A DNA stretch of 64,000 nucleotides from Actinomycetota bacterium (GTDB lineage: Bacteria; Actinomycetota; Actinomycetes; Mycobacteriales; SCTD01). Where the stretch lies: NCBI GenBank assembly GCA_033851845.1, contig JAWWOH010000104.1:30922-94921 (forward strand), given 5' to 3'. This document shows, one piece after another, positions 1 through 64,000 of the stretch; the first letter of the stretch is position 1, and the number at the start of each line of letters is the position of its first letter. A program made the translations under genes and the position numbers. The notes beneath the pieces were generated by a model that ran no database searches, was not told the origin of the DNA, and worked only from the letters and a program-made list of their open reading frames with translations.

Positions 1-129
1 CGTCGCGGTCGGTCAGCGCGAGGGTGTCCATGCCGTGCTCGGCGGCGCGCTGGACGAGGACGTGCGGGTGGGACGCGCCGTGCCGGAGGGAGTAGCCGGA
101 GGCGACGTGCAGGTGGACGAACGGGTCCA
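1..129 (-). CDS. dnaE2: error-prone DNA polymerase III alpha subunit (DnaE2 type), first 43 codons only; gene runs off the left edge
   Basis: Reverse complement of 1-129 reads MDPFVHLHVASGYSLRHGASHPHVLVQRAAEHGMDTLALTDRD, a PHP-domain N-terminus (HLHxxSxYS ... ALTDRD). Absent from the ORF track because it has no stop inside the window. Confidence 0.65.
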
Positions 130-148
130 TGGGCGGGCGGGCGGACGC

Positions 149-565
149 TCAGCCGGAGGCGAGCAGGAGCTGGTGGCCGTCGAAGCCGAGCGTCGTCTCG
201 ACGACCGCCAGGAACGTCTCGGCATCGCGGACCAGGTCGTCGGCCTCCCGCGGGGTCACGGCGGACGGCAACCCGGCCTCGGCGGCGGCCCGCTTGCGCG
301 CACCGGCGGCGAAGAACCCGGCCCACTCGGCGAGCTCGGGGGCGACGTTGGCGAGCAGCACCCACGCGCTGGTCGGCCGGGACCGGCGCCCGTTGCCGGC
401 TGGCCGCGCCCGGCAGGCGAGCACCGCGGCCGCGGCCCGCAACGCGGCGAGGTGGGCGGTGGCGTAGCGCTCGCCGGGACGGTCGGTGGAGCTCGCCTCG
501 ACCAGCCCGCGACGGGCCAGCGCCAGCAGCGTGCCGGCCGGCAGCGGTGAGACCGGTGCAGTCAT
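149..565 (-). CDS. HEPN-like all-alpha protein (resembles the SAV_6107-type HEPN family)
   Basis: ORF 149-574. ATG at 565 lies 8 nt after GAGAGG; GTG at 574 is the alternative start. It sits directly between the DUF6504-like ORF and the dnaE2 start (19-nt gap). G/C-ending codons. Family name is from memory. Confidence 0.55.
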   Translation of the reverse strand: MTAPVSPLPAGTLLALARRGLVEASSTDRPGERYATAHLAALRAAAAVLACRARPAGNGRRSRPTSAWVLLANVAPELAEWAGFFAAGARKRAAAEAGLPSAVTPREADDLVRDAETFLAVVETTLGFDGHQLLLASG

Positions 566-577
566 GACGCTCACCTC

Positions 578-913
578 TCAGTCCACGACCCGGGCCAGCG
601 ACCACGCGCCGCGGGACCAGTCGAAGCACAGGTCGTAGACCCCGCGGCCGGCCGACATCGCGGCGAGCCGGCCGCTGTCGGCCTCGACCCGCCACCAGTC
701 GCGCTCGCGGTCGTCGAGCTCGACGGGACCCGCCGCGGCGTCGGTGGTCATCGCCCGCACCCCCCGCCACCAGCCGCCGGACTCGGTCCAGCGGGCGAGC
801 ACGGCCCGGACGACGTAGAGCCGGCCGCGCCAGAGGAACTGCTCGGGCGCGTCGTCACCGCGGCGCACCTCGACGGGGTCGCCGTGCCGGCCCGGGCTGA
901 TCAGGCGCGTCAT
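578..913 (-). CDS. DUF6504-like small protein
   Basis: The last 111 codons of ORF 578-1183, starting MTRLISPGRHGDPVEVRRGDD...FLWRGRLYVVRAVLARWTESGGWW. The upstream 90 codons are Arg/Pro-rich junk and would run through the SOS box. Confidence 0.55.
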   Translation of the reverse strand: MTRLISPGRHGDPVEVRRGDDAPEQFLWRGRLYVVRAVLARWTESGGWWRGVRAMTTDAAAGPVELDDRERDWWRVEADSGRLAAMSAGRGVYDLCFDWSRGAWSLARVVD

Positions 914-1134
914 CGTGGTCCTCCTCCGGGTGCGCGGCAGCGGGTGCTGTCCGCGGGTGCCGGGGGAAGGCGGCGGTGTGCAGTGGGGCGCCACCGGTCC
1001 GGTGAGACGCTTCCCCACGCCCCGCCGGACCGGTGGATCCCGCCCGGTGCCGCGTCGGGGGTCGAGGTCCGCGCACCACCGGGCGGGAGTCCGCCCGTAC
1101 GATGGGATCCGCGAGGCTCCCACCGCTGTCCTAT

Positions 1135-1164
1135 CCAGTGTTCGAACGAGTGTTCGAACACTGG
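1135..1164. promoter_or_regulatory. LexA (SOS) operator embedded in a perfect 30-bp palindrome
   Basis: CCAGTGTTCGAAC-GAGT-GTTCGAACACTGG. The core TCGAAC-N4-GTTCGA (1142-1157) equals the actinobacterial SOS-box consensus. It lies between divergent ogt and the dnaE2 cassette. Confidence 0.75.
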
Positions 1165-1224
1165 GAACAGTAGACCCCGCCACCGACAGAACGTCAACAG
1201 CGACTGTCCGAGGGCGGGGACAAG

Positions 1225-1755
1225 ATGGGGAACGTGCCGGAGACGACCCTCTTCACGACCGTGCCGAGCCCGATCGGCGAGCTGCTGCTGCTCGGCGTAC
1301 CGACCGACAGCGGCACCGCCCTGACCGGGCTCTACTGCGACCCGCCGCCCGACGGTCAGCCGCCACCGGCAGCCCGCCGCGACGACACCGCCTTCGCCGA
1401 GGCAGCCGGCCAGCTCGGCGCCTACTTCGCCGGCGAGCGACAGGACTTCGACCTGCTGCTGGCCCCGCGGGGAACGGCGTTCCAGCACGAGGTGTGGACG
1501 GCGCTGCGCGAGATCCCCTACGGCACGACGACGACGTACGGCGCGCTCGCGCGGCAGCTCGGCCGGCCGGTCGGGGCGGCTCGCGCGGTCGGCGCCTGCA
1601 ACGGCCGCAACCCGATCGGGATCGTCGTGCCCTGCCATCGCGTCATCGGCTCGACCGGCAACATCATCGGGTACGCCGGCGGCCTGGACCGCAAGCGCTG
1701 GCTCCTCGCGCACGAGGCCCGCGTCGCGGACCGCACGCTGACCCTTTTCGGCTGA
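1225..1755 (+). CDS. ogt: methylated-DNA--protein-cysteine methyltransferase
   Basis: 176 aa with the active-site motif [11 protein letters not shown] and a typical C-terminal DNA-binding domain. Confidence 0.9.
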
Positions 1756-1849
1756 CCGTCGGTTACGCCGAACGGCGGTACGGACGTAGTCATTTCGGAC
1801 CGATCCCCCTGCAGGGCGGCCGAGGAACGGCCCGCGGAGAGGTGGGGCG

Positions 1850-2800
1850 GTGCGACAGGTCGGGCCGCGTCGCGCCCTGCTCCTGACTGCCGGCAGCCTC
1901 CTCATCCTGCTCGGAACCGCCGGCCCCGCCGCGGCCAAGCCGCCCGCCGACAAGCCCGGACGACCCGGCTCCGCGACCGCCCCTGCGGCGGCTGTCACCA
2001 CGAGCCCGGCACCGACGCCGTCATCGACGCCATCACCGACACTGTCACCGACGCCCTCGTCGAGCCCCGTCGCCCTCTCCGTGGCCACCGCCGGCTCCGC
2101 GGGGACCATGACGACCACCGGGCACCACCCGCGCACGACGCCGACTCCCAGCACAAGCACTGCACCGACGAGGACCGCGACCCCGACCGCGACGACCAGC
2201 GCGTCCGCGGCACCGGGCACCACCCCCGGCAGGCACCCGCGGTCCTCGTCCTCACCGTCCCCTTCGACGGCGGCTCCCGCGCCGGCACCCGTAGGCGGGG
2301 GCAGCACTCCCACCACGAGCGCCAACCCGAGCAAGTCCAAGAAGCACGCCAGCCCGACGCCGAGCCCCAGCTCGGTGCCGACGTTCGTCGGGCCAGTCGC
2401 ACCGCGCTTCATCGGCCCCGTGGCGCCACCGCGTCCCCCCGCCCCGCCCGCTCCGCCCGCCCGGCGGGCCTTCATCGGCCCGGTCGCTCGGCGCACCGTG
2501 CTCGCCCAACGATCGGCACCTCGCGCCGCAGTGGCTGCGCCGCCGCCCAGCCGCAGCATCGGCATCGCGCCAGAGCACGGCGACATCGGTGTCCTGCCCG
2601 GCAGCGGCATCCTCCCGGCCGTGCAGAACGCCGTGCAGCGCACGGTGCAGCAGCCCGCAGCGCCGGTCGCGATGGCCTGCGCCGTCCTGCTGTTCCTCCT
2701 CGTCCAGCACCGCATCGACCGCCGCGATCCCAAGCTCGCGCGCGGCCGGGCGGCCGAGCAGCTCGACCTGTCGTTCGGCGCCGCGGTCACCACCGCCTGA
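1850..2800 (+). CDS. Pro/Thr/Ser-rich secreted protein with C-terminal hydrophobic segment
   Basis: GTG start after GAGAGGTGGGG. Signal-like N-terminus LLLTAGSLLILLGTAGPAAA, long PT-rich region, three F(V/I)GPVA repeats, TM-like VAMACAVLLFLLV. Confidence 0.5.
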   Translation: MRQVGPRRALLLTAGSLLILLGTAGPAAAKPPADKPGRPGSATAPAAAVTTSPAPTPSSTPSPTLSPTPSSSPVALSVATAGSAGTMTTTGHHPRTTPTPSTSTAPTRTATPTATTSASAAPGTTPGRHPRSSSSPSPSTAAPAPAPVGGGSTPTTSANPSKSKKHASPTPSPSSVPTFVGPVAPRFIGPVAPPRPPAPPAPPARRAFIGPVARRTVLAQRSAPRAAVAAPPPSRSIGIAPEHGDIGVLPGSGILPAVQNAVQRTVQQPAAPVAMACAVLLFLLVQHRIDRRDPKLARGRAAEQLDLSFGAAVTTA

Positions 2801-2832
2801 GGACCCGTCGCGGGCGCTGGTAGACAGCCAGG

Positions 2833-3861
2833 GTGAGCGAGCCGAGCACCGACCGCAACGCGTGGAGCGAGCCGGGCGCGTTCGAGGTCGCACCGGACGT
2901 CTTCCGGATCCCGCTGCCGCTGCCGAACGACGGGTTGCGGGCGGTCAACGTCTACGCCGTCCGCACGACGGACGGCTTCGTCCTCGTCGACGCCGGCTGG
3001 GACATCCCGGAGTCGCGTGCGCTGCTCGCGGAATCGCTAGGCAGCCTCGGCGCATCGCTGGGCGACATCCGGCGCTTCCTGGTCACCCACGTGCATCGCG
3101 ACCACTACACCCAGGCAGTCGTCGTACGACGGGAGTTCGGCTCGACGGTGGGGCTCGGCATCGGCGAGAAGCCGACGCTGGACCTGCTGCAGTCCCCGCA
3201 GCGCAGCCCGTTGATGGGGCAGGTCCGGCACCTGCACGTGCTGGGCGCTTCCGACCTCGCCGACACCATCGCCGGCTTCGTGCGCAACGCGCGACCCGAC
3301 CTCGACCAGTGGGAGTCACCGGACGAGTGGCTGCAGCCCGGCGAGATCGCCCTGCCCGGCGGACGTGTCCTCGACGCGGTGCACACACCTGGGCACACGG
3401 CCGGCCATCTCGTCTTCCACGACGTGGCTGCCCGGCTGCTGTTCGCGGGCGACCACGTGCTGCCGACGATCACCCCTTCGATCGGGTTCGAGCCGGTGCT
3501 GTCACCGGAGCCGCTGGGTGCGTTCCTGCGGTCGCTGGCCCTGGTGCGGTCGCGACCTGATGCGCTGCTGCTGCCGGCACACGGGCCGGTCGCGCCGTCC
3601 GCACATGCACGTGTCGACGAGCTCATCGACCACCATGGTCGTCGGCTCGACGAGGTGGAAGCGGCGACGAGGACCGGTGCAAGCACTGCCTTCGAGGTTG
3701 CCGGCGTCCTGCGATGGACTCGTCGCGAGCACAAGCTCGAGGACCTCGACCCGTTCAACGCGATGCTGGCCGTCTTCGAGACGGGCGCGCACCTGGACCT
3801 GCTGGTGACGCAGGGCCGGTTGACTGTCACCGACGACGGCGTCGTACGCCGCTACCAGTGA
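2833..3861 (+). CDS. MBL-fold metallo-hydrolase
   Basis: 342 aa with the HVHRDHY (HxHxDH) motif and downstream His/Asp ligands (TPGHTAGH). Confidence 0.85.
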   Translation: MSEPSTDRNAWSEPGAFEVAPDVFRIPLPLPNDGLRAVNVYAVRTTDGFVLVDAGWDIPESRALLAESLGSLGASLGDIRRFLVTHVHRDHYTQAVVVRREFGSTVGLGIGEKPTLDLLQSPQRSPLMGQVRHLHVLGASDLADTIAGFVRNARPDLDQWESPDEWLQPGEIALPGGRVLDAVHTPGHTAGHLVFHDVAARLLFAGDHVLPTITPSIGFEPVLSPEPLGAFLRSLALVRSRPDALLLPAHGPVAPSAHARVDELIDHHGRRLDEVEAATRTGASTAFEVAGVLRWTRREHKLEDLDPFNAMLAVFETGAHLDLLVTQGRLTVTDDGVVRRYQ

Positions 3862-4469
3862 CCGGGCGCGCCGTTGTGTCGGTGGCGGCGGCGCTCGCCA
3901 CCCTGGCCATGGGCTGCTCCTCGGAGGGATCGAGCAGCTCATCGGTGCGGCTGGGCGACACCGAGCTGGTCTCGGCCGGCGCGCTGCGCGTCCACTGGAC
4001 GCACACCGGCGCGGCGGCCGCTCTCACTGTCCGGCGCATGACCGGGCTCGATGCCGTGCCGATGTCCGAACCGCAGTGCGCCCGCGATCTCGCCGGGCGC
4101 CGCCCGGTGTATCTCGACGTCAACTGGCGTGCGGTCGAACGCGGCGCCGTCGTGCCAAGCGCCGCGATCAGCATGTCGGCGCATGGCAGCGCGCTGACCG
4201 TCGTAGAGCCCGACGGACGGTGCCGTCCAGTCGAAAACTATCGGCTCGAGGTTCTGCCGGGGCGGGCTCAGCGCGTGCTTCAGCTGGTCGGAGCGGAAGA
4301 CCCCGATCTCGTGCTGCGCGAGATCGTCGTCATCGTCGACGGAAAGCGTGCAGCGCTGCCCCTGATCCCCGTCTGCGGCACGTCCGGGCAACCGAAGTCA
4401 CTGTCGTGCACCATCGATCCGGTGAGCTATGTCGGCGGGGCACCGTTCTCCGCGGACCTGCAGGTGTGA
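3858..4469 (+). CDS. lipoprotein, function unknown
   Basis: In-frame GTG at 3858 overlaps the MBL stop (GTGA). N-terminus VTGRAVVSVAAALATLAMGCSS carries a lipobox (LAMGC). Confidence 0.6.
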   Translation: MTGRAVVSVAAALATLAMGCSSEGSSSSSVRLGDTELVSAGALRVHWTHTGAAAALTVRRMTGLDAVPMSEPQCARDLAGRRPVYLDVNWRAVERGAVVPSAAISMSAHGSALTVVEPDGRCRPVENYRLEVLPGRAQRVLQLVGAEDPDLVLREIVVIVDGKRAALPLIPVCGTSGQPKSLSCTIDPVSYVGGAPFSADLQV

Positions 4470-4520
4470 GCGGGAGTACCCACCGCGATCAGTGCGCTTC
4501 ATTCATCCCGCCCGCACTTG

Positions 4521-5318
4521 TCACAGGTCGAGAACCAGCAGCCGCGTCGACCGGCTGGCGACTCCGGCGACGGGACCCGTGACGTCCCACGTCCCACCAT
4601 GGTCGGCGGACGCCCCGAACGCATCTGTCGGGCAGAGGCCTGGTGTCGTGCCGCTCGGGCCGGAGAGCACCACGGCCCCGGCACCGACGACGTCGCACTG
4701 CGGTGCCGCGATCGCCACACTGCCCTTGGCGCCGGCCGGCGCGCTCGCGGTGAGTGTCGCGCCTGCGGTGGCGCCAACGGCTGCAACGCCGGCGCCCTGG
4801 GCGTCGTCGTCCGTCAGCTGGTGGATGCCGCGCAGGTCGTGGCCGCGCCAGCCGATCATCTTCTCCTTGATCGTGACCTTCGCGCCGCGGGCGACGATCG
4901 CGAACCGCACGTGCCACTGATGCGTGTCGTCGCCGGTGACCGTGAACGAGGTGCCGAAGCCGAACGTGCCGTCGGCCAGCTGGCCGCAGACCGTCTGCGG
5001 GTCCTTGCACAGATCGCGATCGCCGATGGCGCCGTAGGTGTGCGCGCCTCTGGTGTCGAGGTCGATGACCTGTGGGAAGAACACGTCTCTGGGAACGCCG
5101 CCGGTCTTGTCCGCCTCGCCGGTGACCGTGGCGAACAGGCCCCGGCCCTTGCCCGGGTCGATCGTGCCGGACACGAGCAGCACGGCATCGCCGACGCCGT
5201 CGAACGAGTACATGCGCTGCACGGTGACGGTCCGGCTCGGCGCGGCTTGTGCCACGGCAGGGGCGGCAGTCGCGATCACGGTCAGGCCGACAAGCGCCGC
5301 CCGGATCCCCACCCGCAT
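4521..5318 (-). CDS. secreted protein, function unknown
   Basis: ATG at 5318 lies 7 nt after GAGGAG. Signal peptide MRVGIRAALVGLTVIATAAPAVAQA. Confidence 0.6.
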   Translation of the reverse strand: MRVGIRAALVGLTVIATAAPAVAQAAPSRTVTVQRMYSFDGVGDAVLLVSGTIDPGKGRGLFATVTGEADKTGGVPRDVFFPQVIDLDTRGAHTYGAIGDRDLCKDPQTVCGQLADGTFGFGTSFTVTGDDTHQWHVRFAIVARGAKVTIKEKMIGWRGHDLRGIHQLTDDDAQGAGVAAVGATAGATLTASAPAGAKGSVAIAAPQCDVVGAGAVVLSGPSGTTPGLCPTDAFGASADHGGTWDVTGPVAGVASRSTRLLVLDL

Positions 5319-5428
5319 CACGCATCTCCTCGCCGGCACCGCCGCGGTGCGCTGCGGACGGACTTCGACGCCCGCCGGAGAAGTCCTGCACCGGAAGGTC
5401 GGCCTCAGGCGTCAGCAGCTCCGCCGTC

Positions 5429-7018
5429 TCACGGCGGTCGTCCGAACAGTCGGACCGCTGAGCTCTTGCCCTTGAGCGGCGCCTCTGGGCGTTCCTCGAA
5501 CTCGATCTGCAGCGGCGCGGGCAGCGCCCGCCACGTCGTCTCCGTGATGAGGATGTCGTCGCCCGTCTCCCGTGTCAGTGCCTCGACCCGTGCGGCGGTG
5601 TTGACAGCGTCCCCGATGACGGTGAAGTCGCGCCGTCCTCCACCCCCGATGGTCCCGGCGACGACGCGACCGGTGCTGAGCCCCATGCCGACCTGTAGCT
5701 GTGACCCGTCGTTCTGGCCGACCAGCGCTGCGATCTCGTGAGCCGCTGAGACCGCCCGAGCCGCGTGATCCGGATGCCGTTCGGGGACGCCGAAGACGGC
5801 CAGCAGCCCATCGCCCAGGAACCGGTTGGCATGGCCACCGTGACGCAGCACCAAGGGGACCACCAGGTCGTACAGCGTGTTCAGAGCGGTCACGACGTCC
5901 TGCGGGGCAGCGGTCTCGGCGAAGGCCGTGAAGTCGCGTACGTCGAGGAAGAGGATGGTGGCGTCGAGCTCCTCGCCCCGCAGGTCCGTGCCCTCCGCCA
6001 GCACCCGGTCGGGGAGCGCTGGGTCGACGAGCACGCCGAGCGCGTCACGCAGCCGCTCCCGCTCGTCGAGGCCGGCCACCATGACGTTGAACGACTCGGC
6101 CAGCTGTCCGGTCTCGTCGGTGGACACAACAGGGACCCGGACGCTGAGGTCGCCCGCCGCGACTCGCCGGGTGGCATCCCTCAAATCGACGACCGGCCCG
6201 GACACGGCGTCCGCGAGCACCAGGCTGAGCCAGACCGAGACGGCGGCAGCCACGGCCAGCGCCATGAGGCTGGCTGCTCCCAGGCGGTCCAGCCGACGTG
6301 TGTTCTCGGTGAGCAGCCCGGCGACGATCACGCCGCTGGCCCACGTGACGGTCGGGACCGCCGCGACCAGCCGCCAGTGCAGGGACACCTGCATCGAGGG
6401 CACCGACGGTGCTGACAGGCCCTCGCCCAGGGCCTCGAGCGGCGGCCGCATGCCCAGCTCGAGACCGACGTAACGGAGCACGACTGACGACAGGTACAGC
6501 AGTCCCGACAGGGGCAGCAGCCTTGCCGCATCGCCCGCGGACAGGCCGAGCAGCGAGCTCAGGAGCACGTTCACCGCAACCGCTCCCAGTGCACCGAGCA
6601 CGTATAGGTCGACGCGGCGCAGCACAGCGACCGGCAGCTGCGCCGCAGCCGACCACGCCCGGGTGGCGGTGTCCTCATCCATCGCTCCCGCAAGCCAGGC
6701 GCGAAGCGGGGCCGCACCTCGGCGCACGTGCGCAGCGGCGACCATCCCCTCGATGACATACGCGGCGAGCAGGCCGAGCGCGTAGACCGTCAGCTCGGAT
6801 GCGCTCAGGTCCACGTAGAGCGTCACCATGACGAGACCGAAGGCGGCGACCGCTACACCGTGCAGAACGGTGCCCAGCGCGCACGGATCGACGTACGACC
6901 TCCCGGTGCGCTGGTACGCCAGGCGAGGCAAGCCTTCGAAGACGCCACGTTGGCGCGTGCGCCAGCCTCGGATGTCTCCGGGAACGCGGTCCGGGCTCTC
7001 CCGCGCAGACGTAACCAT
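5429..7018 (-). CDS. membrane adenylate/guanylate cyclase with HAMP domain
   Basis: Multiple TM helices, a HAMP-like linker, and class III cyclase motifs FLDVRDFTAF, FLGDGLLAVFG, GDAVNTAARVE. The start is taken at MVTSARES to avoid overlapping the upstream gene. Confidence 0.85.
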   Translation of the reverse strand: MVTSARESPDRVPGDIRGWRTRQRGVFEGLPRLAYQRTGRSYVDPCALGTVLHGVAVAAFGLVMVTLYVDLSASELTVYALGLLAAYVIEGMVAAAHVRRGAAPLRAWLAGAMDEDTATRAWSAAAQLPVAVLRRVDLYVLGALGAVAVNVLLSSLLGLSAGDAARLLPLSGLLYLSSVVLRYVGLELGMRPPLEALGEGLSAPSVPSMQVSLHWRLVAAVPTVTWASGVIVAGLLTENTRRLDRLGAASLMALAVAAAVSVWLSLVLADAVSGPVVDLRDATRRVAAGDLSVRVPVVSTDETGQLAESFNVMVAGLDERERLRDALGVLVDPALPDRVLAEGTDLRGEELDATILFLDVRDFTAFAETAAPQDVVTALNTLYDLVVPLVLRHGGHANRFLGDGLLAVFGVPERHPDHAARAVSAAHEIAALVGQNDGSQLQVGMGLSTGRVVAGTIGGGGRRDFTVIGDAVNTAARVEALTRETGDDILITETTWRALPAPLQIEFEERPEAPLKGKSSAVRLFGRPP

Positions 7019-7022
7019 GCCG

Positions 7023-7853
7023 TCAGCTTGATACGTCGGACGGATGCGTGTGCGGCAGCTGCGGCGCACCGACCTGATCCTCGCGCCCGGGGTACGGGAT
7101 ACGGTAGAGGCACGCGTCGCAGTTCATCCGGATGTCGCCACCGAGGGCCTCGTCGTACCGCTGCAGGATCAGCTCCGCGAGCGAATCGTGCGCACCGAGC
7201 GGCTGCGAGACGATGACTTCGAAGCCGGCGCCGGCGGCCGACTTCGCGACCGCGGCCGGTAGTCGACCCGGACCGAGGAAGTACTGCGCAACGGCGGCTC
7301 TCGCGACGCCCAGGCGGCGCAGCCGGTCGAGCACCTCTGGCAGGGTCGGCTTGGTAGCGGACGCGAAGGCGATCTCGACGGAGGCGTGGCCGGCGCGCTC
7401 GAAGAGCAGTCGAGCGGTCGCCGCCACCTGTGCGTTGGCGTCGGGGTCGAGTGCACCGTTGGCGACAAGCACGACGGCGTCACCCGACGTGGCACCGGCC
7501 TCCAGCAGTCGTTGCGCCAGGACGTCGACGAGGACGGGGTGCGGGCCGAGCGGTCGGCCGTAGCTGAACCGCACGTCGGGGTGCTTCCGCCGAGCGCTCT
7601 GCACCGAGCCCGCGACGTCGCTCTTCGAGTGCGAGGCAGGCGTGAGGAGAAGAGGTACGACGGCGAGGTCGTCGGCGCCCTCGCGGGCGAGCCTCGCGAT
7701 GGCCGTGGCGATCGAGGGCGATGCGTTGTCGAGGTACGCCGGCTGCGTCCGCAGACCCGGGCGAAGTCGCTCCACGGTCGACAGCAGGTCCCGGACGACC
7801 TGCTGCGCGCCGTCGTCCTTGGAGCCGTGCGCAACGCCGAGCAGCACCGTCAT
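7023..7853 (-). CDS. sirohydrochlorin chelatase (CbiX/SirB type)
   Basis: MTVLLGVAHGSKD..., two CbiX-like halves, a Cys-rich C-terminal tail, and placement in a siroheme/sulfite-reductase context. Confidence 0.85.
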   Translation of the reverse strand: MTVLLGVAHGSKDDGAQQVVRDLLSTVERLRPGLRTQPAYLDNASPSIATAIARLAREGADDLAVVPLLLTPASHSKSDVAGSVQSARRKHPDVRFSYGRPLGPHPVLVDVLAQRLLEAGATSGDAVVLVANGALDPDANAQVAATARLLFERAGHASVEIAFASATKPTLPEVLDRLRRLGVARAAVAQYFLGPGRLPAAVAKSAAGAGFEVIVSQPLGAHDSLAELILQRYDEALGGDIRMNCDACLYRIPYPGREDQVGAPQLPHTHPSDVSS

Positions 7854-9007
7854 CGCAGCCCCACGACATCACCCACCACGACGACAGCGGGCGAGGACAC
7901 CTCCGCAGCGTCGCGCGCCGCGTCGAGCAGCGTCGAGATGACTACGCGCTGCGAGGACAGGGTGCCGTCCTGGATGACGGCGACGGGGGTCTTCGGGTCG
8001 CGACCGCCGTCAACGAGCGCCGTGCAGACGCCCTCGAGCCGGCCGACCGCCATCAGCAGCACGATCGTTCCGCCGAGGCGCGCGAGTGCGTCCCAGTCGA
8101 CGGTCGACCCGGGGTCGCCCGGCGGCACGTGCGCGCTCACCACCGACACGGACTGGGACACGCCGCGGGCGGTGACCGGGATCCCGGCCCAGGCGGGCAC
8201 GGCGAACGCACTCGAGACACCCGGAACCACCTCGACGGGTACGCCGGCATCGACGCAGGCCGCGACCTCCTCCATGCCACGGCCGAACACGTGTACGTCG
8301 CCGCCCTTGAGACGGACCACCCGTTGGCCCGATCGGGCGCGGTCGACGAGCAGCTGCTCGATCGCGCGCTGGTCGTAGGAGGGCCCGCCCGGCGTCTTGC
8401 CGACGTCGATGACCTCAACGTCCACCGGCAGTGCGATGTCCGGCGCGAGCCGGTCACGGACGACGACGTCGGCTTCGGCGAGCAGCCGTCGCCCGCGCAC
8501 GGTCAGCAGTCCGGGTTCCCCCGGTCCGCCGCCGACGAGCGTCACCGAGCCGTTGCCGGGGCGGGTACGACGAAGCGGCAGGTCGCCGGTGTCGAGGGCC
8601 AGCGCGATCGCGTCGCGCAGTGCGGTTGCGCGGCGCGGGTCACCGCCCGCGGTCACCGACACCACCACGTCGTCGACGCGGGCGACAGCCGGCACCCAGG
8701 CCGACGAGTGCGACGCGTCGTCCGCGCGCACGCACCAGACCCGCCGGTGCTCGCAGGCCGCCGCGATCTGGTCGTCGACGACGCCCGTGCATGCCAGGAC
8801 GAGCCACGCGCCGTCGACGTCGGTCTCGACGAAGGCCCGCTGCTGCATGGGCACGTCGGGGAGCTCGGCGGAGACCTCCACGGCCACGACGTCCACAGCG
8901 GCGCCGGCCGTCAGCAGCGCCCGCACCCGGCGTACGGCTACTGGACCTGCGCCGACCACCAGCACGCGACGACCGACCACGTCGAGGTGGAGCGGGTACA
9001 GCGTCAC
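7850..9007 (-). CDS. cysG: siroheme synthase-like protein (precorrin-2 dehydrogenase N-domain fused to uroporphyrinogen-III C-methyltransferase)
   Basis: N-terminal Rossmann GRRVLVVGAGPVA and a C-terminal SUMT domain (LVGGGPGEPGLLTVRG, RLKGGD). ORF 7850-9049; the GTG at 9007 avoids overlapping the permease gene. Confidence 0.85.
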   Translation of the reverse strand: MTLYPLHLDVVGRRVLVVGAGPVAVRRVRALLTAGAAVDVVAVEVSAELPDVPMQQRAFVETDVDGAWLVLACTGVVDDQIAAACEHRRVWCVRADDASHSSAWVPAVARVDDVVVSVTAGGDPRRATALRDAIALALDTGDLPLRRTRPGNGSVTLVGGGPGEPGLLTVRGRRLLAEADVVVRDRLAPDIALPVDVEVIDVGKTPGGPSYDQRAIEQLLVDRARSGQRVVRLKGGDVHVFGRGMEEVAACVDAGVPVEVVPGVSSAFAVPAWAGIPVTARGVSQSVSVVSAHVPPGDPGSTVDWDALARLGGTIVLLMAVGRLEGVCTALVDGGRDPKTPVAVIQDGTLSSQRVVISTLLDAARDAAEVSSPAVVVVGDVVGLR

Positions 9008-9023
9008 GATTGCGACTATCCGC

Positions 9024-9923
9024 CTAGGTACGGGCGATGAGCAGCCCACGGCGGCGAAGAACGCGTCGCTCGAGAGGTGCGAAGACGCAGAGCTCGACGG
9101 CGATGCCGACGACGAGGATGCCGAGGATGCCGGCGAACACCCAGCTCATGTCGTTCTGGCTGCGACCGACGTCGAGGAGCTGACCCAGACCCTGCCCGAG
9201 CTCGGGAGAGTTCACGATCAGCTCGGCGGCCATCAGCGAACGCCACGAGAACGCCCAGCCCTGCCGCAGGCCTCCGACGTACCCGGGCAGGGCTGCCGGT
9301 AGCAGCACGTGGCGCGCAGAGGCCAGCCCGCGGGCGCCCAGCACCTTGCCGACGCGCTGGTACAGCGGCGGTATCTGGTCGATACCCGACACCATCCCGT
9401 TGGCGATCGAGGGTGTGGCACCGAGCAGGACGACGGCGAAGATCGCCGTGTTGCCGATGCCGAAGAAGATGATCGCGGCCGGCACCCAGGCGACCGACGG
9501 CAGGCTCTGCAGCCCCGAGACGAGCGGGCCGATCCCCCGCCGCACCGGGCGGACCCGAGCGATGAGGATCCCGAGAGGTGTCCCGATCGCGAGGGCGGCG
9601 AGGAAGCCGAGACCGCCGCGGGCCAGGCTGGTCCCCATTGCCCCGAGCAAGGTGCCGTCGCCGAGCCAGTCCCTCACGACCAGGCCCACGTCCGCCGGCG
9701 ATGGCAGGGCGTACGCCGGCTTCACGCCCGAGCGGTAGGTCAGCTCCCAGATGAGCAGCAGCAGCGCAATGGCGAGCAGCGGCGGCCAGGTGGCGGAGAT
9801 CAGCTTGCGTGGCCGGGACGGCCCCGCGTCGAGGCGTGTCTCCAGCGCGTCGAGACCCGCCTCGAGCGAGGCGAGGTCGTCGTTGCCGCCGTTCGGGTTG
9901 CCCCGCCTGTCGAGGATGCTCAT
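9024..9923 (-). CDS. ABC transporter permease (sulfonate/nitrate/taurine family)
   Basis: Starts MSILDRRGN. BPD-type permease with 6 TM helices, 1 nt after the ATPase stop. Confidence 0.85.
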   Translation of the reverse strand: MSILDRRGNPNGGNDDLASLEAGLDALETRLDAGPSRPRKLISATWPPLLAIALLLLIWELTYRSGVKPAYALPSPADVGLVVRDWLGDGTLLGAMGTSLARGGLGFLAALAIGTPLGILIARVRPVRRGIGPLVSGLQSLPSVAWVPAAIIFFGIGNTAIFAVVLLGATPSIANGMVSGIDQIPPLYQRVGKVLGARGLASARHVLLPAALPGYVGGLRQGWAFSWRSLMAAELIVNSPELGQGLGQLLDVGRSQNDMSWVFAGILGILVVGIAVELCVFAPLERRVLRRRGLLIART

Positions 9924-9924
9924 G

Positions 9925-10698
9925 TCAGTGGGCTCCGTGGCGACGGATCTCGGTGCGCAGGTCCTCGGTGATGTCGACCGAGAGCTTCGCCACCTCCGGC
10001 GACTCGATCCGCCGCGGGTGAGCGATGTCGACGGGGTACTGCTTCGCGACGCGGCCCGGCCGCGAGGACATGAGGACCACGCGATCACCCAGCCGCACCG
10101 CCTCACGGACGTTGTGCGTCACGAACAAGACCGTCAGCTGCTGTGATTCGCGCAGCCGCACCAGCTCCTCGTGCAGCACGTCACGGGTGATGGCGTCGAG
10201 CGCCGCAAACGGCTCGTCCATCAGCAGCACGTGGCTGTCCTGCGCCAGCGCCCGCGCCATCGCGACGCGCTGCCGCATGCCGCCGGACAGCTCGTGCACC
10301 CGCTTGCCGCCGGCGCCGCGCAGCCGGACGAGCTCGAGCAGCTCGTTGGCCCGGGCCTTGCGCGCGCCCTTCGCCACACCGCGCAGGCGCAGGGCCAGCT
10401 CGACGTTCTGGCCAGCGGTGAGCCACGGCAGCAGGGCCGGCTCCTGGAACATCAGCGCCGCGCGCCCACCGGGGACATGGACCGCGCCGGCAGTCGGCTG
10501 GTCGAGGCCGGCGACCAGGTTCAGCAGGGTGGACTTGCCGCACCCCGACGCGCCGAGGAGGCAGAGGAACTCCCCCTCGGCCACGTCGAGGGTGACGTCC
10601 TCGAGGACGTTGGGCCCGTCGCCGAACCGCTTGGTGATGCCACGCAGCGACACCGCTCCGGTCGAACGCGTCACGCGCGGCTCCTCGAGGACGGTCAT
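9925..10698 (-). CDS. ABC transporter ATP-binding protein (SsuB/TauB-like)
   Basis: Walker A GASGCGKST, signature LSGGMRQR, Walker B LLMDEP. Confidence 0.9.
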   Translation of the reverse strand: MTVLEEPRVTRSTGAVSLRGITKRFGDGPNVLEDVTLDVAEGEFLCLLGASGCGKSTLLNLVAGLDQPTAGAVHVPGGRAALMFQEPALLPWLTAGQNVELALRLRGVAKGARKARANELLELVRLRGAGGKRVHELSGGMRQRVAMARALAQDSHVLLMDEPFAALDAITRDVLHEELVRLRESQQLTVLFVTHNVREAVRLGDRVVLMSSRPGRVAKQYPVDIAHPRRIESPEVAKLSVDITEDLRTEIRRHGAH

Positions 10699-10699
10699 C

Positions 10700-11770
10700 T
10701 CAGCTCCCTAGTCCTGCATCGTCCACGGTCCGACCGAGCAGCTCGTCGAGCAGTCGCAGGTCGTAGATGCCCTTGAGGTCCGCCTTCTTGACCAGTCCGG
10801 TGGCGAAGGCGTTCTCGGCGCTCTGCTTGAGCGAGGACGCGATCGGGTCCTCGGTGATCGTGATGTTGGCGAACGCGCGGTCGATCGTCGCCGGCTTGAG
10901 CGCCTTGCCGGTCAGCTTCTTGAGCTGCTCGTTGACGACGGTCTTCGCGTTGTCCGGGTCGGCCGCGATCTGCTTGTTGGCCTCGATCTCGCCACGCAGC
11001 AGCGCCCGGACGGTGCCGGGGTACTTCTGCAGGAACTCCGTCCGCACGATCAGGTGCGTCGTGACGAACTTGCCCTCCGGCCACAGCGACTTCTCGTCGA
11101 CGAGGACCTTGCCGCCACCTTCGAGCACCAGCCGAGACGCCCACGGCTCGGGCACCCAGCCGCCGTCGATCTTGCCGTCCTTGAAGAGCTGCAGCGTCTG
11201 GCTGTTCTCCTCGGCGATGATCGTCGTGTCACCGGCACCGCGCAGGTCGGTCTTCAGACCGTTCTTCGCAAGGTAGGTCCGCAGCGCGATGTCCTGCGTG
11301 CCACCGGTCTGGGGAGACGCGATCTTCTTGCCCTTGAGCTGCGCGGGCGAGGTGATGTCGGGCCGTACGACGAGGGCCGCCCCGCCCGACGTGGCGCCGG
11401 CGATGATCCGGATCGCCTCGCCCTTGCTCTTCACGAAGGCGTTGATGGCGGGGTTCGGCCCGAGGTACGCCGCATCGAGAGCTCCGCCGAAGAGCGCCTC
11501 GACGGCCGCCGGTCCGGCGTTGAAGACCTGCGTCTTGAGCGTGGTGGTGCCGAGCTCCTTGGCGAAGACGCCCGCACCGACGCCGTACACCGCACTGGCG
11601 TGCGTGACGTTCGCGAAGTAGCCGAGCCGGAGCTCGGGCGCCGTCGCGGAGCCCGAAGCGGCGGCCTTGCTGGCGTCAGTCGACGCGGTGTCGTTCTTGG
11701 TCGTGGCGCAGGCCGAAATCAGCAGGAGCGCCGGAATGGACAGGGCAAGCAGTCGTGCCGTGCGGTTCAT
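10700..11770 (-). CDS. ABC substrate-binding lipoprotein (NMT1/SsuA-like)
   Basis: Signal and lipobox LLISACAT, periplasmic binding fold, 1 nt upstream of the ATPase gene. Confidence 0.85.
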   Translation of the reverse strand: MNRTARLLALSIPALLLISACATTKNDTASTDASKAAASGSATAPELRLGYFANVTHASAVYGVGAGVFAKELGTTTLKTQVFNAGPAAVEALFGGALDAAYLGPNPAINAFVKSKGEAIRIIAGATSGGAALVVRPDITSPAQLKGKKIASPQTGGTQDIALRTYLAKNGLKTDLRGAGDTTIIAEENSQTLQLFKDGKIDGGWVPEPWASRLVLEGGGKVLVDEKSLWPEGKFVTTHLIVRTEFLQKYPGTVRALLRGEIEANKQIAADPDNAKTVVNEQLKKLTGKALKPATIDRAFANITITEDPIASSLKQSAENAFATGLVKKADLKGIYDLRLLDELLGRTVDDAGLGS

Positions 11771-11922
11771 GGTTCCTTCCGGGGATGTCCCAGGAGACGT
11801 CCTGGGTTGATGTCGTTACGGGAGCGGGATGAGCGCTCCGTGACATCGCATCCCCGGCCGGCACGAGTCCTCGCACCAGCCAACCCACGGCGTGCGGGTC
11901 CAGTTCACCTGGTTGATGCTCA

Positions 11923-13167
11923 TCAGGCCACCATGCCCGCGCCAAGGGTGGTGCCGGTCGCCTCATCGAGCACGATGAACGCGCCGGTCGTCCGGTCGTC
12001 GGCGTAGGCGTCCAGGGCGAGCGGCTGTGCCGTGCGCACTGTCACGCGGCCGATGTCGTTGAGCCGGAGGGTCTCCGACGGCTCGGCCTGGAGCTGCGTG
12101 ACGTCGAGCCGGTCGTGCAGCGTCTGCACCTGCGCCTTCACGGTGCGGGTCGTCTGCTTGACCAGCACCCGCTGGCCGGGCTGCAGCGGCGCGTCCGACA
12201 TCCAGCACACCGTCGCGTCGAAGGAGCTCGTCACCGTCGGCGCCGCGTCAGCAGCAACGATCATGTCGCCGCGGCTGACGTCGAGCTCCTCGGCCAGTCG
12301 AACGGTCACGGCCTGCCCCGTCACCGCTGTGGCGAGCGAGTCCTCGAAGACGTCGATCGCCTCAACGGTCGTGCGCCGACCGGACGGCAGGACGACGACC
12401 TCGTCGCCGACGTTCAGCGTGCCGCTCGCCAGGGTGCCGGCGTACCCGCGGTAGTCGGGTCGCTCCTTGCTCATCGGGCGGATGACGTACTGCACCGGGA
12501 AGCGGGCCGGGCGCGGCTGGGCATCCTCCCGGGAGACGTGCACCTGCTCGAGGTGCTCGAGCAGGGCCGGCCCGTCGTACCACGGCATCGCGTCGCTGCG
12601 GTGGACGACGTTGTCGCCCTGGAGCGCAGCTATGGGGATCGCCGTGACGTCCGGCAGGTCGAGCTTGGCGGCGAAGGCGCGGAAGTCGCTGACGATCGCG
12701 TCGTAGGTCGCCTGGTCGAAGTCGACGAGGTCCATCTTGTTGACCGCGAGGACCAGGTGCGGCACGCGCAGCAGCGCGGACAGCGACGCGTGCCGGCGGG
12801 TCTGCTCGACGACGCCCTTGCGTGCGTCGACGAGCACCAGCGCGAGGTCGGCGGTCGACGCGCCGGTGACCATGTTGCGGGTGTACTGCACGTGCCCGGG
12901 GGTGTCCGCGACGATGAACGAGCGCACAGGAGTGGAGAAGTAGCGGTAGGCGACGTCGATCGTGATGCCCTGCTCGCGTTCGGCCCGCAGGCCGTCGGTG
13001 AGCAGCGCGAGGTTGGTGTAGTCGTCGCCGCGGTCGGCGCTGGTGCGTTCGACGGCCGCGAGCTGGTCCTGGAAGACCGACTTGCTGTCGTAGAGCAGCC
13101 GCCCGATAAGCGTCGACTTGCCGTCGTCGACGGAGCCCGCGGTCGCGAAGCGAAGAAGGTCGGCCAT
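11923..13167 (-). CDS. cysN: sulfate adenylyltransferase subunit 1 (GTPase)
   Basis: [34 protein letters not shown] motifs. The start overlaps the cysD stop. Confidence 0.95.
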   Translation of the reverse strand: MADLLRFATAGSVDDGKSTLIGRLLYDSKSVFQDQLAAVERTSADRGDDYTNLALLTDGLRAEREQGITIDVAYRYFSTPVRSFIVADTPGHVQYTRNMVTGASTADLALVLVDARKGVVEQTRRHASLSALLRVPHLVLAVNKMDLVDFDQATYDAIVSDFRAFAAKLDLPDVTAIPIAALQGDNVVHRSDAMPWYDGPALLEHLEQVHVSREDAQPRPARFPVQYVIRPMSKERPDYRGYAGTLASGTLNVGDEVVVLPSGRRTTVEAIDVFEDSLATAVTGQAVTVRLAEELDVSRGDMIVAADAAPTVTSSFDATVCWMSDAPLQPGQRVLVKQTTRTVKAQVQTLHDRLDVTQLQAEPSETLRLNDIGRVTVRTAQPLALDAYADDRTTGAFIVLDEATGTTLGAGMVA

Positions 13168-14072
13168 CAGAAGTAGCCCTCCTTCTTCCGGTCTTCCATC
13201 GCGGCCTCGCTGGTGCGGTCGTCGGCCCGGGTCGCACCACGCTCGGTGATGCGGGTGGACGCAACCTCCTCGACGACCTCCTCCGGGGTCTTTGCCGGCG
13301 ACTCCACCGCGCCGGTGCAGGACGCGTCGCCTACGGTGCGGTAGCGGACGACCTTTGTCGTCACCGGCTCGTTGGCCTTCGGCATCGAGTACGGAGTGAC
13401 ACCGAGCAGCATCCCGTCGCGCTCGAAGACCTCACGCTCGTGCGCGAAGTAGATCGACGGCACCTCGATGCGCTCCCGCGCGATGTAGCGCCAGACGTCG
13501 AGCTCGGTCCAGTTGCTCAGCGGGAAGACGCGGATGTGCTCACCCTTGACGTGCCGGCCGTTGTAGAGGTTCCAGAGCTCCGGGCGCTGGTTCTTCGGGT
13601 CCCACTGGCCGAAGGAGTCACGGAACGAGAAGAAGCGCTCTTTCGCCCGCGCCTTCTCCTCGTCACGGCGCGCACCACCGAAGACCGCGTCGTACTTGCC
13701 CTCCTCGATCCCGCGCAGCAGCGTCACTGTCTGCAGCGGGTTGCGCAGCCCACCGGGAACCTCGACGACGCGGCCGGCGTCGATGTCGTCCTGCACCTTC
13801 GCCACGACGAGCCGCGCATTCAGCTCGTCGACGCGCTTGTCGCGGAAGGCGAGCACCTCGTCGAAGTTGTGGCCGGTGTCGACGTGCATCAGCGGGAACG
13901 GGATGCGGGCCGGCCAGAACGCCTTCTCCGCCAGCCGCAGCATGACGATCGAGTCCTTGCCGCCGGAGAACAGCAGCGTCGGCCGCTCGAACTCCGCAGC
14001 CACCTCGCGCATCACATGGATGCTCTCGGCCTCGAGGACGTCGAGCTGGCTCAGCCCGGTCACGGTCGTCAC
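13167..14072 (-). CDS. cysD: sulfate adenylyltransferase subunit 2
   Basis: PAPS-reductase-like fold, LLFSGGKDS, typical CysD C-terminus ...[12 protein letters not shown] overlap with cysC. Confidence 0.95.
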
Positions 14073-14650
14073 AAGAGGCCTCGCGTCTTGAGCACCGCGT
14101 AGAGCTGGTCGACCGACTCGTCGAGGGTCTGCTCGTGGGTGCGGATGACCGCGGCCGGGTCGGTCGGGGCCTCGTACGGCGCATCGACGCCGGTGAGGCC
14201 GGTCATCTCGCCGGCCCGCTGCTTCGCGTAGAGCCCCTTAACGTCCCGTTCGCTGCAGACCTCGACGGGCGTCGCGACGTGGACCTCGACGAAGTCCGCG
14301 CCGCGTTCGGCGTGCAGCCGGGCCACCCCGGCTCGTGTTTCGGCGTACGGCGAGATGACGCTCGCCAGCACCAGCACGCCGTGCTTGGCCAGCGTCGCCG
14401 CCACCCAGCCGATGCGCAGCACGTTGGTGTCGCGGTCCTCCCGGCTGAAGCCCAGACCCTTGCTGAGGAACTCCCGCACCTCGTCGCCGTCGAGCAGCTC
14501 CACGCCCTCGACCCCGTCCGCCTTCAGCCGGGCGGCGAGAGCGGTGGCCAGAGTGGTCTTGCCCGCGCTCGGCAGACCGGTCAGCCACACGGTCGCGCCC
14601 GCGCCGGAGCGCGGGGGACGCGGGGGCTGCCGCTCATCGAGGGCGGTCAC
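14069..14650 (-). CDS. cysC: adenylyl-sulfate kinase
   Basis: P-loop [11 protein letters not shown] and the APS kinase fold. AAGGAG lies 7 nt before the GTG start. Confidence 0.9.
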
Positions 14651-14781
14651 GGGAGGGCTCCTTGGTCAGGCTGCTCTGACGGGCAAGACTAGAACGTGTT
14701 CTCGTCTCGAACCAGGGCCGATCGGTCGGGGCGGCCCGGTGAGAGAGGTGTCAGAGCGCGGGACAGACCGCACTCGCGACG

Positions 14782-14927
14782 CGCTGCAGATCGACATGCA
14801 GCCGCGCGACGAGGAAGGAGCCGGTCATGGGTAGATCATCCCACACCCTCGCCGCAACCGCCGCTGGACGTAGGCTTCCCGCCATGTCCGCTGTCCTCAC
14901 CAGCCGCCTGCATGTCGATCTGCAGCG
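14782..14927. repeat. perfect 20-bp inverted repeat with 106-nt spacer
   Basis: CGCTGCAGATCGACATGCAG (14782-14801) is the exact reverse complement of CTGCATGTCGATCTGCAGCG (14908-14927). Checked base by base. Confidence 0.95.
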
Positions 14928-14958
14928 GGTGAGCAGCGCGATCTGTTCCCTGGGCTGA
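14827..14958 (+). CDS. possible 43-codon leader ORF upstream of sulfite reductase
   Basis: GAGGAAGGAG lies 6 nt before the ATG. The ORF starts in the loop of the 20-bp repeat and reads through its 3' arm. About a quarter of the codons end in A/T, which argues against a conserved protein. Confidence 0.25.
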   Translation: MGRSSHTLAATAAGRRLPAMSAVLTSRLHVDLQRVSSAICSLG

Positions 14959-14999
14959 GCAGTAAGTCCCCCCGTCGTACCAATCCCCAGGGAGTCCGG

Positions 15000-16631
15000 A
15001 TGCCCGCCGCGCGCGGACAGGGCCAGTGGGCGCTCGGCTACCGAGAGCCGCTGAACGCCAACGAGCAGTCCAAGAAGGACAGCTCGCCGCTGACCGTGAA
15101 GCAGCGCATCCTCGACATCTACTCGCAGCGTGGCTTCGACTCGATCGACGGCGGCGACCTGCGCGGCCGGTTCCGCTGGTACGGGCTTTACACGCAGCGG
15201 GCAGAGGGCATCGCCGGCGGCAAGACCGCCATCCTCGAGCCGGAGGAGCTCGAGGCGCCGTTCTTCATGCTGCGCGTCCGCATCGACGGCGGGCAGCTGA
15301 CGAACGAGCAGTTGCGGGTCATCGGGGAGATCTCCACTGAGTTCGGCCGCGACGTCGCCGACATCACCGACCGGCAGAACATCCAGCTGCACTGGATCCG
15401 GATTGAAGACATGCCGGTTATCTGGGAGCGCCTCGATGCGGTCGGGCTCTCGACGACGGAAGCCTGCGGCGACTGCCCGCGCGTCATCATCGGGTGCCCG
15501 CTGTCCGGCGTCGCCGCGGACGAGGTGATCGACGCGTCAGCCGCCTTGCGGGACGTGGCGAAGCGGTACATCGGCGACCCCGCCTTCGCCAACCTGCCGC
15601 GGAAGTTCAAGACCTCCATCAGCGGCTGCGTGCATCACTGCACGAACCACGAGATCAACGACGTCGCGTTCGTCGGTGTTGTCCACCCGGAGCTCGGTGC
15701 CGGCTACGACCTCTGGGTGGGCGGCGGGCTCTCGACGAACCCGAAGCTGGGGGTGCGGCTGGGCGCCTTCGTCGAGCCCGACCAGGTTGCGGATGTGTGG
15801 GCGGGCGTCACCGGGATCTTCCGCGACTACGGCTACCGGCGCTCGCGCATGCACGCGCGGCTGAAGTTCCTCATGGCCGACTGGGGTCCGGTGGTGTTCC
15901 GGGAGAAGCTCGAGTCGGCGGAGTACCTCGGCCGCGCGCTGCCCGACGGGCCCGAGCCGACACCGACCGACGACCGCGACCACGTCGGGGTCCATGCGCA
16001 GAACGACGGCAAGGTGTACATCGGCACGGTGACCCGGGCCGGGCGGACGAGCGGCCGGCAGCTGCAGACCGTCGCCGCACTCGCCGCGTCGTACGGCTCA
16101 GGACTGGTGTCGACCACAGCACAACAGGGACTGGTCGTGCTCGGCGTACCGGCTGCCGATGCCGAGACCGTCGTGGCGGCGCTCGAGGCAGAGGACCTGC
16201 GGGCGCGGCCGTCGCGGTTCCGGCGCGGGACGCTCGCCTGCACCGGGCTGGAGTTCTGCAAGCTGGCGATCGTCGAGACCAAGGCGCGCTCGGTCGACCT
16301 CTACACCGAGCTCGAGAAGCGACTGCCCGACTTCGACGAGCCGCTCACGATCAACGTCAACGGCTGTCCCAACTCGTGTGCGCGCTTCCAGACCGGCGAC
16401 ATCGGGCTCAAGGGCTCCATCGTCGACGGTGTGGAGGGGTTCCAGATCCACCTCGGCGGTTCGCTCGGCACCGACTCGGGCTTCGGGCGCAAGTCGCGCG
16501 GACTCAAGGTGACCGCGGACAACACGGTCGACTACGTCGAGAAGCTCCTGCGCACCTACCTCGAGCACCGGCTGCCCGGCGAGCGCTTCGCGACCTGGGC
16601 TCGGCGCGCCGACGAGGAGCTCCTGCGTTGA
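15000..16631 (+). CDS. sirA: ferredoxin-dependent sulfite reductase (NirA/SirA, siroheme-4Fe4S)
   Basis: 543 aa with two nitrite/sulfite reductase repeats and the Cys cluster ACTGLEFCKLA ... NGCPNSCA. Confidence 0.9.
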   Translation: MPAARGQGQWALGYREPLNANEQSKKDSSPLTVKQRILDIYSQRGFDSIDGGDLRGRFRWYGLYTQRAEGIAGGKTAILEPEELEAPFFMLRVRIDGGQLTNEQLRVIGEISTEFGRDVADITDRQNIQLHWIRIEDMPVIWERLDAVGLSTTEACGDCPRVIIGCPLSGVAADEVIDASAALRDVAKRYIGDPAFANLPRKFKTSISGCVHHCTNHEINDVAFVGVVHPELGAGYDLWVGGGLSTNPKLGVRLGAFVEPDQVADVWAGVTGIFRDYGYRRSRMHARLKFLMADWGPVVFREKLESAEYLGRALPDGPEPTPTDDRDHVGVHAQNDGKVYIGTVTRAGRTSGRQLQTVAALAASYGSGLVSTTAQQGLVVLGVPAADAETVVAALEAEDLRARPSRFRRGTLACTGLEFCKLAIVETKARSVDLYTELEKRLPDFDEPLTINVNGCPNSCARFQTGDIGLKGSIVDGVEGFQIHLGGSLGTDSGFGRKSRGLKVTADNTVDYVEKLLRTYLEHRLPGERFATWARRADEELLR

Positions 16632-16659
16632 CCTCTCGCTTCAAGGGCGGGGCTGTGGC

Positions 16660-16824
16660 GTGACGGAACGGGCGGCGCCGATGTTCTGCCCGTACTGCGG
16701 CGAGGAGCAGCTTCGGCCGTGGGGCGACGACCCTGACAAGGGCCACGGCGACTGGCGGTGCGAGGACTGCACCCGCGTCTTCACGCTCCGCTACAAGGGC
16801 ATCAGCGGCACCGATGACAGCTGA
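16660..16824 (+). CDS. small zinc-ribbon protein (positional equivalent of CysX)
   Basis: Not in the ORF track (54 codons). VTERAAPMFCPYCGEEQLRPWGDDPDKGHGDWRCEDCTRVFTLRYKGISGTDDS has CxxC...CxxC. G/C-ending codons. ATG at 16681 is the alternative start. Confidence 0.6.
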   Translation: MTERAAPMFCPYCGEEQLRPWGDDPDKGHGDWRCEDCTRVFTLRYKGISGTDDS

Positions 16825-17362
16825 GATCCGGACAGAGCGGCTGCTGATGCGGCGCTGGCGGGACGAGGACCGTGCGCCGTTCGCGGCGATGAACGCCGAC
16901 CCCGTCGTCATGGAGCACTTCCCGGGACTGCTGACCCGGGAGGAGAGCGACGCGTTCGTCGACCGGATCGAGGCGCACTTCGACGAGCACGGCTATGGGC
17001 TCTGGGTGCTCGGGGACGAGACCGGGTTCCTCGGCTTCACCGGCCTGAACTGGGCCACGTTCGATGCGGACTTCAACCCGTCACTCGAGGTCGGCTGGCG
17101 GCTCGCCAGGCATGCCTGGGGCAAGGGCTACGCGAGCGAAGCCGCCATCGAAGCGGTACGGCGGGGCTTTCAGCACGTCGACCGGATCACGAGCCTCACG
17201 TCACTGTCCAACGTCCGCTCGCAGCGCGTCATGCAGCGAATCGGGCTCCGGCACGTGCTGGACTTCGACCACCCGCGGGTCCCGGACGGGCACCCGGTGC
17301 GTCCGCACGTCCTCTACGTCGCTGACCGTCAGACGTGGATGCCGCACTCCGTCTTGGCCTGA
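16814..17362 (+). CDS. GNAT family N-acetyltransferase (RimJ/RimL-like)
   Basis: 182 aa. LRRW...D motif region and an acetyl-CoA-binding segment (HAWGKGYASEA). The ATG overlaps the small ORF by 11 nt. Confidence 0.85.
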   Translation: MTAEIRTERLLMRRWRDEDRAPFAAMNADPVVMEHFPGLLTREESDAFVDRIEAHFDEHGYGLWVLGDETGFLGFTGLNWATFDADFNPSLEVGWRLARHAWGKGYASEAAIEAVRRGFQHVDRITSLTSLSNVRSQRVMQRIGLRHVLDFDHPRVPDGHPVRPHVLYVADRQTWMPHSVLA

Positions 17363-18021
17363 CCCGACCAGCGGCCGCTGCGCGGGTCCTCCCCCGGCGC
17401 GACCCGGTGCGTGCAGGGCGCGCAGCCGATCGACGGGTATCCGTCGTACGCCAGCGGGTTGACGAGCACGCCGTGCTTCTCGACGTACGCGTCGACGTCC
17501 TCCTGCGTCCACGTCGCGATCGGGTTGACCTTCACCTTGCCGCGCTTGGGGTCCCACTCGACGACGCGGGTGTCGCGCCGGGTCACGGCCTCGTCGCGCC
17601 GTACGCCGGACCCCCAGGCGACGTACGGCTCGAGCGCCCGGGCCAGCGGCTCGACCTTGCGCATCGCGCAGCACGACGTGGGGTCGCGGTTCCACAGCTC
17701 GGGGCCGTGCTCGGCGTCCTGCTGGGCAACGGTGAGGAGCGGCAGGATGGTGCGGACGTTGACGTCGTACGACGAGGCGACCGCGTCCCGCGTGCCTATC
17801 GTCTCGGCGAAGTGGTAGCCGGTGTCGAGGAACAGGATGTCGATGCCGGGCGATACCGATGCGGCCAGATGCGCGAGCAGCCCGTCGCCCATGGACGAGG
17901 CGATCGCGAAGCGGTCACCGAACTGCTCGACAGCCCAGCGCAGGATGTCCTGCGCCGACGCCGTCTCCAGATCCTGTCCCGCCTGCTCGGCGATCTGCTG
18001 GAGCTCCACGTCATAAGTCAA
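17329..18021 (-). CDS. cysH: adenosine 5'-phosphosulfate / PAPS reductase, Fe-S type
   Basis: SCCAMRKVEPL, SIGCAPCT and C-terminal ECGIH motifs. Confidence 0.9.
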   Translation of the reverse strand: MTYDVELQQIAEQAGQDLETASAQDILRWAVEQFGDRFAIASSMGDGLLAHLAASVSPGIDILFLDTGYHFAETIGTRDAVASSYDVNVRTILPLLTVAQQDAEHGPELWNRDPTSCCAMRKVEPLARALEPYVAWGSGVRRDEAVTRRDTRVVEWDPKRGKVKVNPIATWTQEDVDAYVEKHGVLVNPLAYDGYPSIGCAPCTHRVAPGEDPRSGRWSGQAKTECGIHV

Positions 18022-18063
18022 CCTGAACGGGCGTCAGGCATTCCGCATGGCAGGCTCGATCCC

Positions 18064-18531
18064 GTGCATCCGAATGTGACCCGCGTCGCCGAGATCCTGT
18101 GCGCGGCGGGCGCGGCGGGAGAGCCCGTCCAGCTGGCGGACTCGGCCCGGACCGCCGCCGAGGCAGCCGCGGCGCTTGGCTGCGAGGTCGGCGCCATCGC
18201 GAGCTCGCTCGTCTTCACCGCCGATGGTGCCCCGCTGCTCGTGATCACCAGCGGTGCGCACCGGGTCGACACCGAGCACGTCGCCCGGCTGATCGGTGTC
18301 GACCGCATCAGGCGGGCCGACGCCGACCTGGTGCGCCGGGCGACCGGCTACGCCATCGGCGGCGTCGCGCCGGTCGGCCACCCCGCTCCGCTGCGCACCC
18401 TCGTCGACGTCGCCCTCGCCGACCACGACGTGGTGTGGGCCGCGGCCGGGCACTCGCACGCGGTCTTCCCGACGTCGTACGACGAGCTCGTCCGACTCAC
18501 CGGCGGGACGCCCGTCCAGGTCGAGCCGTGA
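18064..18531 (+). CDS. YbaK/EbsC-type aminoacyl-tRNA deacylase domain protein
   Basis: In-frame GTG at 18064. AIASSLVF..., GYAIGGVAPVGH, typical of YbaK/ProX trans-editing domains. Confidence 0.8.
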   Translation: MHPNVTRVAEILCAAGAAGEPVQLADSARTAAEAAAALGCEVGAIASSLVFTADGAPLLVITSGAHRVDTEHVARLIGVDRIRRADADLVRRATGYAIGGVAPVGHPAPLRTLVDVALADHDVVWAAAGHSHAVFPTSYDELVRLTGGTPVQVEP

Positions 18532-19055
18532 CAGTGCTCGCCGACTGGGACCGTGAAGAGCTGGGCCGTCGCCGGGACGAGCTTCTCGACGTGTACGCCG
18601 AGGCCATGGCGGTGTCGACGTCCGCCGCCCGGGCGCGCCGCCCGATCATCAGCGCGCACCTGGACCGACCCGGCCTTCGGGCGGTTGCGGCGACGACCGA
18701 GGACGGGCTGGTCGGGGTCGCCTACGGCTACCTCGGCGAGCCCGGCCAGTGGTGGCACGACCAGGTCCGTGCGGCGTTGTCACCGGCGGTGGCCGCCGAC
18801 TGGCTGGTCGGGGCGTTCGAGGTGTGCGAGCTGCACGTCCGGCCGGCCTGGCAAGGCCAAGGGCTCGGCCGGGCGCTTCTCGACCGCCTGCTGGCCGGGC
18901 CGCCGGCATCGACGGCGGTCCTCACGACACCCGACAAGGAGACCCGCGCGCGCGGCTTCTACCGCGACGCCGGCTGGGTCGACCTGTTGCCCGGCCTGAT
19001 GTTCCCGGGCGACCCGCGGGCGTTCGCCGTACTCGGGAAGCGACTGGCCGCATGA
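18528..19055 (+). CDS. GNAT family N-acetyltransferase
   Basis: GTG overlaps the upstream stop (GTGA). ELHVRPAWQGQGLGRALLDRLL acetyl-CoA motif. Confidence 0.8.
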   Translation: MTVLADWDREELGRRRDELLDVYAEAMAVSTSAARARRPIISAHLDRPGLRAVAATTEDGLVGVAYGYLGEPGQWWHDQVRAALSPAVAADWLVGAFEVCELHVRPAWQGQGLGRALLDRLLAGPPASTAVLTTPDKETRARGFYRDAGWVDLLPGLMFPGDPRAFAVLGKRLAA

Positions 19056-19483
19056 AGGAGATGTACGAGGTGCTGCTCGTCGATGGCGGCACCCGCTGGC
19101 ACGCCGGCTGGGTCATCGAGAAGGACGCCGACCTCCTGCTGCACATCGGCAGTGGCATTCCCGTGTGGAGCAGTCGGGCCGGACTCGAGCACCACGCGCA
19201 GGAGCACGGCTTCGACCTCGTCGAGGACCTGCCCGACGAAATCGACCTCGACCTCGGCGGGTGGCTGTCGACCGGCGCGCCGCAGCCGACGACGGCTGAG
19301 GTGTCCGAGCTGTGGCACCTGCTGATCGACGACCCGGCCGGCCGTGAGCTGGCCCGGCTCGAGGACGCCTACGACGACCTCACCGACGACGAGCCCGACT
19401 GGTTCGAGCAGCACGGTGACACGTCGCGACGGGCGCTCGGTGCAGCGGTCGCGAAGCTCCGGAGCACCCTTCGCCCGATGTGA
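19052..19483 (+). CDS. acidic 143-aa protein, function unknown
   Basis: ATGA overlap with the GNAT gene. G/C-ending codons, very Asp/Glu-rich. Confidence 0.6.
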   Translation: MKEMYEVLLVDGGTRWHAGWVIEKDADLLLHIGSGIPVWSSRAGLEHHAQEHGFDLVEDLPDEIDLDLGGWLSTGAPQPTTAEVSELWHLLIDDPAGRELARLEDAYDDLTDDEPDWFEQHGDTSRRALGAAVAKLRSTLRPM

Positions 19484-19598
19484 CGTCGCTTACGTCGCCG
19501 CGTCGGCGACCGCAAATGTCACGCGCCTCACACCGCGCCGTGACCACACGGCGGCATTCCGCGACGAACCTGGTGGTTGGACCAACCAGGAGGCAGTC

Positions 19599-19727
19599 AT
19601 GACCACCCGCCGACTTCGCAGCCGCATCGCGGCCCGCCGCAACTACCGCGCCTTCGAGCGCGCCCTCGAGAAGGCGCAGCGCTACGGCGGCGCCGGAGAT
19701 CTCGTCGCGCAGTACCGCCGGCTGTAG
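19599..19727 (+). CDS. small basic protein (42 aa), function unknown
   Basis: AGGAGG lies 5 nt before the ATG. MTTRRLRSRIAARRNYRAFERALEKAQRYGGAGDLVAQYRRL. 38 of 42 codons end in G/C. Confidence 0.45.
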   Translation: MTTRRLRSRIAARRNYRAFERALEKAQRYGGAGDLVAQYRRL

Positions 19728-19732
19728 ATCCC

Positions 19733-20473
19733 CTACCTCAGTGACCAGCGCACGGTCACCGAGACGCTGATCTGCGACTGCCCCGCGTCGATCGGGACCT
19801 CGGCCGACTTCGCCGCGTCCCCGGCGAGTGCCTGCGACATCGCGTAGGGCATCGGCTGCTCGCCTTGCGGCACCTGCTCGCTGACCAGCTCCACCTGGTT
19901 GAGCGCCCGGCCGGAGAGCTCCGCGTACCGGTCCGCCTTCAGCCGCGCGTCGTGGTACGCCGCGTCGCGCGCCTGCTGCAACAGCGTCGCGTTGTCCTCC
20001 AGGGCGAATGACACACCCTGGACCCGAGCGGCATTGCCCCCGGCCGTGACGGCGTCGCCGATCGTCTTGCCGGCCTTGCCGAGGTTGCGCAGCTTGAGCG
20101 TCAGCGACTCGTTGACCGTGTAGCCGTTCGGCACACCCTTGTTGCTGTACGACGGGTACAGGGACACGTCGGCGGTCTGCATGTCCTTCGCATCGACGCC
20201 GTCATGTCGCGCAGCTGCCCGGACGCGGTTCTGGATCTCGTTGGCGTCGGCGAGCGCAGCGGAGACATCGGCTCGCCTGACCTCGACGGCAAGCTGGACG
20301 CGGAGCACGTCCGGCGTACCACTGACCTTGCCGAGCCCGGAGACGATGACGCCCTCCGCAGCGGGCTCACCTGCCGCAGCCCTGGCGGCGGGCGGCTGCC
20401 GCACCGAGCCGACCAGGTAGCCGACACCGACCACGACGGCGAGCGGGATGACGAGCAGAGCGGTACGGCGCAT
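19733..20473 (-). CDS. SIMPL (DUF541) domain secreted protein
   Basis: MRRTALLVIPLAVVV signal/anchor and the characteristic C-terminal ...QISVSVTVRW. Confidence 0.8.
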   Translation of the reverse strand: MRRTALLVIPLAVVVGVGYLVGSVRQPPAARAAAGEPAAEGVIVSGLGKVSGTPDVLRVQLAVEVRRADVSAALADANEIQNRVRAAARHDGVDAKDMQTADVSLYPSYSNKGVPNGYTVNESLTLKLRNLGKAGKTIGDAVTAGGNAARVQGVSFALEDNATLLQQARDAAYHDARLKADRYAELSGRALNQVELVSEQVPQGEQPMPYAMSQALAGDAAKSAEVPIDAGQSQISVSVTVRWSLR

Positions 20474-20521
20474 GACGGCCTCCACGGCAGGGACTGGTGC
20501 CGGTAGGACGCAGCGGAGGGG

Positions 20522-21412
20522 CTAGCGGTTCACGGTCGACAGAGACAGCCGGTCCCAGATCTCGCGCGTCGCGGTCGACCGGTTGAGGGTGATGAAGTGC
20601 AGGCCTGGCGCGCCCTCGGCGAGCAGCCGCTCGCACATCGCCGTAGCCCAGTCGACACCGATCGCGCGCACCGCCGCGGGGTCGTCCTCGACGGCGTGCA
20701 GCTTCTCGGCCAGCTCGGGCGGGAACGCCGCACCGGACAGGATGGCGAAGCGCTCGATCTGGCTGACGTTGGTGACCGGCATGATCCCCGGGATGATCGG
20801 CGCGTCGCAGCCGTGCTTTCCGACGCGGTCGCGCAGCCGCAGCCAGTCGTCGACGTAGAAGAACATCTGGGTGATGGCGAAGTCGGCCCCGGCCCGGCAC
20901 TTCTGCACCAGGAACTTCGCGTCGGTCTCCTGGTCGGGCGAGCGCGGGTGCTTCTCGGGGAACGCCGCGACGCCCACCGTGAAGTCACCGTGCTCCTTGA
21001 TGAGCCGCACGAGCTCGTCGGCGTACTCGAGCCCATCGATGTGCTTGCGCCACTCCGCCTGCGGGTCACCCGGCGGGTCCCCGCGCAGGGCGAGCACGTT
21101 GTGCACACCGGCCGCGGCGTACTGGCCGATCACCCGGCGGAGCTCGGCGACGGAGTGGTCGACAGCCGTGAGGTGCGCCATCGGGAGCAGCGTCGTCTCG
21201 CTGCCGATCCGCTCGGTGATGTCGACGGTCGTGTCCCGGGTGGAGCCGCCGGCGCCGTACGTGATGGAGACGAAGCTCGGCCGCAGCGACTCGAGCTCGC
21301 GCAGCGACTGCCACAGCTGCCGCTCGCCGTCATCGGTGCGCGGCGGGAAGAACTCGAACGAGAACGTGGGCTCGCCGGACGACAGGAGGTCGCGGATCGA
21401 GCGGCTGGCCAT
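20522..21412 (-). CDS. metF: methylenetetrahydrofolate reductase
   Basis: 296 aa. [24 protein letters not shown]-barrel MTHFR motifs. Confidence 0.9.
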
Positions 21413-21468
21413 GTCGGCAGGCTAGCCGCCGCGGCCCGACCTGACCCTGAACGCCTAGCCTGCGCGTC

Positions 21469-22539
21469 ATGGGGACGGGGCCGCTCGACCGCGACGACCT
21501 GCGCGAGCGGGTCGAGAAGGCGCTGTCGACCTTCCTCACCGGACAGGGCAACCGGCTCGACGCAGTCAGCCCGTCCCTGTCGTCCGTGCAGCAGGCAGCG
21601 GTCGACTTCCTGCTCACGGGTGGCAAGCGGATGCGCCCGGCCTTCTGCTACTGGGGCTACCGCGGTGCCGGCGGCGAGGGCAGCGAGGCGGCGGTCACCG
21701 CCGCCGCCTGTCTCGAGCTGCTGCAGGCGGGTGCGCTGATCCACGACGACGTCATGGACGGCAGCGACACCCGCCGAGGTCAGCCCGCCATGCACCGCCG
21801 GTTCGCGTCGATGCACCGTGACCGCACGTGGCAAGGCGACCCGGAGGCGTTCGGGCAGTCGGCGGCCGTGCTGCTGGGCGACCTGTGCCTGATCTGGGCC
21901 GACGAGATGCTCAACACCTGCGGGCTGCCGGCCGAGGCGCTGCTGCGCGCGCAGCCGGTCTACGACGAGATGCGCGTCGAGCTGATGGCCGGGCAGTACC
22001 TCGACCTGTTCGAGCAGGTGGTCGGCGAGGGGACCGTCGAGAGCGCCCTGCGGGTGGCCCGCTTCAAGTCGGCCAAGTACACGATCGAGCGACCGCTGCA
22101 CCTGGGCGCGGTGCTGGCCGGAGGCAGCGCCGCGGTGCTGGCCGGTTACTCCGGCTACGGGCTGCCGCTCGGCGAGGCGTTCCAGCTGCGCGACGACGTT
22201 CTCGGGGTCTTCGGCGACCCGAGCGAGACGGGCAAGCCGGCCGGCGACGACCTGCGCGAGGGCAAGCGCACCGCCCTTGTCGCGCTCGCGCTGCAGGCCG
22301 CCGGTCCCGCGCAGGCAGAGGTCGTACGGCGGCATCTGGGCGACCCCGCCCTCGACGACGCGGGGGTGGCCGAGCTGCGTCAGGTGATCGTCGACACAGG
22401 TGCGGTCGACCGGGTGGAGGAGCTCATCAGCGACCTGATGACGGAGGCGCTGACCGCGCTGCACGCCGCGGCCATCGACGACGACGCGCGCGACGTGCTC
22501 GAGGAGCTCGCCCTCGCCGCCACCCGCCGAACGGTCTAG
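21469..22539 (+). CDS. polyprenyl (geranylgeranyl) diphosphate synthase
   Basis: First DDxxD in LIHDDVMD, second in FQLRDDVLG. Confidence 0.9.
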   Translation: MGTGPLDRDDLRERVEKALSTFLTGQGNRLDAVSPSLSSVQQAAVDFLLTGGKRMRPAFCYWGYRGAGGEGSEAAVTAAACLELLQAGALIHDDVMDGSDTRRGQPAMHRRFASMHRDRTWQGDPEAFGQSAAVLLGDLCLIWADEMLNTCGLPAEALLRAQPVYDEMRVELMAGQYLDLFEQVVGEGTVESALRVARFKSAKYTIERPLHLGAVLAGGSAAVLAGYSGYGLPLGEAFQLRDDVLGVFGDPSETGKPAGDDLREGKRTALVALALQAAGPAQAEVVRRHLGDPALDDAGVAELRQVIVDTGAVDRVEELISDLMTEALTALHAAAIDDDARDVLEELALAATRRTV

Positions 22540-22558
22540 GCCCGGAGAAGAGCTCGGG

Positions 22559-23359
22559 TCACTCAGGCAGCACGATCATCGGGGGCTCGACCGGGCTGCT
22601 CAGGAACGGCAGCACGACCTCGGCCCCGGCCGGCCTGGCCAGGAACCAGCCCTGGCCGAACTCCACGCCGAGCTCGAGCAGCGCGACGAGCTCACCGGGT
22701 TGCTCGACTCCCTCGGCGATGACATCGGCTCCGACCCGGCCGCAGAACGCGAGCATCGCCTCGACGAGTGCCTGCCGGGACGGGTCGACGTCGACGTTGC
22801 GGATGATCGAGATGTCGAGCTTCACGAGGTCCGGCGCCAGCTGCAGGACGTGCCGCAGGCTCGAGTGCCCGGCGCCGAAGTCGTCGATGCCGATACGTAC
22901 TCCGGCGTTGCGCAGCGCCGCGAGCGCCCGCTCCAGCGCGGCGTAGTCGTGCACCGGCTCGTGCTCGGTGATCTCGACGAGCAGTCGCGCCGGCGTCGCG
23001 TCGAGCAGCAGCTCTGTCACGTCCTCACGCAGCAGGGCGCGCGGGGACAGGTTGACCGTGAGCGTCATCGACGCCGGCAACCGGTCGAGGACGTCGAGCG
23101 CCCCGCAGAGCGCGACCGTCTCGAGTGCCGGCCCCCAGCCGGCCCGGACAGCGCCCCGGAACCAGGCGGCAGGCCCGGGCTGGGGGTGGCCCGGGAAGCG
23201 GGCCAGTGCCTCCAGCCCCCACACGGCACCGCTGCGAAGTCCGATGACCGGCTGAAGGTGGATGTTGAGCCGCTCCGGGCCGCCGAGGATCTGCAGGATG
23301 TCGTCCTTCGCGGGCAACGCGCCCACGACAGGGCCGGAGTCGTCGAGCGTCATCGTCAT
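22559..23359 (-). CDS. stand-alone EAL domain protein (c-di-GMP phosphodiesterase)
   Basis: EALAR, EITEHEPV, DDFGAGHSSL, KLDISIIR, AEGVE motifs all present. Confidence 0.85.
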   Translation of the reverse strand: MTMTLDDSGPVVGALPAKDDILQILGGPERLNIHLQPVIGLRSGAVWGLEALARFPGHPQPGPAAWFRGAVRAGWGPALETVALCGALDVLDRLPASMTLTVNLSPRALLREDVTELLLDATPARLLVEITEHEPVHDYAALERALAALRNAGVRIGIDDFGAGHSSLRHVLQLAPDLVKLDISIIRNVDVDPSRQALVEAMLAFCGRVGADVIAEGVEQPGELVALLELGVEFGQGWFLARPAGAEVVLPFLSSPVEPPMIVLPE

Positions 23360-23487
23360 CGCCGCGCGCGCTCCTGGGGTCGGAGACGGGACAGGTCCCT
23401 ACTTGACCCCCAACGCGCGAGCAGCGCGGAGGTAACGGGACAAACCGCAACTTCTTGGGGCGCGCCCCACCTCGTACCCTTGTCAGG

Positions 23488-24486
23488 GTGACCACCCCAA
23501 CGATCGCGGCGAACGACCCGTGCTGGTGCGGCAGCGGCCGACGCTACAAGCGCTGCCACCGGATCGCCGACGTCGACCCCGACCGCGCCGCCGCGGAGGA
23601 GGCCCGCCGCCGCGAGCTCGAGCTGTCCGCGGAGCGCTACGTCCGGCCCGGGCGGCTGTCCCCGCGCCGGGAGGTGCCGCCGGAGATCCCGCGGCCGGCG
23701 TACGCGCTCGACAAGCACGGCCGGCCGCGCGAGCGGGACAGCGCTCGGCCGAAGGACCCGGAGACGATCGAGCTCATGCGGGTCGCCGGCCGAGCGGCTG
23801 CCGAGATCCTCGGGGTCCTCGGCGCGGCCGTGCGGCCGGGGATCACGACGGACGACCTCGACGCCCTTGCCCACGAGGAGTGCATCAAGCGGGGCGGCTA
23901 CCCCTCGCCGCTGGGCTACAACGGGTTCCCGAAGTCGGTCTGCACGTCGATCAACGAGGTGATCTGCCACGGGATCCCCGACTCGACCGTCCTGAAGGAC
24001 GGCGACATCGTCAACTGCGACGTCACCATCTTCCTGAACGGCGTGCACGGCGACACCAACGCGACGTTCCTGGTCGGTGACGTCGATGAGGAGTCACGCC
24101 GGCTGGTCGAGGTCACGCGGGAGTGCCTCGACGTCGGCATCGCTGCTGTCAAGCCGGGCAACCGTGTGCGGGACATCGGCAAGGCGATCCAGACGCATGC
24201 CGAGGCGAACGGGTTCGGCGTGGTGCGCGCGTTCGTCGGGCACGGGATCGGGCGGTCGTTCCACAGCGATCCGCAGGTCTACCACTACGACAACCCCTCG
24301 GCGCGCACGCTCCTCGAGCCCGACATGACGTTCACGATCGAGCCGATGATCACGATCGGCGACTGGCGGCACGAGATGTGGGACGACGGCTGGACGGCCG
24401 TGACCGTCGACCGATCACGCACGGCTCAGTTCGAGCACACCCTGGTCGTGACCGCCGATGGCGCGGAGATCCTCACCCGGGTCTGA
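23488..24486 (+). CDS. map: type I methionine aminopeptidase with N-terminal SEC-C zinc motif
   Basis: CWCGSGRRYKRCH followed by the MetAP core (CHGIPD, VNCDVT, HGIG, TIEP, QFEHT). Confidence 0.9.
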   Translation: MTTPTIAANDPCWCGSGRRYKRCHRIADVDPDRAAAEEARRRELELSAERYVRPGRLSPRREVPPEIPRPAYALDKHGRPRERDSARPKDPETIELMRVAGRAAAEILGVLGAAVRPGITTDDLDALAHEECIKRGGYPSPLGYNGFPKSVCTSINEVICHGIPDSTVLKDGDIVNCDVTIFLNGVHGDTNATFLVGDVDEESRRLVEVTRECLDVGIAAVKPGNRVRDIGKAIQTHAEANGFGVVRAFVGHGIGRSFHSDPQVYHYDNPSARTLLEPDMTFTIEPMITIGDWRHEMWDDGWTAVTVDRSRTAQFEHTLVVTADGAEILTRV

Positions 24487-27163
24487 GCTTCCGCCGTACG
24501 GCGAGCGCACCGACCAGGAGCAGCAGAGCGGCCAGGGCGGGGAGCCCGCTGCCTCCGGTCGCCGGCAGCTGGCCCGGAGTCGTGACCGGGCGTACGACGG
24601 GACGCGCCGGGACGGCGTCGAAGGCGACGACCTGGACCCAGCTCCCGCGATCCTCATAAGGCATCGTCCGCGACGGCCCGATGACGCCGGTCAGCGAGTC
24701 GATCGTCGACCGCGGGTGCACATCGCGCCAGCCCGCCGGGTCCGCGCCGTGTTCCTTGGTGAGACTCGCGATGGACCGATCGAGGGCGGCGAGCACGGTC
24801 GATCGCACCGATCGTCCGTGCAGGTAGCTGCGTGACAGCGGCAGCGAGCTCTTCGACGGAACGAGGTTGCGCAGCACGAGGTTGTCCGCGGGAGTCCCGT
24901 CGAAGACGTGTCCCCCTCGGTTGTCCATTGCCACCACGACCTCGTGCGGCAGGTCGGCCAGCACGACGTCGCGCAGGTCATCCATCCAGCGCCGGAAGAT
25001 GGTCGGGCCGGGTCCGTCGGTGACCGTCTCGTCGTCGTACGACGTGGAGCTGGTGCCTGCCCCGGGGCCGTAGGAACGGCCACCCCATGTACGAACCAGC
25101 GCGATGGCCTGCTTCTGGATCGCGGTCGTCCCGCTGACCCCAGCGAGGAGCGGCTGGAAGTCGGCGTAGCGGTGGTCCGTCGTACCGATCCTGAACTCCG
25201 TCGCCCGCAGCGCCGCCGGCGTGAGCTTGGGCTGCGCGGCCAGCGCGAGCTGGATCGTCTGCACCCGGACTGCCTTGCCCGCCGAGCGGCTGCTCGCCGG
25301 GTCGAGGTAGTCGTCGGCCCAGCCCTGCGCGGGCTTGTTGTTCCAGTTGGCGAGGTAGCCGACCTTCGGGTCGACGGAGTGCGGCAGCTGGTCGAAGGGC
25401 AGGAAGCCCTGCTTGTCGTACTCCCCCGTGCCGGGTGCCGGGAAGCGCGCGTCCCACAGCGGGCTGCGCTTCGGGTAGAGGCCAGGGTGCCAATAGGCGA
25501 TGTGGCCGTCGGCGCCGGCGTACATGACGTTCTCGTTCCACGTCACCTGGCGTACGCCGGCAGTGAACTGCGCGAGGTTCTTCGCGCGATCCCACTGCAG
25601 GATGCCGTTGATGTTCTCGAGCTCGCGGTGGTACATCGCGTAGTCGACCGAGCGGGCCTTGGTGCCGTCCTTGCTGTAGGCGACGACGGGACCGTGCACC
25701 GTGCGGCAGATCTCGGCGTCCTGGCTGAAGACCGGCGGGCCGAACGGGACGCCCTGCTGCGCCGCGCGGTACTTCACCGTCTCGGTCCGGCAGTCGGCGT
25801 CCTTCCACGTGCCGCGGTGGAAGTACTGCAGCTTGCCGTTCGTGCGGCGGACGGTCTCGATGAAGCTGTCGATGGTCTTCGAGTAACCGGTGGTCATCCC
25901 CCATGCGACGTTGGTGCCGTAGCCGATCGCAACAGTCGGTACGCCGGGAACGGTGACCCCGCGTGCGTCGTACCCGCCGCCGTGGACCTCCTGCTCGTAG
26001 AGCTCGGTCGGGAACGTGTAGCCGAGCTGCGGGCCGTTGACGAGCATCGGGGCGCCAGTGCTCGTGCGCTTCCCGCTGACCGTGAACATGTACGAGCCGC
26101 CGTGCAGGTTGGCCCGGAAGGCGTTCAAGCTGTCGACCATCTTCTGCAGGCTCGTCGCGACGGGAGCCGGCAGCCCGGCAGGTGTCGCCGGCTCCGGCGC
26201 CGCTCCGGTGCCGGCACCGGTAGCCAGCTCAGGAGGCAGGGCGAGCGCGTAGGCCGCGCTCTTGCGGTAGACGGCATCACGCTGCGCCGCCGGGACCGGG
26301 TCGTTGTTGGCGAAGCGGCCCTCCTCGGGCGGCACCGTGATGCTCGCCTTCTGGTCACGCTGCCAGCGGATGTCGTTGAAGGCCTTGAGGCCGGGCTCCG
26401 CACCGAGTGACTTCTGCAGCGTCCGCAGCAGCTCGACCTCGCGGAACTCCTCCCCGCCGCTCGCCGCGACGAAGCGGGTGAGCAGTACGCCGGAGGCGAG
26501 GGTGTCCTTGAGCGTCCAGTCGGCCGGCACGGTCGTGAGCAGGGCGTACTCCGCCGGCAGCTCCGTCGGGGTCACCTTCACGTGCTGGATGTAGGCGTTC
26601 AAACCGGCGACGTATGCCTTGAGCACGTTCTGGCTCTCGGTGGGGAGCGCGGCGAACATGGCGTCGTAGTCGGCGTCGCTGTAGGTGAGGGTTCGCGTCT
26701 GGATGTCGGCGGGGACCCCGGACGGTCCGACGAGCTCGGCGTAGGTGCCCTCCGCGACATGCCGCACGCCGTCGGCGAGGAAGAGCCGGTCCTCGCCGGC
26801 GCTGTAGCCCGCGGCGTACCAGGTCGCGTAAGAGGTGCCCGCGTAGATGGCCGGCGTGCCGTAGCCGTCGCGGTAGACCCGCGCGTCGCCAACGGCCTCC
26901 GGCGTATCGGACGCCTGGAACCTGCCCTCCTTGTAGCGGCCGTCCCAGTACAGGACGCGCTGGTCCTCGGTGTGCGGGCCGTAGTCGCCTGTCAGCCGCC
27001 CCTGTGCCTCGTCCGTCGCGGTGACTCTGCCGTTCTCGCCAGGCGGCAGAGCGGTGCCGATCGTCATCGGCTGGTGCGGCGGGGCGTCAGCGGCGGTGGC
27101 GGGCGCCGCCGCCGCGACGAGTGCGCACGTCGCGAGGACTGCGGCACAACGAGGAAGGCGCAC
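24473..27163 (-). CDS. penicillin-acylase-family Ntn hydrolase with LPxTG cell-wall sorting signal
   Basis: Signal peptide; putative Ser nucleophile region GGSYMFTVSG...GPQLGY. C-terminus is LPATG plus a hydrophobic stretch plus RRKLRPG. Confidence 0.85.
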   Translation of the reverse strand: MRLPRCAAVLATCALVAAAAPATAADAPPHQPMTIGTALPPGENGRVTATDEAQGRLTGDYGPHTEDQRVLYWDGRYKEGRFQASDTPEAVGDARVYRDGYGTPAIYAGTSYATWYAAGYSAGEDRLFLADGVRHVAEGTYAELVGPSGVPADIQTRTLTYSDADYDAMFAALPTESQNVLKAYVAGLNAYIQHVKVTPTELPAEYALLTTVPADWTLKDTLASGVLLTRFVAASGGEEFREVELLRTLQKSLGAEPGLKAFNDIRWQRDQKASITVPPEEGRFANNDPVPAAQRDAVYRKSAAYALALPPELATGAGTGAAPEPATPAGLPAPVATSLQKMVDSLNAFRANLHGGSYMFTVSGKRTSTGAPMLVNGPQLGYTFPTELYEQEVHGGGYDARGVTVPGVPTVAIGYGTNVAWGMTTGYSKTIDSFIETVRRTNGKLQYFHRGTWKDADCRTETVKYRAAQQGVPFGPPVFSQDAEICRTVHGPVVAYSKDGTKARSVDYAMYHRELENINGILQWDRAKNLAQFTAGVRQVTWNENVMYAGADGHIAYWHPGLYPKRSPLWDARFPAPGTGEYDKQGFLPFDQLPHSVDPKVGYLANWNNKPAQGWADDYLDPASSRSAGKAVRVQTIQLALAAQPKLTPAALRATEFRIGTTDHRYADFQPLLAGVSGTTAIQKQAIALVRTWGGRSYGPGAGTSSTSYDDETVTDGPGPTIFRRWMDDLRDVVLADLPHEVVVAMDNRGGHVFDGTPADNLVLRNLVPSKSSLPLSRSYLHGRSVRSTVLAALDRSIASLTKEHGADPAGWRDVHPRSTIDSLTGVIGPSRTMPYEDRGSWVQVVAFDAVPARPVVRPVTTPGQLPATGGSGLPALAALLLLVGALAVRRKLRPG

Positions 27164-27203
27164 TCACGCAGTCTGCGGCACGTCGTCGCCCTACCCTCAG
27201 CCG

Positions 27204-28538
27204 GTGCGCACAGCGGCCCGGCGGCAGCTCGTCGTCCTCGGGGCGTTGAGCGCGAGCCTGCTGACCGTGGGCAGCTACGGGGTCGGGGCCGTGCCGGCTT
27301 CGCTCGACTCGTGGCTGCACGGCTCGTCAGTCGGCCGCGCGCTCTGCTACGCCCTCGTGGCTGTCGGTGTGCTCGGGCTGCTGTCCGCGTGGTGGTCCTT
27401 GCGCGGGGCCCCGACTCGGGTGGTGCTGCTCTTCTCGGCAGCATGGACCGCGCCGTTGCTCGTCGCCGCGCCGCTGTTCACTCGCGACGTGTTCGCGTAC
27501 GCCGGCCAGGGTCACCTCGTCGATGCAGGCATCGATCCCTACACGCACGGTCCGGCGGACGCGCCCGGCCCACTGTCAGCCGAGGTGGACGACGTCTGGG
27601 CGCACGCGCGGTCGCCGTACGGTCCGGTCTTCCTGCGCGTCGCGAGCTGGCTCGTGCCCGGTGAGCACGTCGCGGTCTCCCTGCTGCTGCTGCGGCTGCT
27701 CGCGGTGTGCGGTTTGCCGCTGATGGCCTGGGCGCTGGTGCGGATGTCCAGCGAACCGGCGCGCGCACTCTGGCTCGCGGTCGCCAACCCGCTCGTGCTG
27801 CTGCACGGCGTCGCGGGTGCGCACAACGACCTGTTGATGGCCGGGCTGCTGGCTGCGGGAATCGCCATCGCGGTCCGGTCCGGGCCTCGCGTTCTGCTGA
27901 CCCTCGCCGGAGGGGCGGCAGTCATCACGATCGCCGCACTGGTCAAGGCGCCCGCGATCGTGGCCCTGCCGTTCCTGCCGTTCGCCGTGCCGAAGCAGCG
28001 CATCCGCACCGCGATCACCGTTGCGGTGAGCGCCGTCCTCACAGCTATCGGAGTTACGGTCGCGACGGGTCTCGGGTCGGGCTGGCTGCACACGCTTGGC
28101 GCGGGCAACCCACGCCGCAACCTGCTGTCGGTGTCCACCGGGGCCGGCGCTCTCGTCTCGCCCGTCGCCGGCGACGGTGCGGTGGATGCGGCACGCCTGG
28201 CCGGGCTCGTCGTCGCCGGTGCCGTTGCTGTGTGGATGCTGCTCCGCGTCGCACCCGTCGACCCGCTGCGCGCGCTCGGGCTCACCCTGCTCGCGGTCGC
28301 GGTCCTCGGGCCGGTCGTGCAGCCGTGGTACCTGCTGTGGGCGTTGCCGCTGCTGGCCTGTGTCGCCGGTCCACGCCTCGCCGCCGGGCTCGCGGCGGCG
28401 TGCGGCGTGCTGTGCCTGTTGATCCTCCCGAGCGGGCGGCACGTCATCCGGCCACCGCTGTACGGCGTACCAGCTGTCCTCGTGATCGCGGCCGGTTACG
28501 CAGCGTCGCGGTACCCCCGTGGTGCGGCGGCCCCATAA
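27204..28538 (+). CDS. polyprenol-phosphate-mannose-dependent alpha-1,6-mannosyltransferase (MptA/MptB family, GT-C)
   Basis: Polytopic membrane protein with TRDVFAYAGQG...GIDPYTHGP...SPYGPVF in the first loop. In-frame GTG at 27204. Confidence 0.7.
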   Translation: MRTAARRQLVVLGALSASLLTVGSYGVGAVPASLDSWLHGSSVGRALCYALVAVGVLGLLSAWWSLRGAPTRVVLLFSAAWTAPLLVAAPLFTRDVFAYAGQGHLVDAGIDPYTHGPADAPGPLSAEVDDVWAHARSPYGPVFLRVASWLVPGEHVAVSLLLLRLLAVCGLPLMAWALVRMSSEPARALWLAVANPLVLLHGVAGAHNDLLMAGLLAAGIAIAVRSGPRVLLTLAGGAAVITIAALVKAPAIVALPFLPFAVPKQRIRTAITVAVSAVLTAIGVTVATGLGSGWLHTLGAGNPRRNLLSVSTGAGALVSPVAGDGAVDAARLAGLVVAGAVAVWMLLRVAPVDPLRALGLTLLAVAVLGPVVQPWYLLWALPLLACVAGPRLAAGLAAACGVLCLLILPSGRHVIRPPLYGVPAVLVIAAGYAASRYPRGAAAP

Positions 28539-28554
28539 GGGGAAGGATCGGGGC

Positions 28555-30165
28555 ATGCGCCGACCCACCATCGCCCTGACCGCACTCGTCGCCGGCGGCG
28601 TGCTCGCCGCCCCTGGGCTCATCGGACTGGCCGGCGCGGCGCCGATCAAGACCGCCGCGGCGGGCTGCCCGGCTCCCCCGCAGCTCACGTTCGACGCGCC
28701 GACGTACGTCGACAAGACCCGGGCCGGCGGCGAGCCCTTGGTCTTCACCTACCCGACCGGACGGCTGCTCTACAGCGCGCATGCCGGCACGACGCACTTC
28801 TTCGCGCCGGAGGCACCGAACGCCGGCACGGCCGCCTTCGGCGAGAACTACACCGGGCAGACCTACATCTGGACCAGCGACGACAACGGCAAGACCTGGA
28901 CGTTCCGGCCGCGCGTCATCGCCCCCAGCGGCGCCCCGGCTTCGGGGTTCTCCGATCCCGAGTTCGCGATGGACAGCTCCGGCGGCCTGTACTTCTCCGA
29001 GATCAACCTCGCCAACGTCGCCGTCAGCAGCAGCCGCGAGGACCACGGCACGACGTGGAACCTGGAGAACTTCACCGGTGCGGTGCTCACCGACCGGCAG
29101 TGGATGGAAGCCGACCGAAAGGGCGAGCTGTACTTCGTTGCGAACGGCCAGCCCGGCGGCACCGGCATCCCGCCCGGCGTCGAGAGCGGTCACTACATCA
29201 GCAAGAGCACCGACGGCGGGAAGACCTTCACGGCGAGCATCCCCGACACCGTCGGCGGCCAGGGTCTCGGTGACCTGCGCGTCGACAAGCGAACCGGCAC
29301 GGTCTACGAGGCGCACTACGACGGCAACAAGCTCTCCCTTGCCGCCTTCCGCAAGGCCCGCACGGGTGACCTGAAGGCGACGGACACCAACGTCGTCGCC
29401 GAGGGCGTCAAGATGCTGGCGCACTGGCCGGCCTTCGACCTCGACCCCGACGGCAACATCTACATCACGTGGGACGAGAGCGGCCATGGCGACCGCGACG
29501 CCGGCATCTACTACTCGCGTTCCACCGACGGCGGCCGGACCTGGGCCACGCCCGTCCGCGTCGACCCTGACGACAACACCGACATCTGGCCGTGGATCGG
29601 CGTGGGCGACGACGGCCGGGTCGGCATCGCGTGGTTCGGCGCGGACAAGAAGCTGCCCAACCAGGACGCCCAGACCACCGGCACCTACGGGTGGCGGGTC
29701 TTCGGCGCCGTGACGACGACCGGACTCGGCTGCGCCGCCAGCAAGACGCCGAGCTTCAGCGTCGCGATCGCCACGAAGGACCCGATCCACACCGGCACGA
29801 TCTGCCAGGGGGGCACGGTCTGCCAGGCTCAGCTGATCGACCGCCGGCTCGGCGACTACTTCTCGGTCGACGTCGACGGCACCGGCCGGCTGTGGGCCGG
29901 CTACTCCGACACCCGGGTTCCCGGCTCGGTGTCGCTGCCGGCCTTCGTCCGGCAGCAGGGCGGGCCGTCGCTGCTGCTTCCGAAGAGGCGGGGTACGACG
30001 CCGACGGCAACGACCGGGCGGCCCCCGGTTGCGGTCGACCCCGCCAGCACACCCCGAGCCTCGGGCGGCGGCTCCCTGGCCGGCACCGGTCCGGGTGCAC
30101 AGCTCCCGGTCGCGGCTGCGCTGATGATCGTCGGCGCACTCCTGCTGCGCCGCCGCCGGGTTTAG
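28555..30165 (+). CDS. BNR/sialidase-like beta-propeller protein with LAxTG sorting signal
   Basis: ATG after AAGGGGAAGGA, signal peptide, and BNR repeats [25 protein letters not shown]-terminus is LAGTG plus a hydrophobic stretch plus RRRRV. Confidence 0.7.
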
Positions 30166-30818
30166 GCCTCGTCGAGCCGGCGGGTGAGGTCGGCAGCCGC
30201 CGCATGCGGGTCGGCGGCCTCCGTCAGCGCCCGGACCACGACGACGCGACGCGCGCCGGCCTCGAGGACCTGGTCGAGGTTGGCGGCGTCGATGCCGCCG
30301 ATCGCGAACCACGGCCGTGGGCTGGCCACCTCGGCCGCCACCTGCAGCAGCGGCAGGCCCGGCGCCGGCCGGCCAGGCTTCGTCGGAGTCGGCCAGGTCG
30401 GCCCGACGCAGAAGTAGTCGACCCCCGACTCCAGCGCCGCGGCGCGAACCTGCTGCTCGTCGTGCGTCGAGCGGCCGATCAGCACGTCGTTGCCGAGCAG
30501 CGCGCGGGCCGCCGCCACCGGCAGGTCGTCCTGGCCGAGATGCAGGACATCGGGTCGTACGACGGCGGCGATGTCGGCGCGGTCGTTGACCGACCACAGC
30601 GCGCCGTGCTTCTCGGCCGCCTCGGAGAACACCTCGCACAGCGCGATCTCGTCGCGCGCCTCGAGACCCTTCTCGCGCAGCTGGACGCAATCGACGCCGC
30701 CGGCCAGGACGGCGTCGAGGAACTCGGGCAGGTCGCCGCGGTCACGGCGGGCGTCCGTGCACAGGTAGAGCCGCGCCGCGGCGAGCCGCTCGCGACGGGC
30801 TGGGCCGACGTCAGCCAC
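30162..30818 (-). CDS. thiE: thiamine-phosphate synthase
   Basis: [34 protein letters not shown], and IGGI near the C-terminus. The GTG overlaps the thiS stop. Confidence 0.9.
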
Positions 30819-31011
30819 CGGCCACCGCCCGCACCAGCTCGAGCCGGTCTCCGTCGCCGAGCCGCGCCGCGGCCAGCTCCGACCGCAGCAGCGCCGTGCC
30901 GTTGTGCTCCACGACGACGCTGCCGACCCGCAGGCCCAGCGACTCGAGCAGCGCCGGCAGCGCGATGCCGTCGGCAACGTCGGTCGGCGTGCCGTTGATG
31001 ACGAGCTGCAC
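30811..31011 (-). CDS. thiS: sulfur carrier protein ThiS
   Basis: 66 aa, VQLVINGTP...[12 protein letters not shown]...[14 protein letters not shown], with the C-terminal GG. Confidence 0.85.
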
Positions 31012-31343
31012 TAGAAGCCTGCCGCCTGGGCCCGCCGCTTGACCTCGGTGCCGCGGTTCTCCCGCAGGGCCTGCAGCGGGGTGCCGGGCAACGAGTCGTC
31101 GGCCGTCGTCAGCCAGCGCAGCGCCTCCTCGTCGGAGTACTTCGCGTCCCGCAGCAGGGTGATCACCGCCGGCAGGTGCTTGACCGGCTGACCGTCCTCG
31201 TCGAGCTGCTCGTCGAGGATGCACAGGATCTCGTCCCCGGGGCGTCGCACCGCAAGGACCCGCCCGTCCTTCAGCAGCTGACGGACCGCCATGATGTCGC
31301 GGCCGGTGCGCTCCGCGACGTCGGGCAACGCAAGCAGCTCCAT
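31011..31343 (-). CDS. Rv2175c-like DNA-binding protein
   Basis: 110 aa. MELLALPDVAERTG...VRQLLKDGRVLAVRR...VKHLPAVITLLRDAKYSDEEALRWL...SLPGTPLQAL...RRAQAAGF. Confidence 0.75.
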   Translation of the reverse strand: MELLALPDVAERTGRDIMAVRQLLKDGRVLAVRRPGDEILCILDEQLDEDGQPVKHLPAVITLLRDAKYSDEEALRWLTTADDSLPGTPLQALRENRGTEVKRRAQAAGF

Positions 31344-31382
31344 GTCCCCGAGACTAGGTGTTGCACGCAGTACGGTCCCCGC

Positions 31383-31838
31383 ATGACCGAGCAACCACCC
31401 CCCACCGACCGGCCCGCCGATGACGGCGGCGACGACGTGCTCGACGACCCCTGGCACGACTCGTTGGTCGAGGCCGGCGACGCCTTCGGCGCCACCGAGG
31501 TCGTGGCCGTCGTGGCCTTCGTGCTGGCGCTGTCGTCGGTGTTCAGCTGGGGTCTGCTCGACGGGAACGCCTACATCTCGCCGTTCATCGACGCACTGAG
31601 CGACAACGCGAACAAGACCGCCCTGGTCCTCGGCCCGGTGATCGGGGCCGTGCTGGCCCTGGTGCCGGTCTGGATGGGCTGGCTGGCCAGCGCGCGCTCT
31701 CTGGCGGACGACCCGCGATGGGTGATCGTGCTGGCCCGCAGCGCCGTCATCCTCGGGCTGGCATCTGGCTTTCTGCACCTCGTCGTCGCCGTGCTGATGG
31801 CCGCCCAGGACGGCGAGGTCCGCATCAGCAGCATCTGA
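31383..31838 (+). CDS. membrane protein, function unknown
   Basis: 151 aa with an acidic N-terminus followed by 4 predicted TM helices. Confidence 0.6.
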   Translation: MTEQPPPTDRPADDGGDDVLDDPWHDSLVEAGDAFGATEVVAVVAFVLALSSVFSWGLLDGNAYISPFIDALSDNANKTALVLGPVIGAVLALVPVWMGWLASARSLADDPRWVIVLARSAVILGLASGFLHLVVAVLMAAQDGEVRISSI

Positions 31839-32799
31839 CGACCGCGCCGCTCGCGGCACTCGCCCGGATGGCGTCGAGCACCGCCGCGGTGTCGCGGGAC
31901 TCCGCAAGCGGCAGGACCCAGCCGGGTCCGCCGGTCAGGACAGCAGAGAGCTCCTCGACCATCAGCTGGTAGGCGTTCGCCGCCGGCACGGGGATGCGCT
32001 CCGTGCCGCGTCCGTCCGAGACCATCAGCTCCGTCACGTCGTCCGTCCACGACGTGTACGGGGCATCGCGCAGCTCCATCTCGCCCTGCTCGCCGCGGAT
32101 GACGAGCCACTGGCCGTTGGCGCCCTCGATGCCGGCACGCACCTCGGCCTGGGCGCCGTCCGGCCACTCCAGGATCGCTTCGGTCGTCAGATCGACACCC
32201 GACGATCCGTACGCCGATCGAGCGCTGACGTGCGAAGGCAGCCCGGCAGCAATCGCCCAGAGGCACGCGGACACGGCGTAGCAGCCCACGTCGTACAGCG
32301 CACCGCCGCCGCGAGCGGGATCGAGCCGGTAGTTGCCGGCCAGCCGACCGTCGAAGGTGAAGCCGGCCGCGACGTGCCGGATCGGGCCGAGGTCGGGCAG
32401 CCGCTCCTGGGCCAGCCGGATCCGGGGATGCCAGCGGTACCAGGACGCCTCGACCAGCAACCGGCCGGTCTCGGCCGACACAGCTCTCAGCTCGTCGACC
32501 TCGGCCGTCGACAGCGCGAGCGGCTTCTCGCAGAGCACCGCCTTGCCGGCCCGCATCGCTGCGACAGACCAAGGCAGGTGCTGCTCGTTGCTCAACGAGA
32601 TGTAGACCGCATCGACGTCGTCATCGGCGAGCAGCTCCGCGTAGCCGGCGTACGCCGAGACCGGACCGAGCGCGCGGGCCCGGTCGATGTCGCGGGCGGC
32701 GACCGCCTGAAGCGATGCACCGGCAGCCGCGTGCACCGCCGGCGCAAGTGCACCCGTGGCGATCCCACCGGCCCCGAGGAAGCCCCATCGCACCGTCAC
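31825..32799 (-). CDS. Gfo/Idh/MocA family oxidoreductase
   Basis: VRWGFLGAGGIA Rossmann start and the EKP motif (VLCEKPLA). GTGA overlap with the upstream gene. Confidence 0.85.
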   Translation of the reverse strand: MTVRWGFLGAGGIATGALAPAVHAAAGASLQAVAARDIDRARALGPVSAYAGYAELLADDDVDAVYISLSNEQHLPWSVAAMRAGKAVLCEKPLALSTAEVDELRAVSAETGRLLVEASWYRWHPRIRLAQERLPDLGPIRHVAAGFTFDGRLAGNYRLDPARGGGALYDVGCYAVSACLWAIAAGLPSHVSARSAYGSSGVDLTTEAILEWPDGAQAEVRAGIEGANGQWLVIRGEQGEMELRDAPYTSWTDDVTELMVSDGRGTERIPVPAANAYQLMVEELSAVLTGGPGWVLPLAESRDTAAVLDAIRASAASGAVVRCC

Positions 32800-34403
32800 G
32801 CCGGCGGGGTGACCGGCCGGCCGCCGTCGCGTGCAGACTCGGTCGCGGCCTGCATCACCGCGATGTTGCGACGCGAGCCGGCCGGCGTCACCTCCATCGG
32901 CTCGCCCGACAGCAGCTGGTCGGCGAGCTGGCGGTGGAACGGCTCCACCGGTGCGGCCGGGATCGACATCAACGTCTCCGACGTACCGCCGCTGCCGTCC
33001 GGGGTGAACAGCCGCAGCGCGGCCGGCGCATCGCTGTGCGCGAGCCGGTCCTCCAGCAGCGTGCCGATCTCGCTGCGACCCACGACGCGCTCGTGCCGCC
33101 AGTCGCCGAGGATTCCGCCGCGCGTGCCGAGGGCGTAGAACTTCGGCTTCAGCGCCGCGGCGAGGTCGGAGTGCGTGAACTCGGCCTCGACGCCGTCGGC
33201 GAAGTGCAGCAGCACGCGGGTGTGATCGGCGTTCGTGACGTCGTGCCAGACGCGTTTGTGTGCGGTCGCCGAGACCCAGTCGACCGGTTGCGGGAACAGG
33301 TCGAGCGCCCAGTCCAGGTAGTGGCTCCCCCAGTCGTAGATCGCCCCTCCGCTGACCGTCTCGTCGGAGTGCCAGTAGTTGCATGGATGCCCGTAGCCGC
33401 CGATGAAGCTCTCGTAGTGGAAGACGTCGCCGAGCTGACGGCCCCGCACCGCCTTCTTCAGGGCTAGGTAGTCGGCGTCCCAGCGACGGTTCTGGTAGAC
33501 GGCCAGGGTGAGGCCGCGCTCGGCCGCGGCGCAGATCTGCCGGTCCGCTTCGTCGACTGTGAGGCAGAACGGCTTCTCGACGACGACGCTCCTGCCGGCC
33601 TCGAGGCAGCGGATCGCCCACTCGGCGTGGGTGTTCGGTGGCGTGCTCACGATGACGAGGTCGACCCCGTCGTCGGCGAGCAGGTCGTCGACGGCGCGCA
33701 CGTCGGGTGCAGCCGCCCGCGCGGCCGCGATCCGGGTCGGGTCGGGGTCGCAGACGGCCGCCAACTCGAGCCCCTGCGTCCGGCGGATCGCCTTGCTGTG
33801 CTCGTGCCCGATGGCGCCGTAACCCAGCAGACCGACGCGCACCGGCGGCCCGTCGACGTGACCGCTGATGTGCAGCAGCAGCCGGTGAACAATGCGCTGC
33901 CACGCCGGGTCGGCGTACGTCTGGTCGGTCGAGCCCACGGTGAGCACGCCGAGGCCGGTGGTCGATCGCCAGGTCGCCACCGCATGGTCGGTGAACGCGA
34001 CATTCGCAGTCAGCAGCACCGCAACGTCGTCGGCCACCTTGTCCTGCACCGGCCAGCGGTCCGTGACCACCAGGTCGCCGCCCAGCCGGGCTGCGACGTC
34101 GCCGGCATCGCGGCCCGGACGCACCCGGATCTCGTGCACGGGCGTCAGCTGGCCCGGCACCAGCCCGGCGGCATCGGTGAGTGCGGTGCTCATGGTGGGG
34201 CCGACGACCAGGATGGGCCGTGGATCGGCCAGCAGCGCGTCCTCTACCGCTTCGGCGAGGCCGCCGGCGCCGAGCACGAGCACGGCGCCCGCTTCGCTGT
34301 CATCGCTCACCGCGACACCGCAACGGGCCAAGTAGTCGAGCAGCGGACGGTCTCGGAGGGCGTCGGCGGAGATCACGGAGACGCGGGTCAAGGCGTGGCT
34401 CAT
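32796..34403 (-). CDS. Gfo/Idh/MocA oxidoreductase with an extra ~190-aa N-terminal domain
   Basis: C-terminal part has VRVGLLGYGAIG, VVVEKPF, AVYQNRRWD. The N-terminal domain is of uncertain family (possibly ThuA-like). Confidence 0.8.
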   Translation of the reverse strand: MSHALTRVSVISADALRDRPLLDYLARCGVAVSDDSEAGAVLVLGAGGLAEAVEDALLADPRPILVVGPTMSTALTDAAGLVPGQLTPVHEIRVRPGRDAGDVAARLGGDLVVTDRWPVQDKVADDVAVLLTANVAFTDHAVATWRSTTGLGVLTVGSTDQTYADPAWQRIVHRLLLHISGHVDGPPVRVGLLGYGAIGHEHSKAIRRTQGLELAAVCDPDPTRIAAARAAAPDVRAVDDLLADDGVDLVIVSTPPNTHAEWAIRCLEAGRSVVVEKPFCLTVDEADRQICAAAERGLTLAVYQNRRWDADYLALKKAVRGRQLGDVFHYESFIGGYGHPCNYWHSDETVSGGAIYDWGSHYLDWALDLFPQPVDWVSATAHKRVWHDVTNADHTRVLLHFADGVEAEFTHSDLAAALKPKFYALGTRGGILGDWRHERVVGRSEIGTLLEDRLAHSDAPAALRLFTPDGSGGTSETLMSIPAAPVEPFHRQLADQLLSGEPMEVTPAGSRRNIAVMQAATESARDGGRPVTPPA

Positions 34404-34412
34404 GCCCGCAGG

Positions 34413-35570
34413 CTAAGCGGACTTCACCGGCACCGCAGGATCGGCCAGCCGATCGGGATCGGGAGCGAAGCCCTCGGTCATCCGCCGACGGCCCTGCACG
34501 AGGTCGCGCGGTCGGTCCACGGTCAGCATCGCCACCAGCCGGCCGGCGGCCAGCCAACAGAACGCCCAGCCGTTCGGGTCGCCGGGCTCGCCTCGGCGTA
34601 CGACGGAGTCGAACCCCTTCGCGAAGCCGGCCCACTGAATCGTGTGACCGAGCTGGTCGGACCAGAAGTACGGGATGGGGTCGTAGATCGCGTCCCTGCC
34701 GAGCAGGGTGGCGACCGCCACGGCCGGACCGTGCAGCGCGTCGTCCCAGTGCTCGACCCGCAACCGGGTGTCGTACCGCGGCGACCACCGCGCAACGCAG
34801 TCACCCACCGCGACGACGCCCGGCACACTGGTCGCCAGGTGCTCGTCGACGAGCACGCCGTGGTCGACCTCGATCGCACTGCCCTCGAGCCAGCCGGTCT
34901 CCGGCCCGGCCCCCACGGCGACCAGCACGAGCTCTGCGGCGACCTTCTCCCCCGACTCGAGGACGACCGCCTTGCGCTGCACCGACTTTGCCGCCGTGTC
35001 GAGCCTCAGGTCGATGCCGAGATCGGCGTACCACGGGATCGTCAGCCGCCCTACCTCGACGGGAAGCGCCGTCAGCGGGGCCGGCCCGGCCTCGATGACC
35101 GTCACGTCGCAACCCGCCTGCGCCGCACCGGTCGCGACCTCCGCGCCGATCCACCCGGCGCCGACGATGACCAGCTTCGTGCCCTCGGTGAGATGTACCG
35201 CGAGCGAGTGCGCGTCGTCGATGGTGCGCAACGCGGCGCCGAACCCCTTGAGTCGGATCGGTACGCCGCCGCTGGCGATCACGAGGCCGTCGTACGGCAC
35301 GTCGCCCTCGGCCGTCTCGACGAAGCCCTCGCGAAGCCCCGTCGCCGGCCGGCCCAGGTGCAGGTCGACGTCGAGATCGCCCCAGGCGACGTCGAGCTGC
35401 ACGTGGTCGTCCCCGCCGCGCAGCACCTCCTTGGACAGGGGCGGCCGGTCGTAAGGCAGGTGCTGCTCCGCCGCGAGCACCGTGATCGCACCCTCGTAGC
35501 CCTGCGTACGGAGCTCCTGCACGCTGCGCGCGCCGGCCAGGCCGCCACCGACGACGACCACCCTCCTCAT
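34413..35570 (-). CDS. NAD(P)/FAD-dependent oxidoreductase of the ferredoxin-reductase type
   Basis: MRRVVVVGGGLAGARS, PYDRPPLSK, and a second GxGxxG (LVIVGAGWIGAE). Confidence 0.85.
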   Translation of the reverse strand: MRRVVVVGGGLAGARSVQELRTQGYEGAITVLAAEQHLPYDRPPLSKEVLRGGDDHVQLDVAWGDLDVDLHLGRPATGLREGFVETAEGDVPYDGLVIASGGVPIRLKGFGAALRTIDDAHSLAVHLTEGTKLVIVGAGWIGAEVATGAAQAGCDVTVIEAGPAPLTALPVEVGRLTIPWYADLGIDLRLDTAAKSVQRKAVVLESGEKVAAELVLVAVGAGPETGWLEGSAIEVDHGVLVDEHLATSVPGVVAVGDCVARWSPRYDTRLRVEHWDDALHGPAVAVATLLGRDAIYDPIPYFWSDQLGHTIQWAGFAKGFDSVVRRGEPGDPNGWAFCWLAAGRLVAMLTVDRPRDLVQGRRRMTEGFAPDPDRLADPAVPVKSA

Positions 35571-35986
35571 AGGAGAAGTGTCCGTCGCCTCCACGCCCAA
35601 CGCAGGGTCGCCACGCTGGCGAAGACCGTGACGACGTTGATGACCAGCTCGATCGCGCCACCACCTCCGGACGTCCAGATGTCGTGCTCTACGTCGTACA
35701 GGACATCCATGGCAGCGAGGTAGATCCCGGCGCCGCCACCGGCGAGCATCCAGAGCAGCGCGCCGCGTCGATACCGCCACAACGCCTCGGCGGCGAGCAG
35801 CGCACACAGGCTGAGCCACGCGTCCGCCAGCGGGAAGGCGTTCTCGAACTCGATGTACGCCGGCCGCGTCGAGGAAACCAGCAGCGAACGGTCAGCGAAG
35901 TACCAGGTGAGCCAGTACGCCAGCATGATCGCCACGGCGCCGACGAGCGCCCACGCGACGACGTTCTTGCGACGAAGGTCAGGCAT
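35567..35986 (-). CDS. small membrane protein (139 aa), function unknown
   Basis: 4 predicted TM helices. The start overlaps the permease stop by 8 nt and the stop overlaps the next start (ATGA). Confidence 0.6.
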   Translation of the reverse strand: MPDLRRKNVVAWALVGAVAIMLAYWLTWYFADRSLLVSSTRPAYIEFENAFPLADAWLSLCALLAAEALWRYRRGALLWMLAGGGAGIYLAAMDVLYDVEHDIWTSGGGGAIELVINVVTVFASVATLRWAWRRRTLLL

Positions 35987-36767
35987 CACGACGGACGAGC
36001 GCGACACCTGCCAGAGCGAGCGCGACGACGGCGTACAGGAAGAACACCAGCAGTCCGGTCCACGGACCGAGGGTGTTCGGGTCGGGACGGAGGCTGGTGA
36101 TGACGGTGCCGGCGTTGCTCGGCAGGTACTTCTCGATCGCGTCGCTCCAGCTGGCCGGTAAGAAGTGCACCACGATGGAGACGACGAAGAGCAGGCCGAA
36201 CAGGGACGTGATGGCCGCGGCTGTGTTGCGAAGCAGCGCGCCGAGGCCGAGGCCGAGCAGGCCCACACCGGTGAGGTAGAGCGCTCCGCCGAGCACGGCA
36301 CGCGCGACGTGCTCGTCACCGAACCCGATGTCGATGCCCTTCGACGACAGGATCGCCTGGCCGATGAGGAACGCCGACAGCTGCGCGCCCGACGCGAGGA
36401 CGAGACACGTCACGCCGTAGACCAGCGCCTTGGCCCAGAGGACGGGGATGCGCTTCGGGACGGCCGACAACGTGGCCCGGATCATGCCCGTTGCGTACTC
36501 GCCGGTGATGAACAGCACTCCGAGCACGCCGAAGGCGAGCTGAGCGAAGAAGCCGCCGACCAGACTGGCTCCCACCGGGTCGAAGGTCGCAGCATCACGC
36601 GGGTTGGTGGGCGGCCAGTGATGGACGACCACCTCGGGAACCAGAACCGCGAAGCCGATCAGGAACGCGACCGCGGCCAGGAGCGCCCAGACGGTCGACC
36701 GGAGAGTCCGCAGCTTCGTCCACTCGGAAAGCATGACGCGGACCGGCGTCACGCGGATGCCGCTCAT
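35979..36767 (-). CDS. ABC-2 type transporter permease
   Basis: MSGIRVTPVRVMLSEWTKLRTLRST..., 6 TM helices. ATGA overlap with the ATPase gene. Confidence 0.8.
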   Translation of the reverse strand: MSGIRVTPVRVMLSEWTKLRTLRSTVWALLAAVAFLIGFAVLVPEVVVHHWPPTNPRDAATFDPVGASLVGGFFAQLAFGVLGVLFITGEYATGMIRATLSAVPKRIPVLWAKALVYGVTCLVLASGAQLSAFLIGQAILSSKGIDIGFGDEHVARAVLGGALYLTGVGLLGLGLGALLRNTAAAITSLFGLLFVVSIVVHFLPASWSDAIEKYLPSNAGTVITSLRPDPNTLGPWTGLLVFFLYAVVALALAGVALVRRDA

Positions 36768-37669
36768 GCGCGGCTGCCGGTGAACTCGAGGGAGTCGTGG
36801 GTGAGCTCCATGAACGCCTCTTCCAGCGACGCCGCCTGCGCGGTCAGCTCCAGCAGGGTGATGCCGGCACCGCCGGCGGCGATGCCGATCTCGTCGGTGC
36901 TCAGACCGGCGACGCTCAAGGCGCCGTCGACGGGTGTGACGATCGCCTTCGACTTCTCCAGCAGCGCTGTCAGGCCCTTCGGATCGGTCGTGCGGACCCG
37001 CACGAGGTTGCGACCGGCCGAGCGGATGAACTCCTGCACGCCGACATCCGCGATCAAGCGGCCCTTGCCGACGACGAGCAGGTGGTCGGCCGTCTGCGCC
37101 ATCTCGGCCATCAGGTGCGACGACACGAGCACGGTGCGGCCGCCGGCCGCGCGTTCCTTCAGCAGCTCGCGGATCCAGCGGATCCCCTCGGGGTCGAGGC
37201 CGTTGACCGGCTCGTCGAGCACCAGCGTGCTGGGGTCGCCGAGAAGCGCCGTCGCGATGCCAAGCCGTTGGCCCATGCCGAGGGAGAAGCTCTTGACCCG
37301 CTTGCGCGCGACGTCGCGCAGCCCGACGACGTCGATCAGCTCGTCGACGCGCGTCTTCGGGATGCCCGTCGTCTGGGCCAGCGCGATGAGGTGGTTGCGC
37401 GCCGACCGACCCGTGTGAATGGCGCGCGCTTCGAGCAGCGCACCGACCTCGTGCAGCGGTGCCCTGTGGTCGCGGTAGGCCTTGCCGTTGACGGTCACGG
37501 TGCCAGCAGTCGGGCGATCCAGTCCCAGGATCATCCGCATCGTCGTCGACTTGCCGGCGCCGTTCGGGCCGAGGAAGCCGGTCACGACACCCGGGCGGAC
37601 GACGAAGGACAGGTTGTCGACAGCCAGCTTGTCGCCATACCTCTTCGTCAAGCCATGCGCCTCGATCAC
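36764..37669 (-). CDS. ABC transporter ATP-binding protein (ABC-2 exporter type)
   Basis: Walker A GPNGAGKSTT, signature FSLGMGQR, Walker B LVLDEP. The GTG start overlaps the thiH stop (GTGA). Confidence 0.9.
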   Translation of the reverse strand: MIEAHGLTKRYGDKLAVDNLSFVVRPGVVTGFLGPNGAGKSTTMRMILGLDRPTAGTVTVNGKAYRDHRAPLHEVGALLEARAIHTGRSARNHLIALAQTTGIPKTRVDELIDVVGLRDVARKRVKSFSLGMGQRLGIATALLGDPSTLVLDEPVNGLDPEGIRWIRELLKERAAGGRTVLVSSHLMAEMAQTADHLLVVGKGRLIADVGVQEFIRSAGRNLVRVRTTDPKGLTALLEKSKAIVTPVDGALSVAGLSTDEIGIAAGGAGITLLELTAQAASLEEAFMELTHDSLEFTGSRA

Positions 37670-38802
37670 GCGAGCACCTCTCGGTCGTCGCGCTGATCTC
37701 CCCGAAGCGGGAACGCGTCCTTCCACACCGGCTCGTAGCCGGCTGCGTCCAGCATGGCAGCAACGGCGGCGGGCGTGCGCTCGTCGGAGACGGCGAACTG
37801 CTCCTGCGCCAGGCCCGGCGTGGTGTAGCCGCCGGGCTCGGTGGACGAGCCGGCGCTCATCGTCGTGACCGCGATCCGTACCAGCCCGTCGCGCAGCGCC
37901 GCCGGCTCGCGGGTCGACAACACGATGCCGGCTTCGGGTGCTGCCAGCCGCAGCGCAGCGAGCGCTTGGACGTACTCCGCGTCGGTCACGGCGACAACCG
38001 GCTGGAACCCGGATGCGCTCGGCTTGATGCGCGGCAGCGCGACCGTGACCTCGGTGCGCCAGTACTCACGTTGCAGCCAGGTCGCGTGATGTGCGACCGC
38101 GAGGACGTCGGCGCGCCAGTCGGTGCTCAAGCCGAGCAGCGCGCCGATGCCGAGGCGGCGTACGCCGGCTTCGGCAGCGCGCTCGGTCGACGACAGCCGG
38201 CGGTCGTAGTCGCGCTTCCAGCCGGCCAGGTGCGTCTGCGCGTAGCGCGCGCGGTCGTAGGTCTCCTGGTAGTGCACGACGCCTTCCAGCCCGGCGTCGA
38301 CGAGCCGGACGTAGGTGTCGTCGGACCAGGTCTGCGTCTCGATGCTGATGCTCGGGACGTGCGGCCGCAGCCGCTCGACGCACTCGACGAGATAGTCGGC
38401 ACTGACCTCGATGCGGTGCTCGCCGGCGACCAGCAAAAGATGCCGGAAGCCTTGCTGGGTAAGGGCTTTCGCCTCCTCGACGACTTCGTCGACGGACAGT
38501 GTCCTACGTACGACGTCGAGTCCTTTGCTGAAGCCGCAGTAGGTGCATGACGACAGGCACGCGTTGCTGACGTAGAGCGGAGCGAAGAGGCGGACGGCAC
38601 GACCGAAGCGCTGCAGGGTGGCGGCGCGGGCAGCCTGCGCGAGCTCCTCGAGTCGTGCCGTCGCGGCTCGACTCAGCAGGGCGGGGAGCGTGGCGAGACC
38701 GGGGTGCTGCAGCGCGTGATCGACGTCGGCCTCGTCGTACTCGCGGGTGTGCAGGTCGACGCCGTCGATGTACGTCGCGAACCGGCCGGGAGGAGTGCTC
38801 AA
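37666..38802 (-). CDS. thiH: 2-iminoacetate synthase (tyrosine lyase), radical SAM
   Basis: CLSSCTYC (CxxxCxxC). By-eye colinearity with E. coli ThiH: [49 protein letters not shown]. The TTG start overlaps the thiG stop. Confidence 0.9.
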
Positions 38803-39596
38803 GACAGAAAGCCGGTCAGCGGGCTGGAGGCCTCGGCGGTGTCGAGGACGGCACCGCGGCCGGCGAGGTGGCCGAGACGGCCGGCCTCGGTGGCGAGCGC
38901 GAACGCGCGCGCCATCCGCACCGGATCGGATGCCACCGCGATGGCGGTGTTGACGAGCACGGCATCGGCGCCGATCTCCATCGCCTCGGCGGCATCACTC
39001 GGCACACCGAGACCTGCGTCGACGACGACCGGAACGTGCGCCTGCTCGACGATGACCTCGATCGCGTCTCGGGTGCGCAGGCCGCGGTTGCTGCCGATCC
39101 ATGCGCCGAGCGGCATGACCGTTGCGCAGCCCGCCTCCTCGAGGTGCCGGCACAGCACAGGGTCGGCGGAGCAGTAGGGCAGTACGACGAAGCCCTCGAC
39201 CACCAGCCGCTCTGCTGCTCTCAGCGTCTCGATCGGGTCGGGCGCCAGGGTGCGCGGGTCGGGCGTCACCTCGAGCTTCACCAGGTCGGCGCCGGTCGCC
39301 GCCCGGCCGAGCCGGGCCAGCCGCACCGCCTCGTCCGCGTCGATCGCGCCGGAGGTGTTGGGCAGCAGCGTCATCCCGGGCGGCACGAAGTCGAGGACGT
39401 CGCCGCCCTGCGCACTCCCGATGGCCTGCCGGTCGAGGTCGACCCGGCGCAGGGCGACGGTGACGATCTCGGCGCCGCTGGCCAGCAGGGCGTCGCGCAT
39501 CACCGCATGTGAGCGGAACTTGCCGGTGCCGACGAGCAGCCGGCTGGCGTACGCGCGCCCCGCGATGACCAGGGGATCCCCCGGGTCGAGTGCCAT
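38799..39596 (-). CDS. thiG: thiazole synthase
   Basis: [27 protein letters not shown]..., 265 aa, typical ThiG TIM barrel. Confidence 0.95.
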
Positions 39597-39600
39597 GTCG

Positions 39601-39695
39601 TCTCCCCACGCCGGCGTTACCCGGATCGGGTGCTGCGGGTCGCCGACGGGCTGGTCGGCCTCTCAGCCCGCGTCCGCGGGCTCCCCGGTACTGAC
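39601..39695 (-). promoter_or_regulatory. TPP (THI-box) riboswitch
   Basis: The minus strand reads ...GGGGAGCCCGCGGACGCGGGCTGAGAGGCCGACCAGCCCGTCGGCGACCCGCAGCACCCGATCCGGGTAACGCCGGCGTGGGGAGA-CGAC-ATG. CTGAGA and ACCCGATCCGGGTAACGCCGGCG match the THI-box consensus. A -10-like TAGAGT lies at 39708-39703. Confidence 0.85.
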
Positions 39696-39734
39696 AGGCC
39701 CGACTCTAACCGCGCGCCGCTCCGCTCCCGCCGA

Positions 39735-39807
39735 TGATCTTCTGCCAGACGGGTTGGACCGCAACACGCCCGGCGCGTCGCGGCGCAGACCGGCCCGCAG
39801 AAGATCA
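39735..39807. repeat. 11-bp perfect inverted repeat (TGATCTTCTGC / GCAGAAGATCA), 51-nt spacer
   Basis: Checked base by base. AT-rich arms in a GC-rich intergenic region upstream of the LysM/transglycosylase gene. Confidence 0.9.
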
Positions 39808-39933
39808 CCCCGGAGGAGGCCTGGCTGGGGTTGCTGGGGTGGCGTGTCGACCGGACGGGCCGGAGCGATCGGCGTACAGTTGTAACTTCCGTCACTCTTG
39901 TCACAGGAGCCCCACGGGGCTACCGTCGCTGAA

Positions 39934-40851
39934 ATGCCTCGCCGTGCGCCGTACCGCACGCTCGCGATCGTGCTGACGCTGGCCGCCGTGCTCACGGCCG
40001 GGGCAACCTCGAACGTCCGCGTGAAGCAGGGCGACACGCTCTGGGAGATCGCCCAGCGCCACCACACGACCGTCGCGGTGCTGCGCCAGCTCAACGACCT
40101 GCCGGGCAGCGGCACGATCTACGTGGGCGACATCCTCAAGGTCCCCGGGGCCACGCCGGCGGCCCGGCCGCGGACCCGGGTCGTGGAGAAGGGCTACACC
40201 GTCCGGTCGGGCGACAACCTGACCGCCATCGCCAAGAAGTACGGCGTGAGCGTGCGCACGATCCAGCTGCGTAACAAGCTCCCGCGCAGCGGAATCGTCG
40301 TCATCGGCCGGCGGCTCGCGATCCCCGTGACGGTGACCACCGCGCCGGCCACGAAGCCCAACAGCGCCACGCACAACGCGGGGCTGCGCATCCCGCTGAA
40401 GGTGCAGCGGTCGGCCGCCAAGCACCGCGCCTTCCTCGGCTCCCACCGGCAGCCGTCGAAAGCGACGGTCCGCAAGCTGGTCTACAAGACGGCGAAGCGC
40501 ATTGGTCTCGACCCGTCCCTCGCGCTCGCGGTCGCCTACCACGAGAGCGGCTTCCAGCAGCGCGTCGTGTCCCCCGTGGATGCGATCGGCGTGATGCAGG
40601 TGCTGCCCTCGACCGCGCGGGCGCTGAGCGCGGCGTACCACCGCAAGCTCAACCTGCTCAAGGTCGAGGACAACGTCCTGGCCGGCACGCTGCTGCTCAG
40701 CCAGCTCGTCCGCGCCACCGGGCGAGCCGACCTGGCGCTCGCGGGCTACTACCAGGGGCTGGGCTCGGTCCGCTCCCGCGGGATGCTGCCGCAGACGCAC
40801 GCGTACATCCGCAACGTGACCGTGCTGAGGGCGCGCTTCCGCAAGGGATGA
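39934..40851 (+). CDS. LysM-domain lytic transglycosylase (SLT domain)
   Basis: Signal/anchor MPRRAPYRTLAIVLTLAAVLTAG, two LysM repeats (VKQGDTLWEIAQRH..., VRSGDNLTAIAKKYG...), and an SLT catalytic region AVAYHESGF...GVMQV. The ORF is open from TTG 39898. Confidence 0.8.
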   Translation: MPRRAPYRTLAIVLTLAAVLTAGATSNVRVKQGDTLWEIAQRHHTTVAVLRQLNDLPGSGTIYVGDILKVPGATPAARPRTRVVEKGYTVRSGDNLTAIAKKYGVSVRTIQLRNKLPRSGIVVIGRRLAIPVTVTTAPATKPNSATHNAGLRIPLKVQRSAAKHRAFLGSHRQPSKATVRKLVYKTAKRIGLDPSLALAVAYHESGFQQRVVSPVDAIGVMQVLPSTARALSAAYHRKLNLLKVEDNVLAGTLLLSQLVRATGRADLALAGYYQGLGSVRSRGMLPQTHAYIRNVTVLRARFRKG

Positions 40852-42722
40852 TCGGCGCGCACCTAGACTCGGAGGCCGTGGACCAGCCCGTGGAGACCGC
40901 CGCCGACCCCCTGGTCGGGCGCCTCCTCGACGGCAGGTACCGCCTCGACCGCCCGATCGCCCGCGGCGGCATGGCGACCGTGTACACGGCCACCGACACC
41001 CGACTGGACCGCGTCGTCGCGGTGAAGGTGATGCGGCCCGCGATCGCCGACGACCCCGACTTCGTGGCACGGTTCGCCCGGGAGGCGCGCGCGGCGGCCC
41101 GGCTGTCCAGTCCCGAGGTCGTAGCCGTCCATGACCAGGGCACCGATCCGTCGACCGGCACGGCGTACCTCGTCATGGAGTACGTCGCCGGCAAGACGCT
41201 GCGCGACGTCATCCGCGACGAGGGACCGCTGACTCCGAGCCGGGCGCTGGCGCTGCTCGAGCCCGTGCTGCGCGCGCTGGCCGCCGCCCACGCCGCCGGC
41301 CTCGTGCACCGCGACGTGAAGCCGGAGAACGTCCTGCTCGGCGACGACGGCCGGGTGAAGGTGGCCGACTTCGGGCTGGCCCGCGCGGTCGAGACCTCAC
41401 GCCTGACCGCGAGCCTCGGACTGCTCATGGGCACCGTCGCATACGTCGCGCCGGAGCAGGCGCAGCACGGCCTGGCCGATGCCCGCACCGATGTCTACGC
41501 GGCCGGCATCCTGCTTTGGGAGATGCTCACCGGCACTCCCCCGTACGCCGGCGACACGCCGCTGTCGGTCGCGATGCGGCACGTCAACGAGGACGTCCCC
41601 CCGCCCTCGCAGGTGGTGCACGGCATCCCGGTCGCTGTCGACGTCCTGACGGTGCGGGCCACCCGACGCGACCCCGACCAGCGGCCCGCCGACGCAGGAG
41701 CGTTCCTGGCCGAGCTGATGGCGGCCCGCGCAACCCTGCCGGCTGCTGCGGCCGAGACCCAGCCGACCCTGGTGGTGCCGCGCGCGGTGGTCGCGGCCCC
41801 GGCTGGGCAGCCGGTCGTCGAGACGATCAGGCCGCAGCGCAAGCGCAAGCGCCGTACCGGGCTGATCGCCTGGATCGCGATCGCCGCCCTCGCCGTGCTC
41901 GCTCTCGGCGGCGGCTGGTACCTCGGCAGCGGCCGCTACACCCACGCGCCATCGGTGCTGAAGATCAGTCAGGCCGCGGCGCAGCAGAAGCTCGCGAGCG
42001 ACGGGCTGAAGACCAAGGTCGGGCCGGCGGAGTTCAGCGACACGGTCGCGAAGGGCCTGGTGCTGCGCCAGGACCCGGGACCCAACCACCGGGTGCGCAA
42101 GCACGGCACGGTCACGCTGTTTCTGTCCAAGGGCGCTGACCTGCGGGCGGTGCCCAACGTCGTCGGCTCCACGGTCGCCATCGCCGTCGCCAACCTCAAG
42201 TCGGCCGGCCTGGTGAGCGGCGACGAGATCGACCGGTTCTCGTCGGCCGCCAAGGGCCTGGTCATCGCGACCGACCCACCGGTCGGCACGAAGCTGCGGC
42301 CGAACTCCGTCGTGAAGCTCGTCGTCAGCAAGGGACCTGAGCTCATCCCGGTGCCTGACGTCCAGGGCATGCCGGAGGCCCAGGCGAAGGACACGGTCAA
42401 CAAGGCGGGCTTCACGTACACGACCGTGCAGGTCTTCAGCGACACGGTCCCCGCGGGCGTCGTTGCCGACCAGTCCCCGAGCAGCGGCACCGCGCCGCGC
42501 AACTCGAGCATTGCCCTGCAGATCAGCAAGGGACCCGAGCTGGTCGTCGTGCCGAACGTGACCGGGAAGAAGCGCGACGATGCTGTCCAGCAGATCGAGG
42601 CGCTCGGGCTGCAGGCACAGGTGCTCACGCCGTTCGGCGGCGGCAACAAGGTGCACGCTCAGAGCCCCGCTCCGGGGAGCCAGGTGAAGAAGGGCAGCGT
42701 CGTACGCCTGCTCGTCTACTGA
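40848..42722 (+). CDS. Ser/Thr protein kinase with four PASTA domains
   Basis: Hanks kinase motifs (VAVKV, HRDVKPEN, DFG, APE), one TM helix and four PASTA repeats. ATGA overlap with the transglycosylase gene. Confidence 0.9.
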   Translation: MIGAHLDSEAVDQPVETAADPLVGRLLDGRYRLDRPIARGGMATVYTATDTRLDRVVAVKVMRPAIADDPDFVARFAREARAAARLSSPEVVAVHDQGTDPSTGTAYLVMEYVAGKTLRDVIRDEGPLTPSRALALLEPVLRALAAAHAAGLVHRDVKPENVLLGDDGRVKVADFGLARAVETSRLTASLGLLMGTVAYVAPEQAQHGLADARTDVYAAGILLWEMLTGTPPYAGDTPLSVAMRHVNEDVPPPSQVVHGIPVAVDVLTVRATRRDPDQRPADAGAFLAELMAARATLPAAAAETQPTLVVPRAVVAAPAGQPVVETIRPQRKRKRRTGLIAWIAIAALAVLALGGGWYLGSGRYTHAPSVLKISQAAAQQKLASDGLKTKVGPAEFSDTVAKGLVLRQDPGPNHRVRKHGTVTLFLSKGADLRAVPNVVGSTVAIAVANLKSAGLVSGDEIDRFSSAAKGLVIATDPPVGTKLRPNSVVKLVVSKGPELIPVPDVQGMPEAQAKDTVNKAGFTYTTVQVFSDTVPAGVVADQSPSSGTAPRNSSIALQISKGPELVVVPNVTGKKRDDAVQQIEALGLQAQVLTPFGGGNKVHAQSPAPGSQVKKGSVVRLLVY

Positions 42723-42735
42723 CATCCTGGTAGCC

Positions 42736-43596
42736 GTGCCCCCTCGCAAGCCGTCCCCGGTGGGCGCCCACGTCTTCGTGGGCGCGGGGCTGCCGAAGGC
42801 GCTCGCGTACGCCGCCGAGATCGGCGCGCAGGTGATTCAGGTCTTCGTCTCCAACCCGCGTGGCTGGGCGCCCAGTGCCGGCAACCCCGCGCACGACGAG
42901 GCCTTCAAGGCGCACACCGCGGCCGCCGCGATGCCTGTCTACGTGCATGCGCCGTACCTGGTGAACTTCGGCTCCCCCACCGAGGCGACCTGCCGAAAGT
43001 CCGTCGAGTCCGTGACGCACGCGATGAAGCGCGGGATGGCGATCGGTGCAAAGGGCGTCGTGGTGCACGCCGGCAGCGCCGTCGCCGGCGCGCATCGCGA
43101 CGACGCGATGAAGCAGCTGCGCGAGCACCTCCTGCCCCTCCTCGACGCGGCGGACCCCGAGGGACCCAAGCTGCTCGTCGAGCCGACCGCGGGCGGCAAG
43201 GGCGCCCTGTGCGCGACGGTCGACCAGCTGGCACCGTGGTTCGCCGAGCTCGACGACCACCCGATGCTCGGTGTCTGCCTCGACACCTGCCACCTGTACG
43301 CCGCCGGCCACGACCTCGCCGCTCCCGGCGGCGCGAAGAAGACCCTCGACCTGCTGGTGAAGACGGTCGGCCGGGGTCGGCTCGGCCTCGTGCACGCCAA
43401 CGACTCCAAGGACCCACTCGGCTCCGGCCGCGACCGGCACGCATCGATCGGCGACGGGCACATCGGCAAGGACATGTTCGCGGAGCTGTTCCGGCACCCG
43501 GCGACGCGCGGTGTGCCGGTCCTGGTCGAGACGCCAGGCGATGCCGCTTCCCACCGCCGCGACATCGAGATCCTGACGTCCCTGCGCGACGCGTGA
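42736..43596 (+). CDS. nfo: deoxyribonuclease IV (endonuclease IV)
   Basis: AP endonuclease family 2 TIM barrel. VHAPYLVNFGSP, VVVHAGS, LVHANDSK, HASIGDGHIG. Confidence 0.85.
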   Translation: MPPRKPSPVGAHVFVGAGLPKALAYAAEIGAQVIQVFVSNPRGWAPSAGNPAHDEAFKAHTAAAAMPVYVHAPYLVNFGSPTEATCRKSVESVTHAMKRGMAIGAKGVVVHAGSAVAGAHRDDAMKQLREHLLPLLDAADPEGPKLLVEPTAGGKGALCATVDQLAPWFAELDDHPMLGVCLDTCHLYAAGHDLAAPGGAKKTLDLLVKTVGRGRLGLVHANDSKDPLGSGRDRHASIGDGHIGKDMFAELFRHPATRGVPVLVETPGDAASHRRDIEILTSLRDA

Positions 43597-44465
43597 GAGC
43601 CCCCGCTCTCGCGCTGATCGCCGTCACGGCCGTCTGGGGGTCGACGTTCGTCGTCGTCAAGGACTCGGTCGAGAAGATGCCGGTGACCGACTTCCTCACC
43701 TGGCGGTTCGCGCTCGCCGCGCTCGCGATGCTGGTGGTCCGTCCGCGCGCTGTCGGCAGCCTGGGGCCAGGGGGGCGACGCGCCGGCGTGCTCATCGGCC
43801 TGGCGCTCGGCGCCGGCTACCTGCTGCAGACCCTCGGGCTTCAGACGACCCCCGCCGCCGTCAGCGGCTTCATCACCGGAATGTTCGTCGTGCTGACCCC
43901 GCTCGCCGCCGCGGTGCTGCTCCGCAAGCCGCCCGACCGGACCGCGTGGGCCGCCGTCGGCCTCGCGACCGCAGGCCTGGGCTTCCTGGCGCTGCACGGC
44001 TTCACGGTCGGTCGCGGCGAGCTGCTCACCCTGGGCTGCGCGGCGGCGTTCGCGCTGCACATCGTCGGTCTCGGGCGCTGGGCATCGGCGTACGACGTCT
44101 ACGGGCTCGCTGTTCTCCAGCTCCTGACCGTCGCCGGAACGTGCGCGGTGGTCGCGGTCCCGGGCGGGTTGGCGATGCCACCGGATGCGCAGGTCTGGGG
44201 CGCGCTCGCGCTCACCGCCCTGGCGGCGACGGCCATCGCGTTCGTCGTGCAGACGTGGGCCCAGGCGCACCTGGCGCCGACGCGCGCTGCGGTGATCATG
44301 ACGATGGAGCCGGTGTTCGCGGGGTTGTTCGCCGTGGTGGCTGCCGGCGAGCACCTCGGTCCCCGCACGCTCACCGGTGCGGTCCTCGTGCTCGCCGCGA
44401 TGATCCTGACCGAGGTGGGCCCGCGGCGGGGCGCGGAGGGCGAGGTAGAGCGGCTGGAGGTCTGA
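43593..44465 (+). CDS. EamA/DMT family transporter
   Basis: 10 TM helices and two EamA repeats. GTGA overlap with nfo. Confidence 0.85.
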   Translation: MRAPALALIAVTAVWGSTFVVVKDSVEKMPVTDFLTWRFALAALAMLVVRPRAVGSLGPGGRRAGVLIGLALGAGYLLQTLGLQTTPAAVSGFITGMFVVLTPLAAAVLLRKPPDRTAWAAVGLATAGLGFLALHGFTVGRGELLTLGCAAAFALHIVGLGRWASAYDVYGLAVLQLLTVAGTCAVVAVPGGLAMPPDAQVWGALALTALAATAIAFVVQTWAQAHLAPTRAAVIMTMEPVFAGLFAVVAAGEHLGPRTLTGAVLVLAAMILTEVGPRRGAEGEVERLEV

Positions 44466-44505
44466 CGCCGGCAGGAGAAGCCCCGCCGGCATGGAAGTGA
44501 GTCAC

Positions 44506-46101
44506 ATGCGCCTCCTGCCCCGTCGCCGCCTCGCGGTCCTCACCGCCCTGGCGTCCTTCGCCGCTCTCACGCTGGCCGTCTCCGCCAGTGCGGGAGTCAG
44601 CGCGCCGCGCGGCGCGGCCTGGGTCCCGACGTACACCAACTACACGCCGACCACGCTGTCCGGCGAGGACCCGACGGCCGACACGATGCTGGGCCACGAC
44701 GCGGGCGAGCCGTCGATCGGTGTCGACCACCGCACCGGAAAGGTGATGTACCAAGCGGTCCTGCAGACGATCCAGGCGACCTTCGACGACCAGACCATGC
44801 CGGCCAAGGTCACCTGGAAGGACGTGACCGACCCCATCGAGGGCGTCGAGACGCTCGACCCGATCCTGTTCACCGACTCCGTGACGGGCCGCACCTGGGT
44901 GTCGCAGCTGATGCCGCCCTGCAGCGTCGCGTCCTTCACCGACACCGACGGCGAGGATCTCGTCCCCGGCGCCAAGGGCTCGGGCTGGACGCGGTCGACG
45001 GGATGTGGGCTGGGCGCCAACTTCGACCACCAGGCGATCAGTGCCGGCCCGGCGCCGGCCGGCGTACCGACGACGTACGGCAACAACCGCGCCGTCTACT
45101 ACTGCTCGCACGTCGTGGTCGAGGCGACCTGCGCGCGCAGCCTCGACGGCGGCATCACGTTCCCGCAGAGCGCCGTCGCCTACACCTTCGACACCACCGA
45201 CCCCAACGGCTGCTCCGGCCTGCACGGGCACCTGAAGATCGCACCGGACGGCACGGCGTACCTCCCGAACTTCCAGTGCTTCGCCCCGGACGGACCGCCG
45301 CGGGCCGCGCTCGTCGTCGCCGACCCAGGTCCCGTGCTCTCGTTCCAGGTGCGCCGGCTCCCCAAGACGACGACGACAGCCGACTTCGACTCCGACCCCG
45401 CGGTCGGCATCGACGCCGCCGGCACGGCCTACGTCGCCTGGGAGGACGCGACCAGCAACCTGCAGGTCGCCGTGACCAAGGACCGCGCCAAGACCTACAC
45501 CGACATCCAGGACATCGGGAAGCCGTTCCACATCAAGAACGCCACGATGCCGGCAGTCGTCGGCGGCAGCGCGGGCCGGGCCGCGGTCGCCTTCCTCGGT
45601 ACGCCGACAGAGGCGCCGAAGGCCAAGGACGGCAAGCCGGAGAACAACCTGCGCTCGTTCGATCCGGACCGCGGGGATCCCAAGGGCGGCTGGCACCTGT
45701 ACGTCGCGACGACCTACGACTACGGCAAGCACTGGGCGACCGTCGACGCGACGCCCACCGACCCGGTGCAGCGCGACTGCATCTGGTGGGGCGACGTCGA
45801 CAGCGCACGCATCCCGACCGGCGACAAGAGCTGCTCGAGCAGCCCCGACCGCAACCTGCTCGACTTCATGGACATCTCCGTCGACAAGACCGGGCGCGTC
45901 GTCGTCGGGTACGCCGACGGCTGCGTCGGTCGTTGCGTGAAGGACGCCGGCTTCCACTCGTACACGACAGCGGGTGGCGGAACGGGCAAGGACGACAACG
46001 CGACGATCGCGCGGCAGACCTGTGGGCGGGGGCTGTACGCCGGCTACGACCGCTCGCCGGCCGGCCCGTTGATGACCTGCGCGGGGCACCGCCGCGGCTA
46101 G
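44506..46101 (+). CDS. secreted BNR/sialidase-like beta-propeller protein (no sorting signal)
   Basis: Signal peptide MRLLPRRRLAVLTALASFAALTLAVSASA and degenerate BNR repeats (SLDGGITF, TKDRAKTY, YDYGKHW). ATG at 44491 is the alternative start. Confidence 0.65.
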   Translation: MRLLPRRRLAVLTALASFAALTLAVSASAGVSAPRGAAWVPTYTNYTPTTLSGEDPTADTMLGHDAGEPSIGVDHRTGKVMYQAVLQTIQATFDDQTMPAKVTWKDVTDPIEGVETLDPILFTDSVTGRTWVSQLMPPCSVASFTDTDGEDLVPGAKGSGWTRSTGCGLGANFDHQAISAGPAPAGVPTTYGNNRAVYYCSHVVVEATCARSLDGGITFPQSAVAYTFDTTDPNGCSGLHGHLKIAPDGTAYLPNFQCFAPDGPPRAALVVADPGPVLSFQVRRLPKTTTTADFDSDPAVGIDAAGTAYVAWEDATSNLQVAVTKDRAKTYTDIQDIGKPFHIKNATMPAVVGGSAGRAAVAFLGTPTEAPKAKDGKPENNLRSFDPDRGDPKGGWHLYVATTYDYGKHWATVDATPTDPVQRDCIWWGDVDSARIPTGDKSCSSSPDRNLLDFMDISVDKTGRVVVGYADGCVGRCVKDAGFHSYTTAGGGTGKDDNATIARQTCGRGLYAGYDRSPAGPLMTCAGHRRG

Positions 46102-46120
46102 CGCGATCTAGGCTGGCCGC

Positions 46121-47146
46121 ATGGTCGTCGTCATGCGGACCGGAGCCGCGCCGGAGGAGATCGACGCCGTCGTCGCGCGGGTCGAGAGCGCGGGCGGCTC
46201 GGCGTTCGTCAGCCGCGGCGTGCAGCGCACGATCGTCGGCCTCGTCGGCGACATCGCGGCGTTCCAGTCGCTCAACCTGCGCGCGATGCCGGGCGTCGGG
46301 GACGTCGTACGGGTCTCCAAGCCTTACAAGCTGGTCAGCCGCGAGCACCACCCGGAAGCGACGACGATCCAGGTCGGCGGCGTGCCCATCGGGCCGGACA
46401 CCTTCACGCTCATCGCGGGACCGTGTGCCGTCGAGACGGCCGACCAGACCCTCGAGTCGGCGCGGATGGCGCAGCAGGCCGGCGCCTCACTGCTGCGCGG
46501 TGGGGCGTTCAAGCCGCGCACCTCGCCGTACGCCTTCCAGGGCCTCGGCGAGAAGGGACTGCGCATCCTCGCCGACGTGCGCGAGGAGACCGGCATGCCG
46601 ATCGTCACCGAGATCGTCGACGCGCACGACGTCGAGCTGGTCGCGGAGTACGCCGACATGCTGCAGGTCGGCACCCGCAACATGCAGAACTTCGCCCTCC
46701 TCCAGGCGGTGGGCGGTGCCGGCAAGCCGGTGATGATCAAGCGCGGCATGACGGCGACGTACGAGGAGTGGCTGATGGCGGCGGAATACGTCGCGCAGCG
46801 CGGCAACCTCGACATCGTGCTGTGCGAGCGGGGCATCCGCACGTTCGAGTCGGCCACCCGCAACACGCTCGACATCGCGGCGGTGCCGATGGTGCACGCG
46901 CTGTCGCACCTGCCGGTCGTCGTGGACCCGTCGCACTCCGCCGGTCGCCGCGACCTCGTCGTGCCGCTGACGCGAGCCGCGATCGGCGCGGGCGCAGACG
47001 CCGTCATCGTCGACGTGCACCCCGACCCGACCGCCGCGCTGTGCGACGGCCCGCAGGCGCTGTACGGCGAGGAGCTCGACCAGCTGGCCGCCGCCTGCCG
47101 CGACCTGCCGCCGATGGTCGGCCGCCGGCTCACCACCCAGGATTAG
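46121..47146 (+). CDS. 3-deoxy-7-phosphoheptulonate (DAHP) synthase, class I-beta with N-terminal regulatory domain
   Basis: N-terminal ferredoxin-like domain (MVVVMRTGAAPEEIDAVVARVE...) followed by the KDO8P/DAHPS I-beta barrel (GPCAVE, LRGGAFKPRTSPY, DPSH). Confidence 0.85.
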   Translation: MVVVMRTGAAPEEIDAVVARVESAGGSAFVSRGVQRTIVGLVGDIAAFQSLNLRAMPGVGDVVRVSKPYKLVSREHHPEATTIQVGGVPIGPDTFTLIAGPCAVETADQTLESARMAQQAGASLLRGGAFKPRTSPYAFQGLGEKGLRILADVREETGMPIVTEIVDAHDVELVAEYADMLQVGTRNMQNFALLQAVGGAGKPVMIKRGMTATYEEWLMAAEYVAQRGNLDIVLCERGIRTFESATRNTLDIAAVPMVHALSHLPVVVDPSHSAGRRDLVVPLTRAAIGAGADAVIVDVHPDPTAALCDGPQALYGEELDQLAAACRDLPPMVGRRLTTQD

Positions 47147-47235
47147 CGCGGCCGGCTCACGTTGCCAAGATCTTCCCCGACCTGTCCCGGTGATAGCCGG
47201 TGCGGATGGCCGAAGATCTTCGTCCGGCGGGTGAA

Positions 47236-48234
<999 letters not shown>

Positions 48235-48251
48235 CGACCTAAGGTATCCGC

Positions 48252-49613
48252 GTGGCAGACCTGCGCAGGGCGCCGGGCTTGTCCGCGGAGGACGTCTCGG
48301 CGGCGGTCCGGATCCACGCCGACCGGGTCCACGACTTCGCCCGCCGGCTGGGCTGCAGCGGCGCCGCGGCGGTCGAGGTCGTCGAGACGAGCGCGCTGGA
48401 CCTGGTCGAGGCGGTCGCTACCGCGCCCCACACCGTTCCGGACCTCGTCGGCTGGTGGTTCGGCCGGGCCCGGGCCCTCGGGCGGCGGGTGTCGGACACC
48501 CGGCACGACCCGCCGCTCGGCGGGGGCGTCCTGTCTGCGGACCGCGACCAGGTCGTTCTGGCCGAGACGCTCGACACGCTGCCGGAGCGCGAGCGGGTCG
48601 CGCTGCTGCTCCGCGACTCCTACGCGCTGTCCGCTCCCTCCGTGGCGGTGGCGCTCGGCACCGAGGTCGACGCGGCTATGGAGACGGTCGGCCGGGCGCG
48701 GCTCGCGTTCCTGGCCTCTGTCGGCGACGAGGACGTCCTCCCGACCGCAGGGCATGCCGTGCAGCTCAGCGCGCTGGCGCGGCTCGCCGAGGGCGGCCCG
48801 GTGGCGGCGGCCGACGCGACCGCACGTCGCCACGCCCAGGCCTGCGCCATGTGTCGGAGCGTGAGCGACGCGCAGTCACGAGCGCATCAGATGCTGGCCG
48901 GCCTCACGGTCGTCGCTCTCCCCGAGGAGCTGCGCAGCGGCGTGCTCGGCCGCGTCGACGCGCAGGCTCGAGCGGCTCTGCCGCTGGCAGCGGAGCTCGT
49001 CCTCAACGACGACGACCTGCTCGACGACGCACCGAGCCGTTGGCTGGTCCCCCTGTACGCGGTGCTGGGCCTGATCGCCGCCGTCGTCGTGGGCACGATC
49101 CTGGGACTGTTCCTCAGCCGCGGCAGCAGCGGCACATCGGCGAGCTCGAACAACGATCCCAACGTGCTGCCCGAGGTGACGGGCAAGCCGGTGCCGACCG
49201 AGAGCCCGCTGCCGACGGCGTTCCCGACGCTCTCGGGCAACCCGAGCCCGACGGTGTTCGTCGTGAGCCCGACACCGTCACCGGGCTCGGCGAGCCGGGC
49301 CCCGTCATCGACCGGCGCACCTGAACCGGCGACGGAGCCGCTCGCGCTGACCGCCGACCCGTCCAGCGGGCCCAATGGCACGACCGTCACCCTGCAGGGC
49401 ACCGGCTGGTTGCCCCGGGGAACGGTCGCGATCGACTACCTCGATCCGCTCGGACGGCAGACCGGCTCGCACGCCAGCGCGACCGTCGACGCCCGTGGCC
49501 GGTTCACCACGACGCTGTCGGCGCAGGACCCGGCCAACCTGCCCGGCCGGCACACCATCCGCGCGACGGACGGGACGCAGACTCTCTCCACGACGTTCGA
49601 CGCGAGCGGCTGA
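48252..49613 (+). CDS. membrane protein fusing a sigma-70 region-4-like HTH, a ZAS-type HxxxCxxC motif, one TM helix and an extracytoplasmic Ig-like domain
   Basis: LPERERVALLLRDSYALSAPSVAVALGTEVDAAMETVGRARLAF; HAQACAMC (48831-48854); TM WLVPLYAVLGLIAAVVVGTILGLFL; a Pro/Ser linker; and a C-terminal beta-rich domain. Confidence 0.6.
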   Translation: MADLRRAPGLSAEDVSAAVRIHADRVHDFARRLGCSGAAAVEVVETSALDLVEAVATAPHTVPDLVGWWFGRARALGRRVSDTRHDPPLGGGVLSADRDQVVLAETLDTLPERERVALLLRDSYALSAPSVAVALGTEVDAAMETVGRARLAFLASVGDEDVLPTAGHAVQLSALARLAEGGPVAAADATARRHAQACAMCRSVSDAQSRAHQMLAGLTVVALPEELRSGVLGRVDAQARAALPLAAELVLNDDDLLDDAPSRWLVPLYAVLGLIAAVVVGTILGLFLSRGSSGTSASSNNDPNVLPEVTGKPVPTESPLPTAFPTLSGNPSPTVFVVSPTPSPGSASRAPSSTGAPEPATEPLALTADPSSGPNGTTVTLQGTGWLPRGTVAIDYLDPLGRQTGSHASATVDARGRFTTTLSAQDPANLPGRHTIRATDGTQTLSTTFDASG

Positions 49614-49626
49614 CCACCACGACCCG

Positions 49627-52558
<2,932 letters not shown>

Positions 52559-52562
<4 letters not shown>

Positions 52563-53584
52563 CCGAAGAAGACCTCGGCCTCCTCGTAGCGCTCGACCGG
52601 CACGGTCTTCAGCTCCGTGGTCGCCGCGGACAACGCCACCCGCACGATCTCGGTGCCGGACAGCGCGACCATCACCCCGCTGTCCCCCTCATGGACGGCG
52701 TCGATGGCGTGTAGGCCGAACCGCGTGGCGAGGACGCGGTCGTACGCCGTCGGCGTACCGCCTCTCTGCACGTGACCGAGCACGGTCTGCCGCGACTCGA
52801 AGCCGGTCCGCTCCTCGATCTCGCGCTCGAGCACCTGGCCGATGCCGCCGAGCCGCACATGCCCGAACGCATCGAGCTCGCCCTTCTGCAGCGCCATCGT
52901 GCCGGCCGCCGGGGTCGCCCCTTCCGCCACGACGACGATCGGCGAGTAGTGCGACGCGAACCGGTGCTTGATGTGCTCGCACACCTTGTCGATGTCGAAC
53001 GGCCGCTCCGGGATCAGGATCACGTTGGCACCGCCGGCGAGTCCGGAGTGCAGCGCGATCCAGCCGGCGTGCCGACCCATCACCTCGACGATGAGCACGC
53101 GGTGGTGCGACTCGGCCGTTGTGTGCAGCCGGTCGATGGCGTCGACGGCGATCTGGACCGCAGTGTCGAAGCCGAAGGTGTAGTCGGTGGCGCCGAGGTC
53201 GTTGTCGATCGTCTTCGGTACGCCGACGACGGTCAGCCCGGCGGCTGCCAACGCCGTCGCCACGCCGAGGGTGTCCTCCCCGCCGATGGCGATCAGCGCG
53301 TCGACGCCCGTTGCCTTGAGGTTGTCGCGGATCCGGTCGACCCCGCCCTCGACCTTGATGGGGTTGGTGCGACTGCTGCCCAGGATCGTGCCGCCACGGG
53401 GCAGGATGCCTCGTACCTGCGGCACGCCGAGCTCCATGGTGTCGCCCTCGAGCGGGCCCCGCCAGCCGTCCCGGAAGCCGACGAACTCGTGCCCGTAGAC
53501 GTCGACGCCCTTGCGCACGACGGCGCGGATCACCGCGTTCAGGCCGGGGCAGTCGCCACCACCGGTCAGCACACCGATACGCAT
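52559..53584 (-). CDS. pfkA: 6-phosphofructokinase
   Basis: MRIGVLTGGGDCPGLNAVIR, GGEDTLG, PKTIDNDL, MGRHAG. Confidence 0.9.
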
Positions 53585-53650
53585 CCGAGCCTCCACGGGT
53601 CAGGTCCGGCAGAACCTATCGGCCCTCCGGCCGCGTCCCTCGCCCGACCG

Positions 53651-53712
53651 TGATCAACGCGGCCGCGCCTGATGAAGGCCGGAGGTGGAGTCCGGCGACG
53701 GCGCGTTGATCA
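53651..53712. repeat. 11-bp perfect inverted repeat (TGATCAACGCG / CGCGTTGATCA), 40-nt spacer with inner hairpin
   Basis: Checked base by base. The inner hairpin is GCCGGA-GGTGGAG-TCCGGC. AAGGAGG follows the 3' arm directly. Confidence 0.9.
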
Positions 53713-53743
53713 AGGAGGTGGATGCAGGCGCCGATGAGCAGGT

Positions 53744-54802
53744 GTGCGCGTGTTTCGACGTACGACGATGAGGGTTGCCCTGGTGGCGGCCATCCTCGCG
53801 CTGCCCCTCGCGCTGCCCGGTGGTGGCGCCTCGGCGGAGCCGCCCCCCACGCCGACCGCAGCGGACCTGCCGCGCCTGCAGGCCGAGCTGGCGGCCGTCA
53901 CGTCGACGGCCGAGCGGCTGGCCGAGGCGCTCGACGCCGCGGCGGCTCGCGACGGCGGTCTTCGACTGGCCATGGACGAGTTGGCCGAGGAGCAGGACGC
54001 GGCGCAGGCCCGGCTGGACGCCCGGGCCCGGCTCGTCTACATGCGCAGCCGGCCGAACCCGCTCGGCGCGCTCGCGGAGGAGCTTGCCGCCCCGGGATTG
54101 CGGCGGATCGCGCACCAGGGCCAGACCGCGGCACTCACGGTCGACCGCTCCCTCATCGACGCCGTGGCCAGGCAGTCGGCGAAGGTGAAGGCGCTGCAGG
54201 TCCGGGCGGAGGCCTTCCGCGACCGGCTGCGGGCGCAGGCGGCAGAGGTATTCGCGGCGCAGGACAAGGCCCGCGAGCTGCTCGCTGTCGCGGAGCGGCT
54301 CGCAGCGCAGCAGCGCGCAGCGGCGGAGCTCGCCGAGCTCGCCGAGCTCGAAGCGCAGCGAGCCGCGCTCGACGAGGTCTCGGCCGCCGTCACCGCCGTA
54401 CTGACCCCCGCCCAGACCCGTCGCAGCCAAGCCGCGGCACAGAACCAGGCGCCGGTCCTCGCCGTCATCGAGGCAGCCGGCTCCGACTACCCGAGGGGCT
54501 ACCGACCGACCGGCGCGACGATCACCGGCACCGCGTCCTGGTACGGGCCGGGTTTCGTCGGCAGCCTGACCGCCAGCGGCGCGCCGTACGACCCCGAACG
54601 ACTGACGTGCGCCAACAAGGAGCTGCCGCTCGGCACGGTCATCCGGGTGTCGGCCAACGGCCGGGCCGTGAGCTGCTTGGTGAACGACCGCGGGCCGTAC
54701 GTCGGTGACCGCATCCTGGACATGTCGCGGGCGGGTTCACGGGCGCTCGGGTACGACGGCCTGGCCGACGTCGTGATCGAGGTGCTCGCCGCTACGGGTT
54801 AG
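53744..54802 (+). CDS. RlpA-like double-psi beta-barrel protein with N-terminal coiled coil
   Basis: Signal peptide, long Ala/Glu/Leu coiled coil, and C-terminal SWYGPGFVGSLTASGAPYDPERLTCANKELPLGTVIRV...VNDRGPY. ATG at 53768 is the alternative start. Confidence 0.8.
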   Translation: MRVFRRTTMRVALVAAILALPLALPGGGASAEPPPTPTAADLPRLQAELAAVTSTAERLAEALDAAAARDGGLRLAMDELAEEQDAAQARLDARARLVYMRSRPNPLGALAEELAAPGLRRIAHQGQTAALTVDRSLIDAVARQSAKVKALQVRAEAFRDRLRAQAAEVFAAQDKARELLAVAERLAAQQRAAAELAELAELEAQRAALDEVSAAVTAVLTPAQTRRSQAAAQNQAPVLAVIEAAGSDYPRGYRPTGATITGTASWYGPGFVGSLTASGAPYDPERLTCANKELPLGTVIRVSANGRAVSCLVNDRGPYVGDRILDMSRAGSRALGYDGLADVVIEVLAATG

Positions 54803-54912
54803 CTGTTCGCGCGGGCCTTGTCCGCTGCCTTGATCTTCTTCGCGGAGCGCTTCTCCTTGAGGGACTTGCCCTCCTTCTTGGCGCTGTCCTTCTTCGGCGA
54901 CTTGTCTGACAT
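54799..54912 (-). CDS. small Lys-rich protein (37 aa), function unknown
   Basis: Not in the ORF track. MSDKSPKKDSAKKEGKSLKEKRSAKKIKAADKARANS. GAGGAG lies about 10 nt before the ATG. 35 of 37 codons end in G/C. Confidence 0.5.
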   Translation of the reverse strand: MSDKSPKKDSAKKEGKSLKEKRSAKKIKAADKARANS

Positions 54913-54952
54913 GGCGTCATCGCTCCTCGGTAGGGGCTGACCGTACTGCCGT

Positions 54953-55441
54953 TCAGACCTCGAGGCCCAGCGAATAGGCCTTCTCGGCGAGTGCCTCCCA
55001 CTTGGTCTTCACGTGCCGCGCGTCGGCGAGCGCGTCGTGCAGGCCGCTGGTCTGCTCGGGCAGCGGCGGCCGGCCGAGGTGCTCCCAGAGCTGACGCACA
55101 TCGAGGGTGAACCGCGGGATGGTCCGCGGCAGGTCGGGCATGGCGCCCCACAGCTGGCACAGCGCGACGTGGTCGTAGGCGCCGTACCAGGCCCAGAGCA
55201 CAGGTGCGGGACCGAGGAAGTCCAGCAGCTCGGCCCGGATGGTGCTGCGGGGCTTCCAGGTGTTCGCCGGAGGCAGCTGCGGCAGCACGTTGTCGCGCAC
55301 CCACGGATGCACGCTCATCGGGTCGAACTCGCTGGAGACCGCGTAGTACTCGCTGCCGTCCTCGCCGACGACGCCGATCGAGATCAGCGTGATGTCCGGC
55401 GCCGTGACACCGAACTCCCCGTCGTAGAAGAACCGCGCCAT
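54953..55441 (-). CDS. Rv2179c-like 3'-5' exoribonuclease
   Basis: 162 aa. MARFFYDGEF...TLISIGVVGEDGSEYYAV...WAWYGAYDHVAL...HDALADAR (DEDDh-like). Confidence 0.75.
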   Translation of the reverse strand: MARFFYDGEFGVTAPDITLISIGVVGEDGSEYYAVSSEFDPMSVHPWVRDNVLPQLPPANTWKPRSTIRAELLDFLGPAPVLWAWYGAYDHVALCQLWGAMPDLPRTIPRFTLDVRQLWEHLGRPPLPEQTSGLHDALADARHVKTKWEALAEKAYSLGLEV

Positions 55442-55477
55442 GCCGCCACCGTAGGGGCTGGTCATAGGGTCGAATGC

Positions 55478-56287
55478 ATGACGTTCTCGATCGTGGCCCG
55501 CTCGTCGGATGGCACGCAGTGGGGCGTGGCGGTCGCCAGCAAGTTCCTGGCCGTCGGGGCTGCCGTGCCGGCGGCCCGGTTCGGTGTCGGCGCCATCGCG
55601 ACGCAGTCGTTCGCCAACCTCGCGTACAAGCACGACGGCCTGCACCTGCTGCGGCGTGGGATGTCGGCGCAGCACGTCCTCGACAAGCTCACTGCGGACG
55701 ACGACCTGCGCGAGCAGCGTCAGGTCGGCATCGTCGACAAGGACGGCAACGCGGCGACCTACACGGGTGCGGCGTGCAATGCCTGGGCGGGCGGGCGAAC
55801 CGGCGACGGCTACGCCGCGCAGGGCAACATCCTCACCGGGCCCGAGGTGGTCGACGCGCTGGCGGAGGCCTTCGAGGGAAACGCCGGTCCCGTCGCGCAC
55901 CGGCTGTTCCAGGCGCTGCTCGCGGCCGACCGGGCAGGCGGCGACCGTCGCGGTCGGCAGAGCGCCGCGCTGTACGTCGTCAGTGAGAACGGCGGGTACG
56001 GCGGCGGCAGCGACGTACTGGTCGACGTCCGCGTCGACGACCACGCCGATCCGGTGCCTGAGCTCGGCCGGCTGCTCGACTTGTACGACCTGTACTTCGG
56101 CAAGCCCGATCCCGACACACTTCTGCCGCTGACCGGCGAGCTGCTGGACGAGGTGCAGACGCGCCTTGGCCGGCTGGGTTACGAGAGCCTCGACGCCTGG
56201 GCCGGCGTGGAGAACTACGAGGAGCGGATCGTGAAGGACAACATCGACCCGATCGTCCTCGAGAAGCTGCGCGAAGCGACACCCTGA
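55478..56287 (+). CDS. DUF1028 family (Ntn-hydrolase-like) protein
   Basis: MTFSIVARS... N-terminus, and a C-terminal peptidoglycan-binding-like tail. Confidence 0.8.
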   Translation: MTFSIVARSSDGTQWGVAVASKFLAVGAAVPAARFGVGAIATQSFANLAYKHDGLHLLRRGMSAQHVLDKLTADDDLREQRQVGIVDKDGNAATYTGAACNAWAGGRTGDGYAAQGNILTGPEVVDALAEAFEGNAGPVAHRLFQALLAADRAGGDRRGRQSAALYVVSENGGYGGGSDVLVDVRVDDHADPVPELGRLLDLYDLYFGKPDPDTLLPLTGELLDEVQTRLGRLGYESLDAWAGVENYEERIVKDNIDPIVLEKLREATP

Positions 56288-57756
56288 TGCCCGTGCTGGC
56301 GATCGACGCCGGGACCACCGGCGTCACGGCGCTGGTCGTCGGCGAGGACGGGCGCGTGGTCAGCCGCGGCTACCAGGAGTTCGCCCAGCACTTCCCACGA
56401 CCGGGCTGGGTCGAGCACGAGCCGGAAGAGATCTGGGTCGCGACCCTGCAAGCGTGCCGGCTCGCGCTGCGCGACCAGACCGTCACGTGCATCGGCATCA
56501 CCAACCAGCGCGAGACGGCGGTGGTCTGGGATCGCACCCGCCTGTCCGCACCCCGCCGCGCGATCGTCTGGCAGGACAGGCGCACGACGGAGATCTGCGA
56601 GCGGCTGAAGTCCGACGGGCATGAAGCGCGGGTCGCCGAGCTGACCGGCCTGCGGCTCGATCCCTACTTCACCGCGACCAAGCTGACCTGGCTGAAGGAG
56701 CACGACGAGGCAAGCTGGCGCGGGATCACGGACGGCTCGCTCTGGGTCGGCACTGTCGACTCCTACGTCGTCGCACGACTGACCGGCGGCGCACGCCACG
56801 TCACGGACGCGTCCAACGCATCGCGGACGCTGCTGTTCGACCTGCGAGCCGGCGGCTGGAGCGAGGAGCTGTGCTCGCTGTTCGGCGTACCGGTCGCGGC
56901 CCTGCCCGAGGTCGTTGCGTCGTACGGCGAGATCGGCCGCAGTGACCCCGACTCATTCCTGGGCCTCGACCTCCCGATCGCCGGTATCGCCGGGGACCAG
57001 CAGGCGGCGCTGTTCGGGCAGGGCTGCTACGACGCCGGCCGGTCGAAGTGCACGTACGGCACCGGATCGTTCGTCCTCGTCAACACGGGCGAGACGCCGG
57101 TGCTGTCCGACCGGTTGCTCACGACGGTCGCGTGGATGCGACCGGACGGCGCGCTGGTGTATGCGCTGGAGGGCTCGGTGTTCGTCACCGGCTCGGCGGT
57201 GCAGTGGCTGCGGGACGGTCTGCAGATCATCGGCTCCGCGGCGGAGATCGAGTCACTGGCGGCGTCGGTGCCGGACAGCGGTGGGGTGGTGTTCGTACCC
57301 GCGCTGACGGGTCTCGGCGCGCCGCACTGGGATCCGGAGGCGCGCGGCACAGTACTCGGCATCACCCGCGGCACGACGCGTGCGCACCTCGCCCGGGCAA
57401 CCCTCGACGCGATCGCCTTCGAGGTGCGCGACGTGGTCGACGCGATGACCAACGAGGCAGGGCTGAAAGTGCCGCAACTGCAGGTCGACGGCGGCGCGAG
57501 TGCCAACAACCTGCTGTGCCAGCTGCAGGCCGACCAGCTGGGTGTCCCCGTGCAGCGACCGGAGGTGCTCGAGACAACCGCCCTCGGCGCCGCCTTCCTG
57601 GCCGGGCTCGGTACCGGTGTGTGGTCGAGCCAGGACGAGCTCGCAGAGACCTGGAAGCTGGACCGACGCTTCGAGCCGGCTGCCGGCGTACGCGATGACG
57701 GCCGGCACGCCCAGTGGCTGCGCGGAGTGGACCGAAGCAAGGGCTGGGCGCTGTAG
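56287..57756 (+). CDS. glpK: glycerol kinase
   Basis: LAIDAGTTG, ITNQRETAVVWDR, FGGY kinase C-terminal domain. The start overlaps the upstream stop. Confidence 0.9.
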   Translation: MPVLAIDAGTTGVTALVVGEDGRVVSRGYQEFAQHFPRPGWVEHEPEEIWVATLQACRLALRDQTVTCIGITNQRETAVVWDRTRLSAPRRAIVWQDRRTTEICERLKSDGHEARVAELTGLRLDPYFTATKLTWLKEHDEASWRGITDGSLWVGTVDSYVVARLTGGARHVTDASNASRTLLFDLRAGGWSEELCSLFGVPVAALPEVVASYGEIGRSDPDSFLGLDLPIAGIAGDQQAALFGQGCYDAGRSKCTYGTGSFVLVNTGETPVLSDRLLTTVAWMRPDGALVYALEGSVFVTGSAVQWLRDGLQIIGSAAEIESLAASVPDSGGVVFVPALTGLGAPHWDPEARGTVLGITRGTTRAHLARATLDAIAFEVRDVVDAMTNEAGLKVPQLQVDGGASANNLLCQLQADQLGVPVQRPEVLETTALGAAFLAGLGTGVWSSQDELAETWKLDRRFEPAAGVRDDGRHAQWLRGVDRSKGWAL

Positions 57757-57776
57757 GTTCCGCTCGGAGGTGCGCC

Positions 57777-58568
57777 ATGGATGTGCGAGACCTGGTGCGT
57801 GGCCACTACGGCTCCGCCGGCCTGAGTGACGCCGTTCTGGGTGCGCTCTCCGGTGCGGGTGTCGACGTGTCCACCCTCACTCCCTCGGATCTGATCGCCG
57901 TCGACCAGCTCCATGCCGGCGGAGCGCCTGCAACGAGGCACGTCCTGGACCGGCTCGGCGTCCGGCCGGGTCTCAAGCTGCTCGACGTCGGCAGCGGCCT
58001 GGGCGGACCGGCGCGGATGGCGGGGGCGCAGGGTGCAGACGTGACCGGCATCGACCTCACACCGGAGTTCGTCGAAGCCGCCAACGACCTGACGAAGCGC
58101 ACGGGACTGGGCGATCGGGTGCGGTTCCTGACCACTCCCGGGGAGGCACTGCCCTTCGACGACGGCTCCTTCGACGCGGCGCTGATGGTGCACGTCGGGA
58201 TGAACGTCCCGGCCAAGCAGGCAGTCTTCGAGCAGGTGCACCGCGTGCTGTCCTCCGGCAGTACGTTCGCCGTCTACGACCAGATGTCGACGGGCCAGGG
58301 GGAGCCCACCTTCCCCCTGCCGTGGGCGGAGGACCCGCGTGGCTCATTCCTCGAGACGGGGGACGACTACCGCCGGCACCTGGAGTCGGCCGGCTTTCAC
58401 ATCGAGGAGATCGAAGACCGCACCGACGCCGTACTCGTGCCGCCACCGCCGGGCGCAATCGGGCCGGGCGACATCTTCGGTCCCGCGTTCCTTGCCGGCG
58501 TGGGCAACTACGTCGCCGCCGCGCGCGCCGGTCTCGTGCGCGCGACCCTTATCCTCGCGACCGCCTGA
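57777..58568 (+). CDS. class I SAM-dependent methyltransferase
   Basis: LLDVGSGLGGPA motif I, with acidic residues after beta-2 (TGIDL). Confidence 0.85.
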   Translation: MDVRDLVRGHYGSAGLSDAVLGALSGAGVDVSTLTPSDLIAVDQLHAGGAPATRHVLDRLGVRPGLKLLDVGSGLGGPARMAGAQGADVTGIDLTPEFVEAANDLTKRTGLGDRVRFLTTPGEALPFDDGSFDAALMVHVGMNVPAKQAVFEQVHRVLSSGSTFAVYDQMSTGQGEPTFPLPWAEDPRGSFLETGDDYRRHLESAGFHIEEIEDRTDAVLVPPPPGAIGPGDIFGPAFLAGVGNYVAAARAGLVRATLILATA

Positions 58569-58580
58569 TCTGGCCACCCG

Positions 58581-59042
58581 ATGCCATCGGAGCAAGGTGA
58601 CCGCGTTGTCAGCGCCAGTCGGGAGATCGAGGCCGAGGCCGGGCGAATCTTCGAGCTGATCGCCGATCCCAGCCAGCAACCGCGCTGGGACGGCAACGAC
58701 AACCTCGCTGAGGCGCGTCCGGGTCAGCGGGTGAACGCCGTCGGTGACGTGTTCGAGATGACCAATAGCAGCGGCCGTGTTCGCGAGAACCACGTGGTGG
58801 AGTTCGAGGAGCGGCGCCTCATCGCGTGGCGACCGGCAGAGCCCGGCAAGAAGCCGCCTGGACACCTGTGGCGATGGGAGGTCGAGGCCCTCGGTCCGTC
58901 GCGGACCCGCGTCACGCACACCTACGACTGGACCGAGCTGACCGACACCAACCGCCTGCCGCGCGCGAAGGCCACTACCTCCGACAAGCTCCAGGCCTCC
59001 GTCGACCGCCTCGCCGCCCTCGCCGAGGCGGCCGCCCGATAG
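58581..59042 (+). CDS. SRPBCC (START/cyclase-dehydrase) family protein
   Basis: 153 aa with the typical size and pattern (W...P.W...). Confidence 0.75.
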   Translation: MPSEQGDRVVSASREIEAEAGRIFELIADPSQQPRWDGNDNLAEARPGQRVNAVGDVFEMTNSSGRVRENHVVEFEERRLIAWRPAEPGKKPPGHLWRWEVEALGPSRTRVTHTYDWTELTDTNRLPRAKATTSDKLQASVDRLAALAEAAAR

Positions 59043-59082
59043 CCGCCCCTCCCGGACGTATTTGCCGGCACCGGACCAGACA

Positions 59083-59158
59083 GAAATGCACACTTCTCGG
59101 TACGTCGGGGCGCGCGTACGGGTGCCCCGCCGCTCGCCCGCTCAGGATTGTGCATTTC
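59083..59158. repeat. 10-bp perfect inverted repeat (GAAATGCACA / TGTGCATTTC) enclosing a GC hairpin
   Basis: Arms at 59083-59092 and 59149-59158. The inner hairpin is CGGGGC (59106-59111) / GCCCCG (59124-59129). Lies between convergent genes. Confidence 0.9.
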
Positions 59159-59228
59159 CGTCGGGCTGAGGCGGTGGCGGCCGGCAGCGGCGGGTTGGCC
59201 ATCGGCGTACGGGAGGTGGGGTTCGCGG

Positions 59229-59873
59229 CTATTCGGCGAGGCCCTTGTCGACGGCATAGCGGGTCAGCTCGACCCGGTTGTGCAGCTGCAGCTTGATCAG
59301 CGTGTTCTGCACGTGGTTCTCGACGGTGCGATGACTGAGCACGAGCCGTTCGGCGACCTGCTTCGAGGTCAGCCCCTTCGCAACGAGACGGAGCACCTCG
59401 GTCTCACGCTCGGTCAGCCGTGGTGCTCCGTCGTCGAACTCGGTACGCCGGTACTCCCCCAGCACCAGGCCGGCCAGCCCCGGTGTGAACACCGCCTCGC
59501 CGGCAGCGGTACGGCGCACCGCATCGATGAGCTCAGCGGCGCTCGCCGACTTCACCAGGTAGCCCGTCGCCCCTGCCTTGACCGCTTCCAGCACGTCGGC
59601 CTGCTCGCCGCTCGCGGACAGGATGAGCACTTTGATGCCGAGTCCCACGACCGCGGCCGTCACCTCGACCCCGGTCCGACCGGGCATCTGCAGGTCGCAC
59701 ACCAGCACGTCGGGCTGCGTTGCGGTGCAGACACGGATCGCCTTCTCGCCATCACCGGCGACTCCGACGACCGTCAGGCCGGCGGCGGCGAGGTCGCGCT
59801 CGACGGCGTCGCGCCAGATCGGGTGGTCGTCGGCGACGACCAGTCGCAGCTCAGCCGGGGGCTCGGGGCACAC
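59229..59873 (-). CDS. two-component response regulator, NarL/LuxR family
   Basis: Receiver domain (VVADDH, CDLQMPG) plus a LuxR HTH (LTERETEVLRLVAKGLTSKQVAERL). Confidence 0.9.
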   Translation of the reverse strand: MCPEPPAELRLVVADDHPIWRDAVERDLAAAGLTVVGVAGDGEKAIRVCTATQPDVLVCDLQMPGRTGVEVTAAVVGLGIKVLILSASGEQADVLEAVKAGATGYLVKSASAAELIDAVRRTAAGEAVFTPGLAGLVLGEYRRTEFDDGAPRLTERETEVLRLVAKGLTSKQVAERLVLSHRTVENHVQNTLIKLQLHNRVELTRYAVDKGLAE

Positions 59874-60807
59874 GCAGCTCGACCTCCGTCCCCTGTCCGG
59901 GTGTGCTGACGACGTTCACGGTCCCACCGAGACCGGCCACCCGTCCGCGGATCGACAACGCGACCCCCATCCGGCCGTCGCGTTCGGCGTCCTCCAAACG
60001 GCCCGGCGCGATGCCTGGACCGTCGTCGCGCACGGACACCATCACGGCCGTGGGCTCGTCCTCGACGAGGACCCAGGACCGCGTGCCGCCGTGACGCAGC
60101 GCGTTGTCGACGGCGGCCCGCACGGCATCGGCGAGCTCGGTGGCGACAGCGGCCGGCAGCAGCACGGGTGAGGCCGGCAACGCCAGCTCGACCGCAGCCC
60201 GCCGAGGCAGCAGCGACGCAAGGTCGAGCTCGCCGACCGGGGTCGACGCGGGCCCCGACACGAGCCGCCGCAGTGATGCCTCCTGCTCTGCGGCCAGCCC
60301 GGCGAGCTCACGGTCGGCTGACGTGCGGCTGACCAGGGCGAGTGCCTGCAGCACGCCGTCGTGCACCTGCCGCGCCAGCCGCTCCCGCTCGGTCGCTGCT
60401 GCCTCGCGGTGCGCCGCTTCGGCAACCGCCCGCTCGGCCCGACGGGCCAGCTGCACGACGTAGCCGACGACCCCGCCGCCGAGCAACAGCAGCACGATGC
60501 CGTCGGTCGTCGCCTGCGTGATCGTCCCGCGCTCGACGACGTCCGCCGCCGCGACCGCGACCGCCGCCAGCAAGCCGCCGGCGGGCCCGCCCCAGATCGC
60601 CCACGCGAGGACCGGTGCCGCCGCCCAGCTCACGGTCACCGTCGGGTCGCCCGCATCGATGGACGCCCGCGACAGCACCCAGATCGAGGACAGCAGGGCG
60701 GCAAGGGTAAGCGCCAGATCGGCGACCAGCAGCGGCCAGCGACGCCGTCGCGCGTCGGCGTACAGGAAGGTCGCGAGGGCCGACCACAGGACCATGCCGA
60801 GCAGCAC
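59851..60807 (-). CDS. sensor histidine kinase (HisKA_3 / HATPase_c)
   Basis: H-box ERERLARQVHDGVLQ, plus N and G boxes (DNALRHG, DDGPGI, GLGG). The coding signal continues upstream of the first GTG (see findings). Confidence 0.85.
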   Translation of the reverse strand: MLLGMVLWSALATFLYADARRRRWPLLVADLALTLAALLSSIWVLSRASIDAGDPTVTVSWAAAPVLAWAIWGGPAGGLLAAVAVAAADVVERGTITQATTDGIVLLLLGGGVVGYVVQLARRAERAVAEAAHREAAATERERLARQVHDGVLQALALVSRTSADRELAGLAAEQEASLRRLVSGPASTPVGELDLASLLPRRAAVELALPASPVLLPAAVATELADAVRAAVDNALRHGGTRSWVLVEDEPTAVMVSVRDDGPGIAPGRLEDAERDGRMGVALSIRGRVAGLGGTVNVVSTPGQGTEVELRVPRAPG

Positions 60808-60949
60808 GGCGACGCCGAGCGAAGGGCGGGCGTACGACGAGTGGTGGGCAGCGACGCTGGCCGCGGCGTACAGCAGGGCCGCGAAGCGGTAGACGGCGAG
60901 CGCCCGCCACAGCGCGGTGTCGACCCGGAGAGCGAGGTCGAGCCTCAGC

Positions 60950-61690
60950 TCAGCTGGCCCGACGGGTCGGGCGCGGCGCGTCGCTCACCATCGCCTCGGT
61001 CGCGGCGATCCGCGACTCCTCGATGTCGGCCTTCGCCGCGGTGGCGTACTGGTCGACGTACTCCTGACCGGACAGCAGCATCAGCTCGTACATGATCTCG
61101 TCGGTGATCGAGCGCAGGACGAACCGGTCGCCCTCCATGCCCTTGTAGCGGCTGAAGTCGAGCGGCTTGCCGACGCGGATGCCGACCCGTCCGAGCTTGG
61201 GGATCTTCTTGCCGGTCGGCTGCACGACGTCGGTGTTGATCATCGCGACGGGAATGACAGGCACGCCGGCCTCGAGCGCCATCCGGGCCACGCCGGTCTT
61301 GCCCCGGTAGAGCCGCCCGTCCGGGGACCGGGTGCCCTCGGGGTAGAGGCCCAGTAGGTTGCCGCCGCCGAGGATGCGCAGGCCGGTGCGGAGCGCCGCC
61401 TCCGACGCCTTGCCGCCGCTGCGGTCGATAGGCACCTGTCCGACGCCGGCGAAGAAGCCTTTCGTCAGCTTGCCCTTCACGCCGCTGCCGGTGAAGTAGT
61501 CGGCCTTGGCCAGGAAGGTGATCCGGCGAGGTACGACGAGCGGCAGGAAGATGGAGTCCGAGAAGGACAGGTGGTTGCTCGCGAGGATCGCGCCGCCCTC
61601 GCTCGGGATGTGGTCGCCACCCTCGATCCAGGGACGGAACAACGTGCGCAGGATGGGCGTCAAGATCGCCTTGACGACCCAGTAGAACAC
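60950..61690 (-). CDS. plsC: 1-acyl-sn-glycerol-3-phosphate acyltransferase (PlsC family)
   Basis: NHLSFSDS (NHxxxxD) and YPEGTRS motifs. GTG at 61690 within the long artefactual ORF 60950-63991. Confidence 0.85.
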   Translation of the reverse strand: MFYWVVKAILTPILRTLFRPWIEGGDHIPSEGGAILASNHLSFSDSIFLPLVVPRRITFLAKADYFTGSGVKGKLTKGFFAGVGQVPIDRSGGKASEAALRTGLRILGGGNLLGLYPEGTRSPDGRLYRGKTGVARMALEAGVPVIPVAMINTDVVQPTGKKIPKLGRVGIRVGKPLDFSRYKGMEGDRFVLRSITDEIMYELMLLSGQEYVDQYATAAKADIEESRIAATEAMVSDAPRPTRRAS

Positions 61691-61819
61691 CGCGCGCGCA
61701 CCTCCTCTGGACGTCGGGCTGTAGCTGTCGACCCTAGGGGTCCGGCCTCCCAGGAGCAACGGGCGGCCGGAGGCGTGGCGTGCGACGATGGACGGACCGT
61801 CCCAGGAGAGGTGTTCTGC

Positions 61820-62578
61820 GTGCCTGTGCTTCCCGGTGCCGAGCCGATCGACCTGCCTGGCGGGCCGGTCGGCGTCCTGCTCAGTCATGGCTTCACGGGC
61901 TCGACGCAGTCGATCCGACCGTGGGCCGAGCACCTGGCCGCAGCGGGCCTCGCCGTCAGCGCGCCACGGCTGCCGGGGCACGGCACCCGCTGGCAGGACA
62001 TGAACAAGACGCGGTGGTCCGACTGGTATGGCGAGCTCGAGCGTGCCTTCGACGACCTGCGCGCCCGGTGCGACTCGGTTTTCGTCATGGGCCTGTCGAT
62101 GGGCGGCACGCTGGTGCTGCGACTCGCCGAGCAGCGGCCGGACCAGGTGGCGGGTGTCGTCGTCGTCAACGCGTCGCTGGCCAGCGAACGCAAGGACGTC
62201 AAGCTCGCGCCGCTGCTGTCGAAGGTGATCCCCGCGTTCCCCGGTGTCGGCAGCGACATCAAGAAGGAAGGCGTGCAGGAGCTGGCCTACGACAAGGTGC
62301 CGCTCAAGGCGTTCGCCTCGCTGCAGCAGGCCTGGCCGGTCGTCGTCGGCGACCTCCATCGGATCACCTGCCCGGTGCTCGCCTATCGCAGCAGCGTCGA
62401 CCACGTGGTCGAGCCGATCAGCGGCCGCGTCCTCGTCGAGGGCTGCGCCGGCGGCACCATCGAGGAGCGCGTCCTCGACAACAGCTACCACGTCGCAACC
62501 CTCGACAACGACGCCCCGACGATCTTTGCGGGCAGTCTCGACTTCGTGCGGGCGCACGCGCCGGCTGCCACGCCCTGA
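61820..62578 (+). CDS. alpha/beta hydrolase (carboxylesterase / monoacylglycerol-lipase type)
   Basis: LLSHGFTGS oxyanion region, nucleophile elbow GLSMGG, and the catalytic His in NSYHVAT. In-frame GTG candidates at 61775, 61811 and 61820. Confidence 0.8.
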   Translation: MPVLPGAEPIDLPGGPVGVLLSHGFTGSTQSIRPWAEHLAAAGLAVSAPRLPGHGTRWQDMNKTRWSDWYGELERAFDDLRARCDSVFVMGLSMGGTLVLRLAEQRPDQVAGVVVVNASLASERKDVKLAPLLSKVIPAFPGVGSDIKKEGVQELAYDKVPLKAFASLQQAWPVVVGDLHRITCPVLAYRSSVDHVVEPISGRVLVEGCAGGTIEERVLDNSYHVATLDNDAPTIFAGSLDFVRAHAPAATP

Positions 62579-62581
62579 GCC

Positions 62582-63481
62582 GTGGACATCGTCCCCCAGC
62601 CGCCCAGCGGGCGACGAGACAACGGCCTCTCCTCGGCTGAGTGGGGGGCGTTGGTCGACCTCGATCCGAGGCTGTCGGAGGCACTGCTGGTCAGCCTGGC
62701 TGCGGTCGGTGTAGCGGCGTACGTCGAGCCGGCGGCCGGCACGGTCGACACGGTCTCCAGGGCGGTGGCGCTGCCGAAGCGCCCGCTCGACCGGCTCTGG
62801 GTGGACGCCGCGCGCGCCGACGAGGCGCGCAGTGTCGTCTCCGCGGAGGTCGCTGAGCTGACGGCGCTGCTCGCCGAGGAGGACCCCGGCGCAACCGCGC
62901 ACGGGTTCGTCCAGCCGGTCCCGAGGACAGCCGCGACCAAGGTGCTGCAGCCACCGCGGTTGCCCCAGCCGCCGGCGCGGCCCGGTGCCGTCGTACCTTC
63001 CGACTTCTCCCCTGTCAGCGACAACGACGCCGCCTGGCAGCAGATCGTCGAGGGGTTCGGGAAGGACCTCGACTCCCCTGTTCCCCCGTGGCCGGTGTCC
63101 GAGGACGTCGACGACGACCGCACCATCGCGGATGAGGCGGCCACGTCCCGCCGGCTGCGCCGACGCAACGACCCCGACGTCAGCGAGGACGACGCGCTGC
63201 CGGCCTGGCTCGAGCCGGATGCGCTCGAGGACGACGGCCACTACGTGCCACCCCCACCGCCGCCGATCCCCAAGGTGCGGCGGCACACGGTCGGCTCGCT
63301 GGTGGCGCTCACGGTTGGCCTCGTGCTCGTCTTCGCACCGAACCTCGTCGGCCAGGTGCAGTCCGTCGGTCTGGGCATCGTCGGGATCGCGCTGATGCTG
63401 GGGGGCGCCGGGGCCCTCGTCTGGCACATGCGGGATGCTCCGCCGACCGACAGCGGCCCGGACGACGGCGCCGTCGTCTGA
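62582..63481 (+). CDS. conserved-looking hypothetical protein with acidic/Pro-rich centre and two C-terminal TM helices
   Basis: 299-aa ORF with G/C-ending codons. I recognise no family. Confidence 0.5.
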   Translation: MDIVPQPPSGRRDNGLSSAEWGALVDLDPRLSEALLVSLAAVGVAAYVEPAAGTVDTVSRAVALPKRPLDRLWVDAARADEARSVVSAEVAELTALLAEEDPGATAHGFVQPVPRTAATKVLQPPRLPQPPARPGAVVPSDFSPVSDNDAAWQQIVEGFGKDLDSPVPPWPVSEDVDDDRTIADEAATSRRLRRRNDPDVSEDDALPAWLEPDALEDDGHYVPPPPPPIPKVRRHTVGSLVALTVGLVLVFAPNLVGQVQSVGLGIVGIALMLGGAGALVWHMRDAPPTDSGPDDGAVV

Positions 63482-63505
63482 GGGTGCAGACAGCGAGGAG
63501 AGCGC

Positions 63506-64000
63506 GTGCCGGCGAGTGAGACCGTCGAGGTCAGCGGCCACCTGATGGACTCCGGTGTGCTCGCCCTCGTGCTCGACGACGTGCTCGGGTACGGCGGCGA
63601 CTACCGCATCGACCGGCTGGACGTCGGTCGCGCCCACGACGACGAGTCCTACGCGCGCATCGTCGTGACGGCCGACGACGCGGAGGCACTGCAGCGACTG
63701 CTGATGCGGCTGCAGGCGCACGGCGTGAACCAGGTCGACCCTGGCCAGGCGCTGCTCCGGCCCTGCGACCGCGACGGAGTGTTCCCCGACGACTTCTACT
63801 CCACGACGAACCTCGAGACCGTCGTCCGGCTCGACGGCGAGTGGGTTCCGGTCGAGCAGCCGGAGATGGACTGCGGGCTCGTCGTGGAGGGCGGCCGGGT
63901 GCACACCGTGCCCGTGTCGGACGTCAAGGCGGGGCAGCAGGTTGTCTGCGGCGCCTCCGGCGTGAAGGTGGTGCTGCCGGCCCGGGAGCACAGCGCCAAC
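63506..64000 (+). CDS. TIGR00300 / LOR-SDH-like family protein, N-terminal 165 codons; runs off the right edge
   Basis: GTG after GAGGAG. VPASETVEVSGHLMDSGVLALVLDDVLGYGGDYRIDRLDVGR... Absent from the ORF track because it has no stop in the window. Family name is from memory. Confidence 0.6.
   Translation, partial: MPASETVEVSGHLMDSGVLALVLDDVLGYGGDYRIDRLDVGRAHDDESYARIVVTADDAEALQRLLMRLQAHGVNQVDPGQALLRPCDRDGVFPDDFYSTTNLETVVRLDGEWVPVEQPEMDCGLVVEGGRVHTVPVSDVKAGQQVVCGASGVKVVLPAREHSAN

Follow-up and report, generated by a model that had tools for sequence, protein, structure and literature searches.

What is a TPP riboswitch doing upstream of eight tightly packed genes when only the first two, thiG and thiH, belong to thiamine synthesis? 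The original prediction, made for one stretch of 64,000 nucleotides (the window), suggested that the other six could form a module serving ThiH, in which an ABC-2 exporter and a 139-aa membrane protein would export p-cresol, two dehydrogenases would detoxify it, and a flavoprotein would pass electrons by way of a ferredoxin or flavodoxin to the radical-SAM cluster of the enzyme. That p-cresol is a by-product of ThiH and that the enzyme requires a reductant are both established (PMC9046217 and general knowledge of radical-SAM enzymes). We consider it probable that the locus is instead a standard TPP-riboswitch thiazole operon of a Frankiales-type actinobacterium that has acquired six passenger genes. 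Its features, in the direction of the operon, are as follows.

39703–39708, minus strand: −10-like hexamer TAGAGT, of the actinobacterial TAnnnT type, read directly
39586–39697, minus strand: TPP (THI-box) aptamer, RF00059 model positions 1–105 of 105, core helices P2–P5 at about 39695–39601
39601–39607, minus strand: Shine-Dalgarno-like GGGGAGA within P4 (3′ strand) and the P1 region, 4 nt upstream of the thiG start codon
38799–39596, minus strand: thiG, thiazole synthase, 265 aa (Pfam ThiG, 338.6 bits)
37666–38802, minus strand: thiH, radical-SAM 2-iminoacetate synthase, 378 aa, TTG start
36764–37669, minus strand: ABC transporter ATPase of DrrA/NodI/lantibiotic-protection type, 301 aa (ABC_tran, 94 bits)
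35979–36767, minus strand: ABC-2 permease, 262 aa (ABC2_membrane_2, PF12679, 30.4 against a cut-off of 27.2)
35567–35986, minus strand: mem139, a 139-aa membrane protein assigned to no family
34413–35570, minus strand: fdr, FdR9-type NADH-ferredoxin reductase, 385 aa (Pyr_redox_2 and Reductase_C)
32796–34403, minus strand: gfo1, predicted fusion of a ThuA-like domain (residues 1–187) to a Gfo/Idh/MocA part (188–535), from Pfam, PDB and AF2/Foldseek
31825–32799, minus strand: gfo2, second Gfo/Idh/MocA oxidoreductase, 324 aa (Pfam)
31383–31838, plus strand: convergent membrane ORF, 151 aa, its 3′ end overlapping the gfo2 stop by 14 nt, third-position GC 0.89
31011–31343, minus strand: Rv2175c-like wHTH DNA-binding protein, 110 aa (Rv2175c_C, 88.8 bits; Rv2175c_wHTH, 35.1 bits)
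30811–31011, minus strand: thiS, sulfur-carrier protein, 66 aa, ending in AVAGG (Pfam ThiS, 36.5 bits)
30162–30818, minus strand: thiE, thiamine-phosphate synthase, 218 aa (TMP-TENI, 179 bits)

The predicted layout is borne out. The eight minus-strand ORFs in the 31825–39708 region are present, and the seven junctions between them read as described: TTGA, GTGA and ATGA overlaps, an 8-nt overlap, another ATGA, a 9-nt gap and a final GTGA. The word "fused" in the prediction's title is loosely applied to the overlapping genes, which remain separate ORFs and do not form a single fused one. GC content is 71% in the window, and third-position GC is 0.84–0.91 in all eight ORFs. The co-directional run ends in the source genome at the convergent membrane ORF, which gives only a weak DUF6223 hint against Pfam; a counterpart of 145–151 aa is called in the related loci L081, L082 and L090, and none was found in L091.

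The control region also matches expectation. The −10-like box lies where it was placed, and an alignment of 18 relatives shows no variation at its T, A and final T. A search with the Rfam model RF00059, proposed as a check, returned a full-length aptamer at 52.0 bits (E 2.5e-9 in the local search, 2.7e-7 over the whole window), 2.3 bits short of the gathering score of 54.3, so that a default Rfam scan at that score reports no aptamer; the P1 positions of the model show no pairing. Even with a sub-threshold score and an unclear P1, the riboswitch is on comparative evidence genuine, because 9 of the 24 pairs in the RNAalifold consensus of 18 relatives carry compensatory changes and each related locus has exactly one aptamer, always 5′ of thiG. 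Aptamers score 44–54 bits in the ThiH-type clade, compared with 57–59 in ThiO-type relatives. At the 3′ end of the aptamer, the GGGGAGA proposed as the thiG Shine-Dalgarno is followed by CGAC and then by the ATG at 39596. Nearly all relatives in the Frankiales clade keep GGGGAG, and G135–G137 of our alignment A2 pair with C112–C114, placing the Shine-Dalgarno strand in helix P4. Binding of TPP would stabilise P4/P5 (and P1), hide the Shine-Dalgarno sequence and block translation of thiG.

Pfam and NCBIfam support the identities of thiG and thiH; ThiH scores 431.8 bits against TIGR02351 (cut-off 380), has Radical_SAM and BATS domains, and carries the CX3CX2C motif as CLSSCTYC at residue 82. The original prediction was right to call these two thiamine genes and overlooked the convergent membrane ORF, the Rv2175c-like gene, and thiS and thiE, which lie about 0.8 kb downstream of the block. 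There the Rv2175c-like gene overlaps thiS by 1 nt (TAGTG) and thiS overlaps thiE by 8 nt, both junctions and the thiE start having been read directly.

To place the six distal genes, we compared more than 30 related Frankiales/Mycobacteriales loci. They share a conserved frame of riboswitch, thiG, thiH, a variable slot, and then the Rv2175c-like gene, thiS and thiE; the Rv2175c-like gene, the downstream anchor of the slot, is found wherever a related locus has enough flanking sequence. In the outgroup loci L029 and L036, thiG, thiH, thiS and thiE are contiguous. L012 and L021 have nothing in the slot; elsewhere it holds unrelated cargo: a STAND NTPase, a TMEM175 channel, D-Ser-dehydratase-like genes, SNF2, a TetR gene with a binding protein, or WYL/AKR/GNAT genes. 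The eight-gene block is kept in four near relatives, with all six passengers in L081, L082 and L091 and part of them in L090. Each passenger has been lost independently: L090 lacks mem139, gfo1 and gfo2, L006 and L024 lack fdr, and the ABC pair is absent from L003 and L004. None of the six adjoins thiH in about 45 ThiH loci of other phyla or in actinobacterial outgroups. By this distribution, the six distal genes look like lineage-specific passengers in a hypervariable slot and not like helpers of ThiH.

Whether the passengers answer to the riboswitch is a separate matter. The eight-ORF block can reasonably be taken as a single transcript, since all its ORFs overlap or nearly touch and no terminator-like or promoter-like site inside it rises above the expectation from shuffled sequence; the packing makes it plausible that the distal genes are co-transcribed and under TPP control. 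Alternatively, only thiG and thiH may be TPP-responsive, with the distal genes driven, constitutively or by some other signal, from promoters within the thiH, ABC or mem139 coding sequences. Relatives lacking the ABC insertion have real gaps between thiH and fdr (about 110–390 nt in L003 and L004, 30–80 nt in Frankia), and the older residents may have had a promoter of their own; slot genes lie on the opposite strand in several genomes, so that Rv2175c-thiS-thiE must be transcribed separately there; and a translational riboswitch need not fully silence distal cistrons. Against internal promoters, the source block has no intergenic space beyond its one 9-nt gap, with overlaps of 4–8 nt elsewhere, and the thiH/ABC (GTGA) and mem139/fdr (ATGA) overlaps are kept across the subclade. 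A generic sigma-70 scan, not tuned to actinobacterial promoters, called no site in 9.2 kb and did not call the TAGAGT box. We regard internal promoters as the strongest of the alternatives, though an unlikely one.

No passenger persists better than the reductase, which occurs in about 17 of 27 ThiH-type loci and is absent from L006, L024, L018, L012, L021, L013, L015 and L039. In the PDB, fdr comes closest to FdR9 of T. fusca (6TUK; E 2e-103, full length). Orthologs with 52–55% identity occupy the same locus in the ThiO-type genomes L105 and L099, which tells against the flavoprotein as an electron supply for ThiH. The ThiO reaction neither requires a low-potential reductant nor yields p-cresol. 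On this distribution, fdr tracks the locus rather than ThiH and is an old, dispensable resident. All relatives with at least 47% identity and enough flank lie between riboswitch-controlled thiazole genes and Rv2175c-thiS-thiE, in ThiH- and ThiO-type loci alike, while paralogs at 44% or less never lie there. This linkage is stronger than for a random passenger, and fdr might have another role in thiamine metabolism. Under such a reading the reductase, perhaps together with the ThuA-like/Gfo dehydrogenases, would act independently of ThiH, possibly by reducing or repairing thiamine or thiazole derivatives that have become oxidised, as in the salvage hypothesis for OarX/FmnO, with the ABC pair and mem139 as mere passengers; oxidoreductases outside the biosynthetic pathway have been described behind TPP riboswitches before (PMC11223231). 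However, the linkage is limited to one order-level clade, fdr has been lost repeatedly in the eight loci named above, it lies 6.5 kb from an opposite-strand thiOSG in L099, and inherited synteny beside the Rv2175c-like gene explains the association equally well. We therefore think a ThiH-independent role distinctly improbable.

The remaining passengers fit a ThiH-directed function no better. The ABC pair sits behind thiH only in the terminal ThiH-tree clade formed by the window, L081, L082, L090 and L091, and is missing from all other ThiH loci that we compared, among them those of Frankia and of the Acidimicrobiia and Actinomycetota outgroups. The best NCBIfam subfamily matches of the ATPase all fall under their cut-offs. 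The permease has more than 6000 homologs, and ABC-2 homologs of about 65% identity stand in non-thiamine contexts in Terrabacter (L088) and a Frankiales MAG (L089). For mem139, neither Pfam nor NCBIfam gives a match; it has 710 homologs, of which the distant ones are solitary and lie in contexts that differ from one another, it occurs at the thiH site only in the same shallow lineage as the ABC pair, and it is missing from L090, where the pair is kept. On these distributions, the pair entered once, directly behind thiH, in one shallow lineage. As for p-cresol detoxification by the dehydrogenases, gfo1 gives PDB sequence matches to YvaA/YhhX/DgpA-type proteins, and its residues 1–187, modelled with an AF2 pLDDT of 91.8, have ThuA-like 4jqs as best Foldseek match (TM 0.72), although the Pfam ThuA model does not match this domain. 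The 535-aa fusion thus has a ThuA-like/ThuB-like sugar-dehydrogenase architecture, one known from sugar 3-oxidation; gfo2 comes and goes independently of the other passengers. The conserved thiH/ABC and mem139/fdr overlaps show that coupled expression has been selected for, and a functional tie could lie behind this. A module serving ThiH nonetheless seems very improbable to us: the tight coupling to thiH kept in L081, L082, L090 and L091 and the persistence of fdr are outweighed by the distributions described, by the lack of a ferredoxin or flavodoxin gene within the eight-gene block, and by a p-cresol load that is negligible because ThiH flux is tiny, and we know of no dedicated p-cresol exporter in ThiH organisms such as E. 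coli.

A thiazole operon with acquired passengers would have arisen from an ancestral order thiG-thiH-thiS-thiE, in which the stretch from thiH to Rv2175c-thiS-thiE became a site of gene gain and loss in an order-level clade. The reductase and the ThuAB-like/Gfo dehydrogenases would be old but dispensable residents, the reductase at least predating the ThiO/ThiH difference, and the ABC-2 pair would be the later single insertion. If the block is one transcript, lost thiG translation would lower the distal genes through lost translational coupling, Rho-dependent polarity and mRNA decay, and the passengers would be thiamine-repressed by position and not dedicated to ThiH chemistry. In our reading the locus is a commonplace thiazole operon set apart by an odd cargo slot.

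Several known systems resemble parts of the locus. Like DrrAB, NodIJ and NatAB-like ABC-2 exporters, the pair consists of an ATPase gene and then a permease gene, overlapping at ATGA, and lacks a substrate-binding protein; the two-gene module is also found in Terrabacter and other actinobacteria, but inside a thiamine operon only in this one shallow clade, and the pair, a predicted exporter, reaches no curated subfamily cut-off. The ThuA/ThuB disaccharide 3-dehydrogenase of Sinorhizobium and Agrobacterium likewise combines a ThuA-like fold with a Gfo/Idh/MocA dehydrogenase, but as separate proteins in a sugar-uptake operon, whereas gfo1 is one protein in a locus with no sugar transporter or catabolic gene. 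FdR9 (Tfu_1273) of Thermobifida fusca, the closest solved relative of fdr, has the same FAD, NAD and C-terminal domains; its gene adjoins those of its presumed partners, the P450 CYP222A1 and the [3Fe-4S] ferredoxin Fdx8, for which it is proposed as redox partner, while fdr has no ferredoxin or P450 neighbour. OarX and FmnO are also non-biosynthetic redox enzymes encoded with thiamine genes downstream of TPP riboswitches, their role inferred from linkage alone (PMC11223231), but they are an SDR and an FMN monooxygenase, compared with an FNR-family reductase and Gfo/Idh/MocA proteins here, and OarX is linked in diverse bacteria, whereas the present linkage is patchy within one clade and its slot also takes unrelated cargo. 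Also comparable are the actinobacterial thiO-thiS-thiG TPP operons and E. coli thiCEFSGH, which have the same RF00059 family directly 5′ of the thiazole genes, ThiG with a dehydroglycine-forming enzyme, and a Shine-Dalgarno sequence in or beside the aptamer, implying translational control. The source locus differs from them in having ThiH in place of ThiO, unusual in an actinobacterium, in an aptamer just under the Rfam cut-off, in a thiS placed away from thiG, downstream with thiE behind the Rv2175c-like gene, and in the six non-thiamine genes wedged in between. It shares its flanks with the ThiO-type loci L105 and L099: PASTA kinase, LysM/SLT, fdr, the Rv2175c-like gene and thiE.

The eight co-directional genes behind the TPP aptamer are a thiazole operon of the ThiH type used in one actinobacterial clade. 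The locus carries a hypervariable cargo slot, the stretch between thiH and the genes for an Rv2175c-like protein, ThiS and ThiE, and is no new support system for ThiH. It is unremarkable as a thiamine operon, and our literature search found no description of such an arrangement of thiGH with passenger genes. Direct reading placed the TAGAGT, the aptamer, the Shine-Dalgarno sequence, the eight ORFs and their seven junctions exactly where the original prediction had put them. It overlooked the Rv2175c-like gene, thiS and thiE further downstream.

Features of the locus in the window (coordinates, strand, description)
39708-39703, minus: TAGAGT, 5' of the aptamer
39697-39586, minus: TPP aptamer, RF00059, model positions 1-105 of 105, 52.0 bits
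39607-39601, minus: GGGGAGA Shine-Dalgarno, followed by CGAC and the thiG ATG at 39596
from 39596, minus: thiG, PF05690 ThiG, 338.6 bits, model positions 2-247 of 247
next, ending at 37666, minus: thiH, NCBIfam equivalog TIGR02351, 431.8 bits against a cut-off of 380; Radical_SAM and BATS
36764-37669, minus: ABC ATPase, ABC_tran, 94.2 bits
35979-36767, minus: ABC-2 permease, PF12679, a weak pass at 30.4 against 27.2
35567-35986, minus: mem139, 139-aa membrane protein
34413-35570, minus: fdr, 385-aa predicted flavoprotein reductase, Pyr_redox_2, NAD-binding and Reductase_C
32796-34403, minus: gfo1, 535-aa apparent fusion with a Gfo/Idh/MocA part
31825-32799, minus: gfo2, 324 aa, a second Gfo/Idh/MocA protein by Pfam
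31383-31838, plus: convergent membrane ORF, 151 aa, overlapping the gfo2 stop by 14 nt
31343-31011, minus: Rv2175c-like wHTH gene, Rv2175c_C, 88.8 bits
31011-30811, minus: thiS, product ending ...AVAGG
30818-30162, minus: thiE, TMP-TENI, 179 bits

We classify the leader as a TPP riboswitch on the basis of aptamer match, covariation and position, and predict that it binds TPP. The match to RF00059 is full-length, with E = 2.5e-9 in a local scan and 2.7e-7 over all 64 kb of the window, with no other RNA family match there at E <= 0.01, and it includes the conserved TPP core (CUGAGA, ACCCGAUC...GGUAA.GCC..CG.GGGA). The score is nevertheless 2.3 bits under the Rfam gathering score of 54.3, an operational cut-off and not a structural feature, so a default Rfam scan of the window is empty and the aptamer is visible in E-value mode only. 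The shortfall arises because the model P1 is unpaired: its positions are non-canonical in the window and RNAalifold predicts no P1. By eye, a shifted 4-bp P1 pairing can be drawn (UGUC/GACG in the window, CGUC/GACG in the related loci L081 and L082; handles beginning with L denote relatives' loci throughout). Across 18 relatives, RNAalifold recovered P2, P3 and P4/P5, a total of 24 pairs; compensatory double changes occur at 9, and essentially none is broken. Minimum-free-energy folding of the leader was uninformative (z = -1.0).

A strict regular expression found exactly one aptamer per locus, always 5' of thiG, in 24 of 24 clade loci. Scores in the ThiH-type clade range from 44.3 to 54.4 bits, with L021 alone passing the Rfam cut-off, and those of ThiO-type relatives from 57.5 to 59.0 bits. 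The P1 region of the ThiH-type aptamers departs from the model (window, L004, L006, L012, L091), which is why they mostly score below 54.3. The aptamer ends 4 nt before the thiG start, likewise in 24 related loci. Three G's of the GGGGAGA Shine-Dalgarno form the 3' strand of P4 and the rest lies at the position of the P1 3' strand, so the Shine-Dalgarno is part of the aptamer itself.

This arrangement suggests how the whole block might be regulated. TPP binding would occlude the Shine-Dalgarno and block thiG translation; the eight overlapping cistrons would form one mRNA; and repression would reach the distal genes through lost translational coupling, Rho-dependent polarity and decay. The passengers would then be thiamine-repressed by position, not through service to ThiH. 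It is possible, though in our view unlikely, that internal promoters instead make the distal genes thiamine-independent. A generic promoter scan of 31000-40200 returned none, and a terminator scan of the same interval returned one weak terminator-like site, inside the permease gene, where shuffled sequence averages 1.4; no intrinsic terminator after the aptamer or within the block rose above shuffle expectation. No second riboswitch precedes fdr, the Rv2175c-like gene, thiS or thiE in the window, L091, L004, L006 or L012.

The junctions between the eight ORFs are, in order, TTGA, GTGA, ATGA, an 8-nt overlap, ATGA, a 9-nt gap and GTGA, and third-position GC is 0.84-0.91 in each ORF, the coding signature of this genome (window GC 71%). 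ThiH, whose gene overlaps thiG at the TTGA, has its radical-SAM CX3CX2C motif (CLSSCTYC) at residue 82. Its last ~10 residues (37666-37700) are unmatched in most relatives, with alignments ending at residues 362-370, so the GTGA junction between thiH and the ABC ATPase gene looks lineage-specific. The ATPase is of the DrrA/NodI/lantibiotic-protection type, under every NCBIfam subfamily cut-off. With an ATPase, a permease and no gene for a substrate-binding protein in the block, the pair has the make-up of an ABC-2 type exporter and is predicted to export. The 139-aa protein matched no Pfam or NCBIfam family even at E <= 10.

Among solved structures, the fdr product is by far closest to 6TUK (E 2e-103), followed by BphA4 (1e-51) and PdR (6e-49); architecture and similarity place it with the FdR9/BphA4/putidaredoxin reductase type. 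6TUK is FdR9, an NADH-ferredoxin reductase of Thermobifida fusca encoded beside CYP222A1 and the [3Fe-4S] ferredoxin Fdx8 (PMC7397466). Residues 188-535 of the gfo1 product are Gfo/Idh/MocA, closest to sugar dehydrogenases of the YvaA/YhhX/DgpA type. Residues 1-187 matched no Pfam or NCBIfam family even at E <= 10, the Pfam ThuA model included; their structure model (pLDDT 91.8) best matches ThuA-like 4jqs (TM 0.72, E 1e-7) and next class-I glutamine amidotransferases. Because ThuA and ThuB together form 3-keto-disaccharides (PMC8121099), the modelled N-terminus and the Gfo/Idh/MocA remainder make the protein look like a ThuA-like/ThuB-like fusion.

To place the block in context, we searched with ThiH, taking a single genome for each GTDB species, and mapped the block and flank proteins onto the 80 best loci. 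The closest loci come from Frankiales/Mycobacteriales MAGs and Frankia/Parafrankia (69-90% identity) and share one frame: kinase and LysM/SLT genes on the opposite strand, then riboswitch-thiG-thiH-slot-Rv2175c-like-thiS-thiE. The slot content varies widely.

Slot contents in related loci
empty: L012, L021
fdr-gfo1-gfo2: L003, L004
gfo1-gfo2: L006
fdr-gfo1: L020, L022, L023 (Frankia/Parafrankia)
gfo1 only: L018
D-Ser-dehydratase-like gene and others: L001, L002, L024
TMEM175 channel, reverse-strand gene, STAND NTPase, then fdr: L008, L010, L014
TetR and binding protein: L005, L009
SNF2 helicase: L007
WYL, aldo-keto reductase, GNAT: L015
DUF4333-fdr-TPM: L017

In more distant actinobacterial loci (L029, L036), thiG-thiH-thiS-thiE are contiguous, and none of the six passengers (ABC pair, mem139, fdr, gfo1, gfo2) occurs in the ~45 ThiH loci among the best 80 that belong to other phyla (chiefly Verrucomicrobiota). 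Within one order the fdr and gfo genes occur patchily, and no other ThiH locus examined has them. To judge from these comparisons, the slot resembles a small island of variable content within a biosynthetic locus. The idea that the block is a recent foreign island found no support: its GC3 and codon-position GC equal those of its neighbours, and no repeats or scars are visible at the junctions.

Some slot cargo in sister genomes is defence-like: a STAND NTPase with DUF4062/NB-ARC, a WYL-domain protein, an SNF2 helicase and a DUF6036 nucleotidyltransferase (L008 12746-15319, L010, L014, L039 12763-14475, L015 11899-12603, L007 6424-8718, L002 11311-11808). The D-serine-dehydratase-like gene (Ala_racemase_N and D-ser_dehydrat; L001 5384-6478, L002 12054-13049, L024 765-1757) is another repeated occupant, directly or closely 3' of thiH in three related genomes.

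Neither the ABC pair nor mem139 adjoins thiH in any of the best 80 loci; near relatives with the ABC-bearing arrangement were recovered by protein searches. All six passengers are present in L081 and L082, together with the convergent ORF, and in L091, which lacks that ORF and has 11 co-directional genes from thiG to thiE; L090 has only ABC-permease-fdr. On a ThiH neighbour-joining tree these four loci and the window form one terminal clade, whose sisters, L024 and L006, are without the ABC pair. Among the relatives that turned up, no member of the ABC-bearing clade is cultured. Homologs of the pair at ~65% identity, in Terrabacter sp. BE26 (L088) and another Frankiales MAG (L089), form a free two-gene module whose surroundings are unrelated. 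Single-clade distribution and free-standing homologs mark the pair as what is evidently one recent insertion of a generic module. At this site mem139 was seen only in the ABC-bearing terminal clade, and its homologs of 55-63% identity occur alone in three mutually different contexts. An obligate ABC-2 partnership for mem139 was rejected, as the pair persists in L090, where mem139 is missing, and the distant homologs are solitary.

The most persistent passenger is fdr, present in ~17 of 27 ThiH-type loci and lost repeatedly (L006, L024, L018, L012, L021, L013, L015, L039). We gathered its relatives by a metagenome scan. Their distribution was bimodal: relatives of at least 47% identity with enough flank all occupy this locus, 5' of the Rv2175c-like gene, and those of 44% or less all lie elsewhere. 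Two of the loci are of the ThiO type. L105 reads TPP riboswitch (59.0 bits)-thiO-thiS-thiG-DUF4333-fdr-Rv2175c-like ... thiE, with thiO at 365.6 against 250.8 for TIGR02352, thiS by TIGR01683, and an fdr 52% identical to that of the window (E 8e-98); in L099, too, the order is riboswitch-thiO-thiS-thiG, and fdr is found at a distance of 6.5 kb. ThiO, a flavoenzyme dependent on O2, requires no low-potential electron donor and produces no p-cresol, so fdr tracks the locus, not ThiH, and a ThiH-specific role was rejected. This counts against the proposal that fdr supplies electrons to ThiH. So does the gene content: the block holds no flavodoxin gene, and neither the block nor its vicinity has a ferredoxin-like Cys-motif ORF, for which the gene packing leaves no room.

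Both ThiO-type loci (L105 5846-13529; L099 228-2489 and 9001-18693) keep the neighbourhood of PASTA kinase, LysM/SLT, fdr, Rv2175c-like gene and thiE. With thiO-thiS-thiG in place of thiG-thiH in the same neighbourhood, ThiO and ThiH have been swapped at an orthologous locus within the group. A DUF4333 gene lies immediately 5' of fdr in L017 (7268-9149, ThiH-type) and L105 (8394-10161, ThiO-type), which points to DUF4333-fdr as an older unit within the neighbourhood.

A ThiH-independent thiamine role for the fdr and gfo genes, such as OarX-like reductive salvage, stays viable because fdr orthologs are located exclusively in this thiamine locus, yet we consider it improbable: the linkage is patchy and limited to one clade, and inherited synteny explains it equally well. 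We give similarly little credence to a joint reading in which fdr, perhaps with the ThuA-like/Gfo genes, is a thiamine regulon member, the slot confers B1 control and the ABC-2 genes were recruited. On that reading, fdr would serve both ThiO- and ThiH-type pathways in Frankiales/Mycobacteriales, for example by reducing oxidised thiazole or thiamine for salvage or repair, or by giving redox support to sulfur transfer; genes inserting behind thiH would become vitamin-B1-regulated by insertion alone; and the exporter could have been secondarily recruited to export a pathway by-product. The original prediction, that the distal genes form a by-product and electron-supply module for ThiH, is very improbable, given that the ABC pair and mem139 are linked to thiH in one terminal clade only, fdr and gfo genes are patchy in one order with none at the other ThiH loci examined, some related slots are empty or hold unrelated cargo, and fdr orthologs also occur in ThiO-type loci.

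Beyond gfo2, where the co-directional run ends, the finding of thiS and thiE means that the six non-thiamine genes are flanked by thiamine genes. The Rv2175c-like gene overlaps thiS by 1 nt (TAGTG), and thiS overlaps thiE by 8 nt (GTGGCTGA). These three genes probably have their own promoter, since slot genes lie on the opposite strand in several genomes, the window included, and no second riboswitch was found. The Rv2175c-like gene is immediately 5' of thiS-thiE in every related locus, and could be their transcriptional regulator or merely a fixed neighbour. The convergent ORF starts ~40 nt from the divergent Rv2175c-like start and would be antisense to any thi operon read-through; it was assigned no Pfam or NCBIfam family even at E <= 10, with only a weak DUF6223/holin-like hint, and is kept in L081, L082 and L090 and missing from L091. 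Overlapping the thiE 3' end by 4 nt is a plus-strand gene (28519-30165) for a 548-aa secreted BNR/Asp-box repeat protein with a faint Tli3-like match, a neighbour kept in L081, L082 and L090 and followed in L081 and L082 by an MptA/B-family gene. Upstream of the operon, the plus strand carries genes for a LysM/SLT protein, a PASTA Ser/Thr kinase and an AP-endonuclease-fold protein, and further out DAHP synthase.

The thiazole operon with its cargo slot shows a Frankia-related clade taking the radical-SAM route through ThiH behind a TPP aptamer whose score is mostly just short of the Rfam cut-off; with clade aptamers at 44-54 bits, standard pipelines will under-annotate this regulation. It indicates that an operon under riboswitch control can accommodate highly variable cargo between its opening and closing cistrons, and cautions that genes packed tightly in one genome need not share a function. 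Had the ThiH module been correct, a radical-SAM vitamin enzyme would have been shown to have its own systems for by-product handling and electron supply; the comparative evidence opposes this.

Compared with known systems, fdr differs from oxygenase-coupled NADH-ferredoxin reductases in having no cognate ferredoxin or oxygenase gene nearby, and gfo1, a candidate relative of the ThuAB-like glycoside 3-dehydrogenases, has a clear Gfo/Idh/MocA part and lies outside a sugar-catabolic context. The link of an FdR9-type reductase to the thiamine locus in both ThiO- and ThiH-type genomes is a comparative-genomics lead akin to the long-standing puzzle of OarX, whose gene accompanies thi genes downstream of TPP riboswitches across diverse bacteria and for which reductive salvage has been proposed (PMC11223231). 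OarX is an SDR and FmnO an FMN-monooxygenase (PMC11223231), whereas the fdr and gfo proteins belong to other families; and OarX clusters with thi genes in diverse bacteria, whereas the fdr/gfo linkage is a feature of Frankiales/Mycobacteriales relatives only.
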